Below are positions 1 to 64,000 of a DNA stretch of 64,000 bases, piece by piece. Made by a program: the position numbers and the translations under genes. Origin of the DNA: an uncultured Pseudomonadota bacterium (GTDB lineage Bacteria > Pseudomonadota > Alphaproteobacteria > RF32 > CAG-239). Within the stretch, counting starts at the first letter, position 1, and every line of letters starts with the position of its first letter. The stretch spans positions 423-64,422 of the forward strand of contig CASFLB010000002.1 of the NCBI GenBank assembly GCA_949295395.1, read 5' to 3'. The notes beneath the pieces are model-generated. The model was not told the origin of the DNA, did no database searches, and worked only from the letters and a program-made list of their open reading frames with translations.

Positions 1-1943
1 GCCCGAACGACGGAAAAAGCAGTCTCAATAGATTCCTTCATCACATCACCGAGCTTACCGGTCTGAATAACCTTTCCTTTACCGGGCATATCCACCGCTT
101 CAATAAAGAGGATATCGCCGCCGACTTCAGTCCAAGCCAAACCGGTTGTCACACCGATATGGTCTTTTTCTTCGGCCTCGCCGTAACGATAACGAATAAC
201 CCCCAAATAATCGGTCAAATTCTTTGACGTCACTTCAAGCGCCTTTTTCTTAGCCGATTTTTTCTTATCTTTAGCCAAGATAATATCTTTAACGGCCTTA
301 CGGGCCACCTTTGAAAGTTCACGTTCAAGATTACGAACACCGGCTTCACGCGTATAATAGCGGATTATATCGCGGATAGCTGTATCTGTAATTTTGAGTT
401 CGCCTTTTTTCAGAGCATTTTCCTCAAAAATCTTAGGCACAAGATGTTGCTTAGCGATTTCGATTTTTTCTTCTTCGGTATAACCGGACAAGCGAATAAT
501 CTCCATACGATCAAGCAACGGCCGAGGCATATCCAACGAGTTTGCGGTTGTAAGAAACATCACATCCGACAAATCATAATCAACTTCCAAATAATGGTCA
601 TTGAAGGTAGAATTTTGCTCCGGATCAAGCACCTCAAGCAAAGCTGAACTCGGATCGCCGCGCCAGTCATTACCAAGCTTGTCTATCTCATCAAGCAAGA
701 ACAGTGGGTTTGATGTTCCGGCTTTTTTCATACCTTTAATAATTTTACCCGGCATAGACCCGATATAGGTTCGGCGATGTCCTCTAATTTCGGCTTCATC
801 ACGCATACCGCCCAAGGAGGCTCGCACAAACTTACGACCGGTTGCCTCGGCAATTGAGCGTCCCAAAGAGGTTTTACCAACCCCCGGAGGTCCAACCAAA
901 CACAAGATGGGCCCTTTAACCTTATCCGCACGAGACTGCACGGCCAAATATTCCAAAATGCGTTCCTTAACTTTTTCTAAGCCATAATGATCACGGTCCA
1001 AAATTTCTTTGGCTTTTTCCAAATCTTTATTGACTTTAGATGGGGCTTTCCAAGGAATATCCAGCAACCAATCCAAATAATTACGCACAACCGTTGCCTC
1101 ACTGGACATCACACTCATCGTTTTGAGTTTTTTAGCCTCGGCAACGGCTTTTTCTTTAGCTTCTTTTGAGAGTTTGACTTTCTCAATTTTTTTCATATAA
1201 GTGGCATATTCTTCTTGCTCATCATCACCGAGCTCTTTTTGAATAGCCTTCATTTGTTCGTTTAAGTAATATTCTTTTTGGCTTTTTTCCATCTGCTTTT
1301 TAACGCGTGACTTGATTTTATTTTCAACCTCAAGCACAGTCATTTCAGCATTCATAAAGCCCAAAATTTTTTCAAAACGTGTTTTAAGGGTTTGGGCTTC
1401 AAGCAGCTCTTGCTTTTCCGAAACTTTTAACGAAAGATGAGAAGCAATGGTATCAGCCAGCTTACTATAATCCTCAATCTGATTAATTGACACCAAAACC
1501 TCAGGGGGTGTTTTACGCGAAAGTTTCACATATTCCTCAAATTGAGAAACGACGGCACGAGCCAAAGCCTCCTGCTCCATAGACTTAACATCGGTCTCAG
1601 GCAAAAGATCAACTTTTGCTTCCATATAAGCGTCATTATCAACAAATTGACTGACTTTAACGCGCTGAATACCCTCAATCAACACCTTGAGTGTTCCATC
1701 GGGCAGTTTCAGCATTTGCAAAACCGATGCAAGCGTTCCGACATGATAAACATCATCATGGTTTGGATCCTCAACCGACGCATCTTTTTGGGTTAACAAG
1801 ATAATATGATCATCAGCGTCGACCACTTCTTGCAAGGCACGGATTGACTTACCTCTTCCGACAAACAACGGGACAATCATTTTAGGATAAACAACAATAT
1901 CTCGTAACGGAAGAACCGGATGAATTTCTTTTTTCGCAGCCAT
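1..1943 (-). CDS. lon: ATP-dependent Lon protease (N-terminal ~650 aa; C-terminus lies beyond window start)
   Basis: Minus-strand ORF running off the 5' edge. Start ATG at 1941-1943 gives MAAKKEIHPVLPLRDIVVYP (Lon N-domain). Walker A GPPGVGKTS is present. Not in the ORF track because it is truncated by the window. Confidence 0.9.
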   Translation of the reverse strand, partial: MAAKKEIHPVLPLRDIVVYPKMIVPLFVGRGKSIRALQEVVDADDHIILLTQKDASVEDPNHDDVYHVGTLASVLQMLKLPDGTLKVLIEGIQRVKVSQFVDNDAYMEAKVDLLPETDVKSMEQEALARAVVSQFEEYVKLSRKTPPEVLVSINQIEDYSKLADTIASHLSLKVSEKQELLEAQTLKTRFEKILGFMNAEMTVLEVENKIKSRVKKQMEKSQKEYYLNEQMKAIQKELGDDEQEEYATYMKKIEKVKLSKEAKEKAVAEAKKLKTMSVMSSEATVVRNYLDWLLDIPWKAPSKVNKDLEKAKEILDRDHYGLEKVKERILEYLAVQSRADKVKGPILCLVGPPGVGKTSLGRSIAEATGRKFVRASLGGMRDEAEIRGHRRTYIGSMPGKIIKGMKKAGTSNPLFLLDEIDKLGNDWRGDPSSALLEVLDPEQNSTFNDHYLEVDYDLSDVMFLTTANSLDMPRPLLDRMEIIRLSGYTEEEKIEIAKQHLVPKIFEENALKKGELKITDTAIRDIIRYYTREAGVRNLERELSKVARKAVKDIILAKDKKKSAKKKALEVTSKNLTDYLGVIRYRYGEAEEKDHIGVTTGLAWTEVGGDILFIEAVDMPGKGKVIQTGKLGDVMKESIETAFSVVR

Positions 1944-2081
1944 AACATCCTCTATAAAAAAGAACCACAATGATTATATAAGTTCACCGAACCAAAATAG
2001 CAAGGGAACGGATTACAGAATGGCACAGAAGACAGATTCGGGCAAACGCCAAAACCGTTTAATCCACAGTCAGAAAAAAGA

Positions 2082-2450
2082 TTATGATTTTTCAATAAAC
2101 ATCTGCATTTTAAACAAAGATTTTTGATACCGATCATACAAAGTGGAGCGATGATGCTTAAAGCGAATGGACAAGAGCTTCCACGACACACCGCAAGAGC
2201 GTTTCCACACAAGTTTTGTTTCAAAGGCATTCAAACAAGAATACCATCCCAAAATTTCTTCCATTCGCGCCACTTCTTCAGGCGTTGGACGATAATAAGA
2301 CACAGGTTTTTGCGCAGCAAGTTCTTCAGCCGTATAGATTAAGCGAGGCCAAAAGGCACGACATTTTTGAAGCCTCACGGGAGGCAAGCAACGCATGATA
2401 TAAGCGGCAAACTCCAAATTTCTTCTTAACACACCCAAGCTTTTATGCAT
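2082..2450 (-). CDS. hypothetical protein (122 aa), second gene of a two-gene minus-strand operon
   Basis: ORF-track ORF. Strong SD (GAGGGAG) 7-8 nt upstream of the ATG at 2450, which is 12 nt downstream of the preceding gene. No recognisable family. Confidence 0.5.
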   Translation of the reverse strand: MHKSLGVLRRNLEFAAYIMRCLPPVRLQKCRAFWPRLIYTAEELAAQKPVSYYRPTPEEVARMEEILGWYSCLNAFETKLVWKRSCGVSWKLLSIRFKHHRSTLYDRYQKSLFKMQMFIEKS

Positions 2451-2462
2451 AACAATTCTCCC

Positions 2463-2900
2463 TCAACCACAATTGATAACATTTGATTTTGAAATTTTAG
2501 CAACCATTTTATCAATCTGCCGAAGAACATTTTGTGGCAAATTTTTTTTAAGCACGGCGGAATAAAAATGAGGCGTTCGAAGAACTTTAACCGCTACAGC
2601 GATAAGAGCTTTTCTCTGCCAAAAACGATAATCAAAACCGGTCAAATCGCACCACCGACGAAAATCCCGATAAGCCGAACTCCCCTGATCAAAAAAGAAA
2701 CGATAAGCCGCCAGTCGGCTGTATTTAAGATACACATCGCCCTTAACTTTTTTCCACGGAAAAACATCCATAACCACATCAAGTGTCAAATCATCAATAA
2801 CACGTTCCAAAATAGCATGTACAAGATTTAAATACGGACAACTATAAACCATAAAATTTCGGTTGTCTTCATCATCCGGTCCTTTTTTCTTTCGAGCCAT
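2463..2900 (-). CDS. hypothetical protein (145 aa from the MARKKKGP start)
   Basis: ORF-track ORF 2463..2924. The internal ATG at 2900 has a GAGGTGG SD 8 nt upstream; the extra N-terminal 8 codons are just the RBS region. No recognisable family. Divergent from the CI-like repressor. Confidence 0.5.
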   Translation of the reverse strand: MARKKKGPDDEDNRNFMVYSCPYLNLVHAILERVIDDLTLDVVMDVFPWKKVKGDVYLKYSRLAAYRFFFDQGSSAYRDFRRWCDLTGFDYRFWQRKALIAVAVKVLRTPHFYSAVLKKNLPQNVLRQIDKMVAKISKSNVINCG

Positions 2901-3168
2901 AGCAAACCACCTCAAATAAATCAATAACGATTTAGTCCAAGTCCAAAGTCAAAAAAGTCCGTGATAGTCAAAAAAAAATTATCCGATAGCTCTTTAAATT
3001 TTAAAAAGAAGGCATAAATAAAAAGAATAAAAAATTCAGATAACGAATAAAGCATATTCCGACATAGAATTTAAGTCAATGCCGGACGGCAACTTATCCT
3101 CAAAAAATTATTATTTGACAAGAAGATACAAACTAAAATCAAAAAAAAATAACAATGAGAAAAAGAAG

Positions 3169-3771
3169 ATGAACAACATCCGAAGCCTAAGAGAAAAACA
3201 ACATATATCAGCGAAAGAACTTGGACGAGCCATAGGAAAATCGCAGCCCACCATCAGCAAATGGGAAAACGCCCCACAATTGCGCTATGAGCAGGCTAAA
3301 AAAATCGCTGATTATTTCAAGGTTTCAATTTATGAAGTGACTGGCCAAAAAAACGAAGAATATCTCCAAGATATTGCCCCAACCATGGTGGCATTAGACA
3401 TCCTGTTTTTTCAAAACGGAGAGAAAAAAATTATCGGAAAACAAATAATACCAACCAAAATTTTACAAGAATATACCCTCACCGCTCCTCATAACATCAA
3501 AATCATCCGCATCAACCAAGAAGCCATGAAACCCACAATCAATATTAATGACATGATTTGGATTGATACCTCATACAAATTTCCCAACAGCGATGGTATT
3601 TATCTCATAAATATCGGCAACACCCCCATGCTAAAAAGAATACAGATAAAACCATTCGAAAATTCCGCCATTATAAAATCAGACAATCCGCAAGACGAAA
3701 CATTTATCTACCCAAACTATCATCAATTATCTGTTTTAGGAAAAGTAATTTTTCACCTCCAAAAGCTCTAA
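3169..3771 (+). CDS. CI/LexA-like repressor: N-terminal XRE-family HTH plus C-terminal S24 peptidase-like domain with the Ser nucleophile replaced by Ala
   Basis: HTH segment ISAKELGRAIGKSQPTISKWEN. The C-terminal segment aligns by eye to lambda CI/LexA: QEAMKPTI versus GNSM/GDSM; ...PMLKRIQ versus FKKL/VKRL (Lys retained); SVLGKVI versus SVVGKVI. Likely start MNNIRSLREK at 3169; the ORF track begins at 3079. Confidence 0.7.
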   Translation: MNNIRSLREKQHISAKELGRAIGKSQPTISKWENAPQLRYEQAKKIADYFKVSIYEVTGQKNEEYLQDIAPTMVALDILFFQNGEKKIIGKQIIPTKILQEYTLTAPHNIKIIRINQEAMKPTININDMIWIDTSYKFPNSDGIYLINIGNTPMLKRIQIKPFENSAIIKSDNPQDETFIYPNYHQLSVLGKVIFHLQKL

Positions 3772-3852
3772 AGCTGTGGATAAGGGAATTGATTTTAATT
3801 CATCGAATTGATACGATTATTCGTTTTCTGAATATTTAAAAAGGACGCGAAT

Positions 3853-4161
3853 ATGAATAAGATTTCGACGGACTACTTTTCTTTTCCTGCCGTAAGCAGC
3901 CTAAAAAAAGCTTATAAAGAATACATAAATAAACGCAACCCTTATATTGAACATTTTAAAAGCGACGATGAAGATGTGATTGTCGATGAAGAACAAAACA
4001 TCATCATTCCGCTTAGTTATGACGACAAACAACGCGAAGCTGAGATGGAACTTTTATACGACAACGACGGCTGGTTTGACGAGTTGGTACACGACAGCCC
4101 ACTCCGAGAAGATGTGACCGAGGTAATCCGAACCATCCTAAAAGATTTTACATGCCACTAA
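3853..4161 (+). CDS. hypothetical acidic protein (102 aa)
   Basis: ORF with an AAGGA SD 9 nt upstream, followed by a hairpin terminator. No recognisable family. Confidence 0.45.
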   Translation: MNKISTDYFSFPAVSSLKKAYKEYINKRNPYIEHFKSDDEDVIVDEEQNIIIPLSYDDKQREAEMELLYDNDGWFDELVHDSPLREDVTEVIRTILKDFTCH

Positions 4162-4165
4162 AAAA

Positions 4166-4196
4166 AATCAGCTCTTTAATGAGCTGATTTTTTTAG
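4166..4196. terminator. bidirectional rho-independent terminator between ORF102 (+) and atpC (-)
   Basis: Inverted repeat AATCAGCTC / GAGCTGATT with a 6-nt loop, flanked by an A-run and a T-run. Confidence 0.5.
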
Positions 4197-4200
4197 TTCC

Positions 4201-4569
4201 TTACTTTGAGGAAAGAACAATCTCATCGATTATCATTTTATAATAATTTTTAATGTCATCGCTTTGAGCCTTTTCAAAACGGCTTTTTGCCTCATCAAAC
4301 GTCATTTCTTCATAGGCATGAACCACTTCTGAAGAAATAGAACACACATCTTGCGCAATATCGGCCACACCACCTTGAACAAAAAAGCGTTTAACAACAC
4401 GGTTATCAGCATCAAGAGCCTTCACCTGACCATTGCGTAATAAAAGATATGTCGGCGCCCTGTCAGGCAAGACCGTCAAATCACCGGCCGCTGCCGGAAC
4501 AATAATTTTCTCGGCCTTAACCTCTGAAAACTGCGACACCGGACGCATAATCTTTAACACAACACTCAT
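4201..4569 (-). CDS. atpC: F0F1 ATP synthase subunit epsilon
   Basis: 122-aa ORF at the 3' end of the atp operon. Length and position fit the epsilon subunit. Confidence 0.85.
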   Translation of the reverse strand: MSVVLKIMRPVSQFSEVKAEKIIVPAAAGDLTVLPDRAPTYLLLRNGQVKALDADNRVVKRFFVQGGVADIAQDVCSISSEVVHAYEEMTFDEAKSRFEKAQSDDIKNYYKMIIDEIVLSSK

Positions 4570-4647
4570 GAATCAAAACTCCTGAAAAGCCGACGCCTCC
4601 TAGTTTGAGATTTAATCTTTTTCCAAGAGGCTCCGACACAAACCCCA

Positions 4648-6228
<1,581 letters not shown>

Positions 6229-6247
6229 TTATAATAATTCAATAAAA

Positions 6248-7168
6248 CTAAATCGCCTCGGCACCGGAAATAATCTCGGTCAATTCGGTAGTAATCGCCG
6301 ATTGACGAATACCATTATAGCGAAGCGTTAATTTTGAAATCATATCCGTCGCATTGCGAGTTGCATTATCCATCGAAGCCATACGCGCGCCCTGCTCTGA
6401 AGCCTGTGCCTGAACAAAAGTATTGAACATTTGCGCTTTAACCATCATGATTAACAGCCCGTCAAGTAAAACTTCTTTTTCAGGTTCATAATCATAGAAA
6501 GCGTCACCGGCCATATTAATTGGCATCGTTTGTTCATCGCTTACAACTTCAGGAAAAGAGGCCGGCAAAAACGGACGAGATTTTGTTTCGCGACTAATTG
6601 CGGAGATAAAAGAGCTGCTGACGATTTCAATTTTATCATACTCTCCGGCCTCAAAAGCTTTAAGGATAGGATGTAAAATCTCAACCGTTTCATCAAAATC
6701 AGCACCTTTGCGAGCAATTCCTTCATAAGATTGCACGATAAGTTCAGCATAACGACTTTTAAGAATATCGCGAGCTTTTTTACCAATACAAATAAGCTTA
6801 ACAGATTTTCCTTCGGCTTCAAGCTCTTTGATACGTTGACTAGCTGCCCGAGCAACATGAGCATTATAGCTGCCGCATAAACCTTTGTCAGAAGAAATAA
6901 CAATTAACAGATAGTTTTTATCGGCACCTGTTCCGGTTAACAAAGCCGGAACAGCAAAAGAAATTCCTTTTGTTTGTTCTTCTTGCTTCAAATCAAAGGC
7001 AACGCGCTGCGCGCCACGAAGCAAAGATTCGTAGTACGCAGAGCTTTTACCGATAAGACCTTGGGCACGACGCAATCCGGCGGCCGCTACCATCTTCATG
7101 GCTGAAGTAATTTTTTTGGTAGACTTAATCGCCTCAATGCGCGTCCTTAATTCTTTCAAGCCGGCCAT
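6248..7168 (-). CDS. atpG: F0F1 ATP synthase subunit gamma
   Basis: 306-aa ORF between atpA and atpD. N-terminal MAGLKELRTRIEAIKSTKKITSAMKMVAA is typical of the gamma subunit. Confidence 0.9.
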   Translation of the reverse strand: MAGLKELRTRIEAIKSTKKITSAMKMVAAAGLRRAQGLIGKSSAYYESLLRGAQRVAFDLKQEEQTKGISFAVPALLTGTGADKNYLLIVISSDKGLCGSYNAHVARAASQRIKELEAEGKSVKLICIGKKARDILKSRYAELIVQSYEGIARKGADFDETVEILHPILKAFEAGEYDKIEIVSSSFISAISRETKSRPFLPASFPEVVSDEQTMPINMAGDAFYDYEPEKEVLLDGLLIMMVKAQMFNTFVQAQASEQGARMASMDNATRNATDMISKLTLRYNGIRQSAITTELTEIISGAEAI

Positions 7169-7177
7169 GATTATTCC

Positions 7178-8728
7178 TTACGCTGCTTGTTCTTGGTTAG
7201 CAAATTCCTGAGTAAACTTTTCAAAGAAAGCGGTCAGCTTCTTATCAAGCTCATCAGAAATAACCTTGGTGTTGCGAATTTCTTCCAAAAACTCCGGATA
7301 GTTTGCTTTAACATCAGCCAAAGCCTGAGCTTCAAAAGCTTTAACATCAGCCACAGCTATCGAATCAAGGAAGCCGCGCACACCGGCAAAAATCGAAATG
7401 ACCTGATCTTCCACACTCATCGGATGATAAACCGGCTGTTTCAACAATTCAGTCAAACGCTCACCACGAGCCAAGAGCTGTTTTGTTGCCGGATCCAAAT
7501 CGGAAGCAAACTGAGCAAAGGCCGCCATTTCACGATATTGAGCCAAGTCAAGTTTGATTTTACCGGCCACCTGCTTCATGGCTTTAATCTGAGCGGCAGA
7601 ACCAACACGGCTAACAGAAATACCAACATTAACCGCCGGACGCACACCTTGATAAAACAGCGAGCTCTCCAAAAAGATTTGACCATCCGTAATTGAAATA
7701 ACGTTTGTCGGAATATAGGCCGAAACGTCACCGGCTTGGGTTTCAATAACCGGCAAAGCGGTCAAAGAACCAGCCCCGAGTTCGTCACTCATCTTAGCGG
7801 CACGTTCCAACAAACGAGAGTGCAGATAGAACACATCTCCCGGATAAGCCTCACGCCCTGGCGGACGACGAAGAAGCAAAGACATCTGACGATAAGCCGT
7901 CGCTTGCTTCGATAAGTCATCATAAAAGATGGTTGCATGCATTCCGTTATCGCGGAAATACTCACCCATTGCACAACCTGAATAAGGAGCAATATACTGC
8001 ATCGGTGCCGGATCAGAAGCCGTAGCGGCCACCACAATGGTATAATCCATGGCGCCATAATCTTTCAAGGTTTGAACAACGCGAGCCACGGTTGAGCGTT
8101 TTTGCCCAACGGCAACATAGATGCAATACATTTTATCTTTTTCAGACTTTGCGGCATCATTAATTTTTTTCTGATTAATAATGGTGTCTACGATAATAGA
8201 GGTTTTACCTGTCTGACGGTCACCGATGATTAATTCACGTTGTCCCCTTCCGATAGGAATAAGAGAGTCAACGATTTTCAAACCGGTCTGAACAGGTTCA
8301 TGAACACTACGGCGAGCAACAATACCCGGAGCTTTAATTTCAGAGTTGCTATACTCTTTGGCTTTAATGGCACCTTTGCCGTCTATGGGCTCACCCAAAG
8401 CATCGACCACACGCCCCAAGAGCTCTTTTCCAACCGGAACGCTCACGATTTTATCGGTACGTCTGACCGTATCGCCCTCTTTAATATCCTCATCGGAACC
8501 AAAGATAACAACACCGACATTATCCTCTTCCAAGTTAAGAGCCATACCTTTGACGCCGGATTCAAATTCAACCAATTCATTTGCCTGAACTTTATCCAAA
8601 CCATAGACATGGGCAATTCCGTCACCAACGGACAAAACCTTACCAACCTCAGCCACGTCAAGCGTCACTTTGGCATTAGTGATTCTATCCTTAATGATGG
8701 AAGAAATTTCGCTGGCAACTACAGACAT
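7178..8728 (-). CDS. atpA: F0F1 ATP synthase subunit alpha
   Basis: Walker [10 protein letters not shown]. Full-length alpha-subunit conservation. Confidence 0.95.
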
Positions 8729-9288
8729 TATTGTCCACCTTTCATTATTGATTCCAAACGATTTAATTTTCCTTTGAGTGAATCATCAATCATATCTGAG
8801 CCGAAAGATACGGTCAGGCCGCCCAAAATTTCGGGCTTAATGACATAATTCACCAGGACATCTTTTTTAAGAAAAGCCTTAAGATTATCTTGAAGAGCTT
8901 TATCCTGAGCGACAGAAAGCTCTTTCACGGTTTCAACCGAAACTTCAACAATATTATGCTTTTGCAAATATAAATGACGATAAGCTTTCAAAATGAGTTC
9001 AAACTCAGAAAAACGATTATTTTCAGCCATAACATTAAGGCAACGCAATGTTTCGGGAGCAAGTTTCAGTTTTTCAGCGACCTCTTTTAGAGCTGCTTTT
9101 TTATCATTAATCTCCCACAAAGGATTCGCGAGCATAACGATGGCCTGACGATATCCCGAAGCCTGATCCAGCAACAAATCAATGTCGCGAATAACGGCCT
9201 TTGCATCACCATCTTGCAAAGCTCCCTGGAAAAGAGCTTTGGCATAAGTTGTAGCAATTTTAATTTTAGATTCTTTTTTCACGAGCAA
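8728..9288 (-). CDS. atpH: F0F1 ATP synthase subunit delta (OSCP)
   Basis: 186-aa ORF directly upstream of atpA with a start/stop overlap. OSCP-like sequence. Confidence 0.85.
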
Positions 9289-9465
9289 ACTCTGAATACT
9301 GATTAGGTTAAATCTGCCAAAGACTATAACCTGAAATTATTTCTATTTTATTAAGATTCATAAAATCGAAAATCGAAATTTCAACTCACGCACAAGAAAA
9401 CAATAAGTTTCAATAAAAATCATACAATTAGATTAAAAAGAAAAGAATAAGATTTAACTTTTATA

Positions 9466-11659
9466 TTACATAAAGGAGTAAGGATCAATATCCACCTCAA
9501 CACGCACCCGAGGAGAATGAGGCACGCGCGAAAGCCATGTCCGAATAACTTCTTGGATATTAATAGTTCGCGCGGTTTTGAGCAGCAAGCGAAAACGATA
9601 TTTTCCGCGCAGCATAAAGATTGGCGCCGGAGCCGGACCAAGCGTGGTAATCATATCGGTATTTGGGGCACATTTTCCAAGAGAAACGGCTGTTTTTTCA
9701 ACCATATCCTGATTATCTCCGGAAACAATCAGCGCCGCTAATTTTCCAAAAGGCGGCAACTTAAGCAACCGCCGGCTCTGCTTTTCAAGCTCAATAAAAG
9801 AAGAACGATTGTTGTCTAATAAGGCTTTCAAGACCGCATTTTCAGGATAAAGCGTTTGCAAATAGACCACACCTTTTTTAGCACCGCGACCGGCACGACC
9901 AGAAACCTGAGAAAGCAGCTGATAAGTCCGCTCTGAGGCGCGCAAGTCACTTCCCATCAACCCCAAATCCGCATCAACGATTCCCACCACGGTCAAACTC
10001 GGAAAATTATGCCCTTTGGCTAGAATTTGCGTTCCGATAAGAATGTCAATTTCATGATTTTCCATCTTGCGAATAACTTCCGAAACCTCGGAAAGAGTTG
10101 AGGTAATATCGCTGGACAAGATACCGATTCGCGCCATTGGAAAACGCTTTGAAACTTCTTCAGCAACCCGCTCCACCCCAGGGCCGCAAGCGGTAAGCCC
10201 CTCTTCAGAGCCGCAAGACGGACAACGAGAAGGAATTGATGTTGTATAACCACAATGGTGACAAATCAACGACTTTGTTTTGCGATGCTCGGTCAACCAA
10301 GAAGTACAGTTCGGACATTGGATTCGGTGCCCGCAATCACGACAGATTGTTAAAGGTGCATACCCGCGCCGATTCAAAAAGAGCATAGACTGCCCGCCGA
10401 TTTCAAGATTATCGGCCAAGGCTTTAACCAAAGTCGGTGATAACCATGCCACCGACATTTGCCCTTTATCATTCGGAAATTTTTGCGGCTTATCTTTTTT
10501 AAGATCGATAATTTTTACGGTCGGCAAAACCGCTTCGGCAAAACGAGAGGTCAATTTAACGCTGTCATATTTTCCCGATTCGACATTACAAATTGTTTCC
10601 AAATCCGGCGTCGCGGTCGATAAAATCAGTGGAATTTGCTCCATCTTGGCACGCACGACCGCCATATCGCGCCCTTGATAATTGACCACATCTTCTTGCT
10701 TGAACGACGCATCATGACTTTCATCAATAACAATCAAGCCCAAATCGGCATAAGGCAAAAACAAAGACGAGCGCGCTCCGACCACAACCTTAGCCCGATT
10801 CTCAATAATTCCTTTCCATGTATCGATTCTCTCGCGTGTACCTAAGGCCGAATGCCAGCAAGCCGGCTTAACGCCAAACCGCTTTTCACTTTTCAAAACG
10901 ACCAAGCCATTGCGTGGTTAAAGAGATTTCAGGCACCATGATTAAAACCTGCTTACCTTGCGCCAAGGCATCGGCCACGGCTGCAAAGTAAACCTCGGTC
11001 TTACCCGAACCGGTCACCCCGTCAAGCAAAGTCACCGAAAACCCCTGCCCGACTTTTGAACAAAGCAAATCAGCCGCATCTTGCTGCTCAGATGTCAAAT
11101 TCACTTTTGAAAAATCAGGATTCGGAGTACCAAAATCACGTTTCAGAGCCACCACCTCCGGCACCAACACACCGGCATCAATCATGGTTTTAATCACCAT
11201 TTGCCCAACACCGGCACCTTTGGCAATTTCTGCACGCGTGTAAGGATAATGCCGCAACAAATCCATCACTCTCCAGCGCGCATCAGAGTTTTTAAGCTTC
11301 GCCTCGGCTAAAGTTTTGCCCGAAAGTTTGTAAAGCGTCGTTGTTTTATCATCATCAAACACGGCTTTAACACTCAGCACCATTTTTAGCACCAAGCCCA
11401 AATAAGCCATATTATAGTTTGCCACAAAGGCCACAAACGTCATCAACGCGGCAGACAAAGGCGGCATATCAATTTTTGAGATAATCGGCTTAATTTTAGC
11501 CAGCGGCAAATCCGAATTTTTTCCAAGCTTCCAGACCACACCGACCAAAACTTCACGCCCAAACGACACACGAACCATCTCGCCGAGAGCCACATCGCCC
11601 TCGACTTGATAGTCAAACACATCATTAAACGGCAGCGGAAGCAAAACGCCGACAATCAT
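9466..11659 (-). pseudogene. priA: primosomal protein N' (PriA) split into two overlapping ORFs by a 7-bp tandem duplication
   Basis: ORF 10886..11737 has the PriA N-terminus (LLPLPFNDVFDYQVEGD, Walker A GVTGSGKTEVY) and ends ...QWLGRFEK*. ORF 9466..10905, in another frame, continues KRFGVKPACWHS..., then the Cys4 zinc region CRDCGH..CPNC..CHHCG..CPSCG. Sequence at about 10885-10905 (minus strand) reads cgt ttt GAAAAGTGAAAAG cgg; the intact reading RFEKRFG needs only one TGAAAAG copy. Confidence 0.75.
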
Positions 11660-11772
11660 GAAAAACCTCGCAAAAAAATTTATCAAAGTATAAAACAAAA
11701 GAAGCAAAGAACCAAGCGTAATCTCACTTTTCCGCAAACACTTTTTTAACCAAAACGAGATAGAATAAACTT

Positions 11773-12705
11773 ATGAAACAAGAAATAAAATATAATACCG
11801 ACAATGAGTTAAAAGCCAAGATTGAGAAATGGCTTGAAGAATTGAGCGCGGAGCGCCGCTATTCACCGCACACGATAGATGCCTACGCGCGTGATTTGTC
11901 ATTCTTTACCGAATTTTTCGAAACACCGCTAAACTTAAAAAAACTAAGCCGACTTGATGTCAAAGACTTCAGAGCTTATATCAGCCGTCGTGCCGCCAAA
12001 CATTTAAGCAAAAGCTCTCTAGCGCGAGAAATTTCAACTCTAAGAAGCTTTTTCCGCTGGCTAGATAAAAATGATATTGTTAAAAACACCGCCATAGATG
12101 TGATTAACTCCCCCCGACAAGATAAAATACTTCCGCGTTCCCTAGATGTGTCAGAAGCTTTTGAACTGTTGAATGAATCACCCAACTTTTCTAAAAAAAG
12201 CTGGACGGGCCTCCGCGACCGCGCCATTTTCACATTACTTTACGGCTGCGGCCTACGAATATCAGAGGCCTTGTCCCTAAATTTCGGTGATATTGAACCA
12301 AGCACTCAGCTTTTAAGAATTACCGGTAAAGGCAATAAAACAAGATTAGTTCCGATACTTTCTGAGGTTATTGACACCATCACCGCCTATATCAACGAAT
12401 GTCCTTATAATTTCAAACAAGGAGACGCCCTATTTTTAGGCACACGCGGCGAACGTCTAAGTCCGCGCATCATACAGCGCCAAATGCAAAAGATAAGAGC
12501 TTATCTCGGTTTGCCGGATAATTTAACGCCCCATGCTCTGAGGCATTCCTTTGCCACACATTTACTGGCCGAAGGCACTGACCTGCGCTCCATTCAAGAG
12601 CTTTTGGGCCATGCCTCATTAACCACCACCCAGCGCTATACGGATGTTGAAATTGAAACCTTGCAAAAAGAATATCGCAAAGCACGGCTTCTTGATGATA
12701 AATAA
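11773..12705 (+). CDS. xerC: tyrosine site-specific recombinase XerC/XerD family
   Basis: C-terminal catalytic region HALRHSFATHLL...LLGHASLTTTQRYTDV (R-H-R-Y). 310 aa. Adjacent to priA, as is common in alphaproteobacteria. Confidence 0.8.
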   Translation: MKQEIKYNTDNELKAKIEKWLEELSAERRYSPHTIDAYARDLSFFTEFFETPLNLKKLSRLDVKDFRAYISRRAAKHLSKSSLAREISTLRSFFRWLDKNDIVKNTAIDVINSPRQDKILPRSLDVSEAFELLNESPNFSKKSWTGLRDRAIFTLLYGCGLRISEALSLNFGDIEPSTQLLRITGKGNKTRLVPILSEVIDTITAYINECPYNFKQGDALFLGTRGERLSPRIIQRQMQKIRAYLGLPDNLTPHALRHSFATHLLAEGTDLRSIQELLGHASLTTTQRYTDVEIETLQKEYRKARLLDDK

Positions 12706-12760
12706 CCTTCTTAATAAAAAATCCTAACCGGACAGCTAAGGTATAAAAAACAAAAAAAGC

Positions 12761-12784
12761 CGGCGGAAAACATTTTCTCCGCCG
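12761..12784. terminator. bidirectional hairpin between xerC (+) and rpmG (-)
   Basis: CGGCGGA / TCCGCCG stem with an A-run upstream and a T-rich region downstream. Confidence 0.45.
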
Positions 12785-12820
12785 ACACTTTACTTTTATG
12801 AAAAAAAAACAAACGAGAAA

Positions 12821-12987
12821 TTACTTCAATTTTTTCTCAACGAACTCTTCGTGTTTTTTAGACTTCTTGTCATATTTTTTCAAAGTCAATTTCTCCGGAT
12901 GAGTTCTCGGATTTTTTTCAGCAAGATAAAAAGTGCCGGTACCGGCAGTGCTTTCCAATTTAACTTTAACTTTTACTGCTTTAGCCA
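12821..12987 (-). pseudogene. rpmG: 50S ribosomal protein L33, apparent 1-nt deletion frameshift after codon 9
   Basis: ATG at 12987 with an AAGAG SD gives MAKAVKVKV. The remainder (K)LESTAGTGTFYLAEKNPRTHPEKLTLKKYDKKSKKHEEFVEKKLK* is in the -1 frame. The span is 167 nt rather than 168. The junction lies in the homopolymer region ccaatt-aacttt around 12958-12963. Below the ORF-track length cutoff. Confidence 0.6.
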
Positions 12988-13082
12988 TTTTCAATACTCT
13001 TTTCTAAAAGATTACAAAACAAACATTTGAGCGTACTATACATAAAATTAGGTGAATGTCAACCCTAATTTTACAAAAAAGG

Positions 13083-14201
13083 CTATTTTGCCTTCAGATT
13101 CGTCAAAAGGAAGGCAACAGCCAAGTCAATATCAATACGTCGATCGCCGCGCACTTCTCTCGGACAAACCGAAAATTCTTGCATAACCACATCAAGAGTT
13201 GCCGAGTCTTTAGCACGATACAAGCAAATATCAGGAAAAAGCCCCACACCGTTTATCTTTTTACCTGACGGAGAAAAGATATAAGCATTGGTCAACAGCA
13301 TTTTATTGTCATCGGGCAACGAAACAACATTTTGAGCAGTTCCTTTCCCAAAGGTCTGAGTTCCCCAAACGGTTGCCAACGCATTTTCCTGCATGGCTGC
13401 GGCAAAGACTTCAGCGGAAGACGCCGTCTCGGCATCAACCAAAACCACCATCGGCACACCGGCAATAACACGGCTATCCTCCGCCATAAAGACAGATTTT
13501 TCACCTTGTCGATTCTGTGTAACGGCAATAACCCCATAGTTCATAAACAAACGTACGGTATCAAGAGCGGCTGATAAGGCGCCTCCCCGACACCCCCGCA
13601 AATCAAAAATAATGGCTTGAAGCTCAGCCTGATATTGCATCAAAGCATTTTTAACATTTTGCGGCGTTATTCGGGTAAAGGTTTTAATTTTAACATAAAG
13701 AATACCATCATCAAGCATCCGCGCGGCAAAATCGCGAGAAAAGCGCAACTTTTCATCATCAGGAAACAGAGCGGATAAATACCTTGAATGTGCATCAAGA
13801 GATGAAACTGCTTGTTTCAACATAACATCTGTCAGCTCAAAATCTTTACTTTTAATAAGAGGAGAAGCCTCTTTAGCCGCATCGGTTGCTTTCAAAATAA
13901 GCCGAACCCAAGCCTCGGCCTCAAATTGCTTTTGATAAGAAGGCTTTTGGATGCTACGAAAAACTTTTGAGTTATAATAAAGGGTTACGCGCGATTTATC
14001 ATCCGCGACAATAAGTTTTGGATCAAGCAGAGACAGCCCCTTTAGCGCGGAGATAGAAAAAGAATCATAATCGGTCTTTCCCAGAAAAGAATCATGTACC
14101 GAGGTTAAAACCTCAGTCAGCAAAGCACGATTATCAGCACGCGCCTCACCGGCAGCACACCAAAGACACAAACTTAAAACAAAAAAAACAACCCGCCGCA
14201 T
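13083..14201 (-). CDS. ctpA: S41 family C-terminal processing peptidase (CtpA-like), exported
   Basis: Signal peptide MRRVVFFVLSLCLWCAAGEA. Motifs IFDLRGCRGG, ETASSAE (Ser) and TFGKGT (Lys). Confidence 0.8.
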   Translation of the reverse strand: MRRVVFFVLSLCLWCAAGEARADNRALLTEVLTSVHDSFLGKTDYDSFSISALKGLSLLDPKLIVADDKSRVTLYYNSKVFRSIQKPSYQKQFEAEAWVRLILKATDAAKEASPLIKSKDFELTDVMLKQAVSSLDAHSRYLSALFPDDEKLRFSRDFAARMLDDGILYVKIKTFTRITPQNVKNALMQYQAELQAIIFDLRGCRGGALSAALDTVRLFMNYGVIAVTQNRQGEKSVFMAEDSRVIAGVPMVVLVDAETASSAEVFAAAMQENALATVWGTQTFGKGTAQNVVSLPDDNKMLLTNAYIFSPSGKKINGVGLFPDICLYRAKDSATLDVVMQEFSVCPREVRGDRRIDIDLAVAFLLTNLKAK

Positions 14202-14286
14202 AGAACCTCTACAAACAAATAGACTTATATTCTATGTAGCGGATAAGATAAAAAGACGCAAGCCCGTAAAGCAAACAATCCACCAA

Positions 14287-15078
14287 TCATTTAAGAACGG
14301 CAACCAAAGGAGCATGGTCGGAAGGTTTATCATCGGCACGTGTTTGACGGTCAACAAAACACGTTTCCAAACGATCAACCGCTTTAGGCGAAAGCATCAA
14401 ATAATCGATTCGCATACCTTGATCGGCAGCCAAAGCACTTCCGGCATAATCCCAATAGGTATAGCCTGCCTCATGTGGATTAAGGCAACGATACGCATCA
14501 TAATATCCAAGATATTCAAGAGCTTTGAAGCGTTGTTTCACTTCTTCTCTGAACAAAGCGTTGTGGCGAAACTCCTCAGGATTATAAACATCAAAATCGG
14601 TTAAAATCACATTATAATCTCCGCCCAAAACAACGTTTTTTCCACTTTTAAGCAAATCCGCCGCCCGAGCATAAAACGCATTCATCCACTTGAGTTTATA
14701 GGTAAATTTCGACTCATCATCAGGATTATTATAAGGAGGATTACCGTTCGGCAAATACAACGACGCGGCTCGAACAGCCTCACCTTCAACCATAACATCG
14801 GCTTCGATATAACGCGCGTTTTCATCGTCAAAATCAGGCAACCCTTCAACCACATTCAAAATTTTGTGCGGACTAAGCAATGCCACGCCGTTATAGCTTT
14901 TTTGGCCAATAAACTTAGCATTATAACCGGCAGAATTAAGCTCAAACAGCGGAAAATCATTAAAAACACATTTAAGTTCCTGCAACATCAGAATATCAGG
15001 CTTTTCTCGCGCCAAAAACTTGAGCAGATTCGGTAAACGCGCGTTTATAGAATTAACGTTATAAGTAGCAACTTTCAT
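14287..15078 (-). CDS. xth: exodeoxyribonuclease III
   Basis: 263 aa. MKVATYNVNSINARL... and a C-terminal SDHAP motif typical of ExoIII/APE. Confidence 0.9.
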   Translation of the reverse strand: MKVATYNVNSINARLPNLLKFLAREKPDILMLQELKCVFNDFPLFELNSAGYNAKFIGQKSYNGVALLSPHKILNVVEGLPDFDDENARYIEADVMVEGEAVRAASLYLPNGNPPYNNPDDESKFTYKLKWMNAFYARAADLLKSGKNVVLGGDYNVILTDFDVYNPEEFRHNALFREEVKQRFKALEYLGYYDAYRCLNPHEAGYTYWDYAGSALAADQGMRIDYLMLSPKAVDRLETCFVDRQTRADDKPSDHAPLVAVLK

Positions 15079-15144
15079 ATTTTAACCTTTAATAAATGAT
15101 AATTGATTATAAAACAATTAAAGCAAAAAGAAAGGAAAAAAGCG

Positions 15145-16302
15145 ATGAAATTAGCAAGTTATGCCACCAAGGCCGAAAACAGCAAAGGAAGGATGTACCC
15201 TGATTTTCCGATAACAAATCGCTCTCCGTTTCAAAGAGACCGAGACAGACTGATTCATTCGGCCTCATTCCGAAGATTAGACGGCAAGACCCAAGTTTTT
15301 GCTTACCATGAAGGACGAAACTATCGCACACGCTTAACCCACAGCATTGAAGTATCGCAAATCACCCGCACGCTGTGCAAAAGCCTTAATTTAAACGAAG
15401 AATTAGGAGAAGCGGTTGCTTTAGCGCATGATTTGGGCCATTCACCGTTCGGTCATGCCGGCGAAAGAGCCCTGCAAAATTCTATGAAAAACTTCGGCGG
15501 ATTTGATCATAATATAAATTCGCTTAAAATTATCACCAAGCTGGAAGAACGCTATCCCGAATTTCCAGGGCTTAACCTCACCTGGGAAACCATAGAAGCC
15601 ACGGTCAAACACCATGGTCCAATGAAAAAAATAGAGTCGCAATACTTAAAAGACTTCAACAAAAAATTTGATTTGGATTTAAAAAATTACCCTTCCCTTG
15701 AAGGCCAGGTCGGAGCCATAGCCGATGACATTGCTTATAACAATCATGACATAGATGATGGCTTCCGCGCCGGATTTTTCACACTAGAACAATTAAGAGA
15801 GCTCCCCTTTATTGATAAAATCGTCAGCGAGTTTAACAAAAAATATCCCAACGTCACCAATCCCGAAATCAAAATTTATGGCGTTACCAGAAACCTCATC
15901 GCCCAAATGATATTCGATGTTATGGCCAATGCCAAAAACAACATAAAAACTTATAAAATAGAAACACCGGAAGACGCTCGCAAACAAAAGTTGTTCATCA
16001 TCGACTTTTCAGAGTCGATGAAACAAAACATCAAAGCGTTAAGATGTTTTCTTAAAGAAAATTTTTATACCACGACACCGATTGCTCGTATGGACATGAA
16101 ATCCCAAAGACTTGTTGAAGAACTGTTTGATTTATTTATGAACAATCCCAAACTTCTGCCAATGGATATCCGAAAGAAACTTCCCACAAACGATAAAGAC
16201 AAGGAACTCGCGGAAACAATCTGTGATTACATAGCCAACATGACCGACATTATGGCCATAGAAGAACATACACGGCTTTTTGACCCGAATACGAGATTTT
16301 AA
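15145..16302 (+). CDS. dgt: dGTP triphosphohydrolase-like HD-domain protein
   Basis: HD motifs THSIEVSQI and HDLGHSPFGH. Likely start MKLASYATKAE, with an AAGGA SD 8 nt upstream; the ORF track starts at 15103. Confidence 0.85.
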   Translation: MKLASYATKAENSKGRMYPDFPITNRSPFQRDRDRLIHSASFRRLDGKTQVFAYHEGRNYRTRLTHSIEVSQITRTLCKSLNLNEELGEAVALAHDLGHSPFGHAGERALQNSMKNFGGFDHNINSLKIITKLEERYPEFPGLNLTWETIEATVKHHGPMKKIESQYLKDFNKKFDLDLKNYPSLEGQVGAIADDIAYNNHDIDDGFRAGFFTLEQLRELPFIDKIVSEFNKKYPNVTNPEIKIYGVTRNLIAQMIFDVMANAKNNIKTYKIETPEDARKQKLFIIDFSESMKQNIKALRCFLKENFYTTTPIARMDMKSQRLVEELFDLFMNNPKLLPMDIRKKLPTNDKDKELAETICDYIANMTDIMAIEEHTRLFDPNTRF

Positions 16303-16378
16303 GGACCGTTAAGGGATTATAAATTATTTCGATACTATACTGACAAAAACGAAATCTAACAAAGAGGATATAGAGACC

Positions 16379-17341
16379 ATGTTTCAAGAATTTCCGGAAG
16401 ACAACACAAGTGACAATTACTTGAATGAACGCCGTCAAAAAATAGCTGAAGAAGGTTTTCTGAACTATGAGGAACAGCGCAACGATTTAAAACGGTCTCG
16501 AAGCGTCTTTATCGGTGCCGTATCAGGATTAGCTCTCGCCGCCGTTGTAGGATGGTTTGCTTTATCACCACGCTACGCGGTAGAAAATGCGGCTCAAATA
16601 CCGACCATTCGTCGTCCGCAAACAGCCGTAAAAGTCAAACCGGAAAATCCGGGTGGCATGGAAATTCTAAATCAAGACAAAACAGTCTATGACATCATTG
16701 AAAAAGAACCACAAAAGGCTGAGGTAGAAAGCGTTTTACCGCCACCAGAGCAACCGATTCTACCAACAATTACAGCCTCGGCAGAACCAACCAATACGGC
16801 CATGGCTCCGATTGAAGAAACCAAAACAGTCGAAGAAGCTGCCGTAAAATCACTTTCAGAACCAAAAACCGTTGTCAATGAACAACCGGAAATAAAGCTT
16901 CCCACCATAAAAGAAGCCTCAATCGAAAAAAATGAAGCAAAAGAAATTAAAGCGCCCAAAGACATCAAAGCGGCTGAACAACCTATTGCGGCTAAACCCA
17001 CAACAGCGGTATCAAAATCAACCGCAAGCATATTAGAAAATATTGCTCAGGATAAAACACCGCAAAAAGAAGTTAAAGCCGCAACAGCACAAGGAGGAGA
17101 TTGGCAAGTACAAATCATGTCATCACCCAACAAAAAAGCCGTTGATGGCGCATGGAGCGGGCTCGTCAAGAAACATCCCCAGCTGGCTTCAGAACCTCAT
17201 GAAGTTGAAACCGCGGATTTAGGAGCTAAAGGAACCTACTATCGCCTCAAAGCCGGTGCTTTTTCAAGCCGCGAAGGTGCAGATAAATTATGCAATTCAA
17301 TCAAGGCTCAAGGCGGAAGCTGCATTGTAAAGAAAAAATAA
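16379..17341 (+). CDS. SPOR-domain (septal peptidoglycan-binding) protein with TM anchor and low-complexity linker
   Basis: TM segment FIGAVSGLALAAVVGWFAL, Pro/Glu/Lys-rich linker, and C-terminal SPOR-like GGDWQVQIMSS...YYRLKAGAFSSREGADKLCNSIKAQGGSCIV. Confidence 0.7.
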   Translation: MFQEFPEDNTSDNYLNERRQKIAEEGFLNYEEQRNDLKRSRSVFIGAVSGLALAAVVGWFALSPRYAVENAAQIPTIRRPQTAVKVKPENPGGMEILNQDKTVYDIIEKEPQKAEVESVLPPPEQPILPTITASAEPTNTAMAPIEETKTVEEAAVKSLSEPKTVVNEQPEIKLPTIKEASIEKNEAKEIKAPKDIKAAEQPIAAKPTTAVSKSTASILENIAQDKTPQKEVKAATAQGGDWQVQIMSSPNKKAVDGAWSGLVKKHPQLASEPHEVETADLGAKGTYYRLKAGAFSSREGADKLCNSIKAQGGSCIVKKK

Positions 17342-17342
17342 A

Positions 17343-18005
17343 ATGAACTTATTAATACAAACAGGTGTCACGTTTATACCGGCCATGATAGCCATTATTG
17401 CCCATGAAATTGCTCATGGTTGGATGGCGAACAGGCTCGGTGACGACACCGCCAAAAGAGCGGGACGCTTATCCTTAAATCCCCTCAAACACCTTGATAT
17501 GGTTGGCACCATTATTCTTCCGGTACTTTTGATAATGGCACATACAGGTATTATTTTTGGCTGGGCAAAGCCGGTTCCGGTTAATTACCACAACTTAAGC
17601 AAACCCAAAAGAGACATTATATTAGTAGCCTCGGCCGGAATATTGATGAACATCTATTTGGCAATCATCGGAGCATTGATGAGTTATCTATGTTCCTTTA
17701 TACCCTCACCCAATATACAGCTTTTTTGTGCCGTATTTTTTATCAACTTTATGATATTTAATATCATACTTGCCGTATTTAATGCCATACCAATTCCGCC
17801 GTTAGATGGGTCAAAAATTTTGTTTGGCTGGTCTCAAAAAAGTTGGGCTCAAAAATATGTAAACGCCGAACGAGAAGGCATGATAGCTATAATCGCGCTT
17901 GCTTTTGTTATTCCGCTATTTTTGCAAAAGCTTGGCATAAATTTTGATATTTTCGGCTGGTATATCCGAAACGTCACACAAAAAATCAGTTCAATACTAA
18001 TGTAG
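17343..18005 (+). CDS. M50 family (site-2 protease-like) membrane metallopeptidase
   Basis: HEIAHGW (HExxH) and PIPPLDG (LDG motif). Multiple TM helices. 220 aa. Confidence 0.7.
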   Translation: MNLLIQTGVTFIPAMIAIIAHEIAHGWMANRLGDDTAKRAGRLSLNPLKHLDMVGTIILPVLLIMAHTGIIFGWAKPVPVNYHNLSKPKRDIILVASAGILMNIYLAIIGALMSYLCSFIPSPNIQLFCAVFFINFMIFNIILAVFNAIPIPPLDGSKILFGWSQKSWAQKYVNAEREGMIAIIALAFVIPLFLQKLGINFDIFGWYIRNVTQKISSILM

Positions 18006-18012
18006 GCCAAGA

Positions 18013-19086
18013 ATGACAAAAGAAATCGGAGCGGCACTTTTATCCTTATCAGGCCCACGCATAACCTCGCAAGAAAAAGAGCTAATAAAGAGAGCCAATC
18101 CTCTAGGCTTTTGCTTTTTCGGTCGAAACATAGAAAACAAAAAACAACTTCAAAATCTCACCCAAGAAATCAAAGATTTGCTGGAAAGAGAAGATATTAT
18201 TTTTGCCATAGATCAAGAAGGTGGACGTGTCAGACGTCTTCATGAACCGGAATTTTCATCTTACGCCAGTCAGCAAACCATAGGTCGCCTTTATTCGGAA
18301 AAATCCCCCGAAGCCGCTAAAGAAGCGGCGCGTCTGCATGCCGCTCTTATCAGCAAAGATTTAAAACAATGCGGTTTAAACATGAACTTAGCTCCAGTTC
18401 TAGACCTTGGGCATAAAGAAACCACGCCAGCTGTAGCCAGTCGCTGTTTTTCATCTTCCGCTTTAATTGCAAGCGAACTCGGAAAAATAATGGTTGATGA
18501 ATATATCCAAAACGGGATAATCCCCTGCATAAAGCATCTCCCCGGACATGGTCGTGCTGCCGTAGATCCACATCTTGATTTACCGTTTATCGCCCTCTCT
18601 CTAGAAAAGCTAGATGAAGATTTTACACCCTTCAGAAAATTAAACACGTCACCTTGTGGCATGACAGCCCATATTGTCGTCAAAGCAATAGATAAAGACA
18701 ATCCGATAACCTTGAGTGCCATAGGCATAAAAGAAATTATAAGAAACAGAATTGGCTTCAAAGGTTTTTTATTTTCAGATGCCATAGAAATGCATGCCTT
18801 AAAAGGCAGCCTTACAGAACGCGGTTTAAAAAGTTTAGAAGCCGGATGCGATGCTTATTGCTATAGCCGCGGCAAATTAGAAGAACTCCAAGAGCTCAGT
18901 GAGACGTTGCCACCGCTAAGTCCAAAGAGTCTTAAACGCTTTTCAGAATTAAAAAAAATATTAAACAACAAACCATTAGCCTTAGACACGACCGCTCGTT
19001 CGCGTTACGAAAAGCTTCTAAACGCAATTACCCCCTATGAAGAAAGTTACGATTCAACGCTTGTCCTAATGGAAATGAGTAAATAA
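18013..19086 (+). CDS. nagZ: beta-N-acetylhexosaminidase (GH3)
   Basis: KHLPGHGRAAVDPH motif and GH3 N-terminal domain conservation. 357 aa. Confidence 0.85.
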   Translation: MTKEIGAALLSLSGPRITSQEKELIKRANPLGFCFFGRNIENKKQLQNLTQEIKDLLEREDIIFAIDQEGGRVRRLHEPEFSSYASQQTIGRLYSEKSPEAAKEAARLHAALISKDLKQCGLNMNLAPVLDLGHKETTPAVASRCFSSSALIASELGKIMVDEYIQNGIIPCIKHLPGHGRAAVDPHLDLPFIALSLEKLDEDFTPFRKLNTSPCGMTAHIVVKAIDKDNPITLSAIGIKEIIRNRIGFKGFLFSDAIEMHALKGSLTERGLKSLEAGCDAYCYSRGKLEELQELSETLPPLSPKSLKRFSELKKILNNKPLALDTTARSRYEKLLNAITPYEESYDSTLVLMEMSK

Positions 19087-19180
19087 TAAATTATTTCAAG
19101 ACATTAATTCATTTTTTTATAGCATTTTATAAATAAACGTGATAAGATGATAAAAGAAAATCAGAACCACGGAGAGTGCT

Positions 19181-19639
19181 ATGAATATATCCGCTACCAG
19201 AAGAGTAACCGGTTCATCAAGCACGAGAAAGGCCTCAAACTCCCGTGCGAGTAAGAGTACAAGCGCTTTCAATGCTAATGAACAGAATGTTGAAATGATA
19301 GATGTCTCCAACAAAGTGCAGGTTAACGCTGACACTTATGATGATGAGCGCGGTCAAAAAAACAAAGAAAAGCCCTCAAAAGAAAAAGATGATAAAAGCT
19401 TAATAAGCCAAAACACCTATGTCCCCGGAGCCGTCGAGGCTCTAACGGCTGATGGTGTTTATGACGGCTCAAGCTCGGCCGGACGAAGCCAAAACCAAAA
19501 AGTCGGAGTTTACCACACCAACCAAAACATTTATGATAGGGAAGAAAACGCCGAACTTGACCGCTATTACAACGAAAACTATGTTAAACATTTATACGAA
19601 AAAAACGAACCTCTGGAAGAGATTGACGAACTGGTATAA
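19181..19639 (+). CDS. hypothetical low-complexity (S/T/K/D/E/N-rich) protein, 152 aa
   Basis: ORF with a GGAGAG SD. No signal peptide and no recognisable domain. Predicted disordered. A hairpin follows. Confidence 0.45.
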   Translation: MNISATRRVTGSSSTRKASNSRASKSTSAFNANEQNVEMIDVSNKVQVNADTYDDERGQKNKEKPSKEKDDKSLISQNTYVPGAVEALTADGVYDGSSSAGRSQNQKVGVYHTNQNIYDREENAELDRYYNENYVKHLYEKNEPLEEIDELV

Positions 19640-19643
19640 AAAA

Positions 19644-19668
19644 AGCTCCCGAAATGGGAGCTTTATCA
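19644..19668 (+). terminator. hairpin terminator downstream of ORF152
   Basis: AGCTCCC-GAAAT-GGGAGCT followed by a short T tract. Overlaps the 3' end of tRNA-His on the other strand. Confidence 0.35.
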
Positions 19669-19739
19669 AACCTGGGGCGAACGATCGGGCTCGAACCGAC
19701 GACAACCGGTACCACAAACCGGGGCTCTACCAACTGAGC
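19663..19739 (-). tRNA. tRNA-His (anticodon GTG) with genomically encoded G-1, C73 and CCA
   Basis: Reverse complement G-GCGAACG-TA-GCTC-AGTTGGTA-GAGC-C-CCGGT-TTGTGGT-ACCGG-TTGTC-GTCGG-TTCGAGC-CCGAT-CGTTCGC-C-CCA. Acceptor 7 bp perfect. Anticodon loop T-T-GTG-G-T. Confidence 0.85.
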
Positions 19740-19902
19740 TACGTTCGCCATCAGCGACAAAACTTATTTACATACAAACAACAAAAAAGTCAAGCATAAA
19801 AAATGCAAAATCATGAAAATTTATCATTCTAAAATTAACCCTTTATTTTCTTTTTAAGATTTACAATAACGCAAATCATAAAAAACGGGAAATTAAGAAT
19901 TT

Positions 19903-21204
19903 ATGATATATTTATGGAAAACACTTTCTAAGCAAATAAGTCTTGCCCTTATTGGCGCAGCATTTTGTGTTATAAGCAGCACACCGGCTCAAGCCGATGT
20001 GTCATCAATTATGATTGACGCCCAAACCGGAGAAGTTTTATCGGCACAACGAGCCGATAAGTTAAGATATCCGGCCTCATTAACCAAATTGATGACCTTA
20101 TACATTGCCTTTGATGCACTAGAAAGAGGCATTATAAAGATGGATGATGAACTTCCCGTCTCACGCAAAGCGGCCAACCGCTCTCCCTCACGTCTAGGAC
20201 TTAAACCTGGCAGTAAAATCACGGTTAGAAAAATAATTGAAGCCCTAATTGTCAAATCAGCAAACGATTGCGCAACGGTATTAGCAGAAGGTCTCGGTTA
20301 TTCGGAAGAAAACTTTGCCAAAACGATGACCCTAGTAGCCAAAGAGCTGGGTATGAAGAACACAACATTTAAAAACGCCTCGGGACTTCCAAACAGACAA
20401 CAAAAAACCACCGCTCGCGACATTGCACTTTTAGCCGCAGCGATGTATCACCATTTTCCACAATATTATGATTTATTTTCTCTGCGCAAATTTTCCTATC
20501 AAGGCAAAACCTATTACACGCACAACCACATCTTAAAAAATTTTGAAGGAGCTGACGGCATGAAAACGGGTTTTACGAACGCCGCCGGCTATAATATTGT
20601 AACCTCAGCTCAACGAGATGGCCAACGCGTGATTGCCGTAACGATGGGACATAACACACTCAAAGCACGCGATAAAAAAGTTGCCCAAATGATGGAACAA
20701 GGTTTGACCAAACTAGCCTTAAACAGCAAAATGGAAAAAGCAAATCTTTATGCAGAAATCTTAAAAGAACAGAAAAAACCTCAAGACATCGAAAAACAAT
20801 TGGCTGACAACAAAACGACCAACCTTGACAATGACACGGAAGAAGAAAATGCTAATCCGCAAATTGAACAAGGAAGTGCAGACACGGAACAAACAATTGC
20901 GGCCATTGAAAAAGAGCTGGAAGCACAGCCCAGTTGGGACATACAAGTCGGAGCCTTTTCAAACTATGCCAAGGCTCGCCAGTATGCCCAAAAGATACAA
21001 ACCAAACAATTCAAAGATTGCAAAGAATGCGAGATAAAAGTTGAAGCCGCCGAAAGCGCCTCCGCCATTATCTATCGAGCCAAAATCATTGGTTTTGAAA
21101 AAAATGATGCTGATAAAGCATGTAAGCGTTTGAAAAATGCAAGCATATCATGTATAGTTGTTAAGAACGATTCGGAAACAACTGTAACAATGGCATCGAG
21201 GTAA
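19903..21204 (+). CDS. dacA: D-alanyl-D-alanine carboxypeptidase (S11, PBP5/6-like) with C-terminal SPOR domain
   Basis: Signal peptide. SLTKLMT (SxxK), SAND (SxN) and KTGFT (KTG) motifs. C-terminal SWDIQVGAFSNYAKARQYAQKIQ...ISCIVVK SPOR-like region. Confidence 0.85.
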   Translation: MIYLWKTLSKQISLALIGAAFCVISSTPAQADVSSIMIDAQTGEVLSAQRADKLRYPASLTKLMTLYIAFDALERGIIKMDDELPVSRKAANRSPSRLGLKPGSKITVRKIIEALIVKSANDCATVLAEGLGYSEENFAKTMTLVAKELGMKNTTFKNASGLPNRQQKTTARDIALLAAAMYHHFPQYYDLFSLRKFSYQGKTYYTHNHILKNFEGADGMKTGFTNAAGYNIVTSAQRDGQRVIAVTMGHNTLKARDKKVAQMMEQGLTKLALNSKMEKANLYAEILKEQKKPQDIEKQLADNKTTNLDNDTEEENANPQIEQGSADTEQTIAAIEKELEAQPSWDIQVGAFSNYAKARQYAQKIQTKQFKDCKECEIKVEAAESASAIIYRAKIIGFEKNDADKACKRLKNASISCIVVKNDSETTVTMASR

Positions 21205-22016
21205 TGACACTTAAAATACCGGCACACAAAGGCCACATAATCGTTGTAAGCAACGAAAAAGGCGGAACAGGCAAATCCACAATATCAATGCATTTAGCCA
21301 TAACCTTATTACAAGAAGGATATAGCGTAGCTGTTGTTGACTTAGATGGTCGACAAGGCACCTTAAGCAAATACATTGAAAACCGCAAAAAATACTGTCG
21401 CGTCAGAAACATTGACTTACCCACCCCGGCTTTATTTACCTATGCCCCACAAGAAGATATTGACTTAATTGAGGCCAGCAAAGAAAATATTAACAACCGC
21501 ATTGAAGAATTAAGCCGAGAATACGATGCAGTTATTATAGACACACCGGGAACAAAGAACTACTTATTTGAAGAAGCGCACAAACATGCGGACACTTTAA
21601 TCACCCCAATGAGCGACAGCTTGATTGATTTAAACGTCATGGCCGACATAGATTTTGCTTCTTCGACCATAGGAAAACCCGGACATTACGCCAACTTTAT
21701 TTGGGAAGTAAAAAAGAAGATGGCCGCGGAGAACCGAGGCTATTTAAACTGGATTGTTGTCGGAAACAAAACCTCAACCTACAATTCCAAGAACAAAAAT
21801 TTAGTTTTCGACTATCTTGAAAAACTCGGAAAATTATTTGGTTTTCGCTTCACCCCCGGCCTAAAAGACCGCATTATTTACAAAGAGCTGTTTTTAGTCG
21901 GCTTAACGGTTTTAGACATGCAACATCCAAAACTTCAGCTCAAAATGACCTTATCGCATTTAGCGGCCAAAAGGGAAGTCAAATCCATAGCCGAATTTAT
22001 ATGTCCGGAAGAATAG
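21204..22016 (+). CDS. mipZ: division-plane positioning ATPase MipZ (ParA/MinD family)
   Basis: Deviant Walker A VSNEKGGTGKST. Collinear with the Caulobacter MipZ motifs from memory (VAVVDLDGRQGT, IIDTPG, GFRFTPGLKDRIIYKELF, SHLAAKREV). Confidence 0.85.
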   Translation: MTLKIPAHKGHIIVVSNEKGGTGKSTISMHLAITLLQEGYSVAVVDLDGRQGTLSKYIENRKKYCRVRNIDLPTPALFTYAPQEDIDLIEASKENINNRIEELSREYDAVIIDTPGTKNYLFEEAHKHADTLITPMSDSLIDLNVMADIDFASSTIGKPGHYANFIWEVKKKMAAENRGYLNWIVVGNKTSTYNSKNKNLVFDYLEKLGKLFGFRFTPGLKDRIIYKELFLVGLTVLDMQHPKLQLKMTLSHLAAKREVKSIAEFICPEE

Positions 22017-22033
22017 AAGATTAAGGAAAAGAC

Positions 22034-22570
22034 ATGAAAGAACTAAGCTTTTTAATGTTTATGGTTGGTTTATTTTTTGGTCTGACGGTTTTATGTCGTC
22101 GATTAACCAACCCCAATCACCCCGACAGAGCCGCCTTTTTCATTCCTTCACGAATGATGTTTAATTTACTATGGGGAAGTATGTTTTATATTGGCTACGG
22201 TCTTCTTATGTTTCCTGATTTTTGGCTTCGCGTCGGCTTGAGCCTCTTAGAAATCATTTTATTAGGCTATACTTTGGTCATGAACGATTTAAGAAAAAAA
22301 CTTCTATCATCACACATTCCCCCATCACGATTCGCAAAAAAAATTTTTGACCACGCCATCAAAAAACAACAAGAACTTGATAAAAATAACAAAAATTATT
22401 CTCGCCGAAAAGCCGCAAAAATATTAGGGCTTGCCGCTTATGATCTTGAAACCGACGAATTGCAGAAAAAAAGAATAGCCGCTCTTGAAACCGCCGCCCA
22501 AAACGGCCAAATAGGCCATGAATATCTGCCTGAAATCATCAAGCGCGTCCGCCAAGCCTTACAAAACTAA
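22034..22570 (+). CDS. hypothetical membrane protein (3 predicted TM helices + cytoplasmic tail)
   Basis: Hydrophobic N-terminal half; no recognisable family. Confidence 0.5.
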   Translation: MKELSFLMFMVGLFFGLTVLCRRLTNPNHPDRAAFFIPSRMMFNLLWGSMFYIGYGLLMFPDFWLRVGLSLLEIILLGYTLVMNDLRKKLLSSHIPPSRFAKKIFDHAIKKQQELDKNNKNYSRRKAAKILGLAAYDLETDELQKKRIAALETAAQNGQIGHEYLPEIIKRVRQALQN

Positions 22571-22666
22571 CAAACAGTCAATAAAACAAACTTTTATCTT
22601 GTCTTTCAAACACAAAATGGTAAGTTAAGAAAGAGAAAAAAAATAAAAGATAAAAGGAGTCCCGAA

Positions 22667-24286
22667 ATGATACGTACCGTCCAAACCCAGCCCTATTCGG
22701 ATCAGAAAATGGGAACCGGTGGTTTGCGCAAAAAGACGAAAGTCATGATGCAACCGAACTACTTTGAAAACTTTATCCAAAGCGTATTTAACGCCATCGG
22801 CGGCGTTAAAGGAAAAACCTATGTTGTCGGTGGTGACGGACGTTTTTTTAACAAAGAAGCCATCCAAAAGTTTATCAAAATGGCCGCAGCCAACGGCGTT
22901 AAAAAACTCATTATCGGGCAAAATGGCTTTATGTCGACACCGGCAGGGTCGAATGTTATGCTAAAAAATCACACGGACGGCGGCTTTATTTTATCAGCCT
23001 CACACAATCCCGGTGGCGAAAACGGCGACTTTGGAATAAAATACGCCAACGAAACCGCCGGACAAGTTCCGACCTCAGTCAGTGATAAAATTTATGAAGA
23101 ATCAAAAAAAATAAGCGAATATAAAATCTGCGACACCCAAGATATTGACTTAAAAAATTTAGGGCATCAAACCCTTGAGGGTATGGAAATTGAAGTCATA
23201 GACCCCGTAGCTGATTACGTTGAAATGATGGAAGGGATTTTTGATTTTGACGCCTTAAAAAAACTTTTCAAAAGTGGTTTTACGATTCGCTTTGATGCCA
23301 TGAATGCAGTTACGGGTCCTTATGCGATTCGCATTTTTGAAGATATCCTAGGAGCGGCCAAAGGTTCCGTTATCCGAGCAACACCATTACCGGATTTCGG
23401 CGGATTACATCCGGATCCTAACCTGATTTACGCCAAAGATTTGGTTGATTTCATGTATTCGGATAACGCAACAGATTTCGCGGCAGCCAATGACGGCGAT
23501 GGCGACCGTAACATGATATTGGGACGCAAATTTTTTGTCACCCCAAGCGACAGCCTGGCCATTTTAACCGATAATTACAAGCTCATTCCGGCATACAAAA
23601 ACGGCATTTACGGTGTAGCAAAATCGGCAGCCACGTCAACAGCCGTTTGCCGCGTTGCTCAAAAGAATAACATTCCGTATTATGTTGTTCCGACCGGCTG
23701 GAAATATTTTGTAAATCTAATGGATTCAAAAAGAATAACGCTTTGCGGTGAAGAAAGCTTTGGGACAGGTTCATCTCACATCCGTGAAAAAGACGGTATT
23801 TGGGCGATTCTTTTTTGGTTAAGCATTATTGCTAAGACAGGCAAAACCGTTGAAGAAATCACAAGAGAAAACTGGAAAAAATACGGCCGAAGCTACTATA
23901 TGAGGTTCGACTACGAAGGCTTAGACACAAGCGTGGCCGATAAATTAATGGCTGATTTGGAAGCCAAACTTCCATCGCTTAAAGGCCAAAAATTCGGAGT
24001 ATATGAAGTCAAAGAAGCAGCACCGTTCATCTATAATGATCCTGTTGACGGCTCCGTCACAAAGAACGGATTAGTCATTGATTTTACCAATCAGGCCAAA
24101 ATAACCTACCGCCTATCCGGCACAGGATCAAGCGGAGCAACTTTACGTGTTTATTTGGAACAACCTGATGCGCAACACTTTGACCAAGACACCTTCACCA
24201 CGCTGCAACCTCTTCTGAAAATTGCATCTGAGGTCGCAGAGATTGAAAAAAGAACAGGTAAGACAAAAGCGGATGTTAATACCTAA
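22667..24286 (+). CDS. pgm: phosphoglucomutase (alpha-D-glucose phosphate-specific)
   Basis: Active-site SASHNPGGENGDFGIKY and metal loop DGDGDRNM. 539 aa. Confidence 0.9.
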   Translation: MIRTVQTQPYSDQKMGTGGLRKKTKVMMQPNYFENFIQSVFNAIGGVKGKTYVVGGDGRFFNKEAIQKFIKMAAANGVKKLIIGQNGFMSTPAGSNVMLKNHTDGGFILSASHNPGGENGDFGIKYANETAGQVPTSVSDKIYEESKKISEYKICDTQDIDLKNLGHQTLEGMEIEVIDPVADYVEMMEGIFDFDALKKLFKSGFTIRFDAMNAVTGPYAIRIFEDILGAAKGSVIRATPLPDFGGLHPDPNLIYAKDLVDFMYSDNATDFAAANDGDGDRNMILGRKFFVTPSDSLAILTDNYKLIPAYKNGIYGVAKSAATSTAVCRVAQKNNIPYYVVPTGWKYFVNLMDSKRITLCGEESFGTGSSHIREKDGIWAILFWLSIIAKTGKTVEEITRENWKKYGRSYYMRFDYEGLDTSVADKLMADLEAKLPSLKGQKFGVYEVKEAAPFIYNDPVDGSVTKNGLVIDFTNQAKITYRLSGTGSSGATLRVYLEQPDAQHFDQDTFTTLQPLLKIASEVAEIEKRTGKTKADVNT

Positions 24287-25388
24287 AAAATTATACAGCC
24301 TTTTTCTTGGGTTGAGTTTAACCATACCGGCAAGTCAAGCACTTGCCGGACTATATGGTTTTACGGAAGGCACACCGCTCAGCCCAAAGGAAAAAATTCT
24401 AGATATGCCCTCTCCTCCGGCCAATATTCCCAACTATCGCAACTTAATGCGAGACAATATTGACATGCTGGTTGGTTACGCCCAAGCCCGCAAACCTGAT
24501 TTTCAGATTATACTTCACGAAGGGGCGGACATATTATACAAAGGCCTTTGGGAATACCACCTAAGTGGCTATAAGAATGCTTTTGCTCAAGGCGAAGACA
24601 AATCTGATCCAAGCTTTTTAAGCGAAGACCCCAGCCAAATCCCTGAAGAATATCAATTAAAAAATAACGTTAATGATTCATTTTTCAAAAAAATAGACGC
24701 CATATTCTTTAACAATTTATACTGCACACCACGCCGATTAGACAAGGAGCTTTTAAAAACGGGTATCCGTCTAGGCGCCATCAGCCAATGTCCAAACGCA
24801 GAAAGCTACGACAAAGCCGTAACGCTATCAGTCAAAGAAAACATTTTATTTTATGGCTTTTTGAATATATCAACAGCCTTTGGCTACATTGCCGGCCAAC
24901 CCATAATCAACGAAAATGCCAAAAACATTTATACCGTAAAAGAAGCTTCTAACATCTCGTTTTTATTAGACAACAGCCGTTACAAAACCCGAGAAGAATT
25001 GATACGAGATGTCAGAAAATCAAACTACGACATTGTTGTTGTTGACCCAATTTTTCACGATGGCAGCATATTCACCCCCGAAGAGGTTGACGCCATGAAA
25101 TACAAAAAAAGCGGTCAACGGAGGTTAGTCATAGCCCGTCAAAACATCACCGAAGCTTTTGCCAAGGACTATTATTGGCACGAAGAATGGAACAAACGTC
25201 CACCTTCATGGATAAAACGAGCCTCTCTGGTCAACAAAGACGGTTACATTGTTGAATATTGGCAAGAAGAATGGAAAAAAATCATATCACAATACTTCAG
25301 AGGTATTGTCTTAAGTCGTTATGATGGTGTTTTTCTCACAGGAATTAACAATCACCATTATTTTGAATCTTTAACCCCGCTGGAGTAA
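24273..25388 (+). CDS. hypothetical exported protein (about 372 aa), translationally coupled to pgm
   Basis: Signal peptide MLIPKKLYSLFLGLSLTIPASQALA. Its start overlaps the pgm stop (gATGTTAATACCTAA). Ends 4 nt before fliQ. No confident family assignment. Confidence 0.55.
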   Translation: MLIPKKLYSLFLGLSLTIPASQALAGLYGFTEGTPLSPKEKILDMPSPPANIPNYRNLMRDNIDMLVGYAQARKPDFQIILHEGADILYKGLWEYHLSGYKNAFAQGEDKSDPSFLSEDPSQIPEEYQLKNNVNDSFFKKIDAIFFNNLYCTPRRLDKELLKTGIRLGAISQCPNAESYDKAVTLSVKENILFYGFLNISTAFGYIAGQPIINENAKNIYTVKEASNISFLLDNSRYKTREELIRDVRKSNYDIVVVDPIFHDGSIFTPEEVDAMKYKKSGQRRLVIARQNITEAFAKDYYWHEEWNKRPPSWIKRASLVNKDGYIVEYWQEEWKKIISQYFRGIVLSRYDGVFLTGINNHHYFESLTPLE

Positions 25389-25392
25389 AAGA

Positions 25393-25659
25393 ATGAATGA
25401 AGTTGAGATTTTAGATATTTCCCGTGAAGCGGTATTCACATTATTAAAAATTGTCACACCGGTATTATTGGTTGCCTTGTTTGTTGGCTTGATTATTGGT
25501 ATTTTTCAGGCCTTAACTCAAATCCAAGAAATGACCTTAGCGTTTGTCCCCAAAATAATCTGCGTTTTTCTTGCCATAATCATTCTGTTTCCGTTTATGG
25601 TTAATCAAATGAGAATGCTGTCAGAAACTTTGTTTGATAAAATAACAAGCGGTGGCTAA
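25393..25659 (+). CDS. fliQ: flagellar export apparatus protein FliQ
   Basis: 88 aa, two TM helices. FliQ/YscS-type sequence. Confidence 0.85.
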   Translation: MNEVEILDISREAVFTLLKIVTPVLLVALFVGLIIGIFQALTQIQEMTLAFVPKIICVFLAIIILFPFMVNQMRMLSETLFDKITSGG

Positions 25660-25668
25660 AAGAAAAAG

Positions 25669-26424
25669 ATGCAGCAACTTTTACACATAGAAGTTTACAA
25701 ATATCTGTTGATATTCTTGCGTGTTGGTTCAGCGATTATGCTCATGCCAGGATTTATGACAAGTTATATCAACATGAGATATCGGTTAAGCATCGCCTTA
25801 GGAATAAGCGTTGTGCTTTATCCGTTTTTAAATGATATGCTCCCCTCCCCGCCGAGTGATTATTTGGCCAATGTAAAAATATATATGCTAGAAATAACCT
25901 ACGGCGTTTTCTTTGGCTTAATGATGCAAGTTACTTTCACGGCTTTGAGTCTGGCAGGTAATTTTGCCGGCACGGCAATTGGCTTTTCAAACGCCCAACT
26001 ATTTGACCCCAGTACCCAAACGCAATCGATTGTTTTGGAAAGTTTTTTCAGCATCACGGCCTTAACGGTAATATTTGTCACAGACTTACATCACACCATG
26101 CTTTCCGCCGTCATTGCCAGTTATGACCTTTTTCCGGCCGGAGCATCTCTACCGGATGCAGACATGGCAAATTATATGAGCAAAGCCTTGGGTGAAAGTT
26201 TTACAACAGGATTTCGCTTAGCCTCTCCCTTTATTGCCTTCACCATAATTTTTTATTCTGGAATGGGATTGGTCTCCCGTTTAATGCCGCAATTAAACAT
26301 TTTCTTTTTATCATTGCCGTTGCAATTATACCTCGGCATTGGACTGTTATTTATCACCCTTCCGGCCATAATATTCTGGTTCATAGAATATTTTGAGCGA
26401 AGTTTAATGGCCTTTCAAAACTAG
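25669..26424 (+). CDS. fliR: flagellar export apparatus protein FliR
   Basis: 251 aa polytopic membrane protein directly after fliQ. Confidence 0.85.
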   Translation: MQQLLHIEVYKYLLIFLRVGSAIMLMPGFMTSYINMRYRLSIALGISVVLYPFLNDMLPSPPSDYLANVKIYMLEITYGVFFGLMMQVTFTALSLAGNFAGTAIGFSNAQLFDPSTQTQSIVLESFFSITALTVIFVTDLHHTMLSAVIASYDLFPAGASLPDADMANYMSKALGESFTTGFRLASPFIAFTIIFYSGMGLVSRLMPQLNIFFLSLPLQLYLGIGLLFITLPAIIFWFIEYFERSLMAFQN

Positions 26425-26433
26425 GAGTGTTTC

Positions 26434-27510
26434 ATGGTAGCCGAAGACGAAGATGAAGCCTCCAAGACGGAAGAACCGTCGGAACGAAAGATAAGCAAAG
26501 CCAAAGAAGAAGGCGACATTGCCATATCGCAAGACGCCAAAAGTTTTATCATGCTGACTGGCATGTTATTTGTTGTTTGGCTGATTGTCCCACTAATGGG
26601 AAAGCTATTTTATGACTACTTCGGAAAATTTATTCTCGTTCCCGAAACATTTCCCACCGATTCGCGACATTTGAGGCTTCTGTTTTTCAATTGTTTTATT
26701 GACTTAATGAAAATTTTAGCGATTCCAATGGCTATTTTTATGATTTTAGGTATCACGGCAAGTTTGATGCAAACAGGCTTCATCTATGCACCAAAAAAAT
26801 TAATGCCGGACTGGAACAGGCTAAACATTTTTGCCGCTTTGACCAAATTCATCAACATGAAAAAGATTGTTGAAAGCTTGAAAGGGATCATAAAAATAAC
26901 GGTCATTGGCTGGATAGCCATCATTGTGCTCACGCCTTATTTAACACGAAGCGAGCTCATGCCCGAAATGCCGACACAAAGCATTTTAAAACTGATACAT
27001 CATGTTGTTATATTGCTTATATTCACAATTGTCATAGCGGTATTAGTCATAGCGGTAGCGGACTACGCCTATCAAAAATACACTCACTTAAAGAAATTAC
27101 GCATGACCAAACAAGAAGTCAAAGAAGAATATAAACAAACGGAAGGAGATCCGCTGGTCAAATCACGTATCAGGCAAATTCGCAATGAAAGAGCACGCCG
27201 TCGTATGATGGACAATGTCCCCAAAGCCGATGTAGTTATCGTCAACCCGACCCACTACGCGGTTGCCTTGCAATATGAAATGGAAAAAATGGATGCCCCG
27301 ATTGTTGTCGCCAAAGGTCTTGACAACATCGCCCTAAAGATTCGCGAGATTGCGGAAGAACACGAAATTCCGATTGTCGAAAATCCGCCATTGGCCAGAG
27401 CATTATTTGCTTCAGTCGAGTTAGATCACGCCATACCGGAAGAACACTTTAAAGCCGTAGCCGAGGTAATAGGATATGTTATGCAGCTTAAGAACCAAAC
27501 GTCCCGATAA
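26434..27510 (+). CDS. flhB: flagellar export apparatus protein FlhB
   Basis: NPTHYAVAL autocleavage motif. 358 aa. Order fliQ-fliR-flhB. Confidence 0.9.
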   Translation: MVAEDEDEASKTEEPSERKISKAKEEGDIAISQDAKSFIMLTGMLFVVWLIVPLMGKLFYDYFGKFILVPETFPTDSRHLRLLFFNCFIDLMKILAIPMAIFMILGITASLMQTGFIYAPKKLMPDWNRLNIFAALTKFINMKKIVESLKGIIKITVIGWIAIIVLTPYLTRSELMPEMPTQSILKLIHHVVILLIFTIVIAVLVIAVADYAYQKYTHLKKLRMTKQEVKEEYKQTEGDPLVKSRIRQIRNERARRRMMDNVPKADVVIVNPTHYAVALQYEMEKMDAPIVVAKGLDNIALKIREIAEEHEIPIVENPPLARALFASVELDHAIPEEHFKAVAEVIGYVMQLKNQTSR

Positions 27511-30130
27511 ACATCTGGAAAAGAGATTACTTTTCCTGTCTTATGCACTCGTTGGATTAATAACCACCGTGATAATGTTTATGCTTTATCCGGAGTATTC
27601 ATTGTATTTATTGTTGCTCACCTTGTTCATAAGCTCTTTCTGCTTATGGTCCACAATAAAAACCTTACAAGCCGGAGAAGAAGCGATAAGCTACGGCGGA
27701 TTTGCCAACGAGCTTTTAAAAGAAGAACAACAAGGCGAACGTATTGATAACGCGGCAGGAGACGCTGTTTTAGAAAACGACTATGCCCGAGACTTTTTCA
27801 AAGAAGAAAAAGTGCTCGACACACTTCGCCGCCGCATGAGCGAAAACCGCCAAAACAAAACGGCCTGTGAACAGCTTGAAAAAGCCGTTGAAAACCTAAG
27901 CAAAGAAAAAGTAAACATCGCTTTATACCGAGAAGAAAAAGGAATAAGAGGCTACATTCCAGAAGAATGGTATGAAGTCAGCCTACGTCCGATGTACTTA
28001 AAAAAAGCCGACATTTTTTCAGGCGCTTATTCCATAAAAAAAATAAAAAAAGACACCTACTTTTACTGGACAATAAAAGACATCACCGCTCAAAAAAACA
28101 TGGAACAAATTTTCCAAAGCGAAAGTAAAGGCTTGCATGACTTTCTGGATTACCTACCAGCCGCTTTATATATATGCAACAAAGATTATAAGATTGAATA
28201 CGCCAACCATGCATTAGCCAAACTTTTGCAAGGCAGCCGAGAAGACCTTATCGGCAAAGATTTAAAAGAATACCTCGCAACAAATTCTCCTTTGCCGCCC
28301 GCCCATACGGCCTCATGGCAAGGAAGTCTCTATTTCATGAGTGGTGATGAGGTTAAGGAATGCTACGCTGCCCAAGAAAACTTCCGCGAAAATTCAGAAA
28401 TAAAAACGCGAGGAGTCATCATTCAAGGTTTATTGAGCAATGATGAATTAAGCAAACAACATAAAGAGGATACCGATCGGCTAAGTTGGTTGTTTAATTT
28501 TGCCCCGATAAGCATCATCCATTGCAGTCAGGACGGAACCATTATCGAAGTCAACGATAGTGCAGCCAAATTTTTAGAAACTGATGAACAAAAGCTCAAA
28601 GGTAAAAACCTGTTAGATTTGATAAAATCTGAAGAAAAAGAAAGTCTAAAACAAGAGCGAGAAAAACTAATATCAAAAGAAAAGAGCTCTTCATGCATTG
28701 ATGTCCACCTAAACACCACAAAAGACGAAAGGGTTGCCACCTTTTACATATCTCCGATACATGAATTGCACGAGGGTCCGCAAGAACAACCTTGCGGCTA
28801 TAGTATATACTTTTTAGATTCGACCTCGCGAAAGAATTTGGAATTGCAATACGCTCAAGCCCAAAAGATGCAAGCCTTAGGACAAATGGCAGGAGGAGTT
28901 GCCCACGACTTCAACAACCTTTTAACCGCGATGATTGGTTTTTGTGATTTACTATTACAACGCCACGGCATTGGCGATCCGTCCTTCAGCGACATCATAC
29001 AAATCAAAAACAACGCCAACCGCGCTGCCGGCTTAGTCAGACAGCTTTTGGCTTTTTCACGCAAGCAACCGCTCAAACCCAAATTGATTGATGTGACGGA
29101 AAACTTTGTTGAGTTAAATCACATGCTCAAACGCGTTATTGGGGAACAAGTCACCTTAAAATTTTATCACGGAAGCGACTTAGGATATATAAGAGTTGAT
29201 CCGGTACAGTTTTCACAAGTCATCATCAACTTAGCGGTTAACGCCAAAGATGCCATGAACAACCGTGGAACACTGACCATCTCCACTCATACGGAAACAC
29301 TTTTGGAGCCTTACCAGTTTGGAGCCGACACAATTGCACCGGGAGACTTTGTCGTCATTGAGGTAAAAGACACCGGTTGTGGCATTCCGATTGAAAATTT
29401 AAGTCGTATTTTTGAACCTTTCTTCTCCACCAAACAAAATGTTGTGGGATCAGGAACAGGACTTGGCTTAGCGATGGTATATGGTATCGTACGCCAAACC
29501 GAAGGCTTTATAAAGGTTCAAAGCATTATCGGCAAAGGAACAACGTTTTCAATATATCTGCCGCGATTTGAAAATGACGATGAAGAAGTAAAGACCAATC
29601 AGGATTCCCCCAAAGAAGTCATAACCGGAAGCAATGGCATCCCGATTCTTACGGTACAAGAAAAAGTTATTCCAACACAAGGAACAAATTCAAAATTAAT
29701 TTTTGGATTAAATGTATCAGCCATAGACCGCAACCACGAAAACCATCTTTCCGACAACGAAAACATAAGGATATTATTTGTCGAAGATGAGGATTCGGTA
29801 CGAACCTTCGCCCTCCGAGCCTTAAAGAAGAAAGGCTATGAAGTCATCGGCTGCAATTCAGCAGAAAATGCCCTTGAAAACATAAAGAATGATAAAGACT
29901 TCCAAATGATGATAACCGACATGGTTATGCCCGGAATGAACGGAGCCGAATTGGCCAAAATTGTCAAAGAACAAATCCCCGGCATAAAAATTATCTTAGC
30001 CTCAGGCTACTCCGAAGAAATAGCGCGCCGAGAGTTAGCCGGCTCAGATGAATTTGCCTTCATAGCCAAACCATTCAGCTTAGGAGACTTGACTAAAAAA
30101 GTATTTGATGTTTTAAATAGTACAGATTAA
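27476..30130 (+). CDS. cckA: hybrid sensor histidine kinase/response regulator, CckA-like (2 TM, PAS, HisKA, HATPase_c, REC)
   Basis: Two N-terminal TM helices. PAS-like segments. HisKA H-box AHDFNNLLTAMIGF. G-boxes DTGCGI and GTGLGLAM. C-terminal receiver FVEDEDSVR...MMITDMVMPGMNG. The start overlaps the flhB 3' end by 35 nt in another frame. Confidence 0.8.
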   Translation: MLCSLRTKRPDKHLEKRLLFLSYALVGLITTVIMFMLYPEYSLYLLLLTLFISSFCLWSTIKTLQAGEEAISYGGFANELLKEEQQGERIDNAAGDAVLENDYARDFFKEEKVLDTLRRRMSENRQNKTACEQLEKAVENLSKEKVNIALYREEKGIRGYIPEEWYEVSLRPMYLKKADIFSGAYSIKKIKKDTYFYWTIKDITAQKNMEQIFQSESKGLHDFLDYLPAALYICNKDYKIEYANHALAKLLQGSREDLIGKDLKEYLATNSPLPPAHTASWQGSLYFMSGDEVKECYAAQENFRENSEIKTRGVIIQGLLSNDELSKQHKEDTDRLSWLFNFAPISIIHCSQDGTIIEVNDSAAKFLETDEQKLKGKNLLDLIKSEEKESLKQEREKLISKEKSSSCIDVHLNTTKDERVATFYISPIHELHEGPQEQPCGYSIYFLDSTSRKNLELQYAQAQKMQALGQMAGGVAHDFNNLLTAMIGFCDLLLQRHGIGDPSFSDIIQIKNNANRAAGLVRQLLAFSRKQPLKPKLIDVTENFVELNHMLKRVIGEQVTLKFYHGSDLGYIRVDPVQFSQVIINLAVNAKDAMNNRGTLTISTHTETLLEPYQFGADTIAPGDFVVIEVKDTGCGIPIENLSRIFEPFFSTKQNVVGSGTGLGLAMVYGIVRQTEGFIKVQSIIGKGTTFSIYLPRFENDDEEVKTNQDSPKEVITGSNGIPILTVQEKVIPTQGTNSKLIFGLNVSAIDRNHENHLSDNENIRILFVEDEDSVRTFALRALKKKGYEVIGCNSAENALENIKNDKDFQMMITDMVMPGMNGAELAKIVKEQIPGIKIILASGYSEEIARRELAGSDEFAFIAKPFSLGDLTKKVFDVLNSTD

Positions 30131-30155
30131 AAAAACAAACAGGACATCAACAACA

Positions 30156-30878
30156 ATGACGACGACCCAGCTTCCGCTAGAATTTTATCACCGCCCCTAC
30201 ATGAGCAAAGATGACTTCATGCCGGCAGCTTGCAATTTTGAAGCCTATCGACTTATCGATTCGTGGCCGGTTTGGACTTATTTTGCGGCCTGCATTTACG
30301 GTCCGGAAGGCTGTGGCAAAACACATTTGGCCAATATTTTTTCAGAAAAAGTTTCAATTATAGAGCACTATCCCTATAAAATCCCCTGCATTAAAGCACG
30401 AGAATTAACCATAGAAATGCCACGCCAATTGCTAAGTCGCCACTTCTGTCTCATTGTAGAAGATTTAACCGCAAACATTAATCAAGAAGCACTATTTAAC
30501 CTCTACAACATCTACCGAGATGAAGGCGGCTGCATTTTGTTCACCAGCAACGAAGCACCGGCTCGAATAAATTTCAGCCTACCGGATTTGCGTTCGCGAA
30601 TGAATATTGTCCCAAGCATTGAGATTAAAGAACCCGATGATGATTTGTTGTCCGCTTTGTTGGTAAAATTATTTATGGATCGACAAATAACAATAACACC
30701 GGATTTAATAAAATATATTTTAGCCAACATGCAGCGTTCCTTTGCCTATGCCCGAAAATTGGTCGACGAAACAGACCGCGTCTCTCTTGCCAATAAACGT
30801 GCGGTCAGCCTCCCGATAATAAAAGAAGCCATGAATAACCTTGAAGATAAGCGACAAGGAGAGCTCTTTGAGGCTTAA
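30156..30878 (+). CDS. hdaA: DnaA-regulatory inactivator HdaA (DnaA domain III-like AAA+)
   Basis: N-terminal QLPLEF...DDF...N..A and Walker A GPEGCGKTHL. 240 aa. Placed just downstream of the cckA-like gene. Confidence 0.75.
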   Translation: MTTTQLPLEFYHRPYMSKDDFMPAACNFEAYRLIDSWPVWTYFAACIYGPEGCGKTHLANIFSEKVSIIEHYPYKIPCIKARELTIEMPRQLLSRHFCLIVEDLTANINQEALFNLYNIYRDEGGCILFTSNEAPARINFSLPDLRSRMNIVPSIEIKEPDDDLLSALLVKLFMDRQITITPDLIKYILANMQRSFAYARKLVDETDRVSLANKRAVSLPIIKEAMNNLEDKRQGELFEA

Positions 30879-30932
30879 TAAAAAATTTTTTGCGATTAAG
30901 AAAAAAAATTAACTTGATTTTTAATATTTATG

Positions 30933-30962
30933 ATATATACATACGAGCGTGAATGTATATAT
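30933..30962. promoter_or_regulatory. candidate TetR operator: perfect 10-bp inverted repeat ATATATACAT-N10-ATGTATATAT
   Basis: Seen directly at 30933-30942 and 30953-30962, 13 nt upstream of the probable tetR start codon (30975). Confidence 0.45.
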
Positions 30963-30974
30963 AGGAAATCAAAA

Positions 30975-31598
30975 ATGGCACGCAGAACAAAAGAAGAAGC
31001 CGAGCAAACACGCAAGGCAATAGCTTTGGCTGCGCTTGAGGTTTTTTGCGAAAAAGGCTACTCAAAAACCACCTTTGATGAAATAGCCAAACGCATCAAT
31101 CTCACAAAAGGCGCGGTCTATTGGCATTTTCGTAACAAAGCAGATATATTAACCGCCATAATACGAAAAGCCTTTGAAATTACAAGAAAAGAAATTGAGC
31201 AACGCATACCAAGCCAAGTTGATTCGATTCGCGTTATTCAGCAATATCTCAAAGAAGAAATTGCGCTGATAAAAAAAAGCAAAATTTTTCACCAATTTTT
31301 GTTTTTTGTGATATATCAAATGGAGTGGTCCGAAGCGATTCTCAATAAAGTAAGCTCCGAAATAAAAGACATAGAAAATTTCAACGGAGACTTTATAAAA
31401 CAAGCCCTGATAAACGCAAAAGAAAGCGGAGAAATCAGCGCCGATATTGATATAGAAGAAACAAGAGTTATCATCACCTGCTTGTGGCAAGGAATAATTA
31501 AACAAGCTGTTGACCCCAAAGCCGATAGCTCACGAATTGAAAAACTAATTGACACCAGCTTTGATATCTTAATCAAAGGAATGAAAGAAGGAAAGTAA
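30975..31598 (+). CDS. TetR/AcrR family transcriptional regulator
   Basis: N-terminal MARRTKEEAEQTRKAIALAALEVFCEKGYSKTTFDEIAKRINLTKGAVYWHF (TetR HTH). The ORF track starts at 30930, but that stretch encodes the palindrome. Confidence 0.85.
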   Translation: MARRTKEEAEQTRKAIALAALEVFCEKGYSKTTFDEIAKRINLTKGAVYWHFRNKADILTAIIRKAFEITRKEIEQRIPSQVDSIRVIQQYLKEEIALIKKSKIFHQFLFFVIYQMEWSEAILNKVSSEIKDIENFNGDFIKQALINAKESGEISADIDIEETRVIITCLWQGIIKQAVDPKADSSRIEKLIDTSFDILIKGMKEGK

Positions 31599-31602
31599 GA
31601 CG

Positions 31603-32916
31603 ATGAAAGTAGGAAAAGTAAGCAACAGAAAAATATTAAAACAAACAGCGCTTTTGTTGCTATGTGTTGGCGCCGGCTGGTACCTCAAAGCCAAGATGAC
31701 ACCATCAATGAGCGGCATGGCCGGAATGAACCGAGAAGCCTTTGTTTTAATCCAAGGCCTTGAGGAAGCCGACATCAGCGCCAAACAAAGCTACATCGGC
31801 CACGTAGAGGCCATCAAAAGCGTTAATATCATACCGCAAGTCAGCGGTTATGTTGAAAAAGTTCTCTTTCAAGAAGGAAGCTTTGTTGAAGAAGGCGATA
31901 TTCTTTTTATCATCGAACAAAAGAAATACCAAGCAACCGTAGACTTAAGAAAAGCGGAACTCGAGAGTGCTAAAGCCAATTTAGTTCGCGCCGAAAGAGA
32001 CTTTAAACGTCAAGCCCAACTTTCAAAACAAAATTACGCCTCAAAAGCCACATTTGATACGGCCGAGAGCAGCTATCTCCAAGCCAAAGCTGCCGTAGCA
32101 CAAGCAGAGGCCAACTTAGAATTAGCTGAAATTGATTTGGGCTATACCGTTATAAAAGCACCAATCAGCGGCTATATAGGAAAAGCCTTGGTTACGGAAG
32201 GAAACTACGTCAGCTCCTCTGCCCAAAACTTAGCCCGCATCGTACAAACCAATCCGATTCGCGTTGCTTTTTCAGTATCGGATAAAGAATATTTAACAAG
32301 TAAGCTTCTCAGACAACAAAACGGCGAAGAAAGTATCCGCAGTGAAATTATTCTGCCGAATGGGCAAACGATTGAAAATCATTTCAAATCCCGTTTTACA
32401 GATAATGAAATCAACACAGATACAGCAACAATCGCCGTCTACGCCGAATATAAAAACGACGAAGGATTATTAATCCCCGGAAACTATGTTGACGTCAAGA
32501 TAGGACCTAAAGAAACTCAAACAAGTTTGCTTGTTCCTCAATCTGCCGTTGCCCAAGATGAACACGGAAACTATGTTATGGTCGTCAAAGATGGCATAGC
32601 AGAAGAACGTCGTGTTACTTTGGGCGAAACAATTGGCACCAAACAGGTTGTTAAAAGCGGCTTAACCAAAGATGACAAAGTTATCATTCAAGGTTTGCAA
32701 AAAGCCAGCAACGGAGCTAAGGTTAACGCTCAACTGATTGTCGAAGAAAAACTTCCGACTATCAGCAGCGATGATGAACCCACCAAAGTTGAAGAAAATC
32801 ATCCGGTAGCAAGAACACTCCAAGCCCAAGAAGTTGATGTTGATTCTCCTATCATAAATAACACCGTTGGCTTTGAGCAAGAAACACTAGAAGAACAATC
32901 GGAAGTGGAGGAATAA
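31603..32916 (+). CDS. RND efflux membrane fusion protein (AcrA/MexA-like)
   Basis: N-terminal anchor, HlyD-like coiled-coil and barrel-sandwich segments. 437 aa. Directly upstream of the RND permease. Confidence 0.85.
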   Translation: MKVGKVSNRKILKQTALLLLCVGAGWYLKAKMTPSMSGMAGMNREAFVLIQGLEEADISAKQSYIGHVEAIKSVNIIPQVSGYVEKVLFQEGSFVEEGDILFIIEQKKYQATVDLRKAELESAKANLVRAERDFKRQAQLSKQNYASKATFDTAESSYLQAKAAVAQAEANLELAEIDLGYTVIKAPISGYIGKALVTEGNYVSSSAQNLARIVQTNPIRVAFSVSDKEYLTSKLLRQQNGEESIRSEIILPNGQTIENHFKSRFTDNEINTDTATIAVYAEYKNDEGLLIPGNYVDVKIGPKETQTSLLVPQSAVAQDEHGNYVMVVKDGIAEERRVTLGETIGTKQVVKSGLTKDDKVIIQGLQKASNGAKVNAQLIVEEKLPTISSDDEPTKVEENHPVARTLQAQEVDVDSPIINNTVGFEQETLEEQSEVEE

Positions 32917-32922
32917 GAATAA

Positions 32923-35900
32923 ATGTTTTCAAGAATATTCATTGAACGCCCACGTCTGGCAATGGTCATTTCCATTGTCTTGACCCTGGCGGGAGCAATC
33001 TCTGTATTCTCACTCCCGATTTCATTATATCCGGAAATCACCCCGCCGATGGTAACGGTATCCGCCAACTACCCCGGCGCCAGTGCCGACGTTTTGGCTA
33101 AAACAGTCGGTATTCCGATTGAACAAGAAATCAATGGTGTTGAAGACATGTTATACATGGACTCAACATCACAAAATAATGGCTCATATTCTTTGTCTGT
33201 TTCTTTTGAAGTTGGAACAGATCCGGATATGGCACAAGTTAAGGTGCAAAACCGCGTTCAACAAGCTACCCCGAAACTTCCGAGCGAAGTTCAAAGACAA
33301 GGTATCAGCGTCACCCGTCGTTCGTCCGATATTTTAGGCTTTTTGAGTGCACGTTCACCGAAAGGAACTCATGACAGAAAATTTATCAGTAACTATGTTG
33401 AAAACAACATCAAAAACAACTTGGCTCGTATTAACGGTGTTGGTGAAGTTAGCGTACACGCTTCTCCTCTGAGCATGCGTGTTTGGTTAAATGCCAACAA
33501 ACTCAGCGCCTTAAACTTGCCGGTAGCAAATGTCATTGCCGCGATAGAAGGCCAAAACTATCAACCGTCTTTAGGTAGTATTGGTGCCATGCCGGGTGAC
33601 GGCGACCAACAAATGGTCTATACCCTACAAACGCAAGGGCGTATTAACGAGGCTGAAGAATTCGGAAACATCATTGTCCGCACAGCCGAAGATGGCGGCT
33701 TAGTCAAACTAAAAGACGTTGCCAAAGTTGAAATCGGAACAGAAAGCTATAGTGTTGAATCAACCCTTGATGGAGGACCATCCGTTGCAATCTCACTAAA
33801 TCTTTCATCGGGTGCGAACGCTTTGGAAACCATGGAAGCCGTAAAACAAGAATTAAAGAGAATGGAACAACTCTATCCGGAAGACTTCCAAGTTGATATC
33901 ACCTATGATGCAACCTTGTACATTGTCTCATCAATTGAAGAAGTTATCTTCACCTTGGTTTTGACCTTTGCATTGGTTATCGGCGTATGCTACCTGTTTT
34001 TACAAGACTGGCGCGCGACGTTGGTTCCATCATTAACCATTCCGGTATCATTATTTGCCACCTTTGCCGTCATGATGGCCTTAGGCTACAGCATCAACCT
34101 GCTCACCTTGTTCGGTTTGGTTTTGGCAATTGGTTTGGTGGTTGATGACGCGATTGTGGTTGTTGAACGTGTTTTGTATTTAATGGAAACAGAAAACTTA
34201 ACCCCGAAAGAAGCAACGATTAAAGCCATGGAACAAGTTTCCAGCGCCGTTGTCGCTACGACATTGGTGTTGTTAGCTATTTTCGTTCCGGTCGGCTTCA
34301 TGGGTGGTATTACCGGTAAAATTTATCAACAATTTGCGGTTACGATTTCAACATCAGTTGCTTTCTCAGCCTTAAATGCGTTGACCTTATCTCCGGCATT
34401 ATGTGCAACCTTACTCCGCCCGATAAAAGAAGTAACATCAGGCCCCTTGCACATATTCAATATCATTTTGAACAAAGCCCGCAATCGCTATATTGGTGTT
34501 ATAGCAATTATCGCACGAAAAGTCAGCGTTATTGCGCTTATTCTCGGGATGTTAATTCTTGGAAACTATGCATTTCTGAAAACCAGCCAAACCTCATTCA
34601 TTCCAAATGAAGACCAAGGCGTTATCTTGGCCAACTTCCAATTACCGGAAGGAGCATCATTTGAAAGAACGAGAGGACTGATAAAGAAACTCTATCCGAC
34701 CATTAAAGCCGAACCTGGCGTCAGCAATGTCATGTCGATTATCGGCTTCAGCTTGATTGGCGGTAGCGGTGAAAACGTAGCCTTCTCCGTCATTACACTA
34801 GATCCATGGAACAAGCGTAAAGACGAAGAACTTTATTCAACCAACATCTTGAACCGTATTAAGGCTAAGATAGCCAACACACCGGAAGCAGAAATCAACA
34901 TGTTTGAATTTCCGGCCATTCCGGGCTTAGGTACAAGCGGTGGTATGGATTATCGTTTGCAGTCATTAGATAGCTCAGACGCAAATGAGTTATATAGCAC
35001 GATGCAAGGCTTTTTAGGACGGTTAAACTCCTCACCGGCCATTAACTACGCCTACTCGACTTATACCTCACAAACGCCGCACATAAATATTGAAATCGAG
35101 AAAGAAAAAGCCGAAAGTATGGGTATTTCCATCGGAGATATTTATACCATTCTGCAAAACTACCTCGGTTCAACTTATGTAAACGACGTAAACTTCGGAA
35201 CACAGGTCAATAAGGTTATTATCCAATCTGATTGGCCGTTCCGTAAAGATGTTGATTCAATTAAGAACTTATATGTTCAAAACAAAAACGGCGACATGGT
35301 TCCTCTGGGAACAGTTGTAAAATTGGATAAAGTTTTAGCCCCGAGAACAATCGAGCGTTATAACCAATATCCGGCAGCAACAATCACAGCCGTTCAAAGT
35401 CAGAACATGAGCTCAGGACAAGCCATGGCTGAGGTTGAAGAGTTATCAAAACTCTTGCCCAAAGGCTACAGCTACCAGTGGTCAGGAATGAGCTTCCAAG
35501 AAAAAGGAACTGAAGGACAAATCGGTTACCTGATTATCTTGGCTATTACCTTTGGTTATTTGTTCTTGGTTGCACAATATGAAAGCTGGGCAATGCCTCT
35601 GCCGGTATTGACATCAATCACCGTCGCAATGTTAGGTGCCTTTGCCGGATTGTTTATCACCGGATTACCCTTGAGTATTTACGCTCAATTAGGCTTAATC
35701 TTGTTGGTCGGTTTGGCCAGTAAGAACGCTATTTTGATTGTTGAGTTCTCTAAAGAAGAACGTGAAAGAGGCTCCTCAATCGTCAAAGCGGCCACGACCG
35801 GTACCAAAGAACGTTTCCGTGCGGTCTTGATGACAGCCTTCACCTTCATTTTGGGTGTATGGCCGATGATTGTCGCCACGGGCGCCGGTGCCTCAAGCCG

Positions 35901-36024
35901 TATTGCAATCGGTGTTCCGGTATTCTACGGAATGTTGCTTGGAACCGCCGGCGGCTTACTTGTAATTCCGCTACTTTATGTTTTGTTCGAAACAATTCGC
36001 GAAAAAGTAAGTAAGCGTAAATAA
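32923..36024 (+). CDS. RND multidrug efflux permease (AcrB/MexB-like)
   Basis: 1033 aa, 12-TM architecture with large periplasmic loops. N-terminal [10 protein letters not shown]... Confidence 0.95.
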
Positions 36025-36044
36025 CAATCGCAAAGACTAAAAAA

Positions 36045-36108
36045 ATACCTCACAGAATGAACTGTCCAACTTTCGGGGGACAGTTCAAGAACGTGAGGTA
36101 TTTTTTTT
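36045..36108 (+). terminator. long hairpin rho-independent terminator after the RND operon
   Basis: ATACCTCAC...GTGAGGTAT outer stem and TGAACTGTCC...GGACAGTTCA inner stem, followed by a T8 tract. Confidence 0.6.
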
Positions 36109-36157
36109 ATATAAAATAAAGAAATTTATGCTATAATAAATAAAAAAAGGAAGAAAA

Positions 36158-38176
36158 ATGAACGATGCAATATTAAAACAAGAATATCAAGACCAAAAAC
36201 AAAAAGAGCAGTACTGCAAAATCGGAAAAGAAACTATCATCATCCCCATAAGTTATAAGGGGAACAAAGACCTCTTTTCTGATGACCTCTTTGACTATGA
36301 AGAAGAAGCCCAAAAATACAGAAAGCATAATCAAAACAGCGAACCGAATCAAAAACTTGATGCGGAAATGCTCCAAACCGGTGACCTCACATTTCTTCCA
36401 CCTTTCGACCTTGTTAAAGCCGGTTGTTCTCAGCAAGAAATCATCAAAAAAGCCACACAAAGAGCCCTAAGAAAATATAAAGCGGCGCTAAAAAAAATAA
36501 ATCGCCATAATGAAAAAGAATATCCAGCCTCACCTGTTTTGGCAAAAATGGATAAAGAAACTTTAGAAAATTTAGATAAAAAGCATCAACGCTACTGCGC
36601 CGATAAGCTGCTGCAAAAATTTGGGCAAGCCGCAAAGTTCAGCACACAACAAATAGCCCAAATAAGTGCCGGTGTTGCAGGAATTTTACCGGTTATCGCC
36701 TATCATTTTATGGATAAAAAATTTCATTTTGCCAATTCCAAAACCAAAAACACTATTGATAAAAAAGTTGTTCCTTATATATGTAAAGGAGCCTTAAAAA
36801 GCATCATTCCATTAGCCATGTACAGCGGAGCAAAATTCGGCTTAAATAAAAGCGCAGAAACAAAAGAAAATAATAAAGAAACACCCAATATAACCATTGT
36901 ACAAAGCGCAGAAGAAACAGCTCCGAAAGAAAGCTCACAGCTTAGTAAAAAATATCAAATAAATGATCTAAAAAGTTTTCATCAACTATATAGTGATGCG
37001 CTCAATTTTATGGCTTTATCAATGTTTCCAACTGAAGTTTTGGTTAACGAAGCTTATACAGATAATGGCAAAACAATTAACACCATTGGCCTTGGAAGTT
37101 TTTGGTTTCCCAAAGACGGCAATCCCCAAAGCAGTGAATGGATTTTAACCTCAGATTATGTTAAAAAGAAAAAAATAAAACTCACAGGACCTCAAGCCTT
37201 TGCCTTAACAGATGGTTGGTACCGCCACCGCGAAAACGGAAGAATCTATAAAGATATGTACAAAAGATTAAAAGGATGTGAACTAAAAGCTCATGAATTT
37301 GCCGCCATTGCCACGGTCATGTATAACAATGAAGTCAACGGCAAAGAACTCTGCGACTATATTAAAGATAACTACAAAGACCCCTTAAAATGCGCAGCCA
37401 AAATTATGGATTTAAAACCACAAAATTCACGTTTTAATGATGGCATTCTCAAACGACACGCCCATGAAGCTCTCATCTACTTAAACTGCAATAACTATGC
37501 AGAAAAGATACCTTATTTTATTGTTAAGAAAGGAACAAATTCCAAAGGAAAAACATATTACGTTACCTCCGTAACTCAGTTAGCACCGCAAGACTGCCAT
37601 CCCATGCAACAAGGTCTTCAAAAAGGCAGCATCCAAGAAGCCGAATTATTAGCACAAAAAATAGAAAATTATCGCTGCAAAGGAGGGAAAACCGTCTATA
37701 AAATTGCCGACCAAAACAACGTAAGCCACTTATACGATTATATCGGAAAAGACGTTAGTTTTTACGAAATGTCGCGGATAAACCTTGCCGATAACAGCTA
37801 TCAACAAGCCTTACAATATTACCAAAATAAAGACTACGAAAAAGCATTATCATGTTTTAATCAAATGAGGGAAAATGGTTTTGACGGCGCGGATATTCAT
37901 AATGATATGGCCATCACCTACTATAACATGGGTGAATATGAAAACTGCATAAAAGAATGCCAAGAGGTTTTAAAAACCGGAGAAGAAGAACTTTACCCAG
38001 CCGCAAATTACAACGCCGGTAAAGCTTATGAAAAACTTGGCAACAAAGAAAAAGCTTTACGCAATTTTGAACTGGCGGCACAAAGAAATCCTGAAGAAAA
38101 AGCCTATCAAAATGCTCTCAAACGCTTTACTAATTTAGCAAATAATTTTTCCAACCAAAGCCAAACCAGAGGGTAA
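36158..38176 (+). CDS. multidomain protein: N-terminal unknown region, central T4/P22-type (GH24) lysozyme-like domain, C-terminal TPR repeats
   Basis: Residues about 290-400: MFPTEVLVNEAYTDNGKTINTIGLGS aligns to the P22/T4 lysozyme motif EG.RLKAY.D..G..TIG.GH (Glu-8aa-Asp-5aa-Thr). LKAHEFAAIATVMYNNEVNG aligns to LNQNQYDALCSLIFNIG. C-terminal TPR-like repeats (YQQALQYYQNKDYEKALSCF..., AITYYNMGEYENCIKE..., AGKAYEKLGNKEKALRNF...). No signal peptide. Confidence 0.7.
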   Translation: MNDAILKQEYQDQKQKEQYCKIGKETIIIPISYKGNKDLFSDDLFDYEEEAQKYRKHNQNSEPNQKLDAEMLQTGDLTFLPPFDLVKAGCSQQEIIKKATQRALRKYKAALKKINRHNEKEYPASPVLAKMDKETLENLDKKHQRYCADKLLQKFGQAAKFSTQQIAQISAGVAGILPVIAYHFMDKKFHFANSKTKNTIDKKVVPYICKGALKSIIPLAMYSGAKFGLNKSAETKENNKETPNITIVQSAEETAPKESSQLSKKYQINDLKSFHQLYSDALNFMALSMFPTEVLVNEAYTDNGKTINTIGLGSFWFPKDGNPQSSEWILTSDYVKKKKIKLTGPQAFALTDGWYRHRENGRIYKDMYKRLKGCELKAHEFAAIATVMYNNEVNGKELCDYIKDNYKDPLKCAAKIMDLKPQNSRFNDGILKRHAHEALIYLNCNNYAEKIPYFIVKKGTNSKGKTYYVTSVTQLAPQDCHPMQQGLQKGSIQEAELLAQKIENYRCKGGKTVYKIADQNNVSHLYDYIGKDVSFYEMSRINLADNSYQQALQYYQNKDYEKALSCFNQMRENGFDGADIHNDMAITYYNMGEYENCIKECQEVLKTGEEELYPAANYNAGKAYEKLGNKEKALRNFELAAQRNPEEKAYQNALKRFTNLANNFSNQSQTRG

Positions 38177-38255
38177 GTAAAAATTGCTTGACAATCGCGC
38201 CCCGAATGATACAAACAAGCTGAAAACAATATTATTAATTTAACACAATATCATT

Positions 38256-38816
38256 ATGGAAAAAAAAGATGTTATATCAGCAATTGAAAAACTGATGAAG
38301 GAAAATGGACTAACTCAAGAAGAACTCATCACTTTCTGGAACACCCCTCAAGAGGCTCCCGAAAGCCAAGAAGAGCCAAACAAAGAGTACCCTTTTGAAG
38401 TCATGTATGATGATGGAACGCGCTCTTGGTCTCCGCAAAAAGATAAAAAGCCTTGGGGGATAATCTTCTATGGTAGTGTAATCTGCTTAAAAAACTTAGA
38501 AGAAAAAATGCCTTGGAAAAAAGCTGTTGACTATTGCCAACAGATAACAATCGGTAAGATGAAAGGCTCTGCCGGCTCAAAAGATTTTTGGGAAATTCTT
38601 AAAATTCAAGCGCCAAAGAAAATAAATGAGCTCAACGAGTTCATAAGCAAGCTCGGCGGAGAAAAACTCGAAGGTTCTTATTGGACAAGTGATCAAAACG
38701 ATCATAACTGGGCTTACTTTGTTTTATTCTCAAACAGCCCTAAGAGACCAAGCATGATATCAGCATACTTCAAAAGCTTAAAAATAGCGGTTCGTCCGAT
38801 TTTATCCTTAACATAA
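38256..38816 (+). CDS. DUF1566-like small protein (186 aa), paralog of next gene
   Basis: YPFEVMYDDGTRSWSPQKDKKPWGIIF, MPWKKAVDYCQQI, SYWTSDQNDHNWAYFVLF. These resemble Lcl-C-terminal/DUF1566 motifs (W..A..yC; yWSS; aWyv.F), recalled from memory. No signal peptide. Confidence 0.55.
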   Translation: MEKKDVISAIEKLMKENGLTQEELITFWNTPQEAPESQEEPNKEYPFEVMYDDGTRSWSPQKDKKPWGIIFYGSVICLKNLEEKMPWKKAVDYCQQITIGKMKGSAGSKDFWEILKIQAPKKINELNEFISKLGGEKLEGSYWTSDQNDHNWAYFVLFSNSPKRPSMISAYFKSLKIAVRPILSLT

Positions 38817-38829
38817 AAAATATATCATT

Positions 38830-39270
38830 ATGAACGAAAAAGAAAAATATCCGTTTGAAGTTCTGTTCACGGATGGAAGTCGCTCATGGCTACCTAAAGA
38901 GGACTCAACACCTTGGGGCATCATCTTTGAAAACGAGGCGGTTGCCCTCCAAACGCCACTAATGGGATTGGACTTTTATCACGCCCAACATTATTGTAGC
39001 AAGATAAAAGTAGGAAACTTTGGCGCGACCTGTGGAGAAAAAGCCTTTTGGGAAAAATTTTCACAACTAAACCGAAGCGCCATAAACAAGATGAACGAGT
39101 TTATTCTAAGCCTAAACGGAATTCCTATAGAAAAAGATTATTGGACCGCTGATTCCGTCAAAAGAGAAAGAACCAAAGCCTGGTATATGTCTTTTGATGA
39201 ACCAGAGATTTTTAACGCTGACAAAAAATATAAAAAGCATGGCGTTAGAGGTGTAATAAAAATTATGTAA
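38830..39270 (+). CDS. DUF1566-like small protein (146 aa), paralog of previous gene
   Basis: YPFEVLFTDGSRSWLPKEDSTPWGIIF, HAQHYCSKI, DYWTADS...KAWYMSFD, C-terminal HGVRGVIKI (compare the VRCVR ending). No signal peptide. Confidence 0.55.
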   Translation: MNEKEKYPFEVLFTDGSRSWLPKEDSTPWGIIFENEAVALQTPLMGLDFYHAQHYCSKIKVGNFGATCGEKAFWEKFSQLNRSAINKMNEFILSLNGIPIEKDYWTADSVKRERTKAWYMSFDEPEIFNADKKYKKHGVRGVIKIM

Positions 39271-39277
39271 ACAAAAA

Positions 39278-39310
39278 AATTCAGCTCCTATTCAAAGGCG
39301 CTGAATTTTT
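39278..39310 (+). terminator. hairpin terminator after the DUF1566-like pair
   Basis: AATTCAGC...GCTGAATT stem with an internal CCT/AGG helix, followed by TTTTT. Confidence 0.5.
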
Positions 39311-39688
39311 TGTATCAATAAGATATCAGAATCCCGTAGCCCCTAATCGACCATGACACACAATTTATGGCAGGCTTTGTTTTATTTTATAATTCAAACA
39401 AAAAGAGCTAAAAAATGGGAATAAAAAAAGATAAATTGGGGAGAATGAGTCGAGTAGTAGGCGTCAAGGGCAAAAGTACCGAAGCGTACACAAAAGTACG
39501 TGAGGAAACTTTTGCCCCCAGACAACGCACTAATCGACCATTATACAAACTTTTCTACGACTTAAAACTGGGGATAATAGTACAGATAGAGGCATTTCTA
39601 GCTGCGAGAAAAATTTTAGTGTACAGAGTAGTACATGAATTTTTCGAGACAGCGTAAAATGCCTCTAGATGTGCTGTTATACACAGTT

Positions 39689-42199
39689 TTAAAGGGTTGG
39701 AGCTATCTCCTCCACCTCATAACACTCAATAAAATCGCCAACTTGAATGTCGTTGTAGTTTTCAAAACTCATACCACATTCATAACCGGATTTAACTTCA
39801 CGAACGTCTTCTTTAAAGCGTTTGAGTTGAGCAAGAGCACCGTCATGAATAACAACGTTATCACGCAACAGGCGAACCTTTGCTCCACGCTTAACAAAGC
39901 CCTCGGTAACCATACAACCGCCGACTTTACCGACACCGGTAATATTAAAGACATTGCGAATTTCAGCATAACCGATAATCTTTTCTTTAAGCTCAGGCGT
40001 TAACATACCCTCCAGCGCTTTCTTGATATCATCAACCACATCATAGATGATGGAATAATAACGAATATCAACACCATCTTGACGGGCAAGATCACGCGCA
40101 TGAGGAATGGCACGAACGTTAAATCCGATAATAAAGGCATTTGAAGCTTTAGCCAAAGTAACATCTGAATCTGAAATCGGACCAACAGCCGAATGCAGAA
40201 TCTGAACACTAACTTCTTCGTTAGAAAGCTTTTTAATTGTTCCCTCAATAGCTTCGATAGAACCTTGAACATCAGCCTTGATAATAACCGGAAGATGTTT
40301 AACTTCACCGGACTTAATTTTATCAAGCATTTGCTCCATAGCCGACTTCGCACTCTTAACTAACTTAGCATCACGTTCTTTACGAATACGATAATTGGTA
40401 ACTTCTTTAGCTTGCGCCTCGTCTTTAACAATAACAAAATCATCACCGGCGGCCGGCGTTCCTTGTAATCCAAGGATTTCAACCGGAGTTGCCGGACCAG
40501 CTTCGGTCATCTTTTTACCATGCTCATTAAACATCGCACGAATATGACCCCATTCTTTTCCGGCAATACAAATATCACCGACATGAAGCGTTCCATTCTG
40601 AACCAAAACCGTTGCAACAGAACCGCGACCTTTTTCCATTTTAGCTTCAATGACCGCGCCTTGAGCCAAACGGTTTGGATTAGCCTTCAAATCAAGGATT
40701 TCAGCTTGCAACAAAATAGCCTCAACCAACTTGTCGATATTAATTCTCTTCTTAGCAGAAACTTCAGCACAAAGATATTCACCACCCATTTCTTCGACGG
40801 CAATTCCATGTTGCAATAAAGCGGTTTTAACCTTCATCGGATCAGCCCCCGGCAAATCGATTTTGTTAATAGCAACCACAATTGGAACTTCAGCCGCCTG
40901 AGCGTGACGAATAGCCTCAACGGTTTGCGGCATAATACCATCATTAGCGGCAACAACCAAAACCACGATATCCGTAACTTTAGCACCGCGAGCACGCATT
41001 TCAGAAAAAGCTTCGTGTCCCGGCGTATCAATAAAGGTAATTTTTTTACCACCGGCTACTTCAATCTGATAAGCACCAATATGCTGGGTAATACCACCAG
41101 CCTCACGAGCTGCCACATTGGTTTCACGCAAAGCATCAAGCAACGATGTTTTACCATGGTCAACGTGTCCCATAACCGTAACCACCGGTGCTCTTGGTTG
41201 TAAGTCATCAGCCGTATCTTGCGGACCGGTTAAACCTTGTTCAACATCACTATCAGCCACACGTTTAACCTTATGTCCAAACTCCTCAACCACAATCTGA
41301 GCGGTATCAGCATCAATCGGTTGGTTAATCGTAGCCATAACCCCAAGAGCCATCAACTTCTTAATAACCTCGGCACTTTTTTCAGCCATACGGTTAGCCA
41401 ACTCCTGAACCGTAATAATTTCAGGGATGACAACTTCTTTAATAATTTTTTCAGCTGGCTGTTGTGGGGCTTGCTGAGGTTTAGGTTGTTTTTTCTTAAA
41501 GCGACGACGAGGAGCTCCATACCCATAATCATCATCGTCATCATCCATACTTCCCATAACATTATGGAGATTAACTTTATTGTTACGGCGTTGCGGCTCA
41601 AAACTGCGCTTCATAATTTTTTTGCGTTCTTGTTCAAAGACCTCTTCTTTGCTTAAAGATTTACCGCTTTTTTGAGAACGATAAGCATTATCATCATCGG
41701 CATCATCGTCATCATCAAAATCGCGTGCTTTTTTATCCTTCGCTTTTGAAACAGCACGTTCTTCCGCAGCCGCAGATTTTTCAGGATTTACAGACGAATC
41801 GACCGAAGTCTCAACCTTTTGGGATTGTTTAGCTTCCGCCTTTTGCGAACTTTGTTCCTTTTCTTTTTCCTGTTCTTTGGCCAGTTGTTCAGCCTTCAAG
41901 GTCTCTTCCTGTTCACGACGAAGCTGACGCTGACGTTCTTTTTCTTCTTCCTCAAGACGGCGTTTAGCCTCATGCTCTTTTGCCTCAGCAATCAACTTAA
42001 GCTTAGCGGCCGTAGCATCATCAATCTGCACTTTAGGCTCTTCTTTTTTAGTGGCAGAAATAATTCTTTTTTTGCGCACCTCGACCTGTACGACTTTTTT
42101 GCCGTCGCTATGGCTCTTAGCGGCATCACCCAAATTTTTAAGGGTAAGGGTTGATTTCCCTGATAATGTCAGTCTGCTTTTTGCACTATCTTCTGTCAT
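39689..42199 (-). CDS. infB: translation initiation factor IF-2
   Basis: 836 aa. G-domain motifs [24 protein letters not shown] and NKID. Charged Lys/Glu-rich N-terminal region. Confidence 0.95.
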
Positions 42200-42229
42200 T
42201 AATATCTTTCTCCATATCGTCTTTTTAAT

Positions 42230-42802
42230 TTATGCATTTAAAAACTGCTCATAACGTTTTAATTCCCGATAAACAGCCTTGGCCATATCGCCTTTAAGCA
42301 ACACGGAATGAACTGTATTAACCTTATCCAGCGCCTTATCCAACTCCTCAACATAAAACAAAGCCAAAACCTCAAGCCCATCGGCCACAGTCAAAATCTT
42401 CTGATGACCATCTTCACCGGCATCAAGAGCTTCCATCAAAAAAGCCGCCTTATTTTTAGCAACCGCTTCTTTCACTTTTTCAAATCCGGACACAAATTGA
42501 CCGGCTTTACGAGCCAAATTGAGCATATCAAAACATTTTTTCTTAAGCAGCGTTTCAACCATAGGAACAAGAGCCTCGTCGACATGAGCCTTACCCTTTG
42601 TTACCTTAGCAAAAAGGTGCTTATTGACCGCAAGTTCGAGTAGCTTTTTAGAATTAGAAACATAAATGCCTTTCCCCTCCAATTTTTTATTAAAATCGGG
42701 AACAACAGCATTGCCGTTAACCAAGACGAAACGAAGCAACTCGGCTTTAGGCTTAATATCGCCGCTGGCAATGCATTTTCGACAAATATCTTTTTCCATC
42801 AT
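42230..42802 (-). CDS. YlxR (DUF448)/L7Ae-like fusion protein of the nusA-infB operon
   Basis: 190 aa between nusA and infB. N-terminal RKCIASGDIKPKAELLRFV (YlxR-like) and C-terminal L7Ae-like region (KKCFDMLNLARKAGQFVSGFEKV). Typical alphaproteobacterial arrangement. Confidence 0.75.
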   Translation of the reverse strand: MMEKDICRKCIASGDIKPKAELLRFVLVNGNAVVPDFNKKLEGKGIYVSNSKKLLELAVNKHLFAKVTKGKAHVDEALVPMVETLLKKKCFDMLNLARKAGQFVSGFEKVKEAVAKNKAAFLMEALDAGEDGHQKILTVADGLEVLALFYVEELDKALDKVNTVHSVLLKGDMAKAVYRELKRYEQFLNA

Positions 42803-42842
42803 AGTGCTCTACCAATCAAGCTGTCAAAAGGAGGAAAAGCTC

Positions 42843-44390
42843 TTAAAGCTTTTCCTCATCAGAAGCGTTATCCTCATCAACAAACCAATGTTCACGAGCT
42901 TCCATAATGATTTTGTTGGCCTCGGTTTGTGAAATAACATTTTCCCCAAGCATTTCAATCAGTTCATCAGCGGCCAAATCACCGAGATCATCAAGGGTCT
43001 TAACGCCTTTTTCAGCAAGGGTCAAAATCATATCTTGATCCAAACCGCTAATACCCATAAGCTGATCATCAATACCAAGAGATTTTTTCTTGTTTGCAAA
43101 TTCGGCATCACGCTTAGCAACAAACTCTTTTGCACGATTCTGAAGCTCTTTAGCCACATCATCATCAAAGCCCTCAATTTCAGAAAGCTCAGACAAATCA
43201 ACCAAAGCGATTTCATCAACCGTAGAGAAACCTTCAGCGATTAACAGATGAGCGATCATTTCATCAACATCCAAAGCTTCCATAAAGCGTTGGCGAACTT
43301 TATTTTCATTAGAACGACGTTCTTGCTCTTGTTCTTCGGTCAAGACATCAATATCACAACCCAAAAGCTGAGAAGCGAGCTTAACATTCTGACCACGACG
43401 TCCAATAGCAATAGAGAATTGATCTTGAGCAACAACAGCCTCTATGCGGTTATTTTCTTCATCAAGAACAACTTTTGTAACTTCAGCCGGAGCCAGTGCG
43501 CTAACAATATACTGAGCCTTGTCTTCAGAATAAGGAACAACATCAATTTTTTCGCCCTGAAGTTCATTAACGACAGCCTGAACTCTGATACCGCGCAATC
43601 CGACACAAGCGCCAACGGCATCAACCGTAACATCTTCGGCTTTAACGGCGATTTTAGCTTTAGATCCAGGGTCACGGGCAACACCCATAATTTTAACAAT
43701 TCCATCATAAATTTCAGGAACTTCTTGGGTAAAGAGCTTAGCCATAAATTCAGGGCAAGTACGAGATAAAAAGATTTGCGGACCTTTATTTTCGCGACGA
43801 ACATCTAAAACATACGCACGAATACGGTCACCGTTTTTAAACTTTTCTCTCGGAATAATTTCATCACGACGCAAAATAGCCTCAGTTTTACCAATATCGA
43901 GAACCACATTACCAAACTCAATACGTTTGACTGTACCATTAACAATCGTACCAATTTTTTCTTTATATTCTTCAAACTGTTTGTTGCGTTCAGCTTCACG
44001 AACTTTTTGCACAATAACCTGCTTGGCCGTTTGAGCGGCAATTCGACCAAAATCAATCGGAGGAAGAGCATCGACCAAAAAATCACCGACTTTAGCATCC
44101 GTCTTATAATTTTTAGCCAACTTCAAAGGCAGCTGAGCCGCTTCATTTTCAATAATGGCATCATCAGGCACAACTTCGCGATAACGAGACAAAGCAATAG
44201 CACCGGTCTTACGGTCAATTTTGGCGCGAATATCATGCTCTGCACCATATTTTGAGCGGGCACCTTTCTGAATGGCAACTTCCATTGCCACAAAAACATC
44301 TTCGCGGTCAATATTTTTTTCACGAGCCACAGTATCGGCAACTAAGATAATTTCCGGTCTCGGCATGCTTTCCATATTTTCCATTATCAA
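42843..44390 (-). CDS. nusA: transcription termination/antitermination factor NusA
   Basis: 515 aa. S1 and KH regions (SAIGRRGQNVKLASQL) and C-terminal acidic repeats. Confidence 0.95.
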   Translation of the reverse strand: MIMENMESMPRPEIILVADTVAREKNIDREDVFVAMEVAIQKGARSKYGAEHDIRAKIDRKTGAIALSRYREVVPDDAIIENEAAQLPLKLAKNYKTDAKVGDFLVDALPPIDFGRIAAQTAKQVIVQKVREAERNKQFEEYKEKIGTIVNGTVKRIEFGNVVLDIGKTEAILRRDEIIPREKFKNGDRIRAYVLDVRRENKGPQIFLSRTCPEFMAKLFTQEVPEIYDGIVKIMGVARDPGSKAKIAVKAEDVTVDAVGACVGLRGIRVQAVVNELQGEKIDVVPYSEDKAQYIVSALAPAEVTKVVLDEENNRIEAVVAQDQFSIAIGRRGQNVKLASQLLGCDIDVLTEEQEQERRSNENKVRQRFMEALDVDEMIAHLLIAEGFSTVDEIALVDLSELSEIEGFDDDVAKELQNRAKEFVAKRDAEFANKKKSLGIDDQLMGISGLDQDMILTLAEKGVKTLDDLGDLAADELIEMLGENVISQTEANKIIMEAREHWFVDEDNASDEEKL

Positions 44391-44410
44391 ATCCTCATTA
44401 TATATAAAAG

Positions 44411-44914
44411 TTATTGTAAATCAGAATTTTCTTGAGCGTCGGCAAACTCTTGCAACAACGCGTCAGTAATTAAAATTTTAGCCTTTGACACATCGGCAAA
44501 GGGAATAGCATAAACATTATCATCCATTTCAAAAGAGATAGTGTTTTTATCATCAATAGATATAATTTTGCCCTTAAAACGTTTTCTTTTCTCAATTTCA
44601 CAAGAGGTTTCAACTTTAGCCTCATAACCGGCAAAACGCTTAAAATGCTCAGGCTTAGTCAAAGGACGGTCGATTCCCGGAGAGCTGACTTCTAAAGAAT
44701 ACTGACTTTCGATAGGATCTTTATCATCAAGCACATCAGACAAAGCGCGACTGACTTTAGCACAATCATCAACCGTAATATTTTTCCCGTCTTTGCGATC
44801 AATCATAACCTGCAAAGTCGGATTCTTAGCCCCGACCGTCAAAACACGAATAAGCTCATAGCCTTCTTTTTCAACAACGGGTTCAATCAAAGAATAAAGC
44901 GGATGTTCAAGCAT
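44411..44914 (-). CDS. rimP: ribosome maturation factor RimP
   Basis: 167 aa immediately upstream of nusA. YSLEVSSPGIDRPL motif. Confidence 0.85.
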   Translation of the reverse strand: MLEHPLYSLIEPVVEKEGYELIRVLTVGAKNPTLQVMIDRKDGKNITVDDCAKVSRALSDVLDDKDPIESQYSLEVSSPGIDRPLTKPEHFKRFAGYEAKVETSCEIEKRKRFKGKIISIDDKNTISFEMDDNVYAIPFADVSKAKILITDALLQEFADAQENSDLQ

Positions 44915-44943
44915 AAGGCCGATTCCTTTTAAGTTAAATTAAC

Positions 44944-44970
44944 AAAAAAGCGGGGTTTTTTGACCCCACT
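44944..44970 (-). terminator. rho-independent terminator of the minus-strand 166-aa gene
   Basis: Minus-strand reading GTGGGG-TCAAAAAA-CCCCGC followed by TTTTTTG. Confidence 0.4.
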
Positions 44971-45068
44971 TTCAAACTAATATTCCCAAATATGTCAACT
45001 TTATACCATAAATTTTTAAAAAATCAAGCACAAAATAAAAAAGGCCCTGCAAAAGCAGAGCCCTAAAA

Positions 45069-45569
45069 TCATGGCAAAGAAATAACCGGCCGCACCTTAA
45101 ACAGGGGATTATCATCAAGAGCACAGCTTCTCACCTGCCATTTTCCACTAACACCAAAGCCATAAAGCTTATCCTTTTGTTCATACCAGTAAGGAGCATC
45201 AAAAACAATAGGCTTAAAACCGACAAGTTCCGCCGTTTTATTAAAATCATCCAACTGATCTGAAAAACAAATCAATGACTTCCAAAAAACCTTTTTTCCA
45301 AGAGAAATTCGATAAGTTTTAAATTTTTGTTTTTGGCAGTATCTCCGCGCCGACGATAAAAGCATTTTTTGCGGAGCTTCATCTAAAACGGCAAACTTTC
45401 CAAAAACAATAGCCAAAGGCTCAACACCTTCCAAAGGAACTAGTGATCGTTTTCCGTTTTGATAAAGAACCGGCAAAGGAAATTGAATATTATCCATAAA
45501 AATAAGTTTTAGAATTATAAATAAAAAAATACGAATGACTAAGCCGAGATATAAGGCACAATTAGACAA
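45069..45569 (-). CDS. hypothetical protein (about 142-166 aa)
   Basis: ORF-track ORF. Probable start at MDNIQFPLPVLYQNGKRSL. No recognisable family. Confidence 0.45.
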   Translation of the reverse strand: MSNCALYLGLVIRIFLFIILKLIFMDNIQFPLPVLYQNGKRSLVPLEGVEPLAIVFGKFAVLDEAPQKMLLSSARRYCQKQKFKTYRISLGKKVFWKSLICFSDQLDDFNKTAELVGFKPIVFDAPYWYEQKDKLYGFGVSGKWQVRSCALDDNPLFKVRPVISLP

Positions 45570-45585
45570 AAGTCAACAAAAAAGA

Positions 45586-46695
45586 TTATCCATCTTCCAA
45601 TCGCAATAAAACGGAAACACTAATTAAAGCCGTGATCAAAATAGGCGTCCACACAGCCATAAATGGCGGCAAATAAGAATTAAGGCCAAAAGCATAAATC
45701 ACTTGCGAGGCAAAATAGACCACAAAACCGGACACAATTCCCCCAACGATAAGAAACAAAACACCGCCTTTACGCATATTGGGACGCAAAGCAAAAACCG
45801 CTGCCACTAAGACCATAGCACAAAGCAAAAACGGCGAAGCCAGCAACGACAAATAACGCATTTTATGCTTAACGGCCGAGAAGCCCGACTTTTCATAAAA
45901 CCGAATGGTATCCGGCAAATCCCAAAACGAAATCGCTTCCGGATCAATAAAATTTTCTTTAATACGATCAAGATTAATAGAGGTTTTATAAGCCACTTTA
46001 TTTAAGTCGATACGAGGTTTTCCGGTTTCAAACACTTTAACGTCTTTAAGCTCAAACTGCTGTCCTTTAAGAACAGCCATAAAAGAATTAAGTTGACGCA
46101 AAATTTGTGAATTACGATCAAGTTCTAAAATATCCACATCATAGAGATAAAGAGTATCTTCATCTTGCTGATGAACAGACTTTGCCTCCATCACCAAAAC
46201 CTTATTATCATCAACCGCCTCACGAATCCAAAGCCCTTTATTTGAAAAAAGTACTGCTTTTGGATTTTTGGTTTTCAAGCGATAATCAAGGGTTTCATAA
46301 ATTTCATTCATATATGATGCAATCGGGTTAAGCAGCGTAATATTAATCACGCCCACCATAAACACGGCAAACAAGACCGGCGCTAAAAATCCCCAAACCG
46401 ACACACCGGCCGCTCGAACGATAACAAACTCGCTATTTTTACTCAAACGCCAAAAAGTCGCCATCGCCGCAATCATCATCACAAAAGGAAAAACGAGTTC
46501 GAGCGTTTTAGGCAGCTTCATAATCACGAGTTGGAGAACAAAACCGGCAGACACATCAGAACGATCAGCCACACGACGCAGCATATCAATCATTTCAAAC
46601 ATAAATACAATACCAACAACCATAAGCAAGACACACAGAAAATTCCATATAATCTGCTTCATCAAATAATGGCCGAGAATTGTATTTGGTTTCAT
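45586..46695 (-). CDS. LptF/LptG family LPS export permease (YjgP/YjgQ)
   Basis: 369 aa, 6 TM helices with a periplasmic beta-jellyroll segment. N-terminal LGHYLMKQIIWNF typical of the family. Confidence 0.8.
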   Translation of the reverse strand: MKPNTILGHYLMKQIIWNFLCVLLMVVGIVFMFEMIDMLRRVADRSDVSAGFVLQLVIMKLPKTLELVFPFVMMIAAMATFWRLSKNSEFVIVRAAGVSVWGFLAPVLFAVFMVGVINITLLNPIASYMNEIYETLDYRLKTKNPKAVLFSNKGLWIREAVDDNKVLVMEAKSVHQQDEDTLYLYDVDILELDRNSQILRQLNSFMAVLKGQQFELKDVKVFETGKPRIDLNKVAYKTSINLDRIKENFIDPEAISFWDLPDTIRFYEKSGFSAVKHKMRYLSLLASPFLLCAMVLVAAVFALRPNMRKGGVLFLIVGGIVSGFVVYFASQVIYAFGLNSYLPPFMAVWTPILITALISVSVLLRLEDG

Positions 46696-46774
46696 AAAAT
46701 ACGCCTTACAAAATCATCATTAATTGTTGCTAAGATAAACAAAAAGAAAAATCTTCGCAATCAAAAAATAACAT

Positions 46775-47701
46775 CTAGAGCAAATTCATTGACAAATAGC
46801 GTTCAAAAGCATCGGGCAAAAGAACAACAATATTTTTATGCTTAAAAGCAGGCCGTTCCGCCAATTTAACCGCCGCACACAACGCCGCACCGGCCGAAAT
46901 CCCGATAGAAAGCCCCTCAAGCCGTGCCGTTTGTTTCAACATATCAATCGCCTCATCATCAGCCACATCAAACACCTCATCAACCAATTCCGAGTTATAA
47001 AACTTTGGCACAAAGCCGGCGCCGATTCCCAAAATCTTATGAGGACCGGCTTTACCTCCATTCAAAACAGGACTGGACAAAGGTTCAACAGCTGCAACAT
47101 ATAAATCAGGATTACAACTTTTTAATGCCGAGGCAATACCGGCTATTGTTCCGGCCGTTCCGACAGCGCTAACAAGAGCATCAACATTTCCGCCGGTTTG
47201 TTCCATAATTTCCATGCTTGTTCCAAAACGATGAGCGTTAGGATTAGCCTCATTTTCAAATTGCTTTAACCAAATAACATCAGAACTTTTCTCAGCAAGG
47301 ATAGCCGCTTTATTAAGAGCGCCGGTCATACCGTCTTCTTTAGGCGTTAAAATCACCTCAGCCCCAAACAGTTTCATCAGTCCAATACGTTCCGCAGACA
47401 TATTTTCAGGCATTGTAATAACAAGCTTATAGCCTTTCGCCGCACACAACGCCGCCAAACCAATACCCATATTTCCCGATGTTGCTTCCACAAAAACCGT
47501 ATTTTCTGTGACACGACCGGATTTTTCGGCTTCTTCAATCATTTTAAGAGCCGCTCGGTCTTTTATTGAAAAAGCCGGATTATAAGCCTCACACTTTGCT
47601 AAAATATTGGCTTTTAGATTAAAATGTTTCATCAATCGGTTCATTTTCAACATGGGCGTATTTCCGACCATTTCCGCCACGGAATTATAAATTTTACGCA
47701 T
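46775..47701 (-). CDS. cysK: cysteine synthase A (O-acetylserine sulfhydrylase)
   Basis: PLP-lysine motif SIKDRAA and GTGGT/GIGAGF glycine loops. Start MRKIYNSVAEMVGNTPM has an AGAGGA SD 5 nt upstream; the ORF track starts 10 codons earlier, inside the RBS. Confidence 0.9.
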   Translation of the reverse strand: MRKIYNSVAEMVGNTPMLKMNRLMKHFNLKANILAKCEAYNPAFSIKDRAALKMIEEAEKSGRVTENTVFVEATSGNMGIGLAALCAAKGYKLVITMPENMSAERIGLMKLFGAEVILTPKEDGMTGALNKAAILAEKSSDVIWLKQFENEANPNAHRFGTSMEIMEQTGGNVDALVSAVGTAGTIAGIASALKSCNPDLYVAAVEPLSSPVLNGGKAGPHKILGIGAGFVPKFYNSELVDEVFDVADDEAIDMLKQTARLEGLSIGISAGAALCAAVKLAERPAFKHKNIVVLLPDAFERYLSMNLL

Positions 47702-47796
47702 AATATCCTCTAATTTGTTCATAAAGCACAAAATAAACTTCTTTTATCAGCACTTTTTGTTATGATAAGGCATTATAACGCAATAAAACTAAATAA

Positions 47797-48378
47797 ATGA
47801 TAAAATTCAAATCAAAAATAGCCTTAACGCTGACCGCATTAGGTCTTATCTTTCCATCAAGCTCTCACGCCATGAGCCTTGATGAAATTTATCGTGACGT
47901 GATTCGGTCAAACAACAGTGGTTATTTGCCGATATATGTTAAGAACCGAAACGCGCCCCAGTTTTTACTTGATGAAGAAAAACTTAAAGACGCTCAAGAA
48001 GTCCCGCCGGTCATCAACGAACTGCAAAAAAACATGATTATTGACTTTGAAGATTATCGCCTACAACGGGAACAAGAAGAAAAAGCCAAAACGCAACGCT
48101 GGCTCAAAGCGATTGAAGCGGTAAAAAAGAATAACGTCACACCGCTCGACTTAAAAGAAATTGAATCCAAAGAAGAACTCGATGATCCGACAGCCACCGA
48201 AATCTTAGCTTTTATGTATGCTCGGGGCATCGGCGTAAAAATGGACTTGATAAAAGCTTTCAAACTTTATCGCAAAGCTGAAAGATTAAACATTCCAAAC
48301 GCCAAAGAAAATGCCATAAAAGTCTATAAAGTCATGACGCCGGACCAACGGGCAAAACTAAACACCGCAAAAAAATAA
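47797..48378 (+). CDS. exported Sel1-like repeat protein
   Basis: Signal peptide MIKFKSKIALTLTALGLIFPSSSHA. Sel1 repeat ATEILAFMYARGIGVKMDLIKAFKLYRKAAE. Confidence 0.7.
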   Translation: MIKFKSKIALTLTALGLIFPSSSHAMSLDEIYRDVIRSNNSGYLPIYVKNRNAPQFLLDEEKLKDAQEVPPVINELQKNMIIDFEDYRLQREQEEKAKTQRWLKAIEAVKKNNVTPLDLKEIESKEELDDPTATEILAFMYARGIGVKMDLIKAFKLYRKAERLNIPNAKENAIKVYKVMTPDQRAKLNTAKK

Positions 48379-48383
48379 TAACA

Positions 48384-48878
48384 TCAGTCGGACAAAGCTT
48401 GCAAAGCAAGTTCATGGACAAAGTTAAGCTTTACCCTGCGGTTCAAAATATCGTCAAGCTCCACCCACTCAGCCTCACCGTTTTCAGGTGTTTTCCATTT
48501 TTTACGAAAAACATCAAACGAAAGATTATCCGCATCATAAAGCGTAAACTTTTGCTGATAGAGATAAAACATTCCGCCACACGGCTCATCATCGGCAAAA
48601 TAGCGCACCGTCTGTTCAAAAGATTTTTCAGGCTTTTCAAGCATAAACTCAACACCGGTTTCTTCATAAAGCTTTCGAAACAAACAATCACGAACACTTT
48701 CTTTTCGTCGCCGACTTCCACCGGGAAATTCCGCCACATCAGAATGAGGCGGATAAGTCAGTAAAAGGCGGCCATCTTTAACCAACAAAGCAAAAAAACC
48801 TTCTTTTACAGAGGGAATAGCCGCCTCGCAATAGTGTTCACGCCCGTAACGATCAAAAAAAATCAAAGAATCATCCAT
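48384..48878 (-). CDS. Nudix hydrolase
   Basis: Nudix box GGSRRRKESVRDCLFRKLYEETGVEF. Start chosen at MDDSLIFF (the ORF track extends to 48908, overlapping gmk). Confidence 0.7.
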   Translation of the reverse strand: MDDSLIFFDRYGREHYCEAAIPSVKEGFFALLVKDGRLLLTYPPHSDVAEFPGGSRRRKESVRDCLFRKLYEETGVEFMLEKPEKSFEQTVRYFADDEPCGGMFYLYQQKFTLYDADNLSFDVFRKKWKTPENGEAEWVELDDILNRRVKLNFVHELALQALSD

Positions 48879-49533
48879 TTTTAGCTTCTCGGCGCAAGGC
48901 CTCAACAAACTCTTTCAAACCAGTCTGACGCACACGTTTCATCCGCTCACCGGAGATAATTTTCTGAACTTTCAAAACAGTTTCGTTCAAATTAACATTC
49001 ACAATAACATAGTCAAACTCGTCCCAATGGCTGACTTTATCATCAAACTGCGCCATTCTTTTGGCAATAACTTCGGCAGAATCTGTTCCGCGCCCCACCA
49101 AACGACGACGTAATTCTTCAACCGACGGCGGCAAAATATAAATCGTAACCACATCATCAGGAGCTTTTTTCTTCATCTGACGAGCGCCAACCCAATCCAT
49201 GTCAAATAACACATCTTCACCGACATTAATAAAGCTGTCCACTTCGCGGCGAAGCGTTCCATAACGATGCCCATATTGAGAATCAACATGCTCATAAAAA
49301 GCATCTTCGGCAATCAGCTTGTCATATTCCTCATCACTTAAAAAGTAGTAATCAACACCATCAACCTCGCCTTCACGTTTGGCGCGCGTTGTTGCGGAAA
49401 CAGAGAATTTAATATGCGGATCTTGAGCCAAAACTTCTTTGCAAACAGCACCTTTACCGGCACCGGAAGGTCCTTCGATAATAAACATCGCGCCGCGGCG
49501 AACTTTTTTAAGATAATCAATAACGTCAGCCAT
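48871..49533 (-). CDS. gmk: guanylate kinase
   Basis: P-loop GPSGAGKGAV. 220 aa. Confidence 0.9.
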   Translation of the reverse strand: MADVIDYLKKVRRGAMFIIEGPSGAGKGAVCKEVLAQDPHIKFSVSATTRAKREGEVDGVDYYFLSDEEYDKLIAEDAFYEHVDSQYGHRYGTLRREVDSFINVGEDVLFDMDWVGARQMKKKAPDDVVTIYILPPSVEELRRRLVGRGTDSAEVIAKRMAQFDDKVSHWDEFDYVIVNVNLNETVLKVQKIISGERMKRVRQTGLKEFVEALRREAKNG

Positions 49534-49538
49534 AGTTT

Positions 49539-50444
49539 CTACTCCATATTTTGCACTTGTTCGCGCAGTTGCTCAATCAAAGCCTTAAGTTCCATTCCCA
49601 AATTTGTCAACGTAATATCCATTGACTTTGAGCAAGTTGTATTGGCTTCACGATTAAGCTCCTGACAAAGAAAATCAAGCCGTCTTCCGGCCGGTTGAGA
49701 AGCCTTCAAAAGCTCTGAAAATGTTTTCATATGAGCCTTAAGACGATCAATTTCTTCTCTAATATCGGCACGCGTAACATAAAGAACAATTTCCTGAGCC
49801 AAACGCTCTTCCGAAATCGGCGGCAAATCACCGCTAAGCTCGGCCACACGGCTTTGTAAACCTTCTTTAATTTTTTGAGGAAGCTTATCAAACAAAACCT
49901 CTATTTGAGCAACAACTTTATTAATCTTTGCACCAATATCAAGCAGCGCACCTTTAATTTTATCACCTTCGGCAAGACGAGCTTCTTGCAATTTTTCACA
50001 AGCGTTCATAAAACTATCTTTAAGAGCCTTTTTCAACGCCTCAAGTTGCGTCTCATCAAGACGTTTATCAACAAACTCAACCACTTGAGGCAAAGCCAAA
50101 AGTTCCCCCAAAGACGGCGCCCGAAATTTATCACCATACCGAGAAGAAACATCAACAGCCGCCTCGGCCAGTTGATGAAGCAAATCAACATTAACTTGCG
50201 GCTGTTTATCCAAAAGCTGAGAATTCAGCTCTAAAAAAACACTGACACTTCCGCGAGAAAAATAACCAGCCGCAATTTCTTTAAGTTCCAAAGACAAACT
50301 ATCCAAAAAAGACGGCAGTTTAAATTTGATATCTAAATTTTTGCCGTTAACACTTTTTATTTCAAAAGCCCAATCATATTTAAGATTTGCAAGATCGGCC
50401 TTTCCTTCAACACGGGCAAACCCCGTCATACTAGCAATGTGCAA
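49539..50444 (-). CDS. yicC: YicC family stress-induced protein
   Basis: 301 aa. N-terminal MTGFARVEG and C-terminal DIREEIDRLKAHM typical of YicC. Directly upstream of gmk. Confidence 0.8.
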   Translation of the reverse strand: MHIASMTGFARVEGKADLANLKYDWAFEIKSVNGKNLDIKFKLPSFLDSLSLELKEIAAGYFSRGSVSVFLELNSQLLDKQPQVNVDLLHQLAEAAVDVSSRYGDKFRAPSLGELLALPQVVEFVDKRLDETQLEALKKALKDSFMNACEKLQEARLAEGDKIKGALLDIGAKINKVVAQIEVLFDKLPQKIKEGLQSRVAELSGDLPPISEERLAQEIVLYVTRADIREEIDRLKAHMKTFSELLKASQPAGRRLDFLCQELNREANTTCSKSMDITLTNLGMELKALIEQLREQVQNME

Positions 50445-50522
50445 AACCGCTCTCCTAAGATTTTATTTTCTAGGATTATAGATTAAACTGAATAAAAAAT
50501 ATTTCAACAAGGAATTTCAAAA

Positions 50523-51302
50523 ATGAATGACACATCAAGACAAGACAATATCCTCATCACCGGCGCCAGCAGCGGCATTGGCGAGGCTTTAGCAATATAT
50601 TACGCCAAAACCAGCGCCAAAAATCTATATATTTGCGGCCGCAATAAAGAAAGATTGGAAGAAGTCGCCCGCAAATGCAAAGAACTCGGAACAAAAGTCG
50701 AAAGCAAAGTTCTTGATGTAACAAACAGAGAAGAAATGCAAAATTGGATTGAAAGCAGCAACCAAAAATCGCCGTTAAATATTGTTATAGCCAATGCCGG
50801 CGTCGGCACGGTCAATGAAACACCGGATTCGATATACAATACTTTTAACATAAATTTGTTTGGCGTCTTAAATACGGTTCTGCCAACTGTTGACATCTAT
50901 CGTCAAAATCCGCTGACTTCGGCTTCTCGCCGCCCAACCATTGTGTTGCTCAGCTCGATTGCCGGTTATCACGGCTTGGCCACCTGCCCGTCATACAGCG
51001 CCAGCAAAGCCGCCGTTAAGGCTTATGGCGAAGCTTTGAGAGTCAAGCTCAAACCCGAAGGCATTAATGTCAATGTCGTCTGCCCCGGATTCGTCCGCTC
51101 ACGCATTACCGACCAAAACACCTGCCCCATGCCGTTTTTCATGGAAGCTCCGGAAGCAGCCAAAGCCATTGCCGAAGGCATCAAACAAAATAAAGCGATT
51201 ATCTCTTTCCCGTTTCCATTGCGTTTTGCCGCATGGTTTGGTTCGATTCTCCCCAACGGCATCAGCGACTTTATCTACCGCAAATTGCCGTACAAGGCTT
51301 AA
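50523..51302 (+). CDS. short-chain dehydrogenase/reductase (SDR)
   Basis: Rossmann motif TGASSGIGEALA and catalytic YSASK. Confidence 0.8.
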   Translation: MNDTSRQDNILITGASSGIGEALAIYYAKTSAKNLYICGRNKERLEEVARKCKELGTKVESKVLDVTNREEMQNWIESSNQKSPLNIVIANAGVGTVNETPDSIYNTFNINLFGVLNTVLPTVDIYRQNPLTSASRRPTIVLLSSIAGYHGLATCPSYSASKAAVKAYGEALRVKLKPEGINVNVVCPGFVRSRITDQNTCPMPFFMEAPEAAKAIAEGIKQNKAIISFPFPLRFAAWFGSILPNGISDFIYRKLPYKA

Positions 51303-52591
51303 GATTTATCAGGATTTTTGACCGCGCGTTTTTGCAAAAGATAAAGCACAAACAACCCCGGAACAACCATCAATGAGGTAATGGAGAAGAACATCGGCCA
51401 ACCGACCAGCTCGACCATTTTTCCGGAAGTCGCCGCCACCGCATCACGCGCCAAACTCATTAACGAAGACAACAAAGCATATTGCGTTGCGGTATAAGCC
51501 ACGCTGCATAAAGACGAAAGATACGCCACAAAAGCGGCCACACTCATACCACCGGAAATATTATCAAGGGTGATACAACCGGCTAACATCCAAATATTAT
51601 GCCCTGCATAAGCCTGCGCCACAAAGACCAGCGTCGTCACCCCTTGCAAAATTCCGCAAATCCACAAAGAGCGAAACAACCCGCACCGACTAACCACAAT
51701 ACCGCCGATAATTCCGCCCAAAATTGTCGCGCCCATACCAAAAAACTTTGACACCGAGGCAATCTCAATCATCGAAAATCCCATGGCTTTGTAAAACACA
51801 TTGGCCATCGGCCCCATATAAGCATCACTCATTTTATAAAGAAACACAAAAAGCAAAATAAGCTTCCAGTCCGACCGTTTCATAAAATCGGCAAAAGGCG
51901 CGATAACGGCCTTTTGCATAAAAGCCACAAAGCGCTCACGCCGCGACCCGATAACCTTAATCTCATGAAATTCGGCGTCTTTACACGGTTCTTTAGCCAG
52001 CAAAATCGTAAAGATTCCAACCAAAGCACCACCGGCCATAATCAAATAAACCTCTTGCCAAGATAAGAACGAGGCCAGCCATAAAGCCACCGCACCGGAA
52101 AACAACATTCCCAAACGATACCCCAAAACAAAGATAGCCGCGGCCGCTCCTTGCTCTTCATCATCAAAAGATTCGATTCGAAAAGCATCAAGCACCACAT
52201 CTTGCGAGGCCGACGCCAGAACCACCACCACCGCAACTGTTGCCAAAAGCAACGGATTTTCGGCCGGATTAATCAACGCCATAAGGGCTAAAGAAAACAG
52301 CAAAACAATCTGCGTCAACAAAGCCCAGCTCCGCCGCCGCCCCATACACCCCAAAACCGGAAGACGCAAGCGATCAATCAACGGCGCCCAAAGCCATTTA
52401 AAACTGTATGGCGTTTTAACTAAAGAAAACACCCCGATAAGCGCATAAGACACTTCGGCCGCATCAAGCCACAAACTAAGCGTTCCGCCCACTAACATAA
52501 GGGGAAGCCCGCTTGAAAAACCAAGCCCGACCATAACCGCCATTCGACGGTCAGCATAAATTTGAAGCGCACGAAGCCATCTGTTTAACAT
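51299..52591 (-). CDS. ampG: MFS transporter, AmpG-like muropeptide permease family
   Basis: 430 aa, about 12 TM helices. N-terminal LRALQIYADRRMAVMVGLGFSSGLPLML resembles AmpG. Confidence 0.7.
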   Translation of the reverse strand: MLNRWLRALQIYADRRMAVMVGLGFSSGLPLMLVGGTLSLWLDAAEVSYALIGVFSLVKTPYSFKWLWAPLIDRLRLPVLGCMGRRRSWALLTQIVLLFSLALMALINPAENPLLLATVAVVVVLASASQDVVLDAFRIESFDDEEQGAAAAIFVLGYRLGMLFSGAVALWLASFLSWQEVYLIMAGGALVGIFTILLAKEPCKDAEFHEIKVIGSRRERFVAFMQKAVIAPFADFMKRSDWKLILLFVFLYKMSDAYMGPMANVFYKAMGFSMIEIASVSKFFGMGATILGGIIGGIVVSRCGLFRSLWICGILQGVTTLVFVAQAYAGHNIWMLAGCITLDNISGGMSVAAFVAYLSSLCSVAYTATQYALLSSLMSLARDAVAATSGKMVELVGWPMFFSITSLMVVPGLFVLYLLQKRAVKNPDKS

Positions 52592-52729
52592 AGCATTTCC
52601 TCTAAAATTGGCTTTCAGCTTAGCCCAACAAGCTTAAAAAAGACTAAAGAAGACAAGACAAGCCTTGCATTTTTCGCCCCGACATCCTAAATAAAAACAA
52701 AAGAACCGAAAAATAACGAAAGGAAAAGC

Positions 52730-53260
52730 ATGACAACCATACTCTGCGTCCGCAAAAACGGCACGGTAGCCATGGCCGGAGACGGACAAGCCACGTTAGG
52801 AGAATCAACCATATTCAAATCAACTTCAGTAAAAGTCAGACGCATCGGCAACGGCAGCATCATTGCCGGATTCGCCGGCGCCGCCGCAGATGGCATTACC
52901 TTAATCGAGCGGCTGGAAGAAAAGCTTGAACAAAACGCTTATCAGTTAAAACGCGCCGCCGTATCTTTGGCAAAAGATTGGCGCATGGACAAGTATTTAA
53001 GACAGCTCCAAGCCGTGATGATTGTTGCCGACAAAGACATTTCATTGGTCATTTCTGGCACCGGAGAAGTCATGGAACCTGACGACGGCATCATCGGCAT
53101 CGGCTCCGGAGGAAATTATGCCATGGCCGCCGCCAAGGCCTTAGCGGAAGTCAATGACTTCAGCGCCGAAGAAATCGCTAAAAAAGCCTTAAAAATTGCC
53201 GGCGACATTGATGTTTATACCAACCATAACGTAATCATAGAAAAAATAGAGAGCAAATAA
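52730..53260 (+). CDS. hslV: ATP-dependent protease subunit HslV
   Basis: N-terminal Thr after Met ([11 protein letters not shown]...). 176 aa. Confidence 0.95.
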
Positions 53261-53261
53261 G

Positions 53262-54575
53262 ATGACCGCAAATTTCAGCCCGAGAGAGATTGTCTCGGAA
53301 CTCGACCGCTTTATTGTCGGCCAAGAAGAAGCCAAAAAAGCCGTAGCCATAGCTTTAAGAAACCGCTGGCGCCGTATGCAATTACCGGAACAATTAAAAG
53401 AAGAAATTGTCCCGAAAAACATTTTGATGGTCGGCCCAACCGGTGTCGGTAAAACCGAAATTTCGCGCCGCTTGGCCAAATTGGTAAAAGCCCCGTTTGT
53501 AAAAGTTGAGGCCACTAAATTTACCGAAATAGGCTATGTCGGCCGCGATGTTGAATCAATCATTCGCGACTTGGTTGAAACCGCTATAAATACCACCAAG
53601 CTTGAACAACGCAAATCCGTTCGGGTTAAAGCTGAAGCCGCCGCCGAGGAACGTCTGTTAAAAGCCTTGGTCGGTAAAGATTCGGGTGAAGAAACCCGCC
53701 AAAAATTCAGAGAAATGCTGCGCTCCGGCTCTTTGGATAATAACGAGATTGAGATTGATATTATCGACAACGGCAATGCCAGCATGCCAACAATCGACAT
53801 CCCCGGAATGCCCGGCGCCCAAATGGGCATGATAAGCCTGGGCGATTTACTGGGCAAACCTTTTGGCGACAAATACAAAACCCGCAAGCTCAAAGTCGCA
53901 GACGCCCGCAAAATCATCATTGATGAAGAAAGCGACAAGCTTTTGGATAATGACAACATCACCGTCCAAGCCATTAAATCGGTTGAAAACGACGGCATTG
54001 TCTTTATTGATGAGATTGATAAAATCTGCGCCAAAGACGAGCGCCGCGGCGGTGATGTCTCCAGAGAAGGTGTCCAGCGCGACCTCTTGCCCTTGATTGA
54101 AGGCACGATTGTCAACACTAAATACGGCGCAGTCAAAACAGACCATATTTTGTTTATATGTTCGGGCGCTTTTCACTTGTCAAAACCGTCGGATTTACTG
54201 CCGGAATTACAAGGACGCCTACCGATTCGCGTCGAATTAAAGGCCTTGAGCAAAGAAGACTTCATCAAAATCTTGAAAGAGCCTGAAGCCAACCTGATCG
54301 AGCAATATATCGCTCTTTTGGGAACAGAAAACTTCACCCTCAAATTTGATGACGAAGCGATTGAAAAAATTGCCGACATAGCGGTTGCGATTAATGAAAA
54401 TGTTGAAAACATCGGCGCCCGCCGCCTGCACACGGTTTTAGAGATTTTGCTTGAAGACATCAGCTTCAATGCCTCGGACCGCAGCGGCCAAACCGAAACC
54501 ATAACCGCTCAAATGGTTGAAGACAAACTTCAAAAATTCACCAAAGCAACCGACCTTTCAAAATTCATTTTATAA
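53262..54575 (+). CDS. hslU: ATP-dependent protease ATPase subunit HslU
   Basis: Walker [27 protein letters not shown]-terminus. 437 aa. Confidence 0.95.
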
Positions 54576-54580
54576 GGCGA

Positions 54581-55684
54581 GTGCAAAAGATGAACCGTCG
54601 CAATTTCGGCATTTACATTCATTGGCCCTTTTGCCGCAGTAAATGCCCTTATTGCGACTTTTTTTCGCAAGTCAAAAAAGACATTCCGCAAGAAAGAATC
54701 ATCGAAGACTATATCCAAGAGCTTGATTTCTACCATAACTTAACTTCAACAGAACAAGTCAGCAGCATTTTTTTCGGCGGCGGCACACCGTCGCTAATCA
54801 AACCCCAACTGATTGCACACTTAATTGAAGAAATCGGAAAAAAGTGGAGCTTGAAAAAAGACATTGAGATTTCACTTGAAGCCAACCCCAACACCGACAG
54901 CCCGACATTATTTTCCGACTTAAAATCAGCCGGAATCAATCGCTTGTCACTTGGCGTTCAAGCCCTAAACGATAAGGATTTGAAGTTTTTAGGCCGCACA
55001 CACAATGCCGCCCAAGCCCAAACCGCCATTGAGAAGGTTCTCAAAACTTTTGATAACCACTCCATGGACTTAATTTACGCCCGCCCCGAGCAAAAACTAG
55101 AGGCTTGGCAACAAGAACTTTCACAAGCCGTCGGATTCGGTTTTAAGCACTTATCGCTGTATCAATTAACAATTGAAGAAGGAACCAACTTTGCCAAACG
55201 CGGTATTAAGGCTTTGGAAGAAAACGCCGCCGCCGAAATGTACGATGTCACCACCGATTTTTTAGCTGAGCACGGCTACCCGCGTTACGAAGTTTCAAAC
55301 TTTGCTACACCACAATATCAGTGCCGCCACAATTTGCTTTATTGGCAAGGAGATAACTACATCGGCGTCGGGCAAGGCGCACACGGCCGAATAAAAACCA
55401 CGGAAAACAAAATTTACGCCACCACCTACCGCTGCCGGCTTGAAGAACTATCACCGGAAGAACGTGCCGAAGAACTATTGCTAATGGGCCTGCGCCTTGA
55501 TGAGGGAATCAACAAGAAAAATTTTAAGGCGCTTTGCGGAAAAGACTTTTCAAATATAACCGATTCGCAAAAAATCAAAGAGCTCGAAAAACTTGGTTTC
55601 ATACAAGACAACCAAAACACCGTCCGCCTAACAAAAACAGGCTTTCCGCTCATGAATCACATTTTATCTGAGATAATAACCTAA
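54581..55684 (+). CDS. hemW: radical SAM heme chaperone HemW (HemN-like, oxygen-independent coproporphyrinogen oxidase family)
   Basis: CxxxCxxC motif CRSKCPYCDF. 367 aa, the HemW-length class. Confidence 0.85.
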   Translation: MQKMNRRNFGIYIHWPFCRSKCPYCDFFSQVKKDIPQERIIEDYIQELDFYHNLTSTEQVSSIFFGGGTPSLIKPQLIAHLIEEIGKKWSLKKDIEISLEANPNTDSPTLFSDLKSAGINRLSLGVQALNDKDLKFLGRTHNAAQAQTAIEKVLKTFDNHSMDLIYARPEQKLEAWQQELSQAVGFGFKHLSLYQLTIEEGTNFAKRGIKALEENAAAEMYDVTTDFLAEHGYPRYEVSNFATPQYQCRHNLLYWQGDNYIGVGQGAHGRIKTTENKIYATTYRCRLEELSPEERAEELLLMGLRLDEGINKKNFKALCGKDFSNITDSQKIKELEKLGFIQDNQNTVRLTKTGFPLMNHILSEIIT

Positions 55685-55935
55685 CGCGCCGAATTAAAAT
55701 AGTCGACAGCATCAATAATCCTAGAAAGATCAGACGGAGAAACAGCCTCTTTACCGTCCAGAAGAGAATTCAGCTTGTCAAGTCCGAGCCCTGAGCGTTC
55801 CGCAATATCTTCTTTTGACAAAGCTGAAGAGGCAACCAATCGAGAAAGCTTTGTTCTCATTTGTCTTTGCAACACCGAAAGAACAAAAACCTCATCATCA
55901 CAATCTGAAAAAGAGCTGGAAGTAAAATCAGTCAT
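55681..55935 (-). CDS. small putative HTH DNA-binding protein
   Basis: The segment ALSKEDIAERSGLGLDKLNSLLDG resembles an XRE-type HTH. Start uncertain (55935 or 55977). Confidence 0.4.
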   Translation of the reverse strand: MTDFTSSSFSDCDDEVFVLSVLQRQMRTKLSRLVASSALSKEDIAERSGLGLDKLNSLLDGKEAVSPSDLSRIIDAVDYFNSAR

Positions 55936-56125
55936 AAAAAGTCCTCCAATCAAATCACTGAAAACTCTGCACACCACCTCAGAGCTGGAGGGAAATAGGC
56001 ACGTTCAAAAAATAGTCCGAGTCCACATTTCCACGATAAATTCGCAAAAACACAAAATGTGTCCCTAGAAGATAATCATGATTTTTTAAAAGACAAGAGA
56101 AAAGATAAAAATTTTGTATTTTCAA

Positions 56126-56154
56126 CAAAAAAGGGGGATACTCCCCCTTTTTTT
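56126..56154. terminator. bidirectional rho-independent terminator downstream of trxA
   Basis: AAAAAA-GGGGGA-TAC-TCCCCC-TTTTTTT: perfect 6-bp G/C stem with both an A-run and a T-run. Confidence 0.6.
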
Positions 56155-56172
56155 AACCACAAAACAAAAGCC

Positions 56173-56487
56173 TTATAAATGAGCCTCTATCCAAGAAACC
56201 ATTGTAGACTTTGGATTCAAACCAACTTTAACATCAATTTGTTTTCCGTCTTTGAACAAAAAGATTGAAGGAATACTTCTGATTCCAAGCTCAGAAGCTT
56301 TGTTCGGAGACTCATCAACATTCATTTTGCATATTTTAACTTTGTCGCCCATTTCTTTTGAAATATCTTCCAAGATTGGAAGCATTTGACGGCAAGGGCC
56401 ACACCATTCAGCCCAAAAATCAACCAAAACCAAACCTTTTGCATTCAAAACTTCAGCATCAAACTGAGAATCATTAATTGCTAACAT
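56173..56487 (-). CDS. trxA: thioredoxin
   Basis: WAEWCGPCR active site. 104 aa. Confidence 0.9.
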   Translation of the reverse strand: MLAINDSQFDAEVLNAKGLVLVDFWAEWCGPCRQMLPILEDISKEMGDKVKICKMNVDESPNKASELGIRSIPSIFLFKDGKQIDVKVGLNPKSTMVSWIEAHL

Positions 56488-56567
56488 AGAAGCTCCCTTT
56501 CATAAAAAAACGTTGTAACTTAATATAGGGTATAAAAACAAAGAATAAAAGACTTTTCTTATAAAAA

Positions 56568-59500
56568 TTAATCAAGCGGCATCAAAAAAGCGGTATCTGT
56601 CCATAAAATAAAGCAATGAACACTTTTTTCGGGATAAATTTTTTCAACCAACTGTTTATAAACGGCCAGCTGTTTTTTATAAATCACCGGCACATCGTCA
56701 ATCGTTTTTGCCGCTGGGCGGTTAGTTTTAAAATCAATAATCAAAACCTCATCATCACGCACAACAAGTCGGTCAATTTGCGCCGAAATAATCTTGCCAT
56801 CGACCATACCCATCAGCGGTACTTCCGCTTTTGACCCATCACCAAAAACCTTTTCAAAGTCCGGATTCTGTAACAGATTCAAGACTTCGTGAAGAATAAC
56901 ATCATGTTGATTCTCCGGCAAATCTGAGGCATTTGCACGCAAAAACGCCTTAATAACCGAAGACAAATCCCCCTGTTTGACATCCGGCAAAAATTGAAGA
57001 AGTTTATGAATAACCCGTCCACGGCGAAAACGATGCTCATCTTCCTTAAAAATCGGTGAAATCAAAGCCGATTCGGAAAGCTCATCTTCCTCATCAGGAC
57101 GAGACGGTGTATAAGGCTTAGCCAGCAATTCCTCATCAGGAGCCTTTGAAAAAAGCCACGCCGGAATATCACGACAATCTCCGCCCCCGTCAACAGAATT
57201 CTGTTCCTGTTTCTTTTTTTGGGAAACGAAATCTTGCGATGTTTCAAAAATCAAATTTCCATCAGCATCTTCACAAGCATCAGGCAAAAAATTACGCCGA
57301 CAAATATCGTACCAACAATCTTCTTTAATGGCATTTTTCCCTTTATACCCGCAAAGGCAAAGCCTGTCTTCGGCACGAGTCAAAGCCACATAAAGCAAGC
57401 GGCGATATTCTTCCAAAGCCTTTTGATTCATTTTTTGATTAATCTTAAGGCAAACATCATCATAATCCGCCGACTTTAGAGGAAAGAACATCAGTTCGTC
57501 CCACAACATCGCGGCTTCTTTCTTTTCCGAGGCAACACGTACCATATCGGGCAAAATAACAATAGGCGCTTGTAAACCTTTTGAGCCATGAACCGTCATC
57601 AAACGAACCAGATTTTGAGAAGATTGTTCTTGCTCACGCTTAATTTCCACCTCATCTTGCGTAATCCAATCAATAAAAGATTGCAAACTCGGCACATGAT
57701 CTTGTTCAAAAGCAACGGTCAGATTCATAAATTCATCAATCCCGTCTTCCACCTCAGCCCCCATACGAGCCACAAATTTTTTCCGTCCTGACAATTTGTT
57801 CAGAACAAAAGAATAGAGTTCAAACGGGCGAACATAATCAGCTTTATTCAACAAAAGTTGCAACTCGGCATAAACAGAAGCATATTTTGCATTTTGAGAA
57901 AGCCTTGTCAACAAAGGTGTCATACCGCGTTCCGCACATAACTCGAGCAAATCCATATCATCAAGCCCCCACAGCGGCGACTTCAAAATTTCGGCAAGGG
58001 TCAAATCATCAGTCGGCAACAGCAAAAACTTTCCGATTCCGATTAAATCTTTAATTGCCATCTGCTCCAAGAGTTTAATTTTATCGACACCGGCAACAGC
58101 CACGCCCACTTTTTTACAAGCCCGAACAAATTCCTCAACAAAAGCGTTGCGCCGCTGAACCAAAACCAAAAAATCACCATAAACAACCGGCCTGTTTTTT
58201 GATTTAAGGATATCACCGTTTTCCACCATAGACTTAATTTTAAGAGCAATAGCAGCCGCCAAGCGTGAACTGGTTGAATCAGAGGATGTTTTTTCAACCG
58301 GCGGCAGCCAAACATCAGGATTCTCATTAGGCAAAGGCTCAATCAGGGGCCATAAAACAACTTTTCCGGAATCCCCGACCCGAAACGGAATATGCGTCAT
58401 ATCTTGCTCGGGCAAGACCACGCCTTTTTTAGCTTCTTCATCAGAAAAGACCTTATTCACCGTATCAAGAACAGCCGAGGTTGACCGAAAAGAAACATCA
58501 AGTTTCACCTCTTCAAAATCATCGGCCGCCGCATGAAAATAGCGGCGCATATTTTCAAATTCCTCAGGATCCGCGCCTTGAAAGCTGTAAATAGATTGCT
58601 TGCGATCACCAACGGCAAACACCGTTCGAACAATATCATCAGCTCCGACACCGGCAAAAAACTCTTCGGTCAAAGCTTTAACAATCGCCCATTGGTCAGG
58701 AGACGTATCTTGCGCTTCATCAATCAAAACGCTGTCGATACCGCCGTCAAGCTTATACATCACCCATTGAGCAACAGCCTGATTTTCAAGCAAATGACGT
58801 GTTAAGACAATAAGGTCTTCATAATCCATTTTTGAATGAAGAATTTTATAAGCATTATAGCCCTTAATCAGCTCTTCGGCCAAAAGCAACACAGCTTTGG
58901 TAGAGGTAAACACGCGCAAAGACACCAACTTTCGCTTAAGAGCCAAAACACGTTCAGCTTCGGCTGTAAGCAAGTCATCAATATCAGGCTCAAAAGCACG
59001 TGCACTTTTGGTCGCCAGCCTAGGCATATCATCTTTTTTAAGGAAACAAGCAGCATAATCGTCGAATGAAAGACTTTTGACATCGGTCAAAACACGTTCC
59101 AAAACAGCAGAACGAGCCACATCGGTTGCCGCTCCGTTTTGCAAAGAAGCAATTATCTTTTTAAGCTCCGCAGAAGAAAGAGCTTCAAAAAAATCAGCAA
59201 TTAAATTTTCGGCACAATCATCGGGCTTAAGACCAAACTTTTGAGCCAAAGCCTCCAAAATTGAATCAACGGAATCGTAAGAAACAAGCAATCGAATAAG
59301 TTTATTTCGATTATCGGCAAGAGTTTTAAAAATCTGCGGAAATTTCGATTCGCTGACATGTTCGGTCAAATAAATAAGAGCTTGGGCAACGGCACTATCG
59401 GGAGAATGCTCAATTTTTTGCAACAAATGCGTTTTAACCTCATCAAGAGCTTCCGCCGCCATACGATCATCCATCACCGAAAAATAAGGAGAAACTTGAG

Positions 59501-59951
59501 CCTCAAGCGGAAAGCGTTTCAACACATCCTGACAAAAGCTATGTATCGTCTGAATTTTCATTCCACCGGGAGTATCAAGTAACAAAGCAAAAAGCTGACG
59601 AGCTTTAGCCTCAAGAGCGGCATAATCTTTTTGTTCTTTGGGCAGTATCCCGAGCAAATTATAAAGTTCTTTATGAAGTTTTTCATCGTCAGCCACCGCC
59701 CATTCGCTCAACCGTTTAGCAATACGATCATTCATTTCAACGGCGGCCGCCTTGGTATAAGTCAAACACAAAATTTTAGCCGGATTAACATTATTTAAGA
59801 GCAAACGTAACACTCTATCCGACAACACCTTCGTTTTTCCGGTTCCGGCCGAAGCTTCTACCCAAACCGACTTCAAAGGATTAGCGGCACGGCGCTGTTG
59901 CTGGGTTGCTGTTTCACCGCGTTTGTCACGAATATCGGCACAATCGGTCAT
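56568..59951 (-). CDS. addA: double-strand break repair helicase/nuclease AddA (UvrD-like helicase + C-terminal PD-(D/E)xK nuclease)
   Basis: 1127 aa. N-terminal Walker A ASAGTGKTKVL (UvrD/Rep family). Co-oriented with the AddB-like gene. Confidence 0.85.
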   Translation of the reverse strand: MTDCADIRDKRGETATQQQRRAANPLKSVWVEASAGTGKTKVLSDRVLRLLLNNVNPAKILCLTYTKAAAVEMNDRIAKRLSEWAVADDEKLHKELYNLLGILPKEQKDYAALEAKARQLFALLLDTPGGMKIQTIHSFCQDVLKRFPLEAQVSPYFSVMDDRMAAEALDEVKTHLLQKIEHSPDSAVAQALIYLTEHVSESKFPQIFKTLADNRNKLIRLLVSYDSVDSILEALAQKFGLKPDDCAENLIADFFEALSSAELKKIIASLQNGAATDVARSAVLERVLTDVKSLSFDDYAACFLKKDDMPRLATKSARAFEPDIDDLLTAEAERVLALKRKLVSLRVFTSTKAVLLLAEELIKGYNAYKILHSKMDYEDLIVLTRHLLENQAVAQWVMYKLDGGIDSVLIDEAQDTSPDQWAIVKALTEEFFAGVGADDIVRTVFAVGDRKQSIYSFQGADPEEFENMRRYFHAAADDFEEVKLDVSFRSTSAVLDTVNKVFSDEEAKKGVVLPEQDMTHIPFRVGDSGKVVLWPLIEPLPNENPDVWLPPVEKTSSDSTSSRLAAAIALKIKSMVENGDILKSKNRPVVYGDFLVLVQRRNAFVEEFVRACKKVGVAVAGVDKIKLLEQMAIKDLIGIGKFLLLPTDDLTLAEILKSPLWGLDDMDLLELCAERGMTPLLTRLSQNAKYASVYAELQLLLNKADYVRPFELYSFVLNKLSGRKKFVARMGAEVEDGIDEFMNLTVAFEQDHVPSLQSFIDWITQDEVEIKREQEQSSQNLVRLMTVHGSKGLQAPIVILPDMVRVASEKKEAAMLWDELMFFPLKSADYDDVCLKINQKMNQKALEEYRRLLYVALTRAEDRLCLCGYKGKNAIKEDCWYDICRRNFLPDACEDADGNLIFETSQDFVSQKKKQEQNSVDGGGDCRDIPAWLFSKAPDEELLAKPYTPSRPDEEDELSESALISPIFKEDEHRFRRGRVIHKLLQFLPDVKQGDLSSVIKAFLRANASDLPENQHDVILHEVLNLLQNPDFEKVFGDGSKAEVPLMGMVDGKIISAQIDRLVVRDDEVLIIDFKTNRPAAKTIDDVPVIYKKQLAVYKQLVEKIYPEKSVHCFILWTDTAFLMPLD

Positions 59952-59966
59952 AAGCTATCTCCTTCA

Positions 59967-62858
59967 TCACTCATCGTCATTATCCCCCAAGACCTTCCAC
60001 TCGGCCACACGAGCAAGATTAAGATAATCTGAATATCGAGGAGCATAGGCCGGATTCGGCTGACAATAATAAGGCGTATTTGGATCATCAAAGGTTGAGA
60101 TTAATTCAACCAAACGCTCTTGAGTTTTTTGCAGCACATCATCAACATTTTTATCAAAAAAAGTTTCTTTTTTACCAAGTTGCCAATAAATAAGGGCGGC
60201 AACTTTTTTAGAAGCAAGATCACGAAAACCGCCTTTTGAGGCAATCAATCCTTCAATCGGAAGCTGGGGCGCATAGCCTTTCACGATTTCATTAGAGCTA
60301 CGAGCACTTCCGGTTTTATAATCAAGAACATTAACCTCTCCCTCAAGTGTTTCATCAACACGATCGGCTTTCGCGGTAACTTCAAAATCACCGGCCGCAG
60401 CTTTCAAAACAACCGAACCGGAAAGCTCAAAATGAACACGCGCGATATGTTGACGATACGCGGCTTCGGTTGCCGCCAACCATTTAACGCTTTTAACAAA
60501 ATTCGGCCACCAAAACGCACGTTTTTCCAAAGCAACTTGGTTCTCGGTAAAATAATCGTCACCGAGTTTAAGCAAAATTTCTTCAGCTTGTTCGGGATAA
60601 ACCGTCGGATAGCGACGATTAAACACTTCAAGCACTTTATGAACCAGCGTTCCGTAATCTCTGAAATCGAGTTCGCGATTAAGGTCGTTAAGAGGACGAA
60701 GTTTAAGAATATAACGAGCAAAAATCTGATACGGATCGCGCATAAGAATTTCAATAGAACTTGCCGAAAACTTTCGCGGACGATAACAAAGAGGGGGTTT
60801 TGGCTCCGGCGGATTAATCGGAAAGAACCCTTCGGGTTTATCAAGTTCCGCCCCCCAAAAAGCATAGTTTGGAGCATAAAGATGTTTAAACTCATAGCCC
60901 AAAGCACTCAAGACGGTTTGCAACCGCAACCACCAACGAGAATAAGACATCGGCGTCGATTGAACCTTAGCGGCACGTGTTAAAATCACGTGCTTTCCGC
61001 ACAAAAAATCAGCAAAATCTTTGGCCAAAATACCGACAGCTTTTTCGGGCAACGGCAAACCAAAATTCTTTTTCATAGGGCGCGACATCCATGGGTCGGC
61101 ATCAGAAGACTTCGGCCATGCTCCTTCATTAACTTCACCGATAATCAAGCGGTCAAAATGGCAAAGACGAGCCTCAATCGGCCCAAGAATTTTCAACCGC
61201 GGATGAGTTCCGTAGCGCGGCCGCACGGTAACACCGACCATAAGCGATTCGAGCAAATCAAGATATTCACCGCCGTTCAGTAAATCCAGCTCATCAGCCT
61301 CGTCATAAAGAGAAGAGAAGAACGCCGCGGCGGATTCGCCGTCATCACCGCGCCATAAAACGGCAGCACCGCTTTTATCAGGAACAGACGCCAGCTTTTC
61401 AGCCGCCAAAATATGAGCTTCAAGCAATTCTTTAAGACTTGTGGAGCGAGTCAATAAATCGCACAAGGGTTTAAGCTGTTGTTTTAAGGCATCAAAAACG
61501 CGCAAAATATCGGGATTATCGGACGGTTCATCAGCACGCAAAACCAGTTTTTCAAAATCACGCACCTGTCGCCGAACCAAAGAATAATCTTCTCCGTTTG
61601 CAAAGAACGGATGTTTCATCAAAGCCAACAGCGGCACCGGAGCAAAATCGTCCAAACAAGCCTGAAGAATAAGCCGTAAAAAAGCACCGACAGGCGAAAG
61701 AGAAAGCGGTTTACCGGCCGAATCATCAACCTTAATATCCCACCGCTCCAACTCTGCGGCAACCCGACGCGCCAAATTTCGATCGGTCGTCACAAGGGCG
61801 GCTGTCTTTTCGGGCGTTTCCAAAACTTCTCTCATCAGCAAAGAAACAGCAACCGCCTCTTGACGCAAATCGGAACAATCAAGAACGGACAACCCCTGCA
61901 CGGCCTGCGGCATAATTTTTTCGCTTGCCAACCAGCGCCATTTATCAGTTGAAGAAGCCGGCCGCATAAGTTCGGAAACAAGTTTTTCGCGCGCCGAATT
62001 AAAAGACGAACAAAAATCCACCACCTCAAAACGGTCAACACCGATAAAATCCAAAAGTTGCTTGAGTTCAAATTGCGGATGAGATTCATCAAGCTTATCA
62101 TAACTATGAGCATCAAGATATTTATCAACGCCGTAAAGAATAACCTCCCCTTTTGGCAAATCCAAAACCGTTTTCACCAAGCGCCGCATCATCGGATAAG
62201 TCGCGGTTGTGCCGGCCACAACGATTCGCTTTGAGGGCGGATGCTTCTGCCAAAAGCGGCATTGCAAATCAAGCAAAATATTGCGCCGTTCCGCCGGATC
62301 AACCCAATGATGTTCTTTTAAGTAATCCGGCCATTGCTTTGTCACGATTTCCAAAAAACGTAACGTATCAAGCCAATGCTGGGCATATTCTTCGGGAACA
62401 AGATTTTTCAGATTATCAAAAGAAAGCTGTTCATGATGCACATCATCAATCAGCTTGCACAAAGATTGAGCCAAAGAACAGGCCTGTTGCGCCGAAAACT
62501 GCTCCAGCCCGAACTGCGGCGCATCATGCTTGATTTTTTTTGTAAACCACAACAAGCGGCGGAGCGACGGCACGGCAGGCGGCAAATTTTTAAGTTCTTC
62601 GGAAAAATCAAAACCGGAAACAAACAGCTCATCTTCTTCAACATCGCCCAGCGGCATCATCTGCGGCAAGAGCGTCGGTTTAAGACCTTGCGCACGTACA
62701 AACGCCTCTTTTAAGTTTTGACAAGCACGTCGATTCGGCAACAGAAACAACACCTCGGAAAGCCCGAGGGGACAATCAGAATATTCATCTAAAAACTTCT
62801 GCGCCACCGCGTCAACAAACGCCACGCTGGAAGGAACATTAAAAACCTTTCTCATCAT
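59967..62858 (-). CDS. addB: double-strand break repair protein AddB
   Basis: 963 aa. Upstream partner of addA, in alphaproteobacterial AddAB order. Confidence 0.8.
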   Translation of the reverse strand: MMRKVFNVPSSVAFVDAVAQKFLDEYSDCPLGLSEVLFLLPNRRACQNLKEAFVRAQGLKPTLLPQMMPLGDVEEDELFVSGFDFSEELKNLPPAVPSLRRLLWFTKKIKHDAPQFGLEQFSAQQACSLAQSLCKLIDDVHHEQLSFDNLKNLVPEEYAQHWLDTLRFLEIVTKQWPDYLKEHHWVDPAERRNILLDLQCRFWQKHPPSKRIVVAGTTATYPMMRRLVKTVLDLPKGEVILYGVDKYLDAHSYDKLDESHPQFELKQLLDFIGVDRFEVVDFCSSFNSAREKLVSELMRPASSTDKWRWLASEKIMPQAVQGLSVLDCSDLRQEAVAVSLLMREVLETPEKTAALVTTDRNLARRVAAELERWDIKVDDSAGKPLSLSPVGAFLRLILQACLDDFAPVPLLALMKHPFFANGEDYSLVRRQVRDFEKLVLRADEPSDNPDILRVFDALKQQLKPLCDLLTRSTSLKELLEAHILAAEKLASVPDKSGAAVLWRGDDGESAAAFFSSLYDEADELDLLNGGEYLDLLESLMVGVTVRPRYGTHPRLKILGPIEARLCHFDRLIIGEVNEGAWPKSSDADPWMSRPMKKNFGLPLPEKAVGILAKDFADFLCGKHVILTRAAKVQSTPMSYSRWWLRLQTVLSALGYEFKHLYAPNYAFWGAELDKPEGFFPINPPEPKPPLCYRPRKFSASSIEILMRDPYQIFARYILKLRPLNDLNRELDFRDYGTLVHKVLEVFNRRYPTVYPEQAEEILLKLGDDYFTENQVALEKRAFWWPNFVKSVKWLAATEAAYRQHIARVHFELSGSVVLKAAAGDFEVTAKADRVDETLEGEVNVLDYKTGSARSSNEIVKGYAPQLPIEGLIASKGGFRDLASKKVAALIYWQLGKKETFFDKNVDDVLQKTQERLVELISTFDDPNTPYYCQPNPAYAPRYSDYLNLARVAEWKVLGDNDDE

Positions 62859-62918
62859 AAAATGAGTTTAAGAATCTCGGTCATAATAGTCAATAACAAA
62901 TTAATTTATCAATTCCAC

Positions 62919-63713
62919 TTAAAACTCAAGAACAGGATAGATTGCACGGGAAGTAGACTTTGCTGCTCCCCTCAATCCGTAGAACGAGTATGCGGCGTCG
63001 TAATCATATTCCAGCGCTGTTTCATAATCATTCTCGGTCGACGACCAAAGGGGACAATGGGTACTGGGTGCTTCTACGCCTGCTCTAAAAAAGCCTTTAT
63101 CAATCGTGATTTTATTATCACCATATGAAGCCCATACTCCGGCCGCCGGTAAGCACCAATCACCGGCACTCGTTCCTTCAGTGCTATATTCATTTACCGC
63201 CTTTGCCGCATCACCTCCTGCAGCCATAATGATCTTACTATTGGCACAACTTGCAAAATCGATTATGCCTTTTGATGGGGGATAATTCGTTAGTTCCGGT
63301 ATATCTTCATCATTAAGCCAATTACCCCAGTCATATGCATAATCAAGTCTATCCAAAGCCAAGGCTTGACCATGACCAAAGCCATCAACATAAACAACCA
63401 CACCGATTGGTGTTTTACCTGATTGTAATTCTATTGAACAAGTTTTATCAGAATAAAAAATTGCACCGATTTGACATCCGCTGTTTGCACTTTCTTGCTC
63501 CATGATTTCAATTTTTTGTTCAAGTTCATTAATTTTATTAGCAAGATCGCAATTCCAATAATTGCCGAACGGGCATTTGAGGCCGCCGGTACAAGAGGTA
63601 GTGCTGGTATAGCCTAAGGTGGTACAGCTTGGTGTGGCAATACAAGCCGCCTTCGCTTGCACAATGCCACCACAAAGAACAAATACCGTTGTTGCATAAA
63701 GTATTTTTTTCAT
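62919..63713 (-). CDS. secreted protein: signal peptide + N-terminal Cys-rich module + DUF1566-like C-terminal domain
   Basis: Signal peptide MKKILYATTVFVLCGGIVQA. Cys-rich CIATPSCTTLGYTSTTSCTGGLKCPFGNYWNCD. C-terminal GDWCLPAAGVWAS (compare W.LP) and CPLWSSTEND (compare yWSST), resembling DUF1566. Confidence 0.6.
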   Translation of the reverse strand: MKKILYATTVFVLCGGIVQAKAACIATPSCTTLGYTSTTSCTGGLKCPFGNYWNCDLANKINELEQKIEIMEQESANSGCQIGAIFYSDKTCSIELQSGKTPIGVVVYVDGFGHGQALALDRLDYAYDWGNWLNDEDIPELTNYPPSKGIIDFASCANSKIIMAAGGDAAKAVNEYSTEGTSAGDWCLPAAGVWASYGDNKITIDKGFFRAGVEAPSTHCPLWSSTENDYETALEYDYDAAYSFYGLRGAAKSTSRAIYPVLEF

Positions 63714-63735
63714 TGTCGTTCTCCTTTGCTTTTTT

Positions 63736-64000
63736 CTACATTGCGCAATAGTCGCAATAATCCGAATATCCGTCTTTACAGCCGGTCACATACCACAAGC
63801 CCGAACATTCCTCATAAGTACAGATCGACCCACTCGGGCATGAGGTTAAATTGCCTAAATTCGGACAGGGTTTACAGTTGTCATATTTGATTAAATCACC
63901 GGATTGACAGCTCTTGGCTCCGGCCGCTCCTCCCATATCTCCGCAGTCTAAAAATCCGTCGCAAGGATTGATTTTAATTTTGTATTTCGTGACACCGTCA
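63736..64000 (-). CDS. C-terminal part of a Cys-rich protein (N-terminus beyond the window edge)
   Basis: The minus-strand frame is open from the window edge. ...NPCDGFLDCGDMGGAAGAKSCQSGDLIKYDNCKPCPNLGNLTSCPSGSICTYEECSGLWYVTGCKDGYSDYCDYCAM*. The ORF track lists only the part from the first Met. Confidence 0.5.
   Translation of the reverse strand, partial: DGVTKYKIKINPCDGFLDCGDMGGAAGAKSCQSGDLIKYDNCKPCPNLGNLTSCPSGSICTYEECSGLWYVTGCKDGYSDYCDYCAM

Follow-up and report, generated by a model that had tools for sequence, protein, structure and literature searches.

RogA represses the two-gene gafYZ operon at its core promoter, and GafZ carries a sigma-like HTH (PMC11150451). GafY and GafZ in Caulobacter, and GafA in Rhodobacter, control gene transfer agents (GTAs) (PMC11150451, PMC9638019). 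By analogy, RogA/gafYZ would represent the closest known logic to the module described here, in which a phage-type repressor gene diverges from a pair of small genes, the second encoding a DUF6362 protein, that precede lon. Both systems are alphaproteobacterial and domesticated rather than mobile. RogA acts on the core promoter that drives two genes for small proteins; the module has a similar layout, with palindromes predicted to lie over the -10 element. On the other hand, GafYZ and GafA activate a phage-like structural cluster, possibly unlinked, whereas no GTA cluster was found in the 64-kb window (the whole stretch of DNA analysed), and the module, unlike RogA-GafYZ, is tied to lon.

Two further groups of regulators offer comparisons. 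Repressors of the LexA and lambda CI type share with the repressor of the module an N-terminal XRE HTH and a C-terminal S24 fold, as well as divergence from the controlled genes and paired palindromes over the target promoter (predicted in our case); unlike them, the module's repressor lies outside any prophage, its gene fixed beside lon. Phage late-gene regulators, some of them sigma-like, are encoded just before the packaging genes, as are lambda Q and the RinA/ArpU/LtrC proteins of Gram-positive phages. These proteins resemble the DUF6362 pair in being small and encoded at the early/late junction, immediately upstream of terminase genes; however, sequence comparison showed no similarity and fold comparison none that was significant, and the module differs in that its two proteins are obligately paired and a tandem array of pentamers accompanies them. 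We propose that the module is a phage-derived transcriptional switch, fixed on the chromosome in attachment to lon, and put the probability of this reading at about 0.5.

Organization of the module

In the window, the module lies between lon (positions 1-1943, minus strand) and atpC (4201-4569, minus strand). A gene for a 200-aa repressor (3169-3771, plus strand) is followed by one for an acidic protein of 102 aa (3853-4161, plus strand). Divergent from these are the genes for proteins of 145 aa (2463-2900, minus strand) and 122 aa (2082-2450, minus strand, the DUF6362 protein), with lon downstream in the same orientation and continuing past the window edge. An earlier note, drawn from the DNA letters, had described these reading frames and flanks, and both are as it reported. 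The divergent spacer (2901-3168) measures 268 bp and is AT-rich, with a GC fraction of ~0.31-0.35; the two genes of the pair are tightly coupled, with a gap of 12 nt and a GAGG-type Shine-Dalgarno sequence before each. The terminator placed by the same note after the 102-aa frame corresponds to a hairpin with flanking A- and T-runs at 4162-4197 (-19.6 kcal/mol, z = -6.4), predicted to act in both directions as a common terminator of the 102-aa gene and atpC.

The N-terminus of the window's Lon, MAAKKEIHPVLPLRDIVVYP, is identical in L004, and the orthologue in L011 has the LON_substr_bdg/AAA/Lon_C domains. Identity of lon between the window and its relatives is 96% for L002-4 and 87% for L011/L015.

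A repressor with an altered S24 site

Assignment of the repressor as an HTH plus S24 protein was borne out by matches to HTH_3 (E 3.5e-13) and Peptidase_S24 (E 1.1e-11; 44.8 bits against a cut-off of 23.3); its PHROG is phrog_4. Among solved structures, a sequence search returned the HTH of PezA as sole match, and the HTH part also shows weak matches to the defence-associated regulators RmrA and capH in PADLOC. The S24 active site was aligned with the C-terminal domains of LexA and lambda CI. INQEAM aligns with VSGMSM of LexA and VEGNSM of CI, and the K of MLKRI with LexA K156 and CI K192; thus, the nucleophile is replaced by Ala and the Lys is retained, both as previously claimed. At this position, Ala is shared by each of the 12 variants from the same species and by three sister species, in contrast to the Ser nucleophile of LexA and CI. 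Orthologues carry Ser/Lys in L011 and L015, Ser/Arg in L025 and Thr in L028; since the dyad varies among them, catalysis is not under selection. The Ala-Gly (or Cys-Gly) cleavage site is absent at the aligned linker position, where the window has N-G and L002 has K-G, although the alignment is weak in that stretch. Judging from these residues, RecA-stimulated self-cleavage cannot be the inducing signal in the window's clade.

Non-cleavable CI-like repressors inactivated by antirepressors are found in Gifsy phages, 186 (Tum) and N15. The repressor of the module would resemble these in lacking self-cleavage, so that induction would need a partner protein; it differs in that the module has neither a LexA-type box nor a recognisable antirepressor family. 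By this comparison, the sole antirepressor candidate would be the acidic 102-aa protein, itself unique, whose gene closely follows that of the repressor. This protein (pI 4.5, acidic as stated before) occurs only in lon-linked modules, is conserved in its C-terminal half, and matched no family in Pfam, PHROGs, NCBIfam or PADLOC. Proximity to lon brings to mind LarA (DUF1150), a small alphaproteobacterial Lon activator of ~90-100 aa (PMC10665427). The two proteins are alike in small size and alphaproteobacterial host, and in some lineages the 102-aa protein ends in His, as does the LarA degron. Its C-termini differ by lineage, however (TCH, SCH, CRQ, YKQ, YKH), unlike the conserved degron of LarA, and no DUF1150 match was obtained at E<=1. 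The identification as LarA was thus rejected, and the likeness is taken as resemblance only.

The DUF6362 protein and its 145-aa partner

According to the earlier note, neither protein of the pair had a recognisable family. This holds for the 145-aa protein, as it does for the 102-aa protein; the 122-aa protein, in contrast, belongs to DUF6362 (PF19889; phrog_6836), with 72.5 bits (cut-off 31), E 3.8e-20 and coverage of profile positions 2-96 (profile length 98). The Pfam match extends to each of 11 diverse members examined. The protein is basic (pI 9.9) and predicted to be helical with a C-terminal HTH-like unit (AF2 pLDDT 88). When the model was compared by Foldseek, the top matches were ECF sigma L, CnrH and DosR, all at E>1, the best having a TMt of 0.60 over 74 columns. 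In an hhalign comparison of DUF6362 with RpoE the HTH falls in the expected register, at a probability of only 0.2%, and HTH_23 is weakly matched in 4 of the 11 members. Neither the Foldseek nor the hhalign comparison gives the resemblance to sigma region 4 statistical significance. On the predicted model, DUF6362 looks like an HTH domain. A literature search found no paper mentioning DUF6362.

The 145-aa protein is basic and all-helical (AF2 pLDDT 79) and belongs to a very small unnamed family, with only 16 representatives among 1.84 billion proteins and no match in Pfam, PHROG, NCBIfam or PADLOC. Its gene is always directly followed by a DUF6362 gene, the two being paired in 29/29 loci examined. 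The predicted fold has no significant or informative match: searches of PDB and BFVD with the models of the pair returned nothing at E<=0.001 (best viral hit E 0.059, an unnamed phage protein), and profiles of both families gave nothing meaningful against the sequences of solved structures. Scanning IMG/VR with both profiles yielded no relatives. DUF6456, the Pfam family of GafA homologues, was not matched at E<=10 by any of 11 DUF6362 and 14 145-aa-family members.

Predicted control elements

Two candidate operators emerged from the 268-bp spacer, whose search for operator half-sites the earlier note had suggested: the palindromes O1, GAATAAAAAATTC (3025-3037), and O2, GAATAAAGCATATTC (3045-3059). 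An O2-type palindrome (GAATA-N-TATTC) occupies the corresponding position in the L002-L004 and L011-L018 loci and was also read by eye in L028 and, in degenerate form, in L025; in each lineage with both palindromes intact, O1 and O2 are spaced 22 bp start to start. A promoter scan placed a candidate sigma-70 promoter of the pair, TTGACT-17-TATGCT (3051-3079, minus strand), with its -10 inside O2. The TTGACT is kept in both clades, and L028 has TTGACT-18-TAAAAT. For the repressor, a conserved TTGACA (3115-3120, plus strand) is the candidate -35, with no clear -10 in the window; TATTTGACAA is invariant across the two clades and also present in L028. The operators and promoter of the pair are conserved in position while the surrounding intergenic sequence has diverged.

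Between the predicted start and the 145-aa gene lies an array of GGACT/GACT repeats (2934-2969, minus strand), 30-70 nt upstream of the ATG. Homologous arrays have 5-6 copies with a 7-nt period in L011/L015 (detected by TRF) and 4 copies in L028. Arrays of at least three GGACT copies were found nowhere else in the 385 kb examined; another pair of GGACT units, at 56014-56024, can be explained by chance and was set aside. Upstream of the 102-aa gene, a promoter-like TTGATA-17-AATATT (3808-3836, plus strand) encloses the inverted repeat TATTCGTTTTCTGAATA (3818-3834), kept in both clades as TATTC-N7/8-GAATA, which, judged by its sequence, may serve either as a weak attenuator or as a further, third operator.

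No terminator and no stable structure were detected in the spacer between DUF6362 and lon. It contains TGTGGATTAA (2059-2068, minus strand), an 8/9 match to a DnaA box that is found in all lon-linked lineages; it codes (VVD*) in L011/L015/L028 but not in the window clade. A further DnaA box, a perfect one (3775-3783), was dropped, as it occurs only in the closely related window clade and L025 and is absent in L011/L015. A candidate promoter of lon, CTTG-N18-CTTATAT (1976-2004, minus strand), presumably matches the alphaproteobacterial RpoH consensus and would be of heat-shock (sigma-32) type; it is kept in the window clade and L025, with CTACACA at the same place in L011/L015. Inspection of the control region by eye revealed neither a CtrA box (TTAA-N7-TTAA) nor a LexA box of the alphaproteobacterial type (GTTC-N7-GTTC), and no GANTC site was seen either.

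The module is conserved beside lon

The module recurs in at least five diverged lineages (the window, L002-4, L025, L011-18 and L028). In every one lon lies downstream, while the opposite flank is variable, being a CNNM/CorC gene in two lineages. Comparison of the lon-to-atp neighbourhood thus shows that the linkage is of the module with lon, not with the lon-atpC interval. The earlier note would have taken its own reading as refuted if the set, with known housekeeping roles, were conserved next to lon across free-living relatives. The first half of this applies, since relatives do have the same set beside lon; the second does not, the set having no known housekeeping role.

In at least five lineages, none of the four reading frames is broken. 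Their dN/dS values, 0.05-0.25 for all four genes, with dS saturated, indicate purifying selection. Amino-acid identity is 67-81% for the module versus 93-99% for atpA, atpD, atpG and lon. The higher dS of the module relative to its neighbours was not read as horizontal replacement, given saturated estimates, short genes and a 12-kb region that aligns collinearly at 88%. When the window and L002-L004 were searched by tblastn with structural proteins of the relatives, nothing was found; likewise, none of the Pfam-annotated genes flanking the module in L011-18 and L025 was an integrase. A mobile element thus finds no support in these searches. Given the synteny, the purifying selection and the lack of any integrase, structural or defence match, we conclude that the module is fixed and functional rather than a decaying or mobile prophage. 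Of the options left by the earlier note, a domesticated region fits the evidence, whereas a decayed one is at odds with the dN/dS of all four genes and with synteny in at least five lineages.

Relatives at the front of phage late genes

The phage ancestry previously suggested was upheld by the PHROG assignments of the repressor and the DUF6362 protein and by homologous pairs that head terminase-portal-capsid clusters. In these distant pairs (25-38% identity) the two genes are preceded by a divergent HTH repressor gene and followed directly by genes for TerL, portal, major capsid and tail; TerL comes immediately after the pair in L009 and is near it in L005, L010 and L019. Three phage or prophage genomes, those of Rhodobacter phage RcMamaDuck, Ralstonia phage YO164_3 and prophage L033, also carry DUF6362 where early and late genes meet; two of them (RcMamaDuck and L033) have a separate TerS elsewhere, annotated or identified. 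The terminase-linked relatives have a different repressor type and different palindromes (ATAAC-N5-GTTAT) in the same layout.

Arrays of 5-6 GGAAC units with a 10-nt period precede the late genes of these relatives and adjoin the terminase gene; in the 385 kb examined they are specific to late-gene fronts. In L009 the whole array cassette is duplicated before a second late unit, and both copies, before different transcription units, carry the promoter-like tail TATGCT-N11-TACAATAGCG. In IMG/VR, the GGAAC array was found only in unrelated contigs without the pair.

Discussion

If the module is a phage-derived switch, it could operate as follows. The S24 domain would now serve only for dimerisation or partner binding, and repressor dimers would occupy the two palindromes of the GAATA-N5-TATTC type, 22 bp apart. 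With the -10 and the start of the TTGACT-17-TATGCT promoter covered in this way, the two-gene operon would be held off. The operon would encode a two-part transcription activator, made of DUF6362, with a putative sigma-region-4-like HTH, and an obligate helical partner; DNA binding by any of these proteins is presumed. In an ancestral phage-like element the activator would have switched on packaging, head and tail genes. Its target would be a tandem pentamer array, with five to six GGAAC units at late genes and three to six GGACT units at the lon-linked pair itself, though the GGACT array is upstream of the pair and the GGAAC array downstream in terminase-linked loci, so that equating the two is an analogy. 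In the window the activated unit would be the pair itself and, since no terminator follows the pair, also lon, which would additionally keep its own heat-shock-type promoter. Either the acidic 102-aa protein, as antirepressor, or Lon itself may act as inducer.

We tentatively take the output to be self-amplification with read-through into lon, at somewhat lower confidence than the switch as such; given lon's own promoter, the read-through may be irrelevant. That the pair instead activates in trans unlinked, GTA-like genes of phage origin appears rather unlikely. A bolder version would have DUF6362 and the 145-aa protein form an undescribed two-component activator reading pentamer arrays, having first served as the late-operon switch of a GTA- or phage-like element, with the whole switch captured for self-amplifying control of lon and the 102-aa protein or Lon closing the loop; we consider this doubtful as a whole. 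The capturing lineage would be one of uncultured, probably gut, Alphaproteobacteria.

The leader array lends itself to another explanation, in which GGACU repeats bind an oligomeric RNA-binding protein in the manner of TRAP, HutP or CsrA and gate translation or stability of the pair, the pair itself not acting at the array. The repeats are downstream of the predicted transcription start and end ~25-35 nt before the ATG, and the 7-nt period in L011/L015 suits a leader-RNA-binding oligomer better than a protein on one DNA face. Yet the start site is itself a prediction, no RNA-binding protein emerged as a candidate, and in the terminase-linked loci the arrays repeat every 10 nt and precede promoter-like sequences; we give such a device a small chance. 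The same 10-bp phased arrays, adjoining a terminase gene, could instead be pac/cosB-type sites read by the pair as a small-terminase-like recognition unit, so that in the window a leftover pac site and its recognition protein could direct chromosomal packaging by capsids encoded elsewhere. The position of the pair near TerL agrees with this, as do the weak HTH_23 matches of some DUF6362 members, a fold that occurs in some small terminases, and the failure of PHROGs to recognise a TerS in the terminase-linked clusters. The window pair itself matches no TerS family in Pfam or PHROGs, however; RcMamaDuck and L033 have both DUF6362 and a separate TerS, the two L009 arrays with the same promoter-like tail before different units fit promoters better than a single pac site, and the lon-linked pair is under purifying selection without a nearby TerL. 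The chance of a packaging function is accordingly slim.

A repressor-controlled toxin or anti-phage defence pair, suggested in the earlier note, would account for a divergent repressor facing a tightly coupled operon of two unassigned genes, and XRE-type regulators beside small genes are a common toxin-antitoxin and defence layout; the RmrA and capH matches point the same way. It is nevertheless very unlikely: the 122-, 145- and 102-aa proteins have no PADLOC match at E<=1, both proteins of the pair are basic and helical without enzymatic motifs, and DUF6362, with its HTH-like unit, holds a regulatory position in phages; homologous pairs, moreover, head structural operons. Least probable of all is an inert relic of a prophage immunity region kept beside lon by chance. 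The eroded S24 dyad, the lack of structural or integration genes nearby and the faster evolution of the module relative to its neighbours could be read in this way, but against it stand four intact frames under purifying selection (with the saturation of dS noted above) and cis elements conserved amid diverged intergenic sequence.

Should only the conservative part of the phage-derived switch hold, the module would be one more domesticated phage regulatory cassette. If the proposal is true in full, it would give DUF6362 and a new partner family a function, as late-gene or GTA-type activators, with a concrete DNA target named, and would suggest that uncultured bacteria may harbour a new phage-like element that is inherited vertically. 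It would also mean that a complete phage genetic switch has been reused for control of a core protease. As Lon is a hub through which Alphaproteobacteria control stress responses and the cell cycle, a further bistable input to it would then be of physiological interest.

Gene layout and repressor

The module lies between lon (1-1943, minus strand, cut by the window edge) and atpC (4201-4569, minus strand). ORF calls reproduced the four genes described in an earlier note on this DNA, and the 268-bp divergent spacer (2901-3168) has a GC of 0.31-0.35. On the minus strand, a 145-aa ORF (2463-2900) is followed after a 12-nt gap by a 122-aa ORF (2082-2450), both genes having a GAGG-type Shine-Dalgarno sequence; across the spacer, on the plus strand, lie a 200-aa repressor ORF (3169-3771) and a 102-aa ORF (3853-4161). 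A hairpin at 4162-4197 (-19.6 kcal/mol, z -6.4) makes a convincing bidirectional terminator.

The two minus-strand genes had been taken for unknowns with no recognisable family. This was wrong for one half of the pair: the 122-aa protein clearly belongs to Pfam DUF6362 (72.5 bits vs a cut-off of 31) and to phrog_6836. Its 145-aa partner does represent an unnamed family; neither it nor the 102-aa protein matched any family in Pfam, PHROGs, NCBIfam or PADLOC. The DUF6362 protein is basic (pI 9.9) and its AlphaFold2 model (pLDDT 88) has a C-terminal four-helix unit; the best fold matches of the protein (ECF sigma region 4, CnrH and DosR) were not significant (E>1). An hhalign alignment to E. coli RpoE put a putative HTH in register with its region 4.2 but lacked statistical support, and 4 of 11 DUF6362 members weakly matched HTH_23. 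The 145-aa protein is also basic, and all-helical in its model (pLDDT 79); no informative match was returned by profile search of solved structures or by fold search. The 102-aa protein is acidic (pI 4.5), with a conserved C-terminal half, and among the loci examined is confined to those linked to lon.

The repressor scores above the Pfam thresholds for HTH_3 and Peptidase_S24 and matches phrog_4. When its S24 domain was aligned with the C-terminal domains of LexA and lambda CI, INQEAM fell opposite VSGMSM/VEGNSM, which places Ala at the nucleophile position and, as had been noticed earlier, leaves the Lys in place. Ala is found at this position in 12 within-species variants and three sister species. 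Among orthologues from lon-linked loci, the window clade and L002-L004 combine Ala with Lys, L011 and L015 have Ser and Lys, L025 has Ser with Arg at the Lys position, and the partial L028 sequence has Thr at the nucleophile position. Since the dyad varies among orthologues and the remainder of the S24 domain is well conserved, self-cleavage is not what selection keeps; the domain most likely serves in dimerisation or partner binding. Induction by repressor self-cleavage cannot operate in the window clade.

Predicted control regions and pentamer arrays

All lon-linked lineages share one control-region layout, conserved in sequence and with a predicted function. A candidate promoter element of the repressor gene (TTGACA, 3115-3120, conserved) stands back-to-back with a candidate pair promoter, TTGACT-17-TATGCT (3079-3051, minus strand), whose L028 counterpart reads TTGACT-18-TAAAAT. 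The -10 element of the latter is covered by a palindrome, GAATA-N5-TATTC (3045-3059), the only one of its type in the 64-kb window, and a second palindrome (3025-3037) follows exactly 22 bp further on. Such palindromes occupy the homologous place in L002-L004 and L011-L018; those of L028, and degenerate ones in L025, were recognised by reading the sequence. The same layout recurs in terminase-linked loci, where distant pair homologues head a phage-like structural cluster, with other palindromes (ATAAC-N5-GTTAT) and another repressor type. This co-variation of palindrome type with repressor type supports the reading of the palindromes as candidate operators. The GAATA and TATTC pentamers recur everted in an inverted repeat, TATTC-N7-GAATA (3818-3834), which both clades have within promoter-like sequence before the 102-aa gene.

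GGACT/GACT motifs form an array (2934-2969) between the predicted start and the ATG of the 145-aa gene. L011/L015 have 5-6 copies, spaced with a 7-nt period, and L028 has four. Terminase-linked loci carry a different array directly 3' of DUF6362, consisting of 5-6 copies of TTTTGGAAC(G/A) at a 10-nt period and followed by a conserved GGGACA-N12-TATGCT-N11-TACAATAGCG. Across the 385 kb examined, no other site has an array of one or the other kind with at least three copies. L009 has a second complete array cassette 5' of a relocated late transcription unit; its two copies (L009:10793-10900 and L009:12584-12690; 5 x TTTTGGAAC, GGGACA, TATGCT/TATGTT, TACAATAGCG) each precede a different late unit, in a gene order unlike that of L005, and these repeats may have brought about the rearrangement. 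Two unrelated IMG/VR viral contigs, which lack the DUF6362 pair, also have GGAAC repeats clustered in both orientations (L036:1400-1560, L037:1230-1330); GGAAC arrays may serve other phage regulators too.

The spacer between DUF6362 and lon showed no terminator and no stable structure. It contains a sigma-32-type CTTG-N18-CTTATAT (1976-2004) and, just 5' of the lon promoter region, a conserved TGTGGATTAA (2059-2068, minus strand). The latter, an 8/9 match to the DnaA box, is kept in all lon-linked lineages; in some it is part of the coding sequence (VVD-stop), but in the window clade it is non-coding. Elsewhere in the window, 3' of thioredoxin, a small ORF (55681-55935, minus strand; 84 aa from ATG) has an XRE-like HTH sequence, and a chance-compatible match to GGACTCGGACT lies about 80 nt 5' of it (56014-56024).

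Attachment to lon and selection

When one genome per species was scanned, the 145-aa protein turned up in another three MAGs of uncultured Alphaproteobacteria, in the gene order of the window: atpC, 103 aa, 200 aa, then divergently 143 aa, 123 aa and lon. Exact-protein look-ups added L025-L027, L011-L014, L015-L018 and L028. In L025-L027 an additional gene separates atpC from the module (175 aa, no known family; L025:846-1373, a single lineage), and in L011-L018 a CNNM/CorC gene takes the place of atpC on the far flank. In every lineage compared, lon lies 3' of DUF6362 in the same orientation; as the other flank changes, lon is the module's constant neighbour.

Estimates of dN/dS range between 0.05 and 0.25 for all four module genes, both between the window and other lineages and within the L011/L015 clade, except for the 145-aa gene at the longest distance, where they are saturated. 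Divergence is faster in the module (67-81% amino-acid identity) than in the neighbouring atpA, atpD, atpG and lon (93-99%); nonetheless, the surrounding 12 kb are collinear at 88% nucleotide identity. Compared with L002-L004, the faster segment includes atpC (2082-4569; 67-81% identity, dS above about 0.7), as against atpA, atpD and atpG (93-99%, dS 0.15-0.56) and lon (96%, dS 0.8), and represents either a fast-evolving island or a past allelic replacement. In the same region, the ATP synthase beta subunit (4648-6207, minus strand; 519 aa) is extended at its N-terminus, ahead of the usual start, by about 45 residues rich in Lys, Ala and Thr; its L002-L004 counterparts are of equal length.

Searches by tblastn with structural proteins of related elements gave no match in the window or L002-L004, and no integrase was present among the genes called around the module in L011-L018 and L025. 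Together with the purifying dN/dS, these results exclude a decaying or currently mobile prophage and support domestication.

Origin of the cargo pair

The 145-aa family is very small: a set of 1.84 billion proteins clustered at 50% identity yielded 16 representatives, and a word-indexed search with a profile gave 15 clusters. In 29 of 29 member loci examined, a DUF6362 gene lies immediately 3'. Distant members (25-38% identity) define the terminase-linked loci (L005-L010, L019-L021, L029-L031), in which a divergent HTH_3 repressor of 131-136 aa, lacking an S24 domain, precedes the pair, and TerL, a Cpn10-like gene and then portal, major head, tail and virion proteins follow. The compact cluster (L005:9483-20387, L009:9480-20369, L010:9206-13291, L019:1-10429) also encodes a 516-aa virion/amidase-like protein. 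Three diverged genomes share one order of housekeeping genes upstream of the repressor (a MacB-type ABC transporter, a class-I tRNA synthetase and TrkH), with no integrase on that flank, and gene order within the cluster is rearranged. The cluster may be a prophage that inserts at a conserved site, or else a GTA-like element inherited vertically.

Discussion

The reading of the module with the best support is that of a repressor-gated activator cassette, in which the repressor, its S24 domain catalytically dead, would keep the pair promoter shut. The pair would be a two-part activator from a phage-like element, where it would have turned on the structural operon via the pentamer array. Because the array precedes the pair itself in lon-linked loci, derepression is predicted to be self-amplifying, with transcription continuing into lon. 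Alternatively or additionally, the pair may act on unlinked phage-derived genes. As inducers, Lon and the 102-aa protein (acting as an antirepressor) are candidates only. The predicted layout matches that of Caulobacter RogA and gafYZ (PMC11150451; for GafA, see PMC9638019); however, neither pair protein matches DUF6456, and we therefore do not class them as GafYZ family.

A TerS-like packaging module is one rival reading, on which the position of DUF6362 in recognisable phages bears. There it lacks the 145-aa partner and lies where replication genes give way to packaging genes. Rhodobacter phage RcMamaDuck carries it as the final gene of the genome, with a ParB-like nuclease, TerS and TerL at the opposite end; prophage L033 runs from an integrase to DUF6362, ParB-methylase, TerS, TerL and portal; in Ralstonia phage YO164_3, whose record lacks annotation and where its neighbours were identified by eye from translations, it follows a large primase-like ORF and a RuvC-like ORF and precedes ORFs resembling ParB-methylase fusions. 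The boundary position and the separate TerS in RcMamaDuck and L033 favour a late-gene regulator over a small terminase. An inert relic is another rival; like the earlier suggestion of a decayed element, it is contradicted by purifying selection and the constant order beside lon. A toxin or defence pair, also suggested earlier, was not borne out in our overall assessment; an RNA-level role for the repeats is a further alternative to an activator-responsive array.

The earlier observation was largely right, and its interpretation holds in part: phage origin, a non-cleavable repressor and domestication stand, but decay, mobility and a toxin or defence role do not. New here are the unnamed partner family of DUF6362, the association of the array with the pair, and a complete phage-type switch strictly attached to lon.

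Follow-up and report, generated by a model that had tools for sequence, protein, structure and literature searches.

Among the replication-restart proteins, PriA is the only one conserved across all bacterial phyla, with PriB and PriC confined to the proteobacteria and a few other Gram-negative groups (PMC5778457). E. coli and N. gonorrhoeae survive the loss of priA, although the null mutants are very sick, and no PriA-independent restart pathway has been reported outside suppressor mutants (PMC5778457). The same review reports that E. coli PriA retains almost full function as two segments, both present, when the split is placed at residues 154/157 in the flexible linker of the winged-helix domain, and that the ATPase-dead E. 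coli variant K230R still supports restart in vivo (PMC5778457). Caulobacter has a PriA homologue, for which cooperation with the loader DciA is no more than a proposal (PMC9825169). A search for Tn-seq literature on priA essentiality in alphaproteobacteria returned enterobacterial studies only.

The locus described here belongs to an uncultured gut alphaproteobacterium and lies in a 64,000-nt stretch of DNA (the window). It carries, on the minus strand, a gene for PriA (primosomal protein N′) that is interrupted by a 7-bp tandem duplication (Table 1).

Table 1. Coordinates of the features of the interrupted priA gene, counted from the first nucleotide of the window
Feature	Position	Strand	Basis or remark
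Tandem TGAAAAG x2 (+ strand CTTTTCA CTTTTCA)	10882..10895	-	+1 shift of the priA frame
Premature TGA stop resulting from the duplication, following codon 257 (K)	10886..10888	-	sequence
priA N-terminal fragment, 257 codons from ATG 11659	10889..11659	-	NCBIfam NF004070 profile positions 12-266
Ribosome-binding site GAGG, 6 nt ahead of the priA ATG	11666..11669	-	sequence
priA C-terminal part, +1 frame	9466..10887	-	NF004070 profile positions 266-729; tblastn
Two window-private substitutions preceding the duplication by ~90 nt: TAT>TAC (synonymous), GAA>GCA (E226A)	10983..10988	-	
Mosaic tract in 3′ priA, ~0.5 kb, codons ~537-707	9532..10042	-	sister-species-like (L001/L002)

The two reading frames of priA

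The first-pass annotation of the window had reported a priA gene interrupted by a 7-bp tandem duplication within 10880–10910, and the two copies were indeed located there. The minus strand reads ...CGTTT-TGAAAAG-TGAAAAG-CGG, in the wider context ...CAATGGCTTGGTCGTTT TGAAAAG TGAAAAG CGGTTTGGCGTTAAGCC, and the codons at the break run, 5′ to 3′, ...CAA TGG CTT GGT CGT TTT GAA AAG TGA AAA GCG G.... The N-terminal ORF therefore ends in ...QWLGRFEK, as had been stated, with the TGA at 10888–10886. Its product (P0121) is present in the protein collection, where it comes from a single contig. The start was placed at ATG 11659, all relatives beginning with MIVGV; TTG 11737, which the ORF tool lists, is unlikely to be the true start. 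Downstream of the break, PriA homology picks up in the +1 frame at E256-K257-R258 and extends from 10887 (EKRFGVKPACWHS...) to the stop at 9466; in tblastn, residues 256–728 mapped to 10887..9469 with 100% identity. The C-terminal ORF as called by the tool starts at TTG 10905 and reads MVVLKSEKRFGVKP..., which agrees with the earlier description of an ORF beginning at 10905 in a different frame.

Deletion of one heptamer copy yields a 2187-nt ORF whose sole stop is the terminal one and which encodes a 728-aa PriA. The earlier claim that this repair restores collinearity with E. coli PriA held against the 88%-identical Klebsiella structure 4NL4, and the repaired protein is collinear with both solved PriA structures, 4NL4 (Klebsiella) and 6DGD (E. 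coli), at E=1.9e-128. It scored 969.7 bits on NF004070, the PriA equivalog profile (curated cut-off 921 bits), covering positions 13–729 of 729, and 630 bits on TIGR00595 (cut-off 230.35 bits). The pieces that are actually encoded scored 225.8 (N-terminal) and 726.9 bits (C-terminal) on NF004070, both below the cut-off; since their matches span profile positions 12–266 and 266–729, the two pieces abut exactly. The SF2 helicase motifs and the two-zinc cysteine-rich region are all present. The N-terminal fragment contains the 3′-end-binding domain, the winged-helix domain, Walker A (GSGKT, 217–221), and motif Ia (PEISLT, 243–248), while the C-terminal part contains DESH (310–313), the four CxxC zinc motifs (437–480), motif VI (QVSGRAGR, 582–589), and the C-terminal domain. 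A second copy of priA was sought in the window and none was found.

A perfect 7+7 tandem by itself is not unusual in this sequence, as seven were observed in the window against 5.7 +/- 2.3 in Markov-1 simulations. This one gains its meaning from the comparison: the frame breaks precisely where it lies, and conspecifics and relatives lack the second copy. A further perfect tandem repeat with a 7-bp unit (AAAATCG x 2.4) is located at 9362–9378 in the priA-atpH intergenic region, approximately 90 nt downstream of the priA stop, and no length difference from the conspecific contigs was seen there.

Occurrence of the duplication in conspecific and related assemblies

Eighty loci were recovered by a scan of species-representative genomes, each of them from a metagenome-assembled genome of an uncultured gut or rumen alphaproteobacterium. 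The three closest (L001–L003) share only ~91% DNA identity with the window and are therefore assigned to sister species; L002 corresponds to the window sequence minus exactly one heptamer copy. More distant loci read straight through ...RFE(K/R)RFGV... in 78 of 80 cases, and the remaining two were simply missed by the search motif. The protein collection supplied six distinct intact 728-aa PriA alleles that differ from the repaired window protein by 3–5 residues. The most direct comparison came from nine conspecific contigs of nine other samples (L082–L090; 98.1–99.5% DNA identity to the window): relative to all nine, the window carries a 7-nt TGAAAAG insertion, and while the PriA frame of the window is broken by the TGA after codon 257 with the remainder in +1, every one of the nine encodes an intact, continuous 728-aa PriA. 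A tenth, short conspecific contig (L081; 1,056 nt, 98.96% identity) also has one copy of the heptamer, in the form TGAA.AG. The lesion is thus private to one assembly among the 11 same-species assemblies examined.

Searches for a second source of the allele gave the same picture. Exact look-up of the two split products, in eight start-codon variants, returned one contig only, which has 64,476 nt and is presumably the one from which the window derives, and the products are listed from NCBI/ENA but not from the independent Logan re-assemblies; because they occur on this single contig and in NCBI/ENA only, the duplication lacks independent confirmation. An allele-aware scan of JGI metagenomes found no occurrence of the duplication. 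A looser scan for the junction in the same metagenomes gave one match (L099), which was rejected as an independent duplication, as it is an unrelated AT-rich contig with the motif between ORFs unlike PriA, that is, a chance match.

Two questions raised by the first-pass annotation can be answered from these comparisons. The same lesion is not fixed in other isolates, being absent from the ten other same-species assemblies, and priA of close relatives is intact in 9/9 conspecific contigs and uninterrupted at the site in 78/80 distant loci. The proposal that this organism has lost PriA function or relies on a split protein was not borne out, since nine same-species contigs encode the intact 728-aa protein, and, judged from the aligned genes, the lesion is not a loss at the level of the lineage, as the species and its relatives keep an intact gene.

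Some of the other assemblies of the species have peculiarities of their own. L081 (ENA ERZ16268298 scaffold_114615) contains two in-frame stops, AAG>TAG at the break codon (L081:973) and AAA>TAA 24 codons further on (L081:1042), which were considered as a second, independent inactivation and rejected. The last 84 nt of this contig show five differences, all of them transversions, while the first 968 nt show six, five of which are transitions; because all five terminal differences are transversions, the stops probably reflect a poor contig end. In L086 (ENA ERZ16268056 scaffold_774), the ORF calls merge atpA and atpG into a single ORF of 816 aa (L086:12925-15375); compared with its neighbours, the locus is short of 30 nt where the two genes meet, which is either a deletion or an assembly error. 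L087 (Logan SRR23823965) has an extra 298-aa ORF without Pfam match between priA and atpH (L087:3525-4421), which is absent from the window and from the other eight conspecific contigs.

Private substitutions, mosaic tract, and state of the region

Around priA, the window is 100% identical to L082, a strain with intact priA, in most 300-nt bins, and since its flanks are identical to this strain over kilobases, the lesion must be young. The first 1,600 nt of the gene contain only two window-private substitutions, the pair listed in Table 1, one of which changes a residue (E226) that is invariant in all 88 related sequences from the motif search. Together with the duplication, these substitutions (10988 and 10983) make three private changes within ~100 nt, compared with a background of ~1 per kb. 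The gene as a whole has 32 window-private sites, 28 synonymous and four non-synonymous, and 30 of the 32 carry the sister-species base. The mosaic tract near the 3′-end of the gene is 98.5–99.5% identical to L001/L002 versus 89–94% to the nine conspecific contigs; in nt 1601–1800 of priA, the corresponding values are 99.0–99.5% to L002/L001 and 89% to the conspecifics. It is either an inter-species recombination tract or the product of a strain-chimeric assembly. Other alleles of the protein cluster, for example P0133, look mosaic in the opposite direction.

The junction of the duplication shows no microhomology (T before the unit versus the unit-final G; the unit-initial T versus C after the second copy), which gives simple slippage no particular advantage as the mechanism. 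Three substitutions (10904, 10983, and 10988) that are private against the five long conspecific contigs cluster nearby, the nearest at a distance of 9 nt from the duplication, although 10904 is not private against all nine. From this spacing, it is conceivable that the duplication originated together with a short patch of recombination or repair.

The contig's window-private substitutions beyond the mosaic tract comprise 17 synonymous and six non-synonymous changes. This bias points to biological variation rather than base-calling noise, and thus to a contig that is accurate at the base level. The comparison with conspecifics covered ~47 kb of the window (1–21.7, 27.7–32.9, and 42.7–62.9 kb), and no further frame-breaking coding indel was found in it. 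The remaining indels in the first 21.7 kb are 1–2-nt length changes in A, T or C between called genes, and those in the 42.7–62.9 kb part are an in-frame 3-nt difference at 43293 and, against one contig only, two 1-nt indels at 44166 and 44170 that compensate each other (+/-1). The window is densely packed with long ORFs and its genes for ATP synthase, xerC, lon, hslVU, nusA, addA, and addB are intact; there is no indication of pervasive pseudogene formation or of a noisy assembly in the region. The reductive evolution invoked by the first-pass annotation finds no counterpart in these data, which show a private lesion, no decay, and no other frame-breaking coding indel in the ~47 kb compared.

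A few further details of the region may be recorded. The 3-nt (AGA) deletion at 43293 lies in nusA and was seen against both conspecific contigs L095 and L097, as a harmless length polymorphism. Four window-private substitutions, all synonymous, fall within 13 nt of atpA (7436–7448); three of the four match neither the conspecifics nor the sister species, and the cluster looks like a very short imported patch. A similar but loose patch with three window-private substitutions is found in xerC (12302–12591). Other replication and recombination genes (56568–62858 and 30156–30878) are intact, namely addA (1127 aa, UvrD-helicase and PD-(D/E)XK), addB (963 aa), and a gene for an Hda-like protein of 240 aa, and form the background in which the priA lesion would act if it is real.

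Readings of the allele and comparison with described PriA systems

The position of the break in the protein was examined on the AlphaFold model of P0001, a 98%-identical homologue of the same length (mean pLDDT 73.7). In this model, helicase lobe 1 has the usual beta-alpha-beta RecA-like core, composed of strand 208–214, helix 220–233, strand 237–241, helix 245–259, strand 264–266, helix 272–283, strand 289–292, and strand 304–311. Residue 257, after which the frame breaks, sits in the last turn of helix 245–259, between strands 237–241 and 264–266 (block pLDDT 87), that is, between motif Ia and the DExH box within the predicted folded core of lobe 1. Two strands, together with Walker A and motif Ia, fall on the N-terminal piece, and the other three, together with DESH, on the C-terminal one. 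Neither piece alone would have a complete ATPase site or sheet. The only candidate starts of the C-terminal piece are TTG 10905 and TTG 10896, both without a Shine-Dalgarno motif, while such a motif is present at the true priA start and at several neighbouring genes.

We consider the lesion to be best explained, with a probability of roughly 0.6, as a private, very recent frameshift allele that arose by real tandem duplication of 7 bp in an otherwise intact priA kept by selection. If the duplication is taken as a real mutation in the sampled population, PriA would end at residue 257. The first polypeptide would then carry Walker A and motif Ia, and the DExH box, zinc-binding region, lobe 2, and C-terminal domain would be encoded separately, in the +1 frame, by an ORF whose only start codons are TTG and which lacks a ribosome-binding site. 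The 257-aa fragment with the 3′-end-binding and winged-helix domains would presumably be made, with little or no C-terminal piece. Judged from the predicted fold and the missing ribosome-binding site, the allele as written is most likely null or severely crippled.

That the duplication is a real mutation is itself somewhat favoured, and the reading set against it is that the organism has a single TGAAAAG and an intact priA, the extra seven bases having come from joining, scaffolding, polishing or strain-mixed reads. The lesion occurs in one contig among 11 same-species assemblies, and its split products are not listed from the Logan re-assemblies. The priA gene turns into a mosaic of conspecific and sister-species sequence 0.8 kb downstream, as would be expected from co-assembly of two related populations, and the private changes at 10988, 10983, and the duplication are clustered; however, patchy divergence is equally a product of recombination. 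Local errors are evident in other assemblies of the species (the end of L081 and the atpA-atpG fusion of L086). A null allele of priA is expected to be under strong counter-selection (PMC5778457), and as the majority allele of a near-universal, fitness-critical gene it is a priori unlikely in a population abundant enough to yield a 64-kb contig. Against an artefact speak the otherwise clean contig, with no other coding frameshift in the ~47 kb compared, and the 17:6 synonymous bias of its private substitutions. De Bruijn-graph assemblers output only k-mers present in the reads, and a 7-bp duplication is neither a typical product of such graphs nor a typical short-read error. The first-pass remark that the duplication is not a typical homopolymer sequencing error is fair in this respect, but it leaves room for an assembly or joining artefact, which we regard as a rather unlikely origin that still deserves serious consideration.

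The other readings accept the duplication and differ in what becomes of PriA. Both fragments could be made, the second by termination-reinitiation at TTG 10896 or 10905, and reassemble into a working restart protein. The E. coli split at 154/157, reported as "almost fully-functional" with both segments (PMC5778457), makes a two-piece PriA formally possible, and the restart activity of ATPase-dead K230R (PMC5778457), the two in-frame TTG codons just upstream of the stop (overlap of 9–18 nt), and the intact motifs of both pieces are in line with it. The cut in the window, however, lies not in a flexible inter-domain linker but inside a confidently predicted helix (245–259) of the lobe 1 core, where it parts strands 1–2 from strands 3–5 of one sheet; the TTG starts lack a Shine-Dalgarno motif, and since no relative has a split gene, there is no suggestion that the arrangement is selected. 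A functional two-piece protein is thus very improbable. Still less can be said for lineage-level loss of PriA within reductive genome evolution, which we hold to be barely credible: the interruption itself and the private E226A at a clade-invariant residue would fit it, but nine conspecific genes are fully intact, and these contigs and 78/80 distant loci are uninterrupted at the site. The lesion is neither shared nor one of several, the motifs are intact with 28/32 private priA sites synonymous, and neither other broken genes (in ~47 kb) nor low coding density were seen nearby, the recombination genes addA and addB among others being intact. Lastly, a ribosome that skips one base at AAG-UGA would produce full-length PriA plus two residues. 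Recoding of prfB likewise involves a +1 shift with the stop codon in the A site, which is the shift needed here; but tRNA-Lys (AAG) cannot re-pair on AGU by codon-anticodon rules, no SD-like stimulator is present upstream, and the site exists in no relative and so is not a conserved recoding signal. The probability of such programmed +1 frameshifting is close to nil.

As it stands, the finding matters little, because a lone private frameshift in a metagenome-assembled contig is commonplace among draft genomes, and no loss of replication restart in the lineage should be read into it. A check for priB, dnaT, and priC, as the first-pass annotation proposed, is poorly applicable, since PriB and PriC are limited to a few groups and PriA alone is conserved across bacterial phyla (PMC5778457). 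Some caution is due in annotation, as pipelines will give priA here as two ORFs or as a pseudogene, though the species keeps the gene. If the duplication were real and dominant, the population would amount to a naturally occurring test of how a bacterium lives without PriA when it also lacks the PriB/PriC/DnaT/DnaC back-up of E. coli, and, as the majority allele, the duplication would imply either a PriA-independent restart route or a functional PriA made of two pieces divided within the core of RecA lobe 1. That the duplication is both real and the majority allele of a thriving gut population, that is, that a DciA-type alphaproteobacterium lives without intact PriA, appears improbable.

Among the described systems, the priA-null mutants of E. 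coli (e.g. priA2::kan) and N. gonorrhoeae resemble the window allele in that the same single replication-restart helicase is inactivated (PMC5778457). They are, however, engineered insertions in hosts with PriB (in E. coli also PriC, DnaT, and DnaC) in which dnaC suppressors are known, whereas the window allele is a 7-bp duplication of natural origin, and its host an uncultured alphaproteobacterium. The two-segment PriA of E. coli (insertion at 154, new start at 157) shares with the window the arrangement of two polypeptides encoded by adjacent ORFs; that protein is split in a flexible linker, has a proper new start codon, and works (PMC5778457), while in the window the split passes through the predicted core of RecA lobe 1 and the starts are TTG codons without a Shine-Dalgarno motif. 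The "pseudohelicase" PriA of Deinococcus radiodurans is a natural PriA that is reported to have lost helicase activity and is nevertheless retained (cited in PMC5778457 and PMC9825169), but it is a continuous polypeptide conserved in its lineage, in contrast to the truncated allele private to one assembly. The closest match is found in the ordinary strain-private frameshift pseudogenes and errors of draft and metagenome-assembled genomes, which show the same single short indel in a conserved gene with no further decay. No difference from this known category was established, and the window lesion belongs with such ordinary strain-private frameshifts or assembly errors.

Follow-up and report, generated by a model that had tools for sequence, protein, structure and literature searches.

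The 672-aa protein encoded in the analysed window, a 64,000-nt stretch of contig CASFLB010000002.1 (assembly GCA_949295395.1, positions 423-64,422, forward strand) of a CAG-239 bacterium (RF32, Alphaproteobacteria), may, with a probability a little better than even (about 0.55), descend from a phage-type GH24 lysozyme, be fixed in the chromosome as a gene particular to its lineage, and act as a membrane-tethered autolysin directed by its TPR tail. The anchor would hold the GH24-TPR part on the periplasmic side of the inner membrane, where the enzyme might serve as a dedicated autolysin that cuts nearby glycan strands; the TPR domain may bind an envelope partner that sets the place or time of action, and the N-module may couple the enzyme to something cytoplasmic. 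Such an autolysin would be comparable to the T4-lysozyme-like SagA of Brucella abortus, for which an inner-membrane TM helix and a linker form a tether proposed to confine cutting to a local zone (PMC8334348). SagA and TtsA of Salmonella Typhi, both secretion-associated autolysins, are likewise muramidases of T4-lysozyme type with Glu/Asp/Thr in a Gram-negative host. The features of the locus are listed in Table 1.

Table 1. Positions of the large gene, its domains and the surrounding elements in the window
Feature	Position	Strand	Remarks
Left-boundary nested hairpin, ATACCTCAC...TGAACTGTCC-loop-GGACAGTTCA...GTGAGGTAT	36040..36108		A-run and T-run on either side; read directly
Large gene, 672 aa (N-module, hydrophobic helices, divergent GH24, accessory subdomain, TPR)	36158..38176	+	ORF, homologues, AF2 model
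N-terminal alpha/beta domain, aa 1-150	36158..36607	+	pLDDT ~95
Two weakly hydrophobic Ala/Gly-rich helices, aa ~166-184 and ~204-228, with a Lys-rich loop between	36653..36841	+	candidate membrane anchor
Divergent GH24 (T4/P22-type) lysozyme core, aa 263-445	36944..37492	+	
Catalytic motif PTEVLVNEAYTDNGKTINTIGLG with E293, Y300, D302, T309	37028..37096	+	invariant in 38 sequences
Accessory alpha/beta subdomain, aa 446-540	37493..37777	+	conserved NSKG..YYVTSVTQL motif
C-terminal TPR domain, aa 541-672	37778..38176	+	~3 repeats and a capping helix
Small protein sm186	38256..38816	+	
Small protein sm146	38830..39270	+	
Right-boundary hairpin, AAAAAATTCAGC..GCTGAATTTTTT	39274..39311		hairpin at the right end of the unit
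Palindromic non-coding module A, nested hairpins	39440..39554		93% conserved with locus L001
Palindromic non-coding module B, long hairpin of ~126 nt	39563..39688		abuts the infB stop codon
Third small-protein paralog, 142 aa from an internal ATG	45069..45497	-	between lptG and rimP

The lysozyme core and its catalytic residues

The preliminary description had called the lysozyme core unmistakable; the GH24 fold and the intact Glu/Asp/Thr set bear out this domain call, but to sequence tools the core is not unmistakable. The AF2 model of the whole protein (pLDDT 84.9), a check proposed in that description, contains the predicted two-lobed lysozyme fold with a beta-hairpin N-lobe, and the structures closest to the core are lambdoid/P22-type GH24 phage endolysins. 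Residues E293, Y300, D302 and T309 correspond to E11, Y18, D20 and T26 of T4 lysozyme, and hhalign aligns the catalytic residues of the core onto T4 E11/D20/T26. Their spacing, E-X8-D-X6-T, is one residue longer than in the canonical GH24 motif, E-X8-D-X5-T (PMC9239132).

The full-length protein has no PF00959 match at E<=1, and the isolated core scores 13.6 bits (E 0.088), below the gathering cutoff of 22.3, in an alignment that spans positions 4-124 of the 125 in the profile. PF00959 is nevertheless the only Pfam family matched by several members (5 of 22, best E 0.0064), and a core profile searched against the PDB returns GH24 endolysins at the top with a weak E of 0.033. By BLASTP, aa 5-449 of the window protein align continuously (E 9e-44, a score that comes mostly from the common N-module) with P0136, in which the equivalent region (aa 289-414) is a canonical PF00959 domain of 70.8 bits. 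The core alone aligns weakly with P0164 by hhalign (E 0.001, probability 21%), and the indexed search yielded no sequences bridging the divergent core and canonical GH24. The P22/lambdoid GH24 endolysins (P22 gp19, DLP12 RrrD and the phage FAHEc1 endolysin 7m5i; PF00959) are 14-22% identical to the core, which stays below the Pfam gathering score; they have the X5 spacing. Here the domain forms part of a 672-aa host protein that also contains the N-module, the anchor region, the accessory subdomain and the TPR repeats, and it has no phage context. Since the core escapes Pfam, the family is annotated everywhere as 'hypothetical' or 'TPR protein', and defining it would improve the annotation of gut and rumen Alphaproteobacteria.

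The core is under purifying selection at the housekeeping level (dN/dS 0.029 versus 0.026-0.066 for neighbouring housekeeping genes) and, to judge from this constraint and its conserved residues, is apparently still catalytically active. Two family-specific cysteines, C399 and C412, which lie on adjacent helices, are also invariant. In three homologues (P0131, P0158 and P0165) the same core and TPR are fused to Peptidase_M23, fusions that point to an enzymatic role on peptidoglycan. The family would supply a diverged, probably active Gram-negative muramidase scaffold.

A possible but unlikely alternative is a co-option of the kind known from SpmX, the domesticated GH24 muramidase of Caulobacterales (PDB 6H9D), whose remodelled cleft, with D20L/R and with T26 and Y18 not conserved, has been read as attenuation (10.1101/418723). 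GH24 would then serve mainly to bind peptidoglycan or to localise a membrane scaffold, and not as an enzyme that cuts the wall in bulk or locally, and the TPR and N-domain would recruit proteins, for example in polarity or division-site organisation. However, the equivalents of the D20, T26 and Y18 lost from SpmX, like the fourth catalytic position, are invariant in the window family, and the M23 fusions also speak against a purely structural module. The domain order is moreover reversed: SpmX begins with its muramidase, ends with two TMs and lacks a TPR, whereas the window protein runs from the N-domain through the hydrophobic helices and GH24 to the TPR. Given the different clade, the window family is probably an independent domestication, and so apparently the second instance in Alphaproteobacteria, after SpmX, in which a phage lysozyme has become a fixed gene of the host; its distinctive traits compared with SpmX would be the intact catalytic machinery and the covalent link to a TPR adaptor and a cytoplasmic module.

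Flanking domains and the membrane anchor

The core does lie, as had been proposed, between an N-terminal region of no known family, with hydrophobic helices, and C-terminal TPR repeats. The N-terminal domain, presumably cytoplasmic, has no Pfam match and a dN/dS of 0.15; it is common to sister proteins with canonical GH24 and forms part of a lineage-specific 'N-module'. A flexible linker separates the anchor region from the GH24 core, and the accessory subdomain behind the core, specific to these proteins, matches no known family. The TPR domain has a helical-repeat fold and is recognised by Pfam TPR models above threshold, with weak NCBIfam matches to YbgF and LapB and with YbgF, LpoP and BamD among its structural neighbours. 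In the adaptors NlpI, LpoA/LpoP, CpoB/YbgF and BamD a TPR module likewise targets or regulates a peptidoglycan enzyme, but these are separate proteins, whereas the short three-repeat module found here is covalently fused to the hydrolase. The general TPR similarity does not reveal the binding partner of the 672-aa protein.

The short forms of the family possess a single clear Gly/Ala/Thr-rich signal-anchor, aligned with the helix pair of the long forms; the net charge is +3 to +7 before this segment and about 0 after it, i.e. N-in/C-out. In the long forms, among them the window protein, both helices are weakly hydrophobic (Kyte-Doolittle 1.2-1.5, additive Hessa dG 6-9), and GH24 would be cytoplasmic there if both helices, or neither, span the membrane. 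The anchors have a SAR-like composition, e.g. VVLGVTATIGAGALYSVFS and IAQISAGVAGILPVIAYHF, with basic residues ahead, and segments of SAR type are often overlooked by hydropathy programs (PMC9239132).

This composition might suggest a regulated autolysin of the SAR type, inactive while tethered and freed by membrane depolarisation or by a partner, which would lead to programmed lysis with the release of, for example, DNA, vesicles or particles; we regard this as rather improbable. In SAR endolysins a weakly hydrophobic Gly/Ala-rich TMD stands at the very start of the protein, after 2-3 basic residues, and the catalytic domain follows immediately (PMC9239132). The window protein has in common with P1 Lyz, phage 21 R and Mu gp22 the 'true lysozyme' triad of GH24 and a weakly hydrophobic Gly/Ala/Thr-rich anchor after basic residues, in agreement with the published composition criteria (PMC9239132), and its nearest structures are those of lambdoid/P22-type GH24 endolysins, a class to which SAR endolysins also belong. 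The invariant Cys pair, together with DsbD as a neighbour of the large gene in one sub-clade, also recalls the disulfide-regulated P1 Lyz (PMC9239132). The anchor, however, is neither at the extreme N-terminus nor contiguous with the catalytic Glu: the hydrophobic segment starts at aa 15-70 in short forms and at aa 166 in the window protein, i.e. behind a 165-aa domain in long forms, and precedes E293 by 60-100 residues. At the loci examined, no gene for a holin, pinholin, releasin or spanin was found nearby, and PHROGs gave no match; the lysozyme gene is a conserved chromosomal one, and strong clade-wide purifying selection fits poorly with a self-lysing enzyme.

Inheritance and module exchange

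Sixty-three homologues of the 672-aa protein were found; the family, spread over uncultured gut and rumen Alphaproteobacteria, comprises about 93 clusters at E<=1e-30, or at least 90 when clustered at 50% identity. The window itself is core chromosome. Within sub-clades the large gene keeps a stable synteny, and at some 20 loci its neighbours within about 7-10 kb are housekeeping genes, none of them belonging to a secretion system, a phage or a mobile element; for these reasons we regard it as a vertically inherited, ordinary chromosomal gene and not a recent insertion. In one close relative, represented by two independent samples (L022/L023), an out-of-frame deletion of about 800 nt has removed the anchor and the catalytic lobe, and this pseudogenised copy indicates that the gene is not essential.

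The resemblance of the core to phage endolysins and the pseudogenised copy would both be compatible with a leftover lysis gene of a decayed prophage, devoid of a current cellular function. This has hardly any probability: no phage genes lie nearby at any locus examined, the protein has acquired host-type modules (TPR, N-module and M23), and the number of clusters and the stable synteny, combined with the dN/dS of the core, effectively refute the prophage-remnant reading.

The N- and C-halves of the protein are judged to have discordant histories at one locus, an uncommon feature in an ordinary housekeeping enzyme. N-modules are 57-86% identical in pairs whose C-halves are a canonical GH24 in one member and a divergent GH24-TPR in the other, and two such loci (L010 and L036) occupy the same position. 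Only two types of C-module occur, both GH24, and they have been swapped between species but not between strains; such exchange behind a lineage-specific N-module is not how cell-wall enzymes usually evolve. These discordant histories, together with the SAR-like anchors, might indicate that the N-domain and helices are an undescribed platform for delivery or regulated release, a 'polymorphic muramidase' whose GH24 modules are swapped at a fixed locus, serving as an interbacterial weapon or in SAR-like self-lysis, with the DUF1566-like proteins as possible cytoplasmic partners or antidotes in the lineage of the window. The search for secretion genes covered the window and about 7-10 kb around some 20 loci, and we attach little probability to this proposal.

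The locus and the small-protein family

The unit formed by the large gene, sm186 and sm146 is bounded by two hairpins. The left one, missed by a consensus scan, follows the RND pump gene and probably acts as an intrinsic terminator in both directions; the right one, too, is probably a bidirectional terminator. The earlier view of the cassette as inserted between the RND efflux operon and infB did not survive comparison with close relatives, which keep the order RND, large gene, small gene, adjoining fabZ-lpxD-bamA and not infB. The rearrangement junction carries the palindromic module B, which has further copies ahead of fabZ (L022) and behind infB (L026); the infB neighbourhood is best read as the product of rearrangement at palindromic repeats and not of insertion.

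The two small genes are paralogous, as had been stated (34% identity), and are probably co-transcribed, since sm146 starts 13 nt downstream of sm186. They are DUF1566-like only below threshold: of the 17 family members six match PF07603 weakly (best E 6.3e-5), with the C-terminal pattern ...YW(T/S)..-...-VR-x-(I/V) typical for DUF1566, all matches are below the gathering score (15.6 and 18.1 bits for the two proteins, cutoff 34.9), and the small proteins have no sequence match in the PDB. sm186 consists of a DUF1566/Lcl_C-like core, recognised below threshold, and an N-terminal helical extension. Many DUF1566 proteins are exported. In the window proteins, by contrast, direct reading of the N-termini (MEKKDVISAIEKLMKENG..., MNEKEKYPFEV... 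and MDNIQFPLPV...) revealed no signal peptide, lipobox or hydrophobic stretch, and the family is probably cytoplasmic.

The preliminary description had proposed an effector, a muramidase that reaches its target through contact or through a secretion system, with the small proteins as immunity or cognate partners. Such an effector, or a polymorphic toxin, is improbable on several grounds. Co-occurrence of the small genes with the large gene fails across genomes, an outcome that the preliminary description had itself named as refuting its reading: they adjoin it only in the closest relatives (the window, L001/L006, L022 with its pseudogene, and L028-L030), are missing from the 10 kb or so around the large gene at 13 more distant loci (L004, L007-L019) and occur without it in L024, L026 and L031. 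A muramidase immunity protein has to act in the periplasm, which the small proteins, without a signal peptide or hydrophobic N-terminus, would not reach. Pfam and NCBIfam identified no PAAR, VgrG, Rhs, LXG or other trafficking domains, PADLOC returned nothing, and no secretion genes were found within about 10 kb at some 20 loci; the sole secretion-type apparatus genes within the window are those of flagellar FliR/FlhB. In the other sub-clade the downstream gene encodes the same conserved membrane protein whichever C-module, canonical or TPR type, is present. The limitation to two GH24 modules exchanged between species, and the housekeeping-level constraint on the core, also argue against an effector. 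From this comparison of loci, the two downstream genes are taken not to be functional partners of the lysozyme, nor an immunity pair.

The small proteins are better described as a fast-evolving, dispersed family of DUF1566-like paralogs, which comprises 17 clusters and is restricted to this bacterial group. The dN/dS values are 0.17-0.20 for sm186, 0.15 for sm146 and 0.32 for the third paralog (P0070). An orthologue of sm146 is found in the same position in L028-L030, and the position of the third paralog is kept in relatives (L026/L027).

Structure and probable role of the lysozyme-TPR protein

Pfam analysis of the 672-aa protein encoded by the large gene (Table) recognised only the C-terminal TPR region (TPR_2, 43 bits), PF00959 being absent even at E<=1, while NCBIfam, PHROGs and PDB sequence searches returned TPR matches or none. 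When the full-length AF2 model (pLDDT 84.9) served as query, fold searches were likewise dominated by TPR proteins. Alignment of 38 homologues, reaching down to 32% identity, nevertheless revealed seven invariant residues: T292, E293, Y300, D302, N308, T309 and G311. Four of them (E293, Y300, D302 and T309) correspond to E11, Y18, D20 and T26 of T4 lysozyme, with the spacing E-X8-D-X6-T, compared with E-X8-D-X5-T in canonical GH24 enzymes (PMC9239132). In the core alignment A2 (residues 258-540), PF00959 was the sole Pfam family matched by several members (5/22, best E 0.0064); for the core from the window the match spanned profile positions 4-124 of 125 and scored 13.6 bits, short of the cutoff of 22.3 bits. 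The A2 profile ranked the GH24 endolysin 7m5i first among PDB sequences (E 0.033), accompanied by a lysozyme. Comparison with a T4 lysozyme sequence paired the expected residues, but at a non-significant E of 0.13, and an indexed search with the core profile found no bridging sequences bearing PF00959.

The core-only AF2 model (pLDDT 92.5, pTM 0.92) was matched, in order of structural score, to the endolysin of phage FAHEc1 (11.7; 151 residues aligned, 22% identity), PHAb11 (11.3), P22 lysozyme (10.7), DLP12 RrrD (10.0), a fungal GH24 muramidase (9.7), fusions of T4 lysozyme (8-9.5), the muramidase domain of SpmX from Asticcacaulis (9.3) and SagA of Brucella (6.7). A further possible link is provided by sister proteins. 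An exhaustive HMM search of representatives, whose query was the full-length alignment A1 and which is thus no test of the relation of the core itself to canonical GH24, recovered five proteins (P0136, P0150, P0151, P0157 and P0164) that have the N-terminal 230-270 residues in common with the large protein and carry a canonical PF00959 domain (50-77 bits) at the position equivalent to the core. The large protein and P0136 are joined by a single uninterrupted BLASTP alignment (aa 5-449, E 9e-44), to whose score the shared N-module contributes most. Predicted fold and catalytic residues identify the core as a GH24 lysozyme that has diverged strongly and falls below the Pfam threshold; the lysozyme proposed in the preliminary description is thus borne out by these two features and escapes recognition by standard sequence tools.

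The core (residues 263-445) is preceded by a confidently folded alpha/beta domain without a family match (1-150), two weakly hydrophobic Ala/Gly-rich helices (~166-184 and 204-228) separated by a Lys-rich loop, and a low-confidence linker (229-262). It is followed by an alpha/beta subdomain (446-540) that is peculiar to the family and contains the motif NSKG..YYVTSVTQL, and by three TPR repeats with a capping helix (541-672). The N-domain is missing from the short forms of the family, which measure 495-575 aa and have one Gly/Ala/Thr-rich hydrophobic segment; the net charge is +3 to +7 on its N-terminal side and about 0 on its C-terminal side. This charge pattern points to an N-in/C-out signal anchor, so that the GH24-TPR part would face the periplasm. 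In long forms, including the large protein, both helices are so weakly hydrophobic that topology can be assigned only tentatively. Two cysteines on adjacent helices, C399 and C412, are invariant across the family and compatible with a periplasmic disulfide. A releasable autolysin of the SAR type would also accommodate weakly hydrophobic segments of this kind, but seems unlikely.

Selection was estimated between the window and its close relatives L001, L028 and L026. The dN/dS ratio was 0.029 in the GH24 core and 0.024-0.066 in neighbouring housekeeping genes, which indicates that the catalytic core is as constrained as a housekeeping enzyme; it was 0.067 in the accessory subdomain, 0.092 in the TPR, 0.154 in the N-domain and 0.25 in the anchor and linker.

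The reading preferred here, with a probability of roughly 0.55, is that the large protein works on the cell's own peptidoglycan as a GH24 autolysin, catalytically competent and tethered to the membrane, in which the TPR domain might provide targeting or regulation and the N-module might provide a link to the cytoplasm. Its action would resemble that proposed for SagA of Brucella, a TM-tethered, T4-lysozyme-like protein (PMC8334348), although SagA is structurally more distant and has other extra domains, and the large protein does not belong to its family. Another possibility is a scaffold similar to SpmX, a domesticated lysozyme that offers an evolutionary parallel (10.1101/418723); the protein is not a member of the SpmX family, from which it departs in the order of its domains and in catalytic-residue state, and this reading is considered rather doubtful.

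Distribution of the family and exchange of its modules

Homologues of the large protein, all 'hypothetical' or nameless, originate exclusively from uncultured Alphaproteobacteria of human-gut, rumen and other animal-gut metagenomes, and in the exhaustive HMM search about 93 of their clusters, defined at 50% identity, scored E<=1e-30. Synteny is constant within sub-clades and variable between them. The gene lies 3' of an RND operon in the window, L001/L006, L022 and L028; between fabZ and the genes of DsbD, CDP-alcohol phosphatidyltransferase, ApbE and Rnf in L004, L008, L009 and L010; downstream of genes for a LemA-like and a 343-aa protein in L016-L018; and among ordinary housekeeping genes in L033-L035. 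Across the loci examined, its neighbours include no recurrent phage, secretion-system or mobile-element genes. A prophage relic, which the structural matches to phage endolysins might call to mind, is accordingly very improbable. PADLOC had no match and PHROGs had none for the large protein, so a known defence system was rejected. A wall hydrolase dedicated to the flagellum, considered in view of FliR and FlhB encoded 9 kb upstream, was rejected as well, there being no flagellar linkage at other loci.

Three homologues (P0131, P0158 and P0165) have the divergent GH24 core and TPR fused, on the N- or C-terminal side, to a LytM-type Peptidase_M23 domain, a peptidoglycan endopeptidase family. These fusions support a cell-wall function, and the proteins themselves would be two-headed cell-wall hydrolases. 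At least one lineage can dispense with the large gene, since in two independent samples (L022 and L023) it carries an out-of-frame internal deletion of ~800 nt (aa ~150-406) that removes the anchor and catalytic lobe and leaves the downstream small gene intact. In several rumen MAGs the TPR-type gene is directly followed by a second copy of ~433 aa, which is 35-37% identical in the core and apparently has no TPR.

The sister proteins of canonical type, ~540 aa long, without TPR and in most cases having Cys in place of D20, were contrasted with the TPR type in the pairs P0136, P0149 and P0157 versus P0016, P0024 and P0018, and in the loci L036/L037 versus L010, L004, L008 and L009. P0016, the product of the L010 gene, and P0136 are ~90% identical over residues 1-235 and ~22% identical beyond, and the P0136 gene occupies exactly the locus held by the TPR type in L004, L008, L009 and L010. 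Flanking proteins of L010 and L036 are 67-87% identical, i.e. the two represent different species. For each of the three canonical-type proteins the nearest N-module comes from a TPR-type protein (86%, 71% and 57%), compared with only ~38% for the nearest canonical-type one, while their C-modules are 43-63% identical among themselves. Thus, N-modules track lineage and C-modules do not. The discordant halves could reflect either repeated exchange of C-modules or homogenisation of N-modules between paralogs.

In L004, L010 and L036 a gene convergent to the lysozyme gene overlaps the stop codon of the latter by 4 nt and encodes a membrane protein of 221-225 aa, which is hydrophobic near either terminus and matches no Pfam family; it is conserved (79-87%) with either C-module and absent in L008 and L009. 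No module-specific partner gene was evident at the canonical- and TPR-type loci compared. Polymorphic toxins have a similar pattern of module exchange, but here there are only two module types, both of GH24. A host-encoded or domesticated GH24 autolysin of this sort would be undescribed in its architecture and unusual in its module exchange.

Small DUF1566-like proteins

The two small proteins encoded 3' of the large gene (sm186 and sm146) are indeed paralogs (34% identity, E 5e-30), and a third paralog lies between lptG and rimP, so that the rimP-nusA-infB operon has members of this family at either end. The lptG-rimP position is kept in L026/L027. A longer TTG-started ORF over the third paralog, extending to 45569, is probably spurious. 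The family comprises only 17 unannotated clusters among 5.8 billion sequences. Lcl_C/DUF1566 is its commonest Pfam match (6/17 members, best E 6e-5), though always under the 34.9-bit cutoff. A PDB sequence search gave no match, and a signal peptide or hydrophobic N-terminus is absent in all three proteins of the window.

Their dN/dS ratios (0.15-0.32, highest in the third paralog) and 57-70% amino-acid identity between close relatives, where neighbours have 92-99%, characterise them as fast evolving yet under purifying selection. Relative to L028, the RND pump has a dS of 0.11 and the three-gene unit one of 0.8-1.9, a jump explained by a tract within the pump that has 98-100% nucleotide identity on a background of ~85% and indicates recent homologous recombination between lineages. 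The large gene is at background divergence, and the three-gene unit was therefore rejected as a recombination hotspot.

Small and large genes adjoin only in the closest relatives of the window: one small copy in L001, both in L028-L030, and one beside the pseudogene in L022. In L031/L032 a small gene follows the RND and HD-domain genes without a lysozyme gene, in L024 it lies between ferritin and aldolase genes, and 13 more distant loci have no small gene within ~10 kb of the large one. The three genes thus represent local synteny and not a conserved module. An effector with immunity proteins, as first proposed from the adjacency and domain architecture, is consequently improbable; the observations behind that proposal were largely sound, but its functional interpretation finds little support.

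Chromosomal context of the unit

The three genes have a G+C content of 0.35-0.39, compared with ~0.43 in their neighbours, and are bounded by hairpins that were not detected by a consensus terminator scan. In the window infB is not followed by rbfA-truB-rpsO-pnp, as had been pointed out in the preliminary description, but the insertion proposed there is contradicted by relatives, where the block of RND, lysozyme and small genes lies next to fabZ-lpxD-bamA, in some cases separated from it by a gene of 187-192 aa (-); fabZ-lpxD-bamA was not found anywhere in the window. The 377-nt spacer from the right-hand terminator to the infB stop codon contains two palindromic modules that fold with equal stability on either strand. 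Copies of them occur 5' of fabZ in L001 and L022 and 3' of infB in L026, and module A is 93% identical to that of L001, exceeding the identity of adjacent coding genes. Considering the equal folding on both strands and the lack of Rfam matches in the spacer, an RNA gene was rejected; the modules resemble repeats of the REP/MITE kind placed at a rearrangement junction. The simplest reading of this arrangement is that the unit came to lie beside infB when the chromosome was rearranged at dispersed palindromic repeats, and not through a three-gene insertion.

Features of the window and of homologous loci in relatives
Feature	Location	Strand	Remarks
PriA, overlapping ORFs	9466-10905; 10886-11737	-
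D,D-carboxypeptidase	19903-21204	+	C-terminal SPOR domain
MipZ	21204-22016	+	Pfam E 4e-82
High-identity tract in RND pump	~32500-35300		versus L028
TetR/RND-adaptor/RND-pump operon	ends 36024		5' of large gene
Left boundary hairpin, nested	36040-36108		flanked by A-run and T-run; read directly from sequence
Large gene	36158-38176	+	672 aa
sm186	38256-38816	+	186 aa
sm146	38830-39270	+	146 aa
Right boundary hairpin	39274-39311		flanked by A-run and T-run; read directly from sequence
ORFs over modules	39415-39657; 39635-40003		80 aa; 122 aa; probably spurious
Palindromic module A, non-coding	39440-39554		MFE -43.7 kcal/mol, z -5.7
Palindromic module B, non-coding	39563-39688		MFE -61.9 kcal/mol, z -10.9
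infB	39689-42199	-	3' of unit; then ylxR-like gene, nusA, rimP, also -
Third small paralog	45069-45497	-	142 aa from internal ATG
221-225-aa protein	L004 12004-12669; L036 8655-9332; L010 2024-2686	-	end of DsbD operon
Large gene with deletion	L022 6720-7918
Tandem second copies	L013 7781-10725; L015 977-3960; L034 7001-9942		3' of TPR-type gene

The remaining part of the window is core chromosome encoding ATP synthase, PriA, NagZ, MipZ, FliR, FlhB, HdaA, LptG, HslVU and AddAB, as well as a SPOR-domain carboxypeptidase resembling DacC; one tRNA-His was the sole Rfam/ARAGORN match. PriA is split into two ORFs, one with the 3'BD/ResIII/DEAD N-part and the other with the Helicase_C/Zn-ribbon/PriA_C part, which suggests a frameshift, either real or due to an assembly error. 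The adjoining genes of MipZ and the SPOR-domain carboxypeptidase indicate that this uncultured alphaproteobacterium of the gut has a division-site system of the Caulobacter type.
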